Below are positions 1-24,095 of a stretch of 24,095 bases of DNA, piece by piece. A program made the position numbers and the translations under genes. This stretch comes from a virus (Duplodnaviria; Caudoviricetes), in the IMG/VR virus record IMGVR_UViG_3300020325_000076, positions 1-24,095 of that record; one strand, given 5' to 3'. Within the stretch, counting starts at the first letter, position 1. Every line of letters begins with the position of its first letter. The notes beneath the pieces are model-generated. The model saw only the letters and a program-made list of their open reading frames with translations, did not search any database and was not told where the DNA came from.

Positions 1-279
1 CTAGGTAAAGCAGGTGATGACTTCGAAGAGTTTCTTGCCCTAGACAAACTCAAGGAACAGAAGCGTGAATTAGAGTCCCATATGCGTTTGTTCGGAAGAC
101 CTGGATTGTATGATGATTGGGTGGCTTACCAAGCACAGATGAGGCGGCAGCGTAAGGAAGCCCTGCGTAAGAAGCAGAAGGAAGCTGAAGAGCTTCGGGA
201 AATGCTAACTTGGGCATTCATTGTCATAGTGATGTGGGGCGGTATATGCGGTTTAGCTTATTGGTGGTTCTTTACTTAG
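1..279 (+). CDS. Hypothetical coiled-coil protein with C-terminal membrane anchor (5' partial)
   Basis: Frame is open from base 1 (LGKAGDDFEEFLAL...), so the ATG at 82 is probably internal; charged helical region then hydrophobic WAFIVIVMWGGICGLAYWWFF. Confidence 0.75.
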   Translation, partial: LGKAGDDFEEFLALDKLKEQKRELESHMRLFGRPGLYDDWVAYQAQMRRQRKEALRKKQKEAEELREMLTWAFIVIVMWGGICGLAYWWFFT

Positions 280-447
280 ATGTGGTTTTTAATCTGGTTA
301 CAGTTCATGCATGGCGAGTTTGAGTATTACCACATTGGAACATACGGCTCTGAAGAAAACTGCCAGATCGAACTCAATAAATCCAAAGTCCTGATCACCA
401 ACTCTGCCAGTTCAGTAGAATGTTTTGAGGTCGATAGAAATGGCTAA
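280..447 (+). CDS. Small hypothetical protein (55 aa), hydrophobic N-terminus, two Cys
   Basis: Not in ORF track; translated by hand: MWFLIWLQFMHGEFEYYHIGTYGSEENCQIELNKSKVLITNSASSVECFEVDRNG. ATG directly follows the upstream TAG; end overlaps next start. Confidence 0.7.
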   Translation: MWFLIWLQFMHGEFEYYHIGTYGSEENCQIELNKSKVLITNSASSVECFEVDRNG

Positions 448-682
448 GATCGATAAGTCCAAGATGAAGTGCAACAAGCCTAGGCGTACTTCAGGCGGTT
501 CTAAGAAGTTTGTGGTTAAAGCCTGTAAGGATGGCAAAGAAAAGATTATTCGCTTTGGCGATCCAAATATGAAAATTCGAAAGAGCAATCCCAAAAGGCG
601 TAAGAGTTTTAGAGCAAGACACAAGTGCGACACGGCAAAGGATAAGTTTACCGCACGATACTGGTCTTGCAGAAAGTGGTAA
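440..682 (+). CDS. Small basic Cys-containing phage protein
   Basis: MAKIDKSKMKCNKP...IIRFGDPNM...RRKSFRARHKCD...ARYWSCRKW; GAGG at 427-430 favours ATG 440 over 425. Confidence 0.8.
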   Translation: MAKIDKSKMKCNKPRRTSGGSKKFVVKACKDGKEKIIRFGDPNMKIRKSNPKRRKSFRARHKCDTAKDKFTARYWSCRKW

Positions 683-683
683 G

Positions 684-863
684 ATGGGAAAAGGTCAAAA
701 ACATTATTTTCGTGATGGTACTGAACACACTGGCGGCACACACAAGATGCCCAACGGGGATCTGCATTCAGGCGCAAAGCACGGCAAGACAAGTAAGAAG
801 CTGTTTCACTTTAAAGATTTGAGCGAAACCGCAAAGAAGAAAGCTAAAAAATCTAAAAAATGA
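684..863 (+). CDS. Small His/Lys-rich protein (59 aa) with HKMPNG motif
   Basis: Not in ORF track; MGKGQKHYFRDGTEHTGGTHKMPNGDLHSGAKHGKTSKKLFHFKDLSETAKKKAKKSKK; fills the gap exactly, ATGA overlap with the next ORF. Confidence 0.75.
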   Translation: MGKGQKHYFRDGTEHTGGTHKMPNGDLHSGAKHGKTSKKLFHFKDLSETAKKKAKKSKK

Positions 864-985
864 CGCTAGTGGAACGGGGCTACAAATACATCCTGTACGA
901 TCCCAAAGGCTTCATTCGAATTATCACCAGAAGCAAATCTATAGCTCTGCATATTATGAGGAATGAATATGGCAGCAAGAGTTAA
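860..985 (+). CDS. Very small hypothetical protein (41 aa)
   Basis: MTLVERGYKYILYDPKGFIRIITRSKSIALHIMRNEYGSKS; coupled by ATGA overlap at 860-863. Confidence 0.55.
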   Translation: MTLVERGYKYILYDPKGFIRIITRSKSIALHIMRNEYGSKS

Positions 986-1172
986 AAAGAAATCTTCCCC
1001 TAAAAAGAAAAAGACAGCGAAACGTGATGCCTGTTACGACAAGGTAAAAAACGCCTACACCAAAAACGGGGGAACGTGGCCTTCAGCTTACGGGTCGGGG
1101 GCTTTAGTTAAATGCCGCAAAGTCGGAGCTAAGAATTGGGGAAAGAAAAGTGGCAGCAAGAAAAAAGCCTAA
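969..1172 (+). CDS. Small basic protein with CYxKVK...WPSAYxSGALVKCR motif
   Basis: Lys-rich; GAGGA at 958-962 favours ATG 969; motif recalled from uncharacterised marine virus proteins. Confidence 0.8.
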   Translation: MAARVKKKSSPKKKKTAKRDACYDKVKNAYTKNGGTWPSAYGSGALVKCRKVGAKNWGKKSGSKKKA

Positions 1173-1380
1173 CAGTCTCCATGATTGGTTTAAAAAAAAT
1201 GATGGTACAGGATGGGTAGATTGCAAAACAGGAAAGCCCTGTGGACGCAAATCTCGCAAAAAAAGTAAACGGGGCTATCCTGCCTGTAGACCAACTATGG
1301 CGCAGTGCAAAACTAAAAAGGGAAAAGCTGCCACAAAGAAAAAGACCTCTGCGAAGAGAGTAAGTTGGAAAAAGAAATAA
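1150..1380 (+). CDS. Small basic Cys-rich protein (WVDCKTGKPCGR...YPACRPT motif)
   Basis: GTG start with GGGG upstream; four Cys; very Lys/Arg-rich; TAATG overlap with next gene. Confidence 0.8.
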   Translation: MAARKKPNSLHDWFKKNDGTGWVDCKTGKPCGRKSRKKSKRGYPACRPTMAQCKTKKGKAATKKKTSAKRVSWKKK

Positions 1381-1586
1381 TGGAAACTTTCGTCTTATTA
1401 ATATCAATGTGGGGCAACGATGGGTTGGATTGGGTCTATATGGGTAATCAGTACGTTTACAATACTCCCATGACTGAAATCGAGTGTACCCAAATTGCAG
1501 AAGAAAGTTCTTGGACTAGGTGGGAGAATAACCAATTCTATCGCATTTCCATTGAGTGCGTACCGAATTATAAAAACGGAGCATAA
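1380..1586 (+). CDS. Small hypothetical protein, hydrophobic N-terminus, two Cys
   Basis: METFVLLISMWG...IECTQI...SIECVP; ATG 1380 overlaps the upstream stop. Confidence 0.7.
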   Translation: METFVLLISMWGNDGLDWVYMGNQYVYNTPMTEIECTQIAEESSWTRWENNQFYRISIECVPNYKNGA

Positions 1587-1589
1587 GGG

Positions 1590-1853
1590 ATGGAAGATAG
1601 ATTAGATCGGATTGAGACTAAGGTGGATAAGTTATCTGAAGCAATGGTTGAAATGGTTCGCATGGAAGAGCGTATGGTCACGGCATTTAAGCGGATGGAT
1701 AACATAGTCGAGTACCAGAAAAAGGCAGATGATCGACTAGATGAAATGGAGAGACAAGCCATTGTGCGAGGGCAGAAGATAGCCTTTGCAGAACGTATAT
1801 TCTGGATGATCGCCACAGGCGCAGTAGGTCTGTGTTTCGTATTTTTAAGGTAA
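1590..1853 (+). CDS. Coiled-coil protein with C-terminal transmembrane helix (holin/XhlA-like architecture)
   Basis: Heptad pattern RLDRIETKVDKLSEAM; C-terminal IFWMIATGAVGLCFVFL. Function inferred from architecture only. Confidence 0.65.
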   Translation: MEDRLDRIETKVDKLSEAMVEMVRMEERMVTAFKRMDNIVEYQKKADDRLDEMERQAIVRGQKIAFAERIFWMIATGAVGLCFVFLR

Positions 1854-1857
1854 AGTA

Positions 1858-2241
1858 ATGACTGAGAAAAAATATACTGAAAAGCAAGCTGCTTTTTTAG
1901 AGGCTCTGATGGGTGAAGCCCGTGGTAATATCCGTAAGGCTATGGACTTAGCAGGATACAGTAAGGGAACCAATCAGGGTGAAGTAACGGGGCCGTTGCG
2001 TGAAGAGATTATTGAAAGAGCATCGATGATGTTAGCCATGAATGCGCCAAAGGCTGCACACGGTTTGATCGATGTCCTGAACGATCCAACGGCATTGGGA
2101 GCTAGGAATGCAATCAACGCAGCCCGTGAGGTATTAGACCGCACAGGCTTAATTAAGAAAGAAAAGATTGAGGTCACCAATAACGGTGGCGGTATGTTCA
2201 TTCTTCCCCCAAAAGCCGATGACTTGGAAAAACAAAACTAG
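1858..2241 (+). CDS. terS: Probable terminase small subunit
   Basis: N-terminal TEKQxxFL...A...AGYS helix-turn-helix pattern typical of TerS; directly upstream of TerL. Confidence 0.7.
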   Translation: MTEKKYTEKQAAFLEALMGEARGNIRKAMDLAGYSKGTNQGEVTGPLREEIIERASMMLAMNAPKAAHGLIDVLNDPTALGARNAINAAREVLDRTGLIKKEKIEVTNNGGGMFILPPKADDLEKQN

Positions 2242-4093
2242 AAAAAACGGAACCCAGAGAATACCCTACGGCTACAAGGCCAGTGATGAAGATCCTCTAC
2301 AGTTAATCCCTGATGAAGATTATACCCCACTGATCGAACAAGCCTTAGATCATCTAGATGAAGGGTATAGTGGACGTAAGGTTACGGAGTGGCTCAACGA
2401 TAAACTTGAGCGTACAATCTCCCACCAAGGTCTACGAAATATCTGGGCAGAGCATAGGCCCAAAAGCAAACGCCTGAAAGCTCTGAAGAAAGAGAATAAT
2501 AAGTCTAAGCCTAAGACGAAAGATGCAAAGACAGAAGCTCGACTAAGACGCAAGATAGCCGACAGCAAGCGTATCAAAACCATGATGGAGAATAAGCTTG
2601 CGAAGCACACAGGTGCAGATGTCGAAGCTGAAGAAGAGTTTCAAAGCATTTCCGAAACACTAGACTTCGGAGTTATCACCCAAGAACAACAAGAACGTGA
2701 AGTTGTTTTTCAACCAAATCCAGGCCCTCAGACAGACTTTCTAGCAGCTAGTGAACGTGAGGTTTTATACGGGGGCAGTGCAGGATCGGGGAAATCATAT
2801 GCTCTACTCGCTGACCCAATGCGCTATTTTAATAATAGTAACTTTAGCGGTCTTATACTTAGACGTACAAATGACGAACTACGGGAACTAATCTGGAAGT
2901 CTCAAGAGCTTTACCCAAAGATTTATCCTGAAGCAAAGTGGCAAGAAAAGAAAAGTCAGTGGGTCTTTCCTAGCGGTGGTAAATTATGGATGACCTACCT
3001 TGAACGGGATGAGGATGTACTTCGATACCAAGGTTTGTCTTTCAGCTACATAGCCTTTGACGAACTTACCCAGTACGCAACGCCCTTTGCTTGGAACTAT
3101 ATGCGCTCTCGTTTGCGTTCTACAGATCCAACCCTGCCACTATTCCAACGGGCTACGACAAACCCAGGTGGTAGAGGACATGGATGGGTCAAGAAGATGT
3201 TCGTAGATCCTGCCCCAGGGAATATAAAGTTTGCAGCAACGGACATCGATACAGGGAATACACTCACATTTCCCGAAGGACATGAAAAAGAAGGACAGCC
3301 GTTGTTCTACCGCAGGTTCATACCTGCAACTTTGAAAGATAACCCCTACCTGATGAAGGACGGGCAGTACGAAGCCAACCTTTTAGCACTTCCAGAAATG
3401 CAAAGGCGGCAATTACTAGAGGGAGATTGGGCTGTAGCGGATGGCGCAGCGTTCCCAGAGTTTAAACAATCAGTCCATGTCTGCGAACCGTTTGATATTC
3501 CCCCCGATTGGCGCAGATTTAGGAGTTGTGATTATGGGTACTCTTCGTATTCTGCGGTTCACTGGTTCGCTATTGATCCAAGCTACGAGACTTTATACGT
3601 CTATCGTGAACTTTATCTCTCGAAACACACTGGTAAAGACCTTGCTCAAGCGGTTCTCGAAGCGGAACAAGGGGAAAGCATTCAATACGGCATACTGGAC
3701 AGTTCGTGTTGGCATAATCGTGGGCAGATTGGCCCGTCTATTGCGGAAGAAATGATTAGCATAGGATGCAGATGGCGTCCAAGTGACCGTTCTGCAGGTG
3801 CAAGAGTAGCAGGAAAGAACAGATTTCACGAAGTTTTAAAGGTAGACCCTGTAACAGAAACCGCAGGTATTATTTTCTTCAACACCTGCCGACAGATTAT
3901 AGCAGATTTACCCGTAATTCCATCAGATCCAAAGGGTTCAGACGATATAGACCCAAGACACGCCTCAGACCACACATACGATAGCGTTAGATATGGAATT
4001 ATGAGCCGCCCGAAAGCCTTTTCACCCTTCGATATGGGTCAAGGCGTTCCAATACAGCGGTACACCCCCTCAGATACAAGATTTGGATACTAA
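2219..4093 (+). CDS. terL: Terminase large subunit with N-terminal extension
   Basis: Walker A GGSAGSGKS, Walker B YIAFDE, ATTNPGG coupling motif, nuclease motifs SCDYGY and DHTYDSVRY; first in-frame ATG at 2219. Confidence 0.95.
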   Translation: MTWKNKTRKNGTQRIPYGYKASDEDPLQLIPDEDYTPLIEQALDHLDEGYSGRKVTEWLNDKLERTISHQGLRNIWAEHRPKSKRLKALKKENNKSKPKTKDAKTEARLRRKIADSKRIKTMMENKLAKHTGADVEAEEEFQSISETLDFGVITQEQQEREVVFQPNPGPQTDFLAASEREVLYGGSAGSGKSYALLADPMRYFNNSNFSGLILRRTNDELRELIWKSQELYPKIYPEAKWQEKKSQWVFPSGGKLWMTYLERDEDVLRYQGLSFSYIAFDELTQYATPFAWNYMRSRLRSTDPTLPLFQRATTNPGGRGHGWVKKMFVDPAPGNIKFAATDIDTGNTLTFPEGHEKEGQPLFYRRFIPATLKDNPYLMKDGQYEANLLALPEMQRRQLLEGDWAVADGAAFPEFKQSVHVCEPFDIPPDWRRFRSCDYGYSSYSAVHWFAIDPSYETLYVYRELYLSKHTGKDLAQAVLEAEQGESIQYGILDSSCWHNRGQIGPSIAEEMISIGCRWRPSDRSAGARVAGKNRFHEVLKVDPVTETAGIIFFNTCRQIIADLPVIPSDPKGSDDIDPRHASDHTYDSVRYGIMSRPKAFSPFDMGQGVPIQRYTPSDTRFGY

Positions 4094-4096
4094 AAT

Positions 4097-6232
4097 ATGG
4101 CATTAATGGATAAACCTACTGGCCCTGCACCCGAAGATCAGACTGAATTATCAGATGTAGTCTCTCTTGAAGAAGATGGTGACGTTGAAGAGGAAAATAT
4201 TCAGTTTTCTGAGTTAGCATCCTTCATCGAAAGCCAGTTTAGACGCTCAAAAGACCAAAGATTGTCGGATGAAGAGCGTTGGCTGATGTCTTACCGTAAC
4301 TACAGGGGTATATACGGCCCCGAAGTGCAATTTACCGACACGGAAAAGAGCCAAGCTTTCGTTAAGATCACTAAAACCAAGGTTTTGGCTGCATATGCAC
4401 AGGTTGTAGACGTATTATTTGCAGGATCTAAGTTCCCGATAGGTATTGAAGCCCGAAGAGATCCAAATAACGTGGCACAAGCGGTAAATTATGATCCAAA
4501 TGCCATCACAGAGGACAAAATAAAGGAAAAAATAGGGGTTTCGTATAAGCCTAAACGGGCCATAGCTAGACCTAATTTAGACCGTGATTTAGGGCCATTT
4601 AAGGACGCTTTGGCTCCTGTGCATGATGAATTAGAACTAGGCGAGGGTAAAACCACCAGTTCTATTACATATGAACCTGCAAAACGTGCTGCAGACCGCA
4701 TGGAACGTAAGATGCACGATCAGTTGGACGAAACAAACGCATCCAAACACCTTCGATCTGTAGCATTTGAGACTTGCCTCTTTGGTACAGGTGTTCTTAA
4801 AGGGCCATTTGCTTTCGACAAGGAATATCCAAATTGGGATGAGGAAGGGAACTATGATCCTCTTTTCGAAACGATTCCAAAAGTAGAATACGTTTCTATC
4901 TGGGATTTATATCCTGATCCAGATGCTCGAAATATGTCTGAAGCTGAATATACAATTCAGAGACACAGACTTAATCGATCTCAAATGAGGTCTTTGAAAA
5001 AACGTCCACACTTTCGTGATGAAAGCATAGAACTGGCAATTGATTACGGCCCCGAATATCAGAGAGAATATTGGGAAGATGCGTTAGATGAAACCAACAA
5101 CTCTGAAAGCCCTGATCGATACGAAGTATTAGAGTACTGGGGAGTTATGGATGCTGACCTTGCAGAGCAAGCTGATCTAGAATTACCTGATGAAGTCTCA
5201 GACCGTGATCAAGTTCAAGTCAATGTTTGGATTTGTAATGGACAAATACTACGCCTAGTAATCAATCCGTTTACTCCAACACGCATTCCATACACTGCAG
5301 TTCCCTACGAGTTAAACCCATATGGTTTCTTCGGTATTGGTGTTGCTGAAAACATGGAAGACACGCAACTGTTGATGAACGGCTTTATGAGGATGGCTGT
5401 AGATAACGGTGCGCTCTCTGGTAACTTACTTATAGAGATCGATGAAACTAACTTAGTTCCAGGCCAAGACCTATCTGTATACCCAGGCAAAGTCTTCCGC
5501 AGACAGGCAGGTGCTCCAGGCCAATCTATCTTTGGAACCAAGTTCCCCAACGTATCTAACGAACTTCTAATGATGTTCGACAAAGCCCGTCAGCTATCAG
5601 ATGAGTCTACAGGCATACCTTCATACAGCCACGGTGTAGGCGGTGTTATGGGTGTAGGACGTACTGCTTCAGGTATGTCAATGTTGATGGGCGCTGCAGC
5701 GCAAAACATCAAGGCGGTGGTGCGAAACATTGATGACTATCTATTATCACCACTAGGTAAAGCTTTGTTTGCTTTCAACATGCAGTTCAACTTTGATCAG
5801 GAATATACTCAGGGTGATTTGGATGTAAAAGCCCGTGGCACGGAAAGCTTAATGCGTAACGAGATCCGTAGCCAACGCTTACTACAGTTTATGCAAATGA
5901 CTGCTAATCAACAGATGGCTCCATTTGTTAAGTATGACTTCATCCTTCGAGAGCTTGCCGCTTCAATGGATCTGGATGAAGACAAAATTCTTAACGATCC
6001 ACGGGAAGCCATACTTCAGGCTAAGATGATGGCAGAGATACAGGCTATGATGCCACAACAGCCACCACAAGCACCTGCACAGGGTGTACCTTCACCTGAA
6101 GATCCAACAGGCACAGGGGGCGGTAATATAGCTCCAGGCAATGCACCAGAGCCAACAGCCGAAGGTTTTACAGGATCGGGTGGTGGAGCAAACGGGGGGA
6201 ACCAACCACAACAGCAAGGCCCCGTTAATTAA
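4097..6232 (+). CDS. Portal (head-tail connector) protein
   Basis: 711 aa directly after TerL; portal-like segments (FGTGVLKGP, YPDPDA, PYGFFGIGV, ESTGIP); P/Q/G-rich C-tail. Confidence 0.9.
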   Translation: MALMDKPTGPAPEDQTELSDVVSLEEDGDVEEENIQFSELASFIESQFRRSKDQRLSDEERWLMSYRNYRGIYGPEVQFTDTEKSQAFVKITKTKVLAAYAQVVDVLFAGSKFPIGIEARRDPNNVAQAVNYDPNAITEDKIKEKIGVSYKPKRAIARPNLDRDLGPFKDALAPVHDELELGEGKTTSSITYEPAKRAADRMERKMHDQLDETNASKHLRSVAFETCLFGTGVLKGPFAFDKEYPNWDEEGNYDPLFETIPKVEYVSIWDLYPDPDARNMSEAEYTIQRHRLNRSQMRSLKKRPHFRDESIELAIDYGPEYQREYWEDALDETNNSESPDRYEVLEYWGVMDADLAEQADLELPDEVSDRDQVQVNVWICNGQILRLVINPFTPTRIPYTAVPYELNPYGFFGIGVAENMEDTQLLMNGFMRMAVDNGALSGNLLIEIDETNLVPGQDLSVYPGKVFRRQAGAPGQSIFGTKFPNVSNELLMMFDKARQLSDESTGIPSYSHGVGGVMGVGRTASGMSMLMGAAAQNIKAVVRNIDDYLLSPLGKALFAFNMQFNFDQEYTQGDLDVKARGTESLMRNEIRSQRLLQFMQMTANQQMAPFVKYDFILRELAASMDLDEDKILNDPREAILQAKMMAEIQAMMPQQPPQAPAQGVPSPEDPTGTGGGNIAPGNAPEPTAEGFTGSGGGANGGNQPQQQGPVN

Positions 6233-6447
6233 TGGATAAAGAAACATATCGCAGCTTACTGCCACTCGTTAACGACAAAGACACGATGGATAAGCTGAAT
6301 GAATACGCAGAGAGCCGTATTAGTTATTTCCATCACCTTTTAGAATTACAAAAAGACACAAGTCGTATTTTGGAAATACAAGGTGCAATCGCTGAGTTGC
6401 GTAGAATTAAGACCCTAAGAAGTGAAGTAATCAAAGGTTCAGAATAG
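6232..6447 (+). CDS. Small head-module hypothetical protein
   Basis: 71 aa, coupled to the portal stop; IQGAIAELRRI helix typical of small post-portal genes. Confidence 0.75.
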   Translation: MDKETYRSLLPLVNDKDTMDKLNEYAESRISYFHHLLELQKDTSRILEIQGAIAELRRIKTLRSEVIKGSE

Positions 6448-7652
6448 TGGATAGTAGCCCCCGTCCAAAGACACGGCCTATCACAGAACTTCCTTACTCC
6501 GACATCGAAAAAATAGAAAAGATCGTATGGGCTGAAGCCCGTGGAGAAAGCTTGGAAGGTCGTGATGCGGTTCGAGGTGTCATCTTAAACAGATTAGCCT
6601 CTGATAGGTTTCCCGACACAGTAGAAGAGGTTCTTAGTTCAAGTGAGTTTGAGCCTATTGAAACCTATGGCTCTCTGTCCGACATTCCTGCACCAAAAGA
6701 AGATTTAGAGAGCCAAGTACAAGAGTTTGTAGATTACATTCAACTAGGTGAAGATGCTGTCGAGGGAAGAACATTCTTTCAAAACACTTCGACAACTGAA
6801 GGCAGAGGCACAGACTTCACTGGCCCAGATGCAATTACCATAGGCAATCACACATTTACCCGTGGGTATGAAGGACAAGAGCCTGTTCTAGATACTCGTT
6901 TTTCTCACAACATACAGATCACCTACCCCGAAGTCGCAGAAGCAAATTTTTTTTCATCTTCTGAAATGGCTCTGGGGGGATTGATGGTAGGTCGCAAAGG
7001 TATTGATACAAAAGAAGGTTATGAAATGGCTGATAAAAAGTTTCAACTAGATGAAGACAAAGCAGACTTGGATAATGATGGAGAACTTTCATCCTACGAG
7101 AAAGCCCGTGGGGAAGCTGTCCAGAAAGCTATGGCTGATGATCCAGAGGCTGATGAAAAACCAAAGATGTATCATGGTGGTATGCCATGCGACTGCGGCG
7201 GTGACTGCGATGGAGACTGTATGGATGGCATGATGGGGCCAGTAGATCCTGTCTCAGGCAATCCTATCCCAGTTGGGTCTAATGCTAATGAAGTTAGGGA
7301 TGACATCGAAGTGATGCTGTCTCAGGGAGAATACGTTTTACCTGCAGATGTAGTGAAGTGGCACGGCCTCAAGCACATTATGAGTATGCAGGAAGAAGCG
7401 AAAATGGGTCTGATGGCTATGGATGCAATGGGTTTAATTGCTGAAGTAGATATGTCGGAACCAGAAGAGAGCGATTCCGAAGAAGAAACAATGGAAACGC
7501 CAGAGGGCAACGAGGTGGAAATGGCTTCAGTGGAAGTTTCTGAAGAGGAACCAGAAGTCAATGAAACAGAAGAGTATCAGGAAAGTGATTACTCAACCAA
7601 GACTTCTATGTACGGCATGGTGAAGAAACCAAAGGTTGCTTTCATCGTGTAA
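6447..7652 (+). CDS. Multidomain protein: SleB-like (Hydrolase_2) cell-wall hydrolase fused to an acidic head-module protein
   Basis: AEARGE, VILNR, FPDTV and IGNHTF match SleB/CwlJ motifs; C-half has an EF-hand-like DLDNDGELSSYE, a Cys cluster and DDIEVMLSQGEYVLPADVV. Confidence 0.8.
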   Translation: MDSSPRPKTRPITELPYSDIEKIEKIVWAEARGESLEGRDAVRGVILNRLASDRFPDTVEEVLSSSEFEPIETYGSLSDIPAPKEDLESQVQEFVDYIQLGEDAVEGRTFFQNTSTTEGRGTDFTGPDAITIGNHTFTRGYEGQEPVLDTRFSHNIQITYPEVAEANFFSSSEMALGGLMVGRKGIDTKEGYEMADKKFQLDEDKADLDNDGELSSYEKARGEAVQKAMADDPEADEKPKMYHGGMPCDCGGDCDGDCMDGMMGPVDPVSGNPIPVGSNANEVRDDIEVMLSQGEYVLPADVVKWHGLKHIMSMQEEAKMGLMAMDAMGLIAEVDMSEPEESDSEEETMETPEGNEVEMASVEVSEEEPEVNETEEYQESDYSTKTSMYGMVKKPKVAFIV

Positions 7653-7659
7653 ATTTTAA

Positions 7660-7685
7660 TGGGCTACCTTCACTAGAAGCCCCCA
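7660..7685 (+). promoter_or_regulatory. Predicted RNA hairpin abutting the scaffold Shine-Dalgarno
   Basis: TGGG-ctac-CTTC-acta-GAAG-cc-CCCA; GAGG SD follows at 7686-7689, ATG at 7696. Confidence 0.6.
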
Positions 7686-7695
7686 GAGGAAAAAC

Positions 7696-8469
7696 ATGAG
7701 TAAATATAAGAGAAAAGAACAGGCTGAAGAAAATCTATCATATTCAGAAGAAGTAGCAAAACAAGCACAAGTTGAGGCAGAACCTCAAGATCCAGAAGAG
7801 GCATCGTTTAAAAAACGATACGGGGATCTTCGAAGGCATATGCAGCAACTGATGCAACAGAAGGATCAGGAAATTGCAAAAGTTAAAGAACAGCTTGATA
7901 CCGCTGCAAAAGGTCAAATCAGGTTTCCAAAAACTGATGAAGAAATTGAAAATTGGTCTTCTAAGTATCCTGACGTTGCTAAAATCGTTGATACAATTGC
8001 CCGTAAAAGGGCTAACGAAGCTCTTGAAGAGGGGGAAAGACGATTAGGCCATTTAAAAACTCTCGAAACAAAGATTAGTAAAAAAGAAGCTGAACAAGAA
8101 TTACACAGGCTTCATCCCGATTTTCCTGAAATACGGCAAGATCCAAAGTTTCATGAGTGGGTTCAAATGCAGCCTATGTATATACAGGATGCTCTCTACA
8201 AAAATAACACAGATGCCGTGGCAGCGGCCCGTGCTATCGACTTGTATAAAGCCGATACAGGCAAGCGAAAAACCACGTCAAAGAAATCAGCGGCACAGGC
8301 CGTTGGACGTTCCACTTCAGTTGCACCAAAAGGCGAAGCAAAAGCGAAGTTCTCAGAAAGTCAGGTAGCTAAGATGTCTGACAGAGAGTATGATGCTAAT
8401 GAAGCCGCAATCCTAGAGTCAATGAAGACAGGTGAGTTCATCTATGATGTCTCAGGTGGAGCAAGATAA
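7696..8469 (+). CDS. Probable capsid scaffolding protein
   Basis: Charged helical 257-aa protein (FKKRYGDLRRH, HPDF...FHEWV) immediately before the major capsid gene. Confidence 0.75.
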   Translation: MSKYKRKEQAEENLSYSEEVAKQAQVEAEPQDPEEASFKKRYGDLRRHMQQLMQQKDQEIAKVKEQLDTAAKGQIRFPKTDEEIENWSSKYPDVAKIVDTIARKRANEALEEGERRLGHLKTLETKISKKEAEQELHRLHPDFPEIRQDPKFHEWVQMQPMYIQDALYKNNTDAVAAARAIDLYKADTGKRKTTSKKSAAQAVGRSTSVAPKGEAKAKFSESQVAKMSDREYDANEAAILESMKTGEFIYDVSGGAR

Positions 8470-8497
8470 GTGGCATAGCCACTAACTTAATTAGCTA

Positions 8498-8526
8498 TTT
8501 ACTAAGTGGCGCAGTTGTGCTATAAT
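8498..8526 (+). promoter_or_regulatory. Sigma70-type promoter for the capsid transcript
   Basis: TTTACT (8498-8503), 17-nt spacer, TATAAT (8521-8526) with extended -10 TG (TGcTATAAT). Confidence 0.75.
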
Positions 8527-8532
8527 TATTAG

Positions 8533-8741
8533 TAATGAAGCTTTTCGGAATAGGGCCTCAGTAGACTACCCCTAACCCGTTCATAACCAGAAGACTTAAA
8601 CAAACAGTCCACCAGTGTAGCGAGGCCCATGTGTACCGCAAATACATATGCACCCTTGCAAAACGCACTGCCACTTAATGTTACCTTCTGATCTAGTCTG
8701 TCAGCATTAGCTGACCTGCCATTTCAAAAGGAGTATTAACA
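8533..8741 (+). ncRNA. About 210-nt structured 5' leader (cis-regulatory RNA candidate) of the major capsid gene
   Basis: Long non-coding stretch in an otherwise gene-dense region; three hand-folded stem-loops (8535-8584, 8588-8690, 8700-8715); SD AAGGAG 8728-8733. Confidence 0.6.
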
Positions 8742-9830
8742 ATGGCATTTCCAAGCGCATCAGGTTACGGCAATTTACCTAACGGTAATTTTAGCCCAGT
8801 AATCTATTCCAAGAAAGTCCAAAAGGCTTTCAGAAGCACCTCTGTTGTAGAGGATGTAACTAACACCGATTACGCAGGTGAAATCGCAAATATGGGCGAT
8901 AGCGTAAAAATCATCAAAGAACCAGAAATCACTATCAACTCATATGCTCGTGGAACAACACTTGCGACACAAGATTTGACTGATGCAGATTTCACAATGG
9001 TTGTAACTGAAGCGAATTATTTTCAGTTTGCAGTCGATGATGTAGAGAGCGCTCATAGTCACATAAATTTTATGGATCTAGCTACAGACCGTGCAGGGTT
9101 CAAACTTCGTGACGCATTTGACCGTGAAGTACTAGGCTATATGTCTGGTTGGGATTGGAACGGTACTGCGTGGTCAAGACGTACCGCATTGGACACAGGT
9201 GGTTCAAAAGCCGATTCAAATGCAGGAAATGATGAATTACTTGCAAATAATAAGCTTGATATAAGCGATTTTGGTGGCTCAGAACTAGCAGGTTCTGCAG
9301 ATGCAAGCGGTGATTCAGGTTCTGCAGGTGAGGTCACGTCTATTCCTCTAGCTGCAGGTGGTGGCACAGGTGCTATCACTTCACCATTAGCTGTTTTAGG
9401 CCGCATGGCTCGACTAATGGATGCAGCAAACGTGGATACCGAAGGTCGTTGGTGTGTAGTCGATCCAGTGTTCAAAGAACTACTAATGGACGAAGACGCA
9501 AAACTAATGAACGCTGACTTTGGTGGCGAAGGCGAAATCAGAAACGGACGTTTACCAGGAACTATTCGTGGTATGCGAGTATACGTTTCAAACAACCTTC
9601 CATACCTAAATGGTGGTGCAGGTGCAGCCTCTTCAACAGGCTCTGAGCATTCATTCGGTGTATTAGTAGCAGGTCATGACTCAGCGGTAGCCGTGGCTGA
9701 CCAAATTGCGAAAACTGAGAGCTTCCGTTCTCCAGACACATTCGCAGACATCGTGCGTGGTATGCAGCTATATGGTCGCAAAATCTTGCGTCCTGAAGCT
9801 CTTATGACAGCGAACTACAACTTAGCGTAA
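8742..9830 (+). CDS. Major capsid protein
   Basis: 362 aa; NFSPVIYSKKV, TNTDYAGEI...GDSVKI, C-terminal FADIVRGMQLYGRKILRPE typical of podovirus HK97-fold coat proteins; strong SD, own promoter and downstream terminator. Confidence 0.93.
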   Translation: MAFPSASGYGNLPNGNFSPVIYSKKVQKAFRSTSVVEDVTNTDYAGEIANMGDSVKIIKEPEITINSYARGTTLATQDLTDADFTMVVTEANYFQFAVDDVESAHSHINFMDLATDRAGFKLRDAFDREVLGYMSGWDWNGTAWSRRTALDTGGSKADSNAGNDELLANNKLDISDFGGSELAGSADASGDSGSAGEVTSIPLAAGGGTGAITSPLAVLGRMARLMDAANVDTEGRWCVVDPVFKELLMDEDAKLMNADFGGEGEIRNGRLPGTIRGMRVYVSNNLPYLNGGAGAASSTGSEHSFGVLVAGHDSAVAVADQIAKTESFRSPDTFADIVRGMQLYGRKILRPEALMTANYNLA

Positions 9831-9838
9831 TAGCTTTC

Positions 9839-9871
9839 GGGGGCAGGGAGACTTGCCCCCTTCCTTCTTTT
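9839..9871 (+). terminator. Rho-independent terminator after the capsid gene (probably leaky)
   Basis: GGGGGCAGG-GAGA-CTTGCCCCC stem with GNRA loop, followed by interrupted U-tract TTCCTTCTTTT. Confidence 0.85.
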
Positions 9872-9882
9872 AAGGATCACTC

Positions 9883-10572
9883 ATGCCTAGCACCTACATA
9901 GATTTATGCAATATGGTACTTCGAAGACTTAACGAAGTCGAAATTGCTCAAGCTGATTTTGCAACAGTACGAGGTGTACAAGCTTTAGTAAAAGACGCCG
10001 TAAAAGCGTCCGTTGCAAAAATCAATCAGGCTGAGTTTGAGTGGCCCTTTAATGCCGCAGAGCATACACAAGTTCTTACCGCAGGTCAGACAGAATATGA
10101 TTGGCCTGCTTTTTTTAAAATAGCAGATTTTAATACTTTTCAGATACAATCCAATTCAAGTCTGAATATTGGATTTAAAACACTTAAAGCAATAGAGCGT
10201 GACGAGTGGTATGCAAACCATCGTGATGCCGACTATACCGCAGGTTCTGCAGGTAGAGGCGCACCAGATTTTGTATTTCCTTCGCATGGCACAGGCTTTG
10301 GTGTAACCCCTTCGCCTGATAAAGCTTATACTGTCAGGTTTAGGTATTTCTTAAATTACGCTGATCTAACAAATTACAATGATCAAACCCGTATCCCTGA
10401 AAGTTTTGAGAATGTGATTGTAGATGGTGCGCTGTACCATTTGTATATGTTTAAGGACAATTTGGATGCAGCTAACGCAGCATTCGTAGCTTTCTCTGCA
10501 GGATTAAAAGACCTGCAAACTCTTTACATAAATTCATACGAGTATGTAAGGGATACTAGGATTAAGTTCTAA
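9883..10572 (+). CDS. Tail tubular protein A / head-tail adaptor
   Basis: 229 aa after the capsid gene; YIDLCNxVLRRLNEV N-terminus, EWPF and PSPDKAYTV motifs; position equivalent to T7 gp11. Confidence 0.7.
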   Translation: MPSTYIDLCNMVLRRLNEVEIAQADFATVRGVQALVKDAVKASVAKINQAEFEWPFNAAEHTQVLTAGQTEYDWPAFFKIADFNTFQIQSNSSLNIGFKTLKAIERDEWYANHRDADYTAGSAGRGAPDFVFPSHGTGFGVTPSPDKAYTVRFRYFLNYADLTNYNDQTRIPESFENVIVDGALYHLYMFKDNLDAANAAFVAFSAGLKDLQTLYINSYEYVRDTRIKF

Positions 10573-12209
10573 TGGCAGATGAAATACAGTCCTTTAAACT
10601 GGTAAGTTCTGGTGGACTTAACAGTAATCAAAATCATCTGTTTCTTTCAGAGGCTGCATCAGGTGCAGCTACACGATTAGTAAACTATGAGCCTAGTCTC
10701 TACGGTGGCTACCGAAGAGTAGAGGGTTTTGAAGTTCTAGATGGGATTAACGTAGAAGTAGGTGCAGGTGTTGCTGAAGGTCGGGTACTCTGTGTTGCAA
10801 TCTACCGAAATGAGCATATTGGAAACCCGTATATAATTGCAGCCCGAAAAGATACGGGCGCAAACACCTACAAATTCTATAAGTACGTTCCGCTATCGGG
10901 TTGGGTAGCAATGACTAACAGCCTAACCCTGAATACTACAGACGGTGTTCGAACAGTTACTAAGATTAGACACGCACAATTTGATTTTGGTAATGGATCT
11001 CATATTGCTTTTGCCGATGGTGTAAATAACGGGATACTTTTTGATGGCGTTAATTGGTATCAGTTAAGCCCCACAGGTGCAGGAACTTCAGCAAGTCCAG
11101 GTGGTACAAAAATATGTGCCGCACCTGCTTTAGTAGAAGTTTTTGAAAACCATTTATTCTTTGGCGGTGATCGAACTCAGTTATCAGCATTACATCATTC
11201 TGTAGGTGATAATCCTTTTGACTTTCAAAACTCTGGCTCAGAAATACTTACTCCAGGTTTTAATATTGTTCAGATAAAACCGTTTCGTAATGATCTATTT
11301 ATCTTCGGTGCTAATAATATTAAAAAAGCATCCCCCGACATTGCATCAGGCAATTTTGTAATAGATCAAGTTACTGCTAATGTGGGCTGCATAGCTAGGG
11401 ATAGCGTCTTAGAGATCGGTGGAGATCTCATGTTCCTAGCACCTGATGGTTTTAGACCTGTATCAGGAACCTCTAGGATTGGGGATGTAGAACTAGAAAC
11501 TATATCCAAGGCAATCCAAGTGACCTTGGTCAATATGATCAAAAATTACGACATGGATACTATAAATGGTGTTGTAATTAGATCTAAATCTCAAGTCCGT
11601 TTTTTCGTTGGGGATGATACAGAGACAGTTACAAACTCTTACGGAATTATAGGTGGGTTAGCTAGTGCAGACAGTGGTATTTCTTGGGAGTTTGGTGAGC
11701 TTAACGGTATACGGGCTTCCTGTACTACAAGTGATTACATAGGCAGGGAAGAGTTTGTTCTTCACGGCGATTATGACGGTAAGGTGTATCGCCAAGAAAA
11801 AGGCATCAGTTTTAACGGAGCCGATATAACTTCCGTATATGCAACTCCATACTTAGACTTTGGAGACACTGAAGTACGAAAGACCATGAGGAAGGTTAAT
11901 ACCTTCATCCGTGCAGAAGGGCCAGTAAAACTTTTTTTATCTATGGCCTATGATTGGGGGGATTATAACACACAACGCCCTTCCAGTTATTCTCAAGAAA
12001 GTCTAGGTGGCCCCGTTGAATACGGCGGTCTTAATATAAACTACGCAGGAGCAAACATCCTGTATGGTGGTAACTCAAAACCGATAATGACCACAGATGT
12101 TCAAGGATCAGGTTTTTCAGCAAGAGCCACCTTCGTCACAGTAGGTAAATCAGAACCTTTTTCTATCCAAGGTTTAGTTTTCGAATTTAGCATTTCAGGA
12201 AGGCGATAA
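10572..12209 (+). CDS. Tail tubular protein B / nozzle (beta-propeller-like)
   Basis: 545 aa, beta-rich; N-terminal GGLN, VGCIA and FLAPDG motifs; position equivalent to T7 gp12/P22 gp10. Confidence 0.7.
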   Translation: MADEIQSFKLVSSGGLNSNQNHLFLSEAASGAATRLVNYEPSLYGGYRRVEGFEVLDGINVEVGAGVAEGRVLCVAIYRNEHIGNPYIIAARKDTGANTYKFYKYVPLSGWVAMTNSLTLNTTDGVRTVTKIRHAQFDFGNGSHIAFADGVNNGILFDGVNWYQLSPTGAGTSASPGGTKICAAPALVEVFENHLFFGGDRTQLSALHHSVGDNPFDFQNSGSEILTPGFNIVQIKPFRNDLFIFGANNIKKASPDIASGNFVIDQVTANVGCIARDSVLEIGGDLMFLAPDGFRPVSGTSRIGDVELETISKAIQVTLVNMIKNYDMDTINGVVIRSKSQVRFFVGDDTETVTNSYGIIGGLASADSGISWEFGELNGIRASCTTSDYIGREEFVLHGDYDGKVYRQEKGISFNGADITSVYATPYLDFGDTEVRKTMRKVNTFIRAEGPVKLFLSMAYDWGDYNTQRPSSYSQESLGGPVEYGGLNINYAGANILYGGNSKPIMTTDVQGSGFSARATFVTVGKSEPFSIQGLVFEFSISGRR

Positions 12210-12212
12210 TAA

Positions 12213-14285
12213 ATGGCAGGTTACACAAGACAATCCGCACCTGATATTATCAATGGCGCAGAGATAACTGCACCCCCGTTAATTGCAGAGTTTAACCAGA
12301 TCGAAAGTGCTTTTTCTGGAGCAACAGGGCATTCACATGACGGTACTACAGGAAATTCTCCAAAGATTAATCTACAGACATCTGTTTCTGGTTACTTACT
12401 CCCTGCAAATGGGGGAACAGGCGGTCAGAACAATGTTCAAGCAACTTCAAACCCGACTGTTACAGACGATGTCAATGCAGGATACGCTCCTGGTAATATA
12501 TGGCTTAATACTTCTTCAAACCGCTTTTTTGTATGTGCGGTAAATACAGCTTCTGCAGCCGTTTGGCATGAGATTGTAGCAGTAACAACTAATACTATTA
12601 CTCCTGCTACAACAAACACTGTGGACATCGGCTCCTCTAGTTTAAAATACAAAGACATTCACCTCGCAGGTAATGCCCTTGTAGGCGGCACTCTAGGAGT
12701 TACAGGAAATACCACACTCTCTAACGCCACACTCAGCGGCACTCTTGGAGTAACTGGCCTATCAACCCTTGCCCAAGCAGACGTTAACAGTGGTACAATC
12801 GATAACACCGTAATTGGTGGCAACACTGCTTCCCCGATTACTGGTACAACAGTTACTGCAAACAATGGTTTTACTGGGGATATTAATGGTGATGTTACAG
12901 GAAACGTAACAGCTAACACTGGTACATCTACCTTCAATAACGTATCCATAAATGGAACGCTCCAAGGTAACTTACAGGGTGGGATTACTGGTAACGTAAC
13001 AGCTAACACTGGATCATCTACTTTCAATGATGTGACCATCAACGGCACTCTGAATATGGACGCAGGTACTACTGGTACGATTACCAACCTAACAACACCT
13101 ACCAATACAAATGATGCAGCAACAAAAGGCTATGTCGATACCGAAGTTGCGAACCTAATAGCTTCGGCTCCTGCTACTCTGGATACCTTAAATGAACTCG
13201 CAGCGGCTCTAGGTGATGATGCTAACTTTAGCACCACCATGACGAATGCTCTGGCAGGTAAAGTAGCAGACACTGGCGATACCATGACAGGTGATCTGGT
13301 TATGTCCAATGCCACAGTCACTGGGCTACCAAATCCAACTGCTAACACTGAAGCTGCTAACAAAGCATACGTTGATACTCAGGATGCGCTACAAGTCAGT
13401 CGATCAGGTGACAGTATGTCTGGTCAACTTGCGATGGGTACTAACAAGATCGTTAACTTGGGTACACCAACGGCAGGAACAGACGCAGCAAACAAAACGT
13501 ATGTTGATGGCATTCTTGGATCGGCTACAGCGGCATCTGCTTCGGCAGCGGCAGCGGCTACCAGTGAAGCCAACGCAGCCAACTCTGAGTCAAATGCAGC
13601 TACCTCTGCTACCCTAGCGCAAGATTGGGCTATTAAGACCTCTGGAACAGTCGATGGCACAAATTTCTCAGCTAAATATTGGGCCACTCAAGCTGACGTA
13701 GGAACGATAGCAAACAACATATTAGATGTTAATACCGTTGCAGGGCAGATAAGTCCTACTAACAATATTAATACCTTGGCACAGGCATCGGCTGCAATTA
13801 CGACAGTCGCTAATAACATCAATAATTTTCAAGATTTTGCCGATACATACTTTGTTGGAGCAACTGCACCTAGTGGATCAAATGTAGGATTAGGTGATCT
13901 TTGGTTTGATACTACCAACAACGTAATGAAAGTATACGGTTCAGGCGGTTTTCAGGCGGCAGGTAGCTCTATTAACGGTACGGCTGAACGCAAAGACTAC
14001 ATCGTAGGAACTAACTCAGGAAGCTACACTAGCGGCTCACTAACTACGTTCCCTGCCGTTTATGATCCGACTTATGTCGATGTTTATTTAAACGGTGTGA
14101 AACTACAACCATCCGATTTTACAGCCACTGACGGTGCGAATGTGATCCTAGGCTCCGCAGCGGCAACAGGAGATTCAATCTCAATTGTTTCTTTTGGAAC
14201 CTTTGCACTAGCGGATCACTACAACAAAACCCAAGTCGATGCATTCATCGATGATGTGGAAACACTAGCTCTAGCAGGAATTTAA
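12213..14285 (+). CDS. Main (proximal) tail fibre protein
   Basis: MAGYTRQS...EFNQIE...GHSHDG anchor, Gly/Thr/Asn-rich repeats, three (D/E)AA(T/N)KxYVD motifs, C-terminal VYLNGVKL...GDSISIV beta-sandwich. Confidence 0.85.
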   Translation: MAGYTRQSAPDIINGAEITAPPLIAEFNQIESAFSGATGHSHDGTTGNSPKINLQTSVSGYLLPANGGTGGQNNVQATSNPTVTDDVNAGYAPGNIWLNTSSNRFFVCAVNTASAAVWHEIVAVTTNTITPATTNTVDIGSSSLKYKDIHLAGNALVGGTLGVTGNTTLSNATLSGTLGVTGLSTLAQADVNSGTIDNTVIGGNTASPITGTTVTANNGFTGDINGDVTGNVTANTGTSTFNNVSINGTLQGNLQGGITGNVTANTGSSTFNDVTINGTLNMDAGTTGTITNLTTPTNTNDAATKGYVDTEVANLIASAPATLDTLNELAAALGDDANFSTTMTNALAGKVADTGDTMTGDLVMSNATVTGLPNPTANTEAANKAYVDTQDALQVSRSGDSMSGQLAMGTNKIVNLGTPTAGTDAANKTYVDGILGSATAASASAAAAATSEANAANSESNAATSATLAQDWAIKTSGTVDGTNFSAKYWATQADVGTIANNILDVNTVAGQISPTNNINTLAQASAAITTVANNINNFQDFADTYFVGATAPSGSNVGLGDLWFDTTNNVMKVYGSGGFQAAGSSINGTAERKDYIVGTNSGSYTSGSLTTFPAVYDPTYVDVYLNGVKLQPSDFTATDGANVILGSAAATGDSISIVSFGTFALADHYNKTQVDAFIDDVETLALAGI
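12903..13012 (+). repeat. In-frame direct repeat within the tail fibre gene (90-nt period)
   Basis: AACGTAACAGCTAACACTGG at 12903-12922 and 12993-13012; encodes TGNVTANTGxSTFNxVxINGTL twice. Confidence 0.85.
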
Positions 14286-14287
14286 TT

Positions 14288-15370
14288 ATGGCAATTAGCA
14301 CAACAACGGTTGAAACAAACCTTACCACTAAATTAAATAATACAAGTGGCACAACGGACGCAAAAGAGTTTCTTCTTTTAGGAAAAGCCGTTGAAGCCTT
14401 AACTCCAACAGTAACAGTAAACAGTGTTATTTCTGAAGGTAATACTCAAGTTACAAGAGTAACCACCGAAGGGAATACCCAAGTAGCAGCCGTACAAGCG
14501 GCAGGGTCTGGGTATGCTCAGTTATCTGGTGCTACCTTCACTGGTGACGTAGATTTTGGTTCTAACAAAATAACCTACGCAAATGTCTACTCACAACTAT
14601 CTGACCTTCCAAGCGCCTCAACATATCACGGCATGTTCGCACATGTGCATGGCACTGGCAAAGGGTATTATGCTCATGGCGGCAACTGGATACCTCTAGT
14701 CAATGAGGACGGTTCTGGGAACGTCACCATTGGTGGAAACCTAACAGTCTCAGGTACTACAACCACAGTAAACAGTACAACTCTAGACGTTGCTGACTTG
14801 AATATAACAGTAGCTAACGGAGCCGCTGACGCAGCCGCTGCAAATGGCGCAGGGTTAACGGTAGCAGGGGCTTCAGCCACATTTAACTATGCCAATACTG
14901 GCGATAAGTGGACGATGAATAAGCCACTAGATGTTACTGGTGCGGTTACGGCTACTGGGGCAGATATTAACGGTACTCTTCAAATAGAAGAGGTAAAAGA
15001 AAAAGTAGCAGTAGATACTTCTACAACTGGAACTATTAACTTCGATGTTTTGGATGGTGCTATAAAATATTTTAACACAAACCAAACTGCTAACAGAACA
15101 GTAAACTTTAGAGGTGATGGTTCTACAACTTTAGATAGCATATTGGCAGTAGGAGAAAGTATTACCGTTGCTTTGGTAATGAAGCAAGGAAGTACAGCTT
15201 ATTACTTAAACCAAACACAGATCGATGGAACGCAAGTAAGTGGAGTTTATGCAGGGGGTACGCCAACTGCAGGGAACGCTACTGGTAGTGATGTTTATAC
15301 ATTCACAATTTTCAAAATAGCATCAAACCATTTGGTTATTCATGGCTCTGTTACTCAGTATAAAACATAA
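14288..15370 (+). CDS. Distal tail fibre A (paralog of 16693..17595)
   Basis: Fibre-type GNLTVSGTTTTVNSTTLDVADLNITVA segment; C-terminal domain ending DVYTFTIFK. Confidence 0.8.
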   Translation: MAISTTTVETNLTTKLNNTSGTTDAKEFLLLGKAVEALTPTVTVNSVISEGNTQVTRVTTEGNTQVAAVQAAGSGYAQLSGATFTGDVDFGSNKITYANVYSQLSDLPSASTYHGMFAHVHGTGKGYYAHGGNWIPLVNEDGSGNVTIGGNLTVSGTTTTVNSTTLDVADLNITVANGAADAAAANGAGLTVAGASATFNYANTGDKWTMNKPLDVTGAVTATGADINGTLQIEEVKEKVAVDTSTTGTINFDVLDGAIKYFNTNQTANRTVNFRGDGSTTLDSILAVGESITVALVMKQGSTAYYLNQTQIDGTQVSGVYAGGTPTAGNATGSDVYTFTIFKIASNHLVIHGSVTQYKT

Positions 15371-15382
15371 GGTGTAAATACA

Positions 15383-16474
15383 ATGATATTTCCAAAAAGA
15401 CCTCAAATATTATACGCTCCCATGTTAGCTACAATGGGCGGTGGGTCTGCTAATGGGTTTAGGTCTAGTGGTGGTGCTGACTATGGATATTGGGGTCTAG
15501 ATTATGATGGTTGGGATGGTTCACATCTTGATATGACTGACAGTGAGAGAGCTTCTAACTATAATATAACAACAGGAGACACTGATTGGAATGGTCTGCA
15601 AGGGCATTTAAGCCATTATCATGGTAGAGTTTATAAAGCGTATCCTAACCAAACATATCAATCTTTTGTAGGTCAAAGCAGTAATTATCCAAACCCAGTA
15701 ACTAATTCAAGTGTAACTAGCTACTATAATATGGGCGGCACTACTACCTTTAATTCTAATAACACAAATGGTAGAGCTATGACTCTTGCCTATCTAGGCG
15801 ATAATACTCCTGTCTTTGTTGCTTCTTATGATGATTCCAGTTACCCAAGAAGGCTAAGTTTTTGGGATGCTACACTAGGTTCAAGTACGTATATGCAGCA
15901 TTTAGGCTACCGTCAAATGTCGGGGTCGTTATCCCCTGGGTTTAATTTTCAAACCAATTCTGGCGCAGCAAATTGGCTTAATGGCGAATATGCCTTCATT
16001 ATGTATGATGGTAGTGGTTTAATTGTAAAAGCTAGAAATGGTACTTACGATGGCCCTAATACATGGATTAAGGTAGATTTACCCTCAGACTCAAATATAG
16101 CTGATGGCGGTTCTGCCCAATTTTATTGGGTTAAAGATTCAAGCCTTACAGACAGCACTTATGAGGCTAATACTTCTTATGGGGCTGCTTACATGGGTAT
16201 GGATGATAGTGGGTATAGATATATTTATGAGAATTATAGAAGCAACAGTAATGGTGGTCGTATTGTTAGGCTAAACCCACAAGTACAGGGTAGCACAGCC
16301 TCAAGTTGGGTTATGAAATCAAGTACATCTTATGGTGGGGGTTATGGCGTAAATGGTCAGGACTTTGAAATACCTACTTATGAATACGCTTGTATGATTG
16401 ATTATAAAAACAAAAAACTTCTAACAGGATCTCATGCAAATTCAGGCACTTTTGCTGTGTTTGATTTAGTTTAA
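15383..16474 (+). CDS. Putative receptor-binding tip/adhesin A
   Basis: About 30-aa N-terminus shared with 17611..18291, then an unrelated Tyr/Gly/Ser/Asn-rich beta domain; follows fibre A. Confidence 0.6.
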   Translation: MIFPKRPQILYAPMLATMGGGSANGFRSSGGADYGYWGLDYDGWDGSHLDMTDSERASNYNITTGDTDWNGLQGHLSHYHGRVYKAYPNQTYQSFVGQSSNYPNPVTNSSVTSYYNMGGTTTFNSNNTNGRAMTLAYLGDNTPVFVASYDDSSYPRRLSFWDATLGSSTYMQHLGYRQMSGSLSPGFNFQTNSGAANWLNGEYAFIMYDGSGLIVKARNGTYDGPNTWIKVDLPSDSNIADGGSAQFYWVKDSSLTDSTYEANTSYGAAYMGMDDSGYRYIYENYRSNSNGGRIVRLNPQVQGSTASSWVMKSSTSYGGGYGVNGQDFEIPTYEYACMIDYKNKKLLTGSHANSGTFAVFDLV

Positions 16475-16503
16475 ATCGCACTTTTAAATAAAAGGTAGCA
16501 ACC

Positions 16504-16689
16504 ATGTCTAAAGCAAGGCTTTTAGCCGACTTAATGAGAGATTCAAAAATCTCCCTTGCCGAAGTCCAAGGCGAAGCATCTGCTTCAGACTTCAATGTTA
16601 ACCAACCAAATTACAACACTTCTGAGATCAGCCTAAACCAAAAGGTAACGGCTCTTGAAGACGAAAATTTACTCAATTTAGGGGTCTAG
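16504..16689 (+). CDS. 61-aa putative fibre adaptor
   Basis: SD AAGG upstream; MSKARLLADL N-terminus; C-terminus ALEDENLLNLGV resembles the end of the main fibre. Confidence 0.65.
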   Translation: MSKARLLADLMRDSKISLAEVQGEASASDFNVNQPNYNTSEISLNQKVTALEDENLLNLGV

Positions 16690-16692
16690 AAA

Positions 16693-17595
16693 ATGCCAAC
16701 AACAAATACAAATTTTACTACGTTAATCAATGCGATTGACACAAAGGCGCAGAGTTTAGCGTCTTCCACAACTGATCCTAAAGACCTTGTGTATTTAGGT
16801 AAAACTCTTGAGGCTTTGAACGTCAGTACAGCGGTTTCAGACGTAATCAATCAAGGTGATACTCAGGTGGCTAGGGTGACCACAGAAGGTAACACTCAGG
16901 TAGCAGCCGTAGCAGCCCAAGGTGCAAACTACGCACCACTCTCAGGGGCTACATTCACTGGGGCAGTCAACGGAACTTCGCTGACATTATCAGGGGATTT
17001 AACGGTCAACGGAACCCAGACAGTAATCAATAGTTCAACTTTATCAGTAGACGATTTGAATATCACTGTGGCTGACGGTGCGGCTAATGCAGCGGCTGCA
17101 AACGGTGCAGGTCTGACAGTGGATGGTGCAGGAGCTACGTTCAATTATGCCAGTACTGGTGACAAGTGGACAACCAACAAAGGTCTAGACGTTGGCGGCA
17201 CTCTACAGATCGATGAAGTTATTGAAACGGCTACTATTAACTCAACCACTTCTGGCAATTTAGTCATAGATATGGTTGATCAAGCTGTCGTATTTTGTAA
17301 CGTAAATCAGACTGCTAATAGAACAGTTAACTTTCAAGGCGATAGTTCAGTTAATGTAGATGATATGTTGGCTGTAGGTCAAAGTATGAGTGTAGCCGTA
17401 TTAATGACCCAAGGTTCATCAGCCTACTACTTAAATGCTTATCAAGTAGACGGTAATGCAGTCACTCCAAAGTGGCAGGGCGGTAGCGCACCAACATCAG
17501 GTAATGCTTCTGGTATTGATGTATATACCTTTACCATAATCAAAACAGCTTCAGCGACATTCACAGTTTTGGCTTCAGTAGCTCAGTTTGCTTAA
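16693..17595 (+). CDS. Distal tail fibre B (paralog of 14288..15370)
   Basis: Shares LGKxxEAL, RVTTEGNTQVAAV, DLNITVAxGAAxAAAANGAGLTV, QTANRTVNF and DVYTFTI with fibre A. Confidence 0.8.
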   Translation: MPTTNTNFTTLINAIDTKAQSLASSTTDPKDLVYLGKTLEALNVSTAVSDVINQGDTQVARVTTEGNTQVAAVAAQGANYAPLSGATFTGAVNGTSLTLSGDLTVNGTQTVINSSTLSVDDLNITVADGAANAAAANGAGLTVDGAGATFNYASTGDKWTTNKGLDVGGTLQIDEVIETATINSTTSGNLVIDMVDQAVVFCNVNQTANRTVNFQGDSSVNVDDMLAVGQSMSVAVLMTQGSSAYYLNAYQVDGNAVTPKWQGGSAPTSGNASGIDVYTFTIIKTASATFTVLASVAQFA

Positions 17596-17610
17596 TAGGA
17601 GATAGTCACA

Positions 17611-18291
17611 ATGATTTTTCCTAAAAAACCACAGGTTTTATATGCACCCATGTTGGGAACTATAGGCGGTGGCTCTTTGCGGAGTTTTGGTCGAGGTACT
17701 GGCGGTAGTAACCTTGATCCTGTTCTTGATGGTAATTTTCCTGTTGGATACTATAACACTGGGATGGTTAATGCTAACAGTGGTTGGTTTTCATCAGGTA
17801 GTTATGGATACACTGGGGTAGACCAAGGAAGTGATTATCAGTTTACAGCAGGACAAGATGTAAGTAGGCAAGTAATAAGATATAAAACTTTGGCGTCTTC
17901 AAATCACTCGTTTTATATTATTATTTTTAAACTAGAAAATAATTCCACCAAGACTTTTTCAGTTCACTATGCCTTTAGAATAGATGATAGTACTGGTACT
18001 AATGCAACTGTTGTTACAAAAGACATAAATACTTGCCCTTCGGTTGGTAATTCGGTGATCCCTGCTACTGGAGATTACTATTTAGGGTGGCGTTCTGGCG
18101 TTCCTTCTGGCGTAGGCAATGGTTCGGCAGGTTCAATGTATGTTGAAACTACTGGTCAATATAATTCATCTAGTGTTATTCATTATAGTGGCAGCGGCGC
18201 ACCAAATAGCACTTATGGTTTTGGGGATCAAGTTACAATGGATACTCAAAATCAGGCAAAATACCTTGCTATAAGAATAGAAAACAAGTGA
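17611..18291 (+). CDS. Putative receptor-binding tip/adhesin B
   Basis: MIFPKKPQVLYAPMLGTIGGGS N-terminus as in tip A, different C-terminal beta domain; AGGAG SD. Confidence 0.6.
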   Translation: MIFPKKPQVLYAPMLGTIGGGSLRSFGRGTGGSNLDPVLDGNFPVGYYNTGMVNANSGWFSSGSYGYTGVDQGSDYQFTAGQDVSRQVIRYKTLASSNHSFYIIIFKLENNSTKTFSVHYAFRIDDSTGTNATVVTKDINTCPSVGNSVIPATGDYYLGWRSGVPSGVGNGSAGSMYVETTGQYNSSSVIHYSGSGAPNSTYGFGDQVTMDTQNQAKYLAIRIENK

Positions 18292-18310
18292 ATATAGCAA
18301 AGCAAACCCC

Positions 18311-18339
18311 TTGCAACCTCTGCTTTAAAATGGTATACT
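18311..18339 (+). promoter_or_regulatory. Sigma70-type promoter upstream of the GNAT/internal protein/lysis block
   Basis: TTGCAA (18311-18316), 17-nt spacer, TATACT (18334-18339) with extended -10 TG; lies in an intergenic gap. Confidence 0.75.
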
Positions 18340-18372
18340 TACAGCCATATTATTCAGGAAAATCAAAAACTT

Positions 18373-18834
18373 ATGCTAATAACGAGATTTCCTCGAAAAG
18401 AGGATATTTCTGCCATAGTTTCAATGGCAAAGGACTTCCAACAAAATAGTTTATTTAAGGATTGCGGCTTCGATGAAGACAAAGTTCGCCAGATAATTCT
18501 AAAATGTATAGACCCCACTAAACCGTATTTTATGACGGTGGGTGAACAGGATGGAATTATTCTTGGAGCATTCTGCGGAGAAATATCAGAATACTTTTTT
18601 AGCAAAAATCGTATCGCTACTGATTTGGCTATTTATGTAAATCCAAACGACAGAAGATTTACTTTAAAGTTTTTGAATAAAGCAATTGTTGAGTTTGAAA
18701 CTTGGGCAAAAAAGTGGGGAGCAATGGAAATATGTATTGCCCCTTCTTCAGGAGCTTACAGCCCCTCTTTTGAAAAATTTTTGCAAAAGAAAAAATACAA
18801 CAGAATAGGTTTTATAACCAAGAAAGGAATATAA
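18373..18834 (+). CDS. GNAT-family acetyltransferase-like protein
   Basis: 153 aa; GNAT pattern (VGEQDGIILGAF strand, AIYVNPNDRR, FETWAKKWGA, FLQKKKYNRIG); the acyl-CoA-binding R/QxxGxG loop is degenerate. Confidence 0.7.
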   Translation: MLITRFPRKEDISAIVSMAKDFQQNSLFKDCGFDEDKVRQIILKCIDPTKPYFMTVGEQDGIILGAFCGEISEYFFSKNRIATDLAIYVNPNDRRFTLKFLNKAIVEFETWAKKWGAMEICIAPSSGAYSPSFEKFLQKKKYNRIGFITKKGI

Positions 18835-18835
18835 T

Positions 18836-20371
18836 ATGTGTGGCGGTGGAGCTTCAAAAGGTGAAGTGCAAGACGTTGTTGATACTGCAGTAACCCCTCT
18901 TGTAGAAGCAGGTACTGGAATACAAAATACTTTAGGTACAGCTTCCGAAAGTGGTACTGTTACCTCTGGTACGGGTACAATGACATTACCAACTACATCT
19001 GTAAATCCTGAAACTGGTGAAGTTACTACAGGAACAAAATCGGTAGATTATGGTGGTAATGAAGTAGATGTGACGGACACTATTAAGGGAGATACTGAAA
19101 CCCTTATAGGTGGACAGGATAAATTAGGCTCTCAGATTGATGCAGGGTTTGCAAATTTTCAGCCTGTTAATGTAACTAGTACCACAATTGATACTTCAGA
19201 CTTGGCTAAATCAGATGCTATGGCAAAAGGCTTCAGTGATGTATTAACAGATACAGGCACTATTCGTTTAGATATAGCAGGTCAGGGGAAAAATATTGAT
19301 GCTATTAAAGAAGATACAGGTAAAATTGGTGGCATAGCTACGGATCTAGGCACAGTTAAAACAGGCGTTGCAGATGCTAATACTGCCCTTGGTGGGTTGG
19401 CTACCGATATATCCGATTTATCAGGCACACAGGCAAAGGGATTTAAAGATCTTACTGGCACAGTAAATAAAGGTTTTACTGATGCAGGTACGGCAATGAC
19501 CACTGGATTTGCAGACGCTCAAACAGATCGTGATAAGTTATCTGCAGACGTTCTAGGGGGCCAAGGTAAACTACAACAATATTTAAATGATATGTCTGGT
19601 AGAGCCGATACATACTACCAAGGTCTTTCAGGCAACCAAGCCACCCTGATGGAAGATGTTGGTGGGTTACAAAGTAATTTCACTGATTTTCGTGACACGT
19701 ATGATGCAAATACAAAGTTAGCTAATCAAACCCGTGCAGAATTACAGGACTCAGTTGTAGGCGGTTTTAACCGTATGCGTGGCGATATGGGGCAAGGTTT
19801 TGCAGATACTACTTCTGAGGTAAGGGGTGTAGGAGATAGTGTAGCAAGAGGAACTTCAACAGTAACAGATGCTCAAAATGCGGCTGCTACAGACTACACT
19901 CAAGCCATTAAGTCTCTAGCTACTGGCATGGATGCAGCTACAAGTGATGAAGCTGCACAACAAGGCGATATTATGCAGCGTCTTGATACAGTGAGAAATA
20001 TTTTATCTCAACAAGACATTAACATTTCTGACGGTCTTAGAGAGCAATATACAAAACTTGCGACATCTTTTGATGCACAAGGAAAGCTCATTAGAGAAAG
20101 TGTAGATGACAATGGTAACGTAACCAGACGTGCTATGGATGAGCAAAGTAATATTCTAATGGCTGAGTTTAACTCACAGGGTGGCTTACTCAATCAAAGT
20201 GTTATCAACGTCAATACACTCCTGAAGCAGATGGATGAACTAGGGTACACCAATGCAAATGTTCGTGGTGCTACGGGAGATCAATCACCTCAGAGTTTAG
20301 TAAACCGAAGGGCAGCGGTTGAGAGTGGAATTATGAGTAGGGATGGCAGTTTCTTTAACACAGTAGGATAA
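18836..20371 (+). CDS. Putative internal virion (ejection) protein with MCGGG N-terminus
   Basis: 511 aa, Gly/Thr/Asp/Ala-rich, helical 11-mer repeats; position equivalent to podoviral internal proteins. Confidence 0.55.
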   Translation: MCGGGASKGEVQDVVDTAVTPLVEAGTGIQNTLGTASESGTVTSGTGTMTLPTTSVNPETGEVTTGTKSVDYGGNEVDVTDTIKGDTETLIGGQDKLGSQIDAGFANFQPVNVTSTTIDTSDLAKSDAMAKGFSDVLTDTGTIRLDIAGQGKNIDAIKEDTGKIGGIATDLGTVKTGVADANTALGGLATDISDLSGTQAKGFKDLTGTVNKGFTDAGTAMTTGFADAQTDRDKLSADVLGGQGKLQQYLNDMSGRADTYYQGLSGNQATLMEDVGGLQSNFTDFRDTYDANTKLANQTRAELQDSVVGGFNRMRGDMGQGFADTTSEVRGVGDSVARGTSTVTDAQNAAATDYTQAIKSLATGMDAATSDEAAQQGDIMQRLDTVRNILSQQDINISDGLREQYTKLATSFDAQGKLIRESVDDNGNVTRRAMDEQSNILMAEFNSQGGLLNQSVINVNTLLKQMDELGYTNANVRGATGDQSPQSLVNRRAAVESGIMSRDGSFFNTVG

Positions 20372-20374
20372 AAT

Positions 20375-21109
20375 ATGCACCCTAAAACAATATCTGATCA
20401 GGGCATAAACCTGATAAAAAAATTCGAAGGATTAGCAAAAGTAGAAGACGATGGAATGATTGTTCCATATCGCTGCGTGGCTAATGTTTTAACGATTGGA
20501 TTTGGTCACTGCAAAGGCGTAAAGAAGAATATGAGGATCACAAAGGACGAAGCAGAACAGCTTCTACGGGATGATCTGAAGGTCTTCGAGCGTGAGGTTA
20601 AAAACCTTGTGACCGTACCATTAACCCAATACCAGTTCGATGCTCTAGTATCATTCTGCTTCAACCTTGGCTCTGCTAATTTTGCAAGCTCAACCTTACG
20701 GAAAAAGTTGAATGCAGGAGATTACTCTGCAGTTCCTGCACAATTGATGCGTTGGAATAAGGCACGGGTTAATGGTAAACTACAACCCCTCAACGGGCTT
20801 ACTCGTAGACGCTCTGCAGAGGCAGCTTTATTTACTTTAGATGCACAGTTACCTTCAGATGATCCTGATGTATCGATGCCGCAAAAGCCTGTGGTTCAAG
20901 ACAAGAAGCCACTCGCCAAATCTAAAACAATGGCAGGTGTTGGTATTGCAGGTGCAGCCACAGGTCTAAACGAAGTAGCAGGTCAGCTTGAGGGATTAGC
21001 TTCTTACTCAGGAAATCTACAGACTATCTTCTTAATCTGTGCGGTGGGCGGCATAGCATTGGCTGCATTCGCAAGATGGAAAGACCAAAAGGATGGCGTA
21101 GATGTTTAG
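20375..21109 (+). CDS. GH24 phage lysozyme (endolysin) with C-terminal hydrophobic segments
   Basis: LIKKFEG, TIGFGH, QFDALVSFCFNLG, LMRWNKA, GLTRRRSAE; tail with AGVGIAGAA and IFLICAVGGIALAAF. Confidence 0.92.
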   Translation: MHPKTISDQGINLIKKFEGLAKVEDDGMIVPYRCVANVLTIGFGHCKGVKKNMRITKDEAEQLLRDDLKVFEREVKNLVTVPLTQYQFDALVSFCFNLGSANFASSTLRKKLNAGDYSAVPAQLMRWNKARVNGKLQPLNGLTRRRSAEAALFTLDAQLPSDDPDVSMPQKPVVQDKKPLAKSKTMAGVGIAGAATGLNEVAGQLEGLASYSGNLQTIFLICAVGGIALAAFARWKDQKDGVDV

Positions 21110-21347
21110 CATCTTTGGCAAAATCAAAGACCTAATCATTGCGGCTTTAGTTATCGCCCTGCCCATCCTGTACATCGTAGGTCGGGTCAAAGGTAAATCC
21201 GCAGAGAAAAACAAGATTTTAAAAGATGAAATAAAAGCCAAAGAAAAGGCTACAGATTTTTATAAGGCAATGGCTGAACATGAAGAAGACGGTTCTCTTG
21301 ATACTCGTAGCGGTCTTACTGACAGGCTGCGAAAAGACGGTTTATAG
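21102..21347 (+). CDS. Probable inner-membrane spanin (Rz-like)
   Basis: N-terminal TM helix LIIAALVIALPILYIVG then charged coiled coil; follows the lysozyme, overlaps a lipoprotein gene. Confidence 0.7.
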   Translation: MFSIFGKIKDLIIAALVIALPILYIVGRVKGKSAEKNKILKDEIKAKEKATDFYKAMAEHEEDGSLDTRSGLTDRLRKDGL

Positions 21348-21534
21348 GACTAATTTAGAAGTCTACTGTCCACCCCTTAAATCATACTCAACTGATTATA
21401 ATGAAGCACTGGCACAGGAGCTAGACACTCTGCCAGAGGGCTACCAAGCTATCCCTAAAACAATAGCTGATTATGTAAAACTGCGTGATCGTATCCGTAG
21501 CTGCGAACAAGAAAAGGATAACCTTGATGGCTAA
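21280..21534 (+). CDS. Probable outer-membrane spanin lipoprotein (Rz1-like)
   Basis: Signal peptide with lipobox MKKTVLLILVAVLLTG-C; further Cys (YCPP, RSCE); overlaps the Rz-like gene in another frame. Confidence 0.75.
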   Translation: MKKTVLLILVAVLLTGCEKTVYRTNLEVYCPPLKSYSTDYNEALAQELDTLPEGYQAIPKTIADYVKLRDRIRSCEQEKDNLDG

Positions 21535-23596
21535 CACATTTCAGCAAACTCTAGCCAATATTTTTACTCCAGGTGATGATACCAAATATGTTGATGGTAA
21601 ATTAGTAAATAAAGATACTAATGAGGCAGTAGATGATAGTAACGCTGTTGTAGGAAATGATGGTACAGCTTTTAATGCGGTAACAAATAGCGTTTCTGAT
21701 GGGGTTTCAAATTTTGTTGATACAGCAACTAACGCAGCCAGTGGTATCGCTAATGACGCATCAATGGGCTTTGATAAGTTAATACTTAGTGAAGAAAAAT
21801 TCTTAGAAAAGTATGGTAAAGATGCTGTCGATGACTTCAATCATAGAACTAAGATTACAAGCCTCGCAAATAATAAACCAAATCTAACTACAGCCGAACT
21901 CAAAGAGTTAGGATTAAATGACGATGATATTGCGTCTTATAATTTTAAGGTAAAAGCAAACTCTGATGGTTCAGGTGGCGGCGGTGACGATAGCCAAAGC
22001 GGTGTAAATAATACTGTCGATGGGGCCAACGCAGGTGATGATTTAACTGCGTCTATGGAAAGTAAAATCTCGCAAGATAACATTCTAAAAATGTTAGAAA
22101 CTTCTGGTTTTATTAAAAGCCAAGAAGACCTACAGGAGTTGCTAAAAGATCCTGCTAAGTTTCTTACAGATCGTGGGGCTAATCTTTCCGAAATAGCAAA
22201 AACAATACAAGTTGATCCTGATGCATTAGGCACAATGCTAAATCCTGATGATTCAAAGTATGCGCTAGGAGATTTAGACAAGGCTACGGTATCTACAGTC
22301 GATGGGAATGTTAAAATAAATGTTCCCACGGAACAGCCCCTGAATGACCTAACTGTAGATTCTGCTTTGAGTGACCTTAATAACGAAAAGTTTAACGTCA
22401 AGGCGATTGAGGGAACCGTCACTGACGATATGCTTGTAGATAAAGACGAACTTAAGCTAGATAAAAAAGGTTTAGGTACGGGTGTTAACGAAGACGGTAC
22501 AGTTAATTATACAGGCGTAGCTCTTAATGATTATGCCGTTCAAAAGTTTGGTAGTGTAGTTAATACAAGTACAGTAGATGGTAAGTTACTAGCCGAAGCT
22601 TTGGGCGAGGGAAACTATGTAGATAGTAAGGCTACCATACTAGGTCAGATGGATCTGATTAGTGAGCAATTTGTAGATAATAACGGTAACCCTAAGATAC
22701 CAAGTTGGGCGCAAGGTGTATACGGAAGTCTAACTACCGACATGGCATTTAGCGGCCTTACTGGAACTCAAAAGATGGGGGTTCTGTCTAAAGGTTTGAT
22801 GGAAGCAAGTTTGTCAGTAGCAAAAGATGAAGCTGCATTTTTTCAAACTCTAACAACAACAAACCTAAGTAATAAACAAGAACAGATTATTCAAAAAGCT
22901 GCAACGATGGCAGGTTTAGATGAAGCTGAATTAGGTGTCATAGAAAGATCTTCTAAACATAATTCACAAGCTTTTTTAGACATGAATATGACTAACCTGA
23001 CTAATGAGCAACAATCTGAAATGATCAATGTAAAGAGTAAAGTGGATGCTCTATTTACTCAAACGTCAGAGAATAATCTTAGAAACAGGATGGTCTTCGA
23101 GACTGAAGCTGACTTCCAGAAATTTTATGCAGGAGTTGATTTAGAAGCACAGACTTTTATGGAAAAACTCAACTCCGATATTAAGATGTTCAACTCTGGA
23201 GAAATTAATGACTTCGAAGAGTTTCACGCCACTTTAGAAAACAGGCGGCAAGAGTTCACAACTAACTTGCAGTGGTTAATCGATGAGTCAAATGCAGGAT
23301 GGCGTAGGTCAGTAGAGAGCGAAAATACTGGCCTGACTTTCGATGCTGCAGCTACAGATGTTAAATCTATTCTTGGCCTCAGTCAGGAAGGTTTAAACCG
23401 TACATGGAATGAAGTTGATATAGTACTCGACTACTTGTTCAAGGGCGCACAATCAGAAGAAGAACTGGCGGTGCGATTGCTACTTGGGGAAATGGATGCT
23501 GAATCCCAATCAGGTGGCGGTAGCAGTTGGTTTAGCACTCTAGTTAGCGGAATTACCAAAGTAGTGGCAGCAAAATACACCGCAGGTTTAGCATAG
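21527..23596 (+). CDS. Large putative internal virion protein
   Basis: AAGGA SD at 21514-21518 favours ATG 21527; acidic N-half, helical Asn/Gln-rich C-half (IPSWAQG, TNLSNKQ), amphipathic C-terminus. Confidence 0.65.
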   Translation: MANTFQQTLANIFTPGDDTKYVDGKLVNKDTNEAVDDSNAVVGNDGTAFNAVTNSVSDGVSNFVDTATNAASGIANDASMGFDKLILSEEKFLEKYGKDAVDDFNHRTKITSLANNKPNLTTAELKELGLNDDDIASYNFKVKANSDGSGGGGDDSQSGVNNTVDGANAGDDLTASMESKISQDNILKMLETSGFIKSQEDLQELLKDPAKFLTDRGANLSEIAKTIQVDPDALGTMLNPDDSKYALGDLDKATVSTVDGNVKINVPTEQPLNDLTVDSALSDLNNEKFNVKAIEGTVTDDMLVDKDELKLDKKGLGTGVNEDGTVNYTGVALNDYAVQKFGSVVNTSTVDGKLLAEALGEGNYVDSKATILGQMDLISEQFVDNNGNPKIPSWAQGVYGSLTTDMAFSGLTGTQKMGVLSKGLMEASLSVAKDEAAFFQTLTTTNLSNKQEQIIQKAATMAGLDEAELGVIERSSKHNSQAFLDMNMTNLTNEQQSEMINVKSKVDALFTQTSENNLRNRMVFETEADFQKFYAGVDLEAQTFMEKLNSDIKMFNSGEINDFEEFHATLENRRQEFTTNLQWLIDESNAGWRRSVESENTGLTFDAAATDVKSILGLSQEGLNRTWNEVDIVLDYLFKGAQSEEELAVRLLLGEMDAESQSGGGSSWFSTLVSGITKVVAAKYTAGLA

Positions 23597-23607
23597 GAAC
23601 TCATTAA

Positions 23608-23787
23608 ATGAAATTTCAAGAAGCAGTAGTTAAATCTATTAAGTCCTACATGGATGGTAAAATACCTGAAGAATTAGAAAAAGTAACGGGTGAGCCGATG
23701 CTCTACACTCTGGAATATTTTGATGAACTAGAGAAAGAGCTAGAGATTGATGATCCTGAAATTAAGGAAGTGGAAGACGATGCTTAA
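23608..23787 (+). CDS. Small acidic hypothetical protein (59 aa)
   Basis: Not in ORF track; MKFQEAVVKSIKSYMDGKIPEELEKVTGEPMLYTLEYFDELEKELEIDDPEIKEVEDDA; AGGA upstream. Confidence 0.7.
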   Translation: MKFQEAVVKSIKSYMDGKIPEELEKVTGEPMLYTLEYFDELEKELEIDDPEIKEVEDDA

Positions 23788-24095
23788 TGTAAGAAACGCA
23801 GGGCCTATTCCTGGTGAAAACTTTCTCTCCGATAAGCGTAATTATCCTTGGCATAGACCACCTGAATTAGAGACTGTGGATGCTACTGTAGAGTATGTCA
23901 TGGGGAAGATGCAGGAAGAAGAAACTGCAGAGCTTGTATTCTCTATGATGGAACTAGAACGCCCTTTGACCAACATCGTCACAGGGCTTTTGTTGCAGGG
24001 TGTCGCAACTGGAAAATTTCAAATAGACATGGCTTTGTTGGCTGCAGGGCCAGTATATCGCTACATCAAAATGATAGCTGATAATGAGAACATTA
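23780..24095 (+). CDS. Conserved-type phage hypothetical protein (3' partial)
   Basis: Open to the window end: MLNVRNAGPIPGENFLSDKRNYPWHRPPE...; PIPG...PWxRPP motif recalled from this phage group. Confidence 0.75.
   Translation, partial: MLNVRNAGPIPGENFLSDKRNYPWHRPPELETVDATVEYVMGKMQEEETAELVFSMMELERPLTNIVTGLLLQGVATGKFQIDMALLAAGPVYRYIKMIADNENI

Follow-up and report, generated by a model that had tools for sequence, protein, structure and literature searches.

The stretch of DNA analysed here (the window, 24,095 nucleotides (nt) of a Caudoviricetes virus) is the late module of an HMO-2011-type phage, a group described as dominant in the sea and widely distributed there (PMC9038755). Its genes follow the order terminase, portal, cell-wall hydrolase, a helical protein of 257 residues, major capsid protein and tail genes. 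The capsid protein is 82.6% identical to the coat protein of Roseobacter phage CRP-738 and 57.5% identical to the capsid protein of HMO-2011. We take the 257-residue product to be the probable scaffold protein on the basis of synteny, of an all-helical model (mean pLDDT 75, pTM 0.33) and of weak fold matches in BFVD to proteins named scaffold (best named E-value, 1.2e-3). Phage scaffolds are helical coiled-coil proteins, found in procapsids and missing from virions, whose genes lie just upstream of the major capsid gene; the predicted helices and the gene position agree with this here. Searches of the PDB by sequence and by fold, and of Pfam, gave no match for the protein. The features discussed below are these:

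7660-7685, + strand: copy 1 of the loop, in the scaffold-leader hairpin, G-CUAC-C/G-CC-C, closing pairs with P 0.74-0.96 in context
7696-8469, + strand: predicted scaffold protein, 257 residues, phrog_13678 (unknown function), between the portal region and the capsid gene
7813-7839, + strand: residues K40-H48 (KRYGDLRRH) of that protein, at the start of predicted helix 33-74, with codon 46 at 7831-7833
8498-8526, + strand: sigma70-like promoter TTTACT-17-TATAAT with a TG extension, a consensus match only
8551-8574, + strand: copy 2, in a hairpin, A-CUAC-C/G-CC-U, short strand (CC) first
8588-8593, + strand: 5′ strand, CAGAAG, of the predicted long-range helix P0
8606-8675, + strand: copy 3, outer loop of the long hairpin, U-CCAC-C/G-CC-A, long strand first
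8620-8659, + strand: copy 4, inner loop of the long hairpin, G-CAC-C/G-CC-C, mirror-oriented to copy 3
8685-8690, + strand: 3′ strand, CUUCUG, of P0, with the capsid Shine-Dalgarno (SD) region as its alternative predicted partner
8700-8715, + strand: small hairpin before the capsid ribosome-binding site
8728-8733, + strand: capsid Shine-Dalgarno sequence AAGGAG
8742-9830, + strand: major capsid protein (phrog_267)

Elsewhere in the window, three small Lys/Arg-rich, Cys-containing reading frames precede the terminase gene at 425-1380 (phrog_7595, phrog_727 and one unmatched, with a weak DUF5872 similarity). The large terminase (2168-4093) carries an N-terminal extension with a weak match to an integrase-family profile (phrog_95, residues 30-83, E 3e-4), and in the product of the gene at 6447-7652 a cell-wall hydrolase (PF07486) is joined to an acidic tail that includes a short Cys-rich stretch; the C-terminal residues of this product seem to be conserved among relatives as far as the scaffold leader. 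A strong terminator-like hairpin lies directly 3′ of the capsid gene (9839-9860). Among the relatives, the capsid genes of loci L054-L066 and L074 measure about 1290 nt instead of the usual 1050 or so, with an insertion of about 80 residues, and the capsid tree shows the capsid coding region exchanged and the scaffold-side module kept in L006, L112-L127, L134 and L136. An HNH endonuclease gene sits between the scaffold and capsid genes of L088 (1515-2084), inside the capsid leader region, and tRNA-like sequences are visible by eye between the same two genes in L775 and L759.

The four C-rich internal loops that the initial annotation had picked out in the scaffold and capsid leaders are all present as it described them, and they do recur within stems of differing sequence and in both polarities, the long strand coming first in copies 1 and 3 and the short strand first in copies 2 and 4. 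Copy 1 ends at 7685 and adjoins the Shine-Dalgarno sequence GAGG (7686-7689) of the scaffold gene, whose start codon is at 7696; it thus abuts the ribosome-binding site, as an operator would. Copies 2 to 4 lie 69-172 nt upstream of the capsid start codon. In a descriptor scan, 2000 shuffles of the 43-nt scaffold spacer yielded copy 1 once, and 2000 shuffles of the 272-nt capsid spacer never yielded two copies. The descriptor required three inner pairs and missed copy 2, and genome-wide it is noisy, giving five matches for the window where 30 shuffles average 1.7.

Fold energies alone are modest; they support the long hairpin well and the two short hairpins poorly. The segment 8600-8680 has a z-score of -2.73 on the + strand and +0.69 on the - strand; hairpins 1 and 2, folded alone, are not significant (z -0.42 and -0.93), hairpin 2 does better on the - strand (z -1.59), and the lower stem of copy 3 (3 bp) is missing from the unconstrained minimum-energy fold. 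It is the comparative data that are decisive. In an alignment of 24 distinct capsid leaders, hand-picked from 80 loci, the short strands of the three loops read CC in every leader and the loop strands are almost invariant, while 96.6% of 476 cells pair, compared with 27-45% when the partner strands are slid as a control. Both-sided changes occur in 9 of the 20 flanking pairs, so that the stems covary and the loops stay fixed. One stem pair alternates between U-A, U-G and C-G (10, 8 and 3 leaders, respectively), a series that can pair only on the + strand; this assigns the structure to the coding strand, as RNA. The stems are therefore likely to fold as RNA.

The motif is confined to a few leaders. 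When the 230 nt upstream of each gene were scanned, it was called before 2 of 25 genes of the window and 2 of 57 genes of CRP-738, the scaffold and capsid genes in both cases, and this restriction supports the proposal of a multi-site RNA element with one scaffold and three capsid copies. For HMO-2011, 4 of 64 genes were called, namely the scaffold gene and three others in dense coding regions, and the capsid leader was missed. Among 18 GenBank records, the motif is visible in the scaffold leaders of phages of Roseobacter, SAR116, SAR11, Rhizobium, Sinorhizobium, Vibrio and Aeromonas, and is not visible in those of Slicky01 and RHph_TM3_14A; the clade that includes Slicky01 (L095, L290, L318, L319 and L344) keeps the KRY helix, with Gln, and has no canonical hairpin before the scaffold gene. 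In 232 of 286 leaders, 9-32 nt (mostly 13-20 nt) separate the end of the SD-proximal copy from the scaffold start. In three SAR11 phages, CHOED and Aeromonas 1233 the capsid gene has no leader, and copies stand before the scaffold gene only, which indicates that the scaffold leader is the core site; control of the scaffold gene would accordingly be the core function, and the capsid-leader copies appear to be lineage-specific. A comparison with Rfam 15 found no family at the gathering threshold and, at E<=10, chance matches only, none of them on the loops, so that the motif corresponds to no known family there.

The initial annotation had likened these loops to the C-loop, a motif that occurs where proteins bind rRNA and a bacterial mRNA (PMC9516175). 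C-loops (Motif Atlas IL_73276.5) have a trans Watson-Crick/Hoogsteen pair between positions 2 and 6, a pair between positions 4 and 7 and zero to two bulged bases on the short strand (PMC4551918). The long strand mostly begins with C, and in three dimensions the motif forms two crossing base triples. Our loops are likewise asymmetric internal loops closed by two Watson-Crick pairs in a hairpin, with a long strand of the form C...C and a purine at position 6, and the short strand has 2 nt in all called copies, within the C-loop range. They differ from that class in that most copies have an extra long-strand pyrimidine and that position 5-6 is C-G, not U-A. Copy 4 has a long-strand core of three bases (CAC, in 39 of 47 capsid leaders of phages with Arg or Lys at scaffold position 46, see below), as is canonical, whereas copies 1-3 have four and would need one bulged pyrimidine. 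The likeness thus holds for the sequence pattern and for the pairs that it allows; since copies 1-3 carry one base beyond the canonical core, we call them C-loop-like, not members. In 268 strong copies, called with a descriptor that fixed position 6 as a purine and the short strand at 2 nt, the 2.6 combinations are C.G (195), A.G (52), C.A (16) and A.A (5), all of them allowed trans Watson-Crick/Hoogsteen pairs (PMC2673412), so that 268/268 are compatible as judged from sequence only. C.A, C.G and A.G belong to one isosteric group, I4.2 (PMC2673412). A C-to-A switch would therefore keep the fold and change only the surface, and a change of surface without a change of fold is what a change of specificity would need.

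Such a switch is found in nature. The lead came from CRP-738, CHOED and Aeromonas 1233, in which the long strand begins with A instead of C and, in the scaffold protein, Gln replaces the Arg or Lys directly after a conserved KRYxD[LI], at position 46. Loci were fetched by the protein pattern alone, with relatives added by homology or RNA pattern, and the SD-proximal loop was called by a descriptor neutral to the first long-strand base (chance call rate, 2.1%). In the 232 of 286 distinct scaffold leaders that were called, this base is C in 68/68 phages with Arg (R) and in 79/79 with Lys (K), and other than C in 85/85 with Gln (Q; A in 83, G in one and U in one), most Q rows having been sampled by their residue and belonging to one clade. 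Lineages fetched later by the protein pattern alone kept the rule and, among all 268 strong copies, the base is C in 211/211 for R/K and A in 57/57 for Q. The 54 uncalled leaders, of which 32 are Q, mostly agree when their letters are read directly, the exceptions being 2 of the 26 readable Q rows, which have C, and 4 of the 19 readable R/K rows, which have another base.

Among the 466 alignment columns of 108 representative scaffolds, position 46 is the only error-free predictor of the loop base; the next best columns, 43 and 45, are its neighbours on the same helix, and K40, R41, Y42 and D44 are about 100% conserved in these 108 rows. On the 52 rows shared with the capsid alignment, the best capsid column made 9 leave-one-out errors and scaffold position 46 none, in a scan that covered the scaffold and capsid proteins and with a leader that is physically linked to the scaffold gene. 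In the capsid leader, 1 kb away, where 87 of 221 regions were called and 39 of the 40 Q rows come from one clade, copy 2 has A in 22/22 called Q phages and C in 42/42 called R/K phages, and copy 4 has A in 32/40 against C in 44/47; copy 3 mostly stays C in Q phages (29/40), and its short strand becomes AC in 33/40. The 134 regions without an outer and inner call include genomes without a capsid leader and truncated loci. In the second Q lineage, L361, L410 and L596 have an A-type inner copy as well, by eye. We infer that the base at the head of the long loop strand is read by residue 46, Arg or Lys reading C and Gln reading A. The reading of adenine by Gln is a textbook contact. The suggestion that a single phage protein reads all the sites is supported by this covariation, which points to the scaffold-like protein over the capsid protein.

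How often the two partners changed together bears on the strength of this link. In trees made without the motif helix, the Q phages fall into three separate lineages or more, among them the CRP-738 clade, a group of L361, L596 and L661 beside CRP-207, and a CHOED-like group. Three concordant independent pairs lie on starred branches and four to five on all branches, with no discordant pair; the sign test on the three starred pairs gives p 0.25, a number of pairs that cannot reach significance. A single clade for the two Q groups nearest the window was rejected (p-AU 7e-56). When the four changes were placed by branch length, p was 9e-8 uncorrected and 1.4e-4 after a 257x6 correction, and a conservative three-event version of the calculation gave p 0.03. 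The leaders and flanks of the two nearest Q groups resemble those of their own R-type sisters. Apart from the C-to-A change and the apical loop, L661 has nearly the same leader as R-type CRP-13, and its scaffold flanks are of the long-scaffold type; recombination of one leader-plus-helix module thus fails to account for the second lineage.

CRP-738-type (Q) scaffolds with A-type scaffold leaders adjoin capsids of three clades. The RNA follows the scaffold, not the capsid, through swaps of the capsid gene. A count on the capsid tree (6 concordant pairs, p 0.03) was set aside as independent evidence because such swaps replicate one scaffold-leader unit.

Our preferred reading, to which we give a probability of about 0.62, is that the loops are one conserved C-loop-like site and that the scaffold protein binds it through its KRYxD[LI][R/K/Q] helix and represses its own translation. 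Scaffold present in excess of the coat supply would bind the loops with its basic helix. On copy 1, where the RNA helix ends at the Shine-Dalgarno sequence, bound scaffold would block ribosome loading and turn its own synthesis off, and the block would be lifted as scaffold is drawn into procapsids, in the manner reported for gp8 of P22. The capsid-leader copies would serve as further binding sites for the same protein.

The loops might be read instead by another phage protein, be it capsid, small terminase, portal or one of the small basic proteins, the scaffold residue being linked to the true reader or part of a three-way complex. We regard this as unlikely. It draws on the scope of the column scans, which took in scaffold and capsid, on the small number of independent events (3-5) and on the Lys/Arg-rich reading frames at 425-1380; on the other hand, no column of the capsid matches and the capsid is exchanged while the RNA stays as it was, and in each lineage the change falls on one and the same position of a basic helix that is invariant elsewhere, and goes the same way. 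It is also unlikely, and slightly more so, that the scaffold protein binds the loops mainly for assembly or titration, being localised to nascent coat or held by an RNA sponge, without the loops acting as translational operators. The distance of three of the four window copies from their start codon (69-172 nt) would suit such a role, as would the frequency of paired mirror-image loops (at least two strong copies in 63 of 169 R/K leaders), but the SD-proximal copy is placed before the scaffold start as operators usually are.

A host factor (ribosomal protein, synthetase or nuclease) that reads C-loop-like sites and tunes translation or mRNA stability is improbable. The C-loops of rRNA and of the bacterial mRNA mentioned above offer a precedent for it, and phages whose hosts differ widely share an identical C-type loop; nevertheless, phages of Roseobacter carry both C- and A-type loops (CRP-235 and CRP-738), which track the phage residue. 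RNase III needs about two helical turns, and the hairpins are short for it; an RNase III site was set aside on stem length. That the sites act as DNA, as hairpins or operators for transcription or packaging, is highly improbable, for although hairpin 2 folds as well on the - strand and has a promoter-like site just upstream, the U-A/U-G/C-G alternation works on the + strand only, stem length and sequence vary freely, and all copies lie on the coding strand, one of them abutting a Shine-Dalgarno sequence.

Returning to binding by the scaffold protein, its effect on the capsid gene is the less certain part. If the promoter at 8498-8526 is used, 8533-8741 would be the capsid 5′ leader; similar -10 boxes are visible in the capsid leaders of relatives. 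RNA-library contigs (from 4 of 22 runs) were given no weight as transcript evidence, as they show neither strand nor ends; two of them, 8585-9022 and 8563-8864, from two studies, join the leader to the capsid gene, and one begins at 8508, upstream of the predicted transcript start. Folding prediction gives the leader two near-equal states, with CUUCUG paired to the SD region in one and to CAGAAG, as helix P0, in the other. When copy 3 is held closed, the predicted SD opening at 37 °C rises from 0.10 to 0.78, and that at 20 °C from 0.02 to 0.69, and no such gain is predicted when copy 2 or copy 4 is held closed. Scaffold binding would, in this scheme, close copy 3, favour P0 and free the capsid Shine-Dalgarno sequence. 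A Watson-Crick helix of at least 5 pairs exists at the P0 position in 35/41 R-type leaders and in 10/17 of Q type, Q phages having the variant CAGAUAA/UUAUCUG; predicted SD opening increases by more than 0.1 in 24/41 R-type and 3/17 Q-type leaders, and decreases in 4/41 R-type leaders. Activation of capsid translation by loop closure is thus possible but uneven across leaders, and copy 3, which drives the predicted switch, is the copy that least follows scaffold residue 46. That free scaffold would both lower its own synthesis and raise that of the coat is the weakest step of our proposal, and we consider it doubtful.

The closest functional parallel is in P22, whose scaffolding protein gene is said, by Casjens and Adams and by Wyckoff and Casjens in 1985, to be autoregulated post-transcriptionally. 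We know of no defined RNA motif, site or binding surface for that autoregulation. The two systems share a proposed self-limitation of scaffold after transcription, a podovirus head module and a P22-coat-like capsid, the HMO-2011 coat being annotated PF11651. They differ in that the scaffold here matches no solved scaffold, that of P22 included, in sequence or fold, and in the repeated RNA loop, with its candidate reading residue and its copies in the capsid leader too.

GP20 is a scaffold-type protein. The Rfam families GP20-a (RF02991) and GP20-b (RF03003) and the GP20-upstream candidates of Fremin et al. 2023 (PMC10690425) are candidate cis-regulatory RNAs of phages and resemble our loops in lying directly before one head-module gene; our loops match neither these nor any other Rfam family, and the protein family differs. 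Fremin et al. 2023 also list DNAVirus_5306, a 101-nt candidate RNA of marine Caudovirales with 18 sequences, in 3 of which the next gene is named 'Phage-scaffold'; on its table entry it may or may not overlap with our loops, and the scaffold of the window has no Pfam match. In the T4 gp32 operator, as outlined there (PMC10690425), a phage protein also represses its own translation through a structured leader, but by means of a pseudoknot and a single-strand-binding replication protein where we propose an internal loop and a structural protein. Our literature search, outside which lie two large supplements of PMC10690425 and those of PMC5737381, which may bear on novelty, returned no description of this loop motif.

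In conclusion, the motif is real, widespread and uncatalogued; it looks like a C-loop and, on our reading, works like the autoregulation of the P22 scaffold. What is new here is that, in the sequences compared, the first base of the long strand tracks residue 46 of the scaffold protein within a near-invariant KRYxD[LI]x helix. More tentatively, and with the odds against it, this would be a widespread family of podovirus scaffolds with a hitherto unrecognised RNA-binding helix, a code of one residue to one base (Arg/Lys-C, Gln-A) and two-way control of head stoichiometry, in which the scaffold represses its own mRNA and turns on the capsid leader. An RNA site and its binding surface are in this way predicted down to one base and one residue, for which the natural swap variants provide built-in controls. 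If true, the finding would bring with it a new RNA-binding helix, a so far uncatalogued RNA family and a repressor-operator pair that is both compact and orthogonal.
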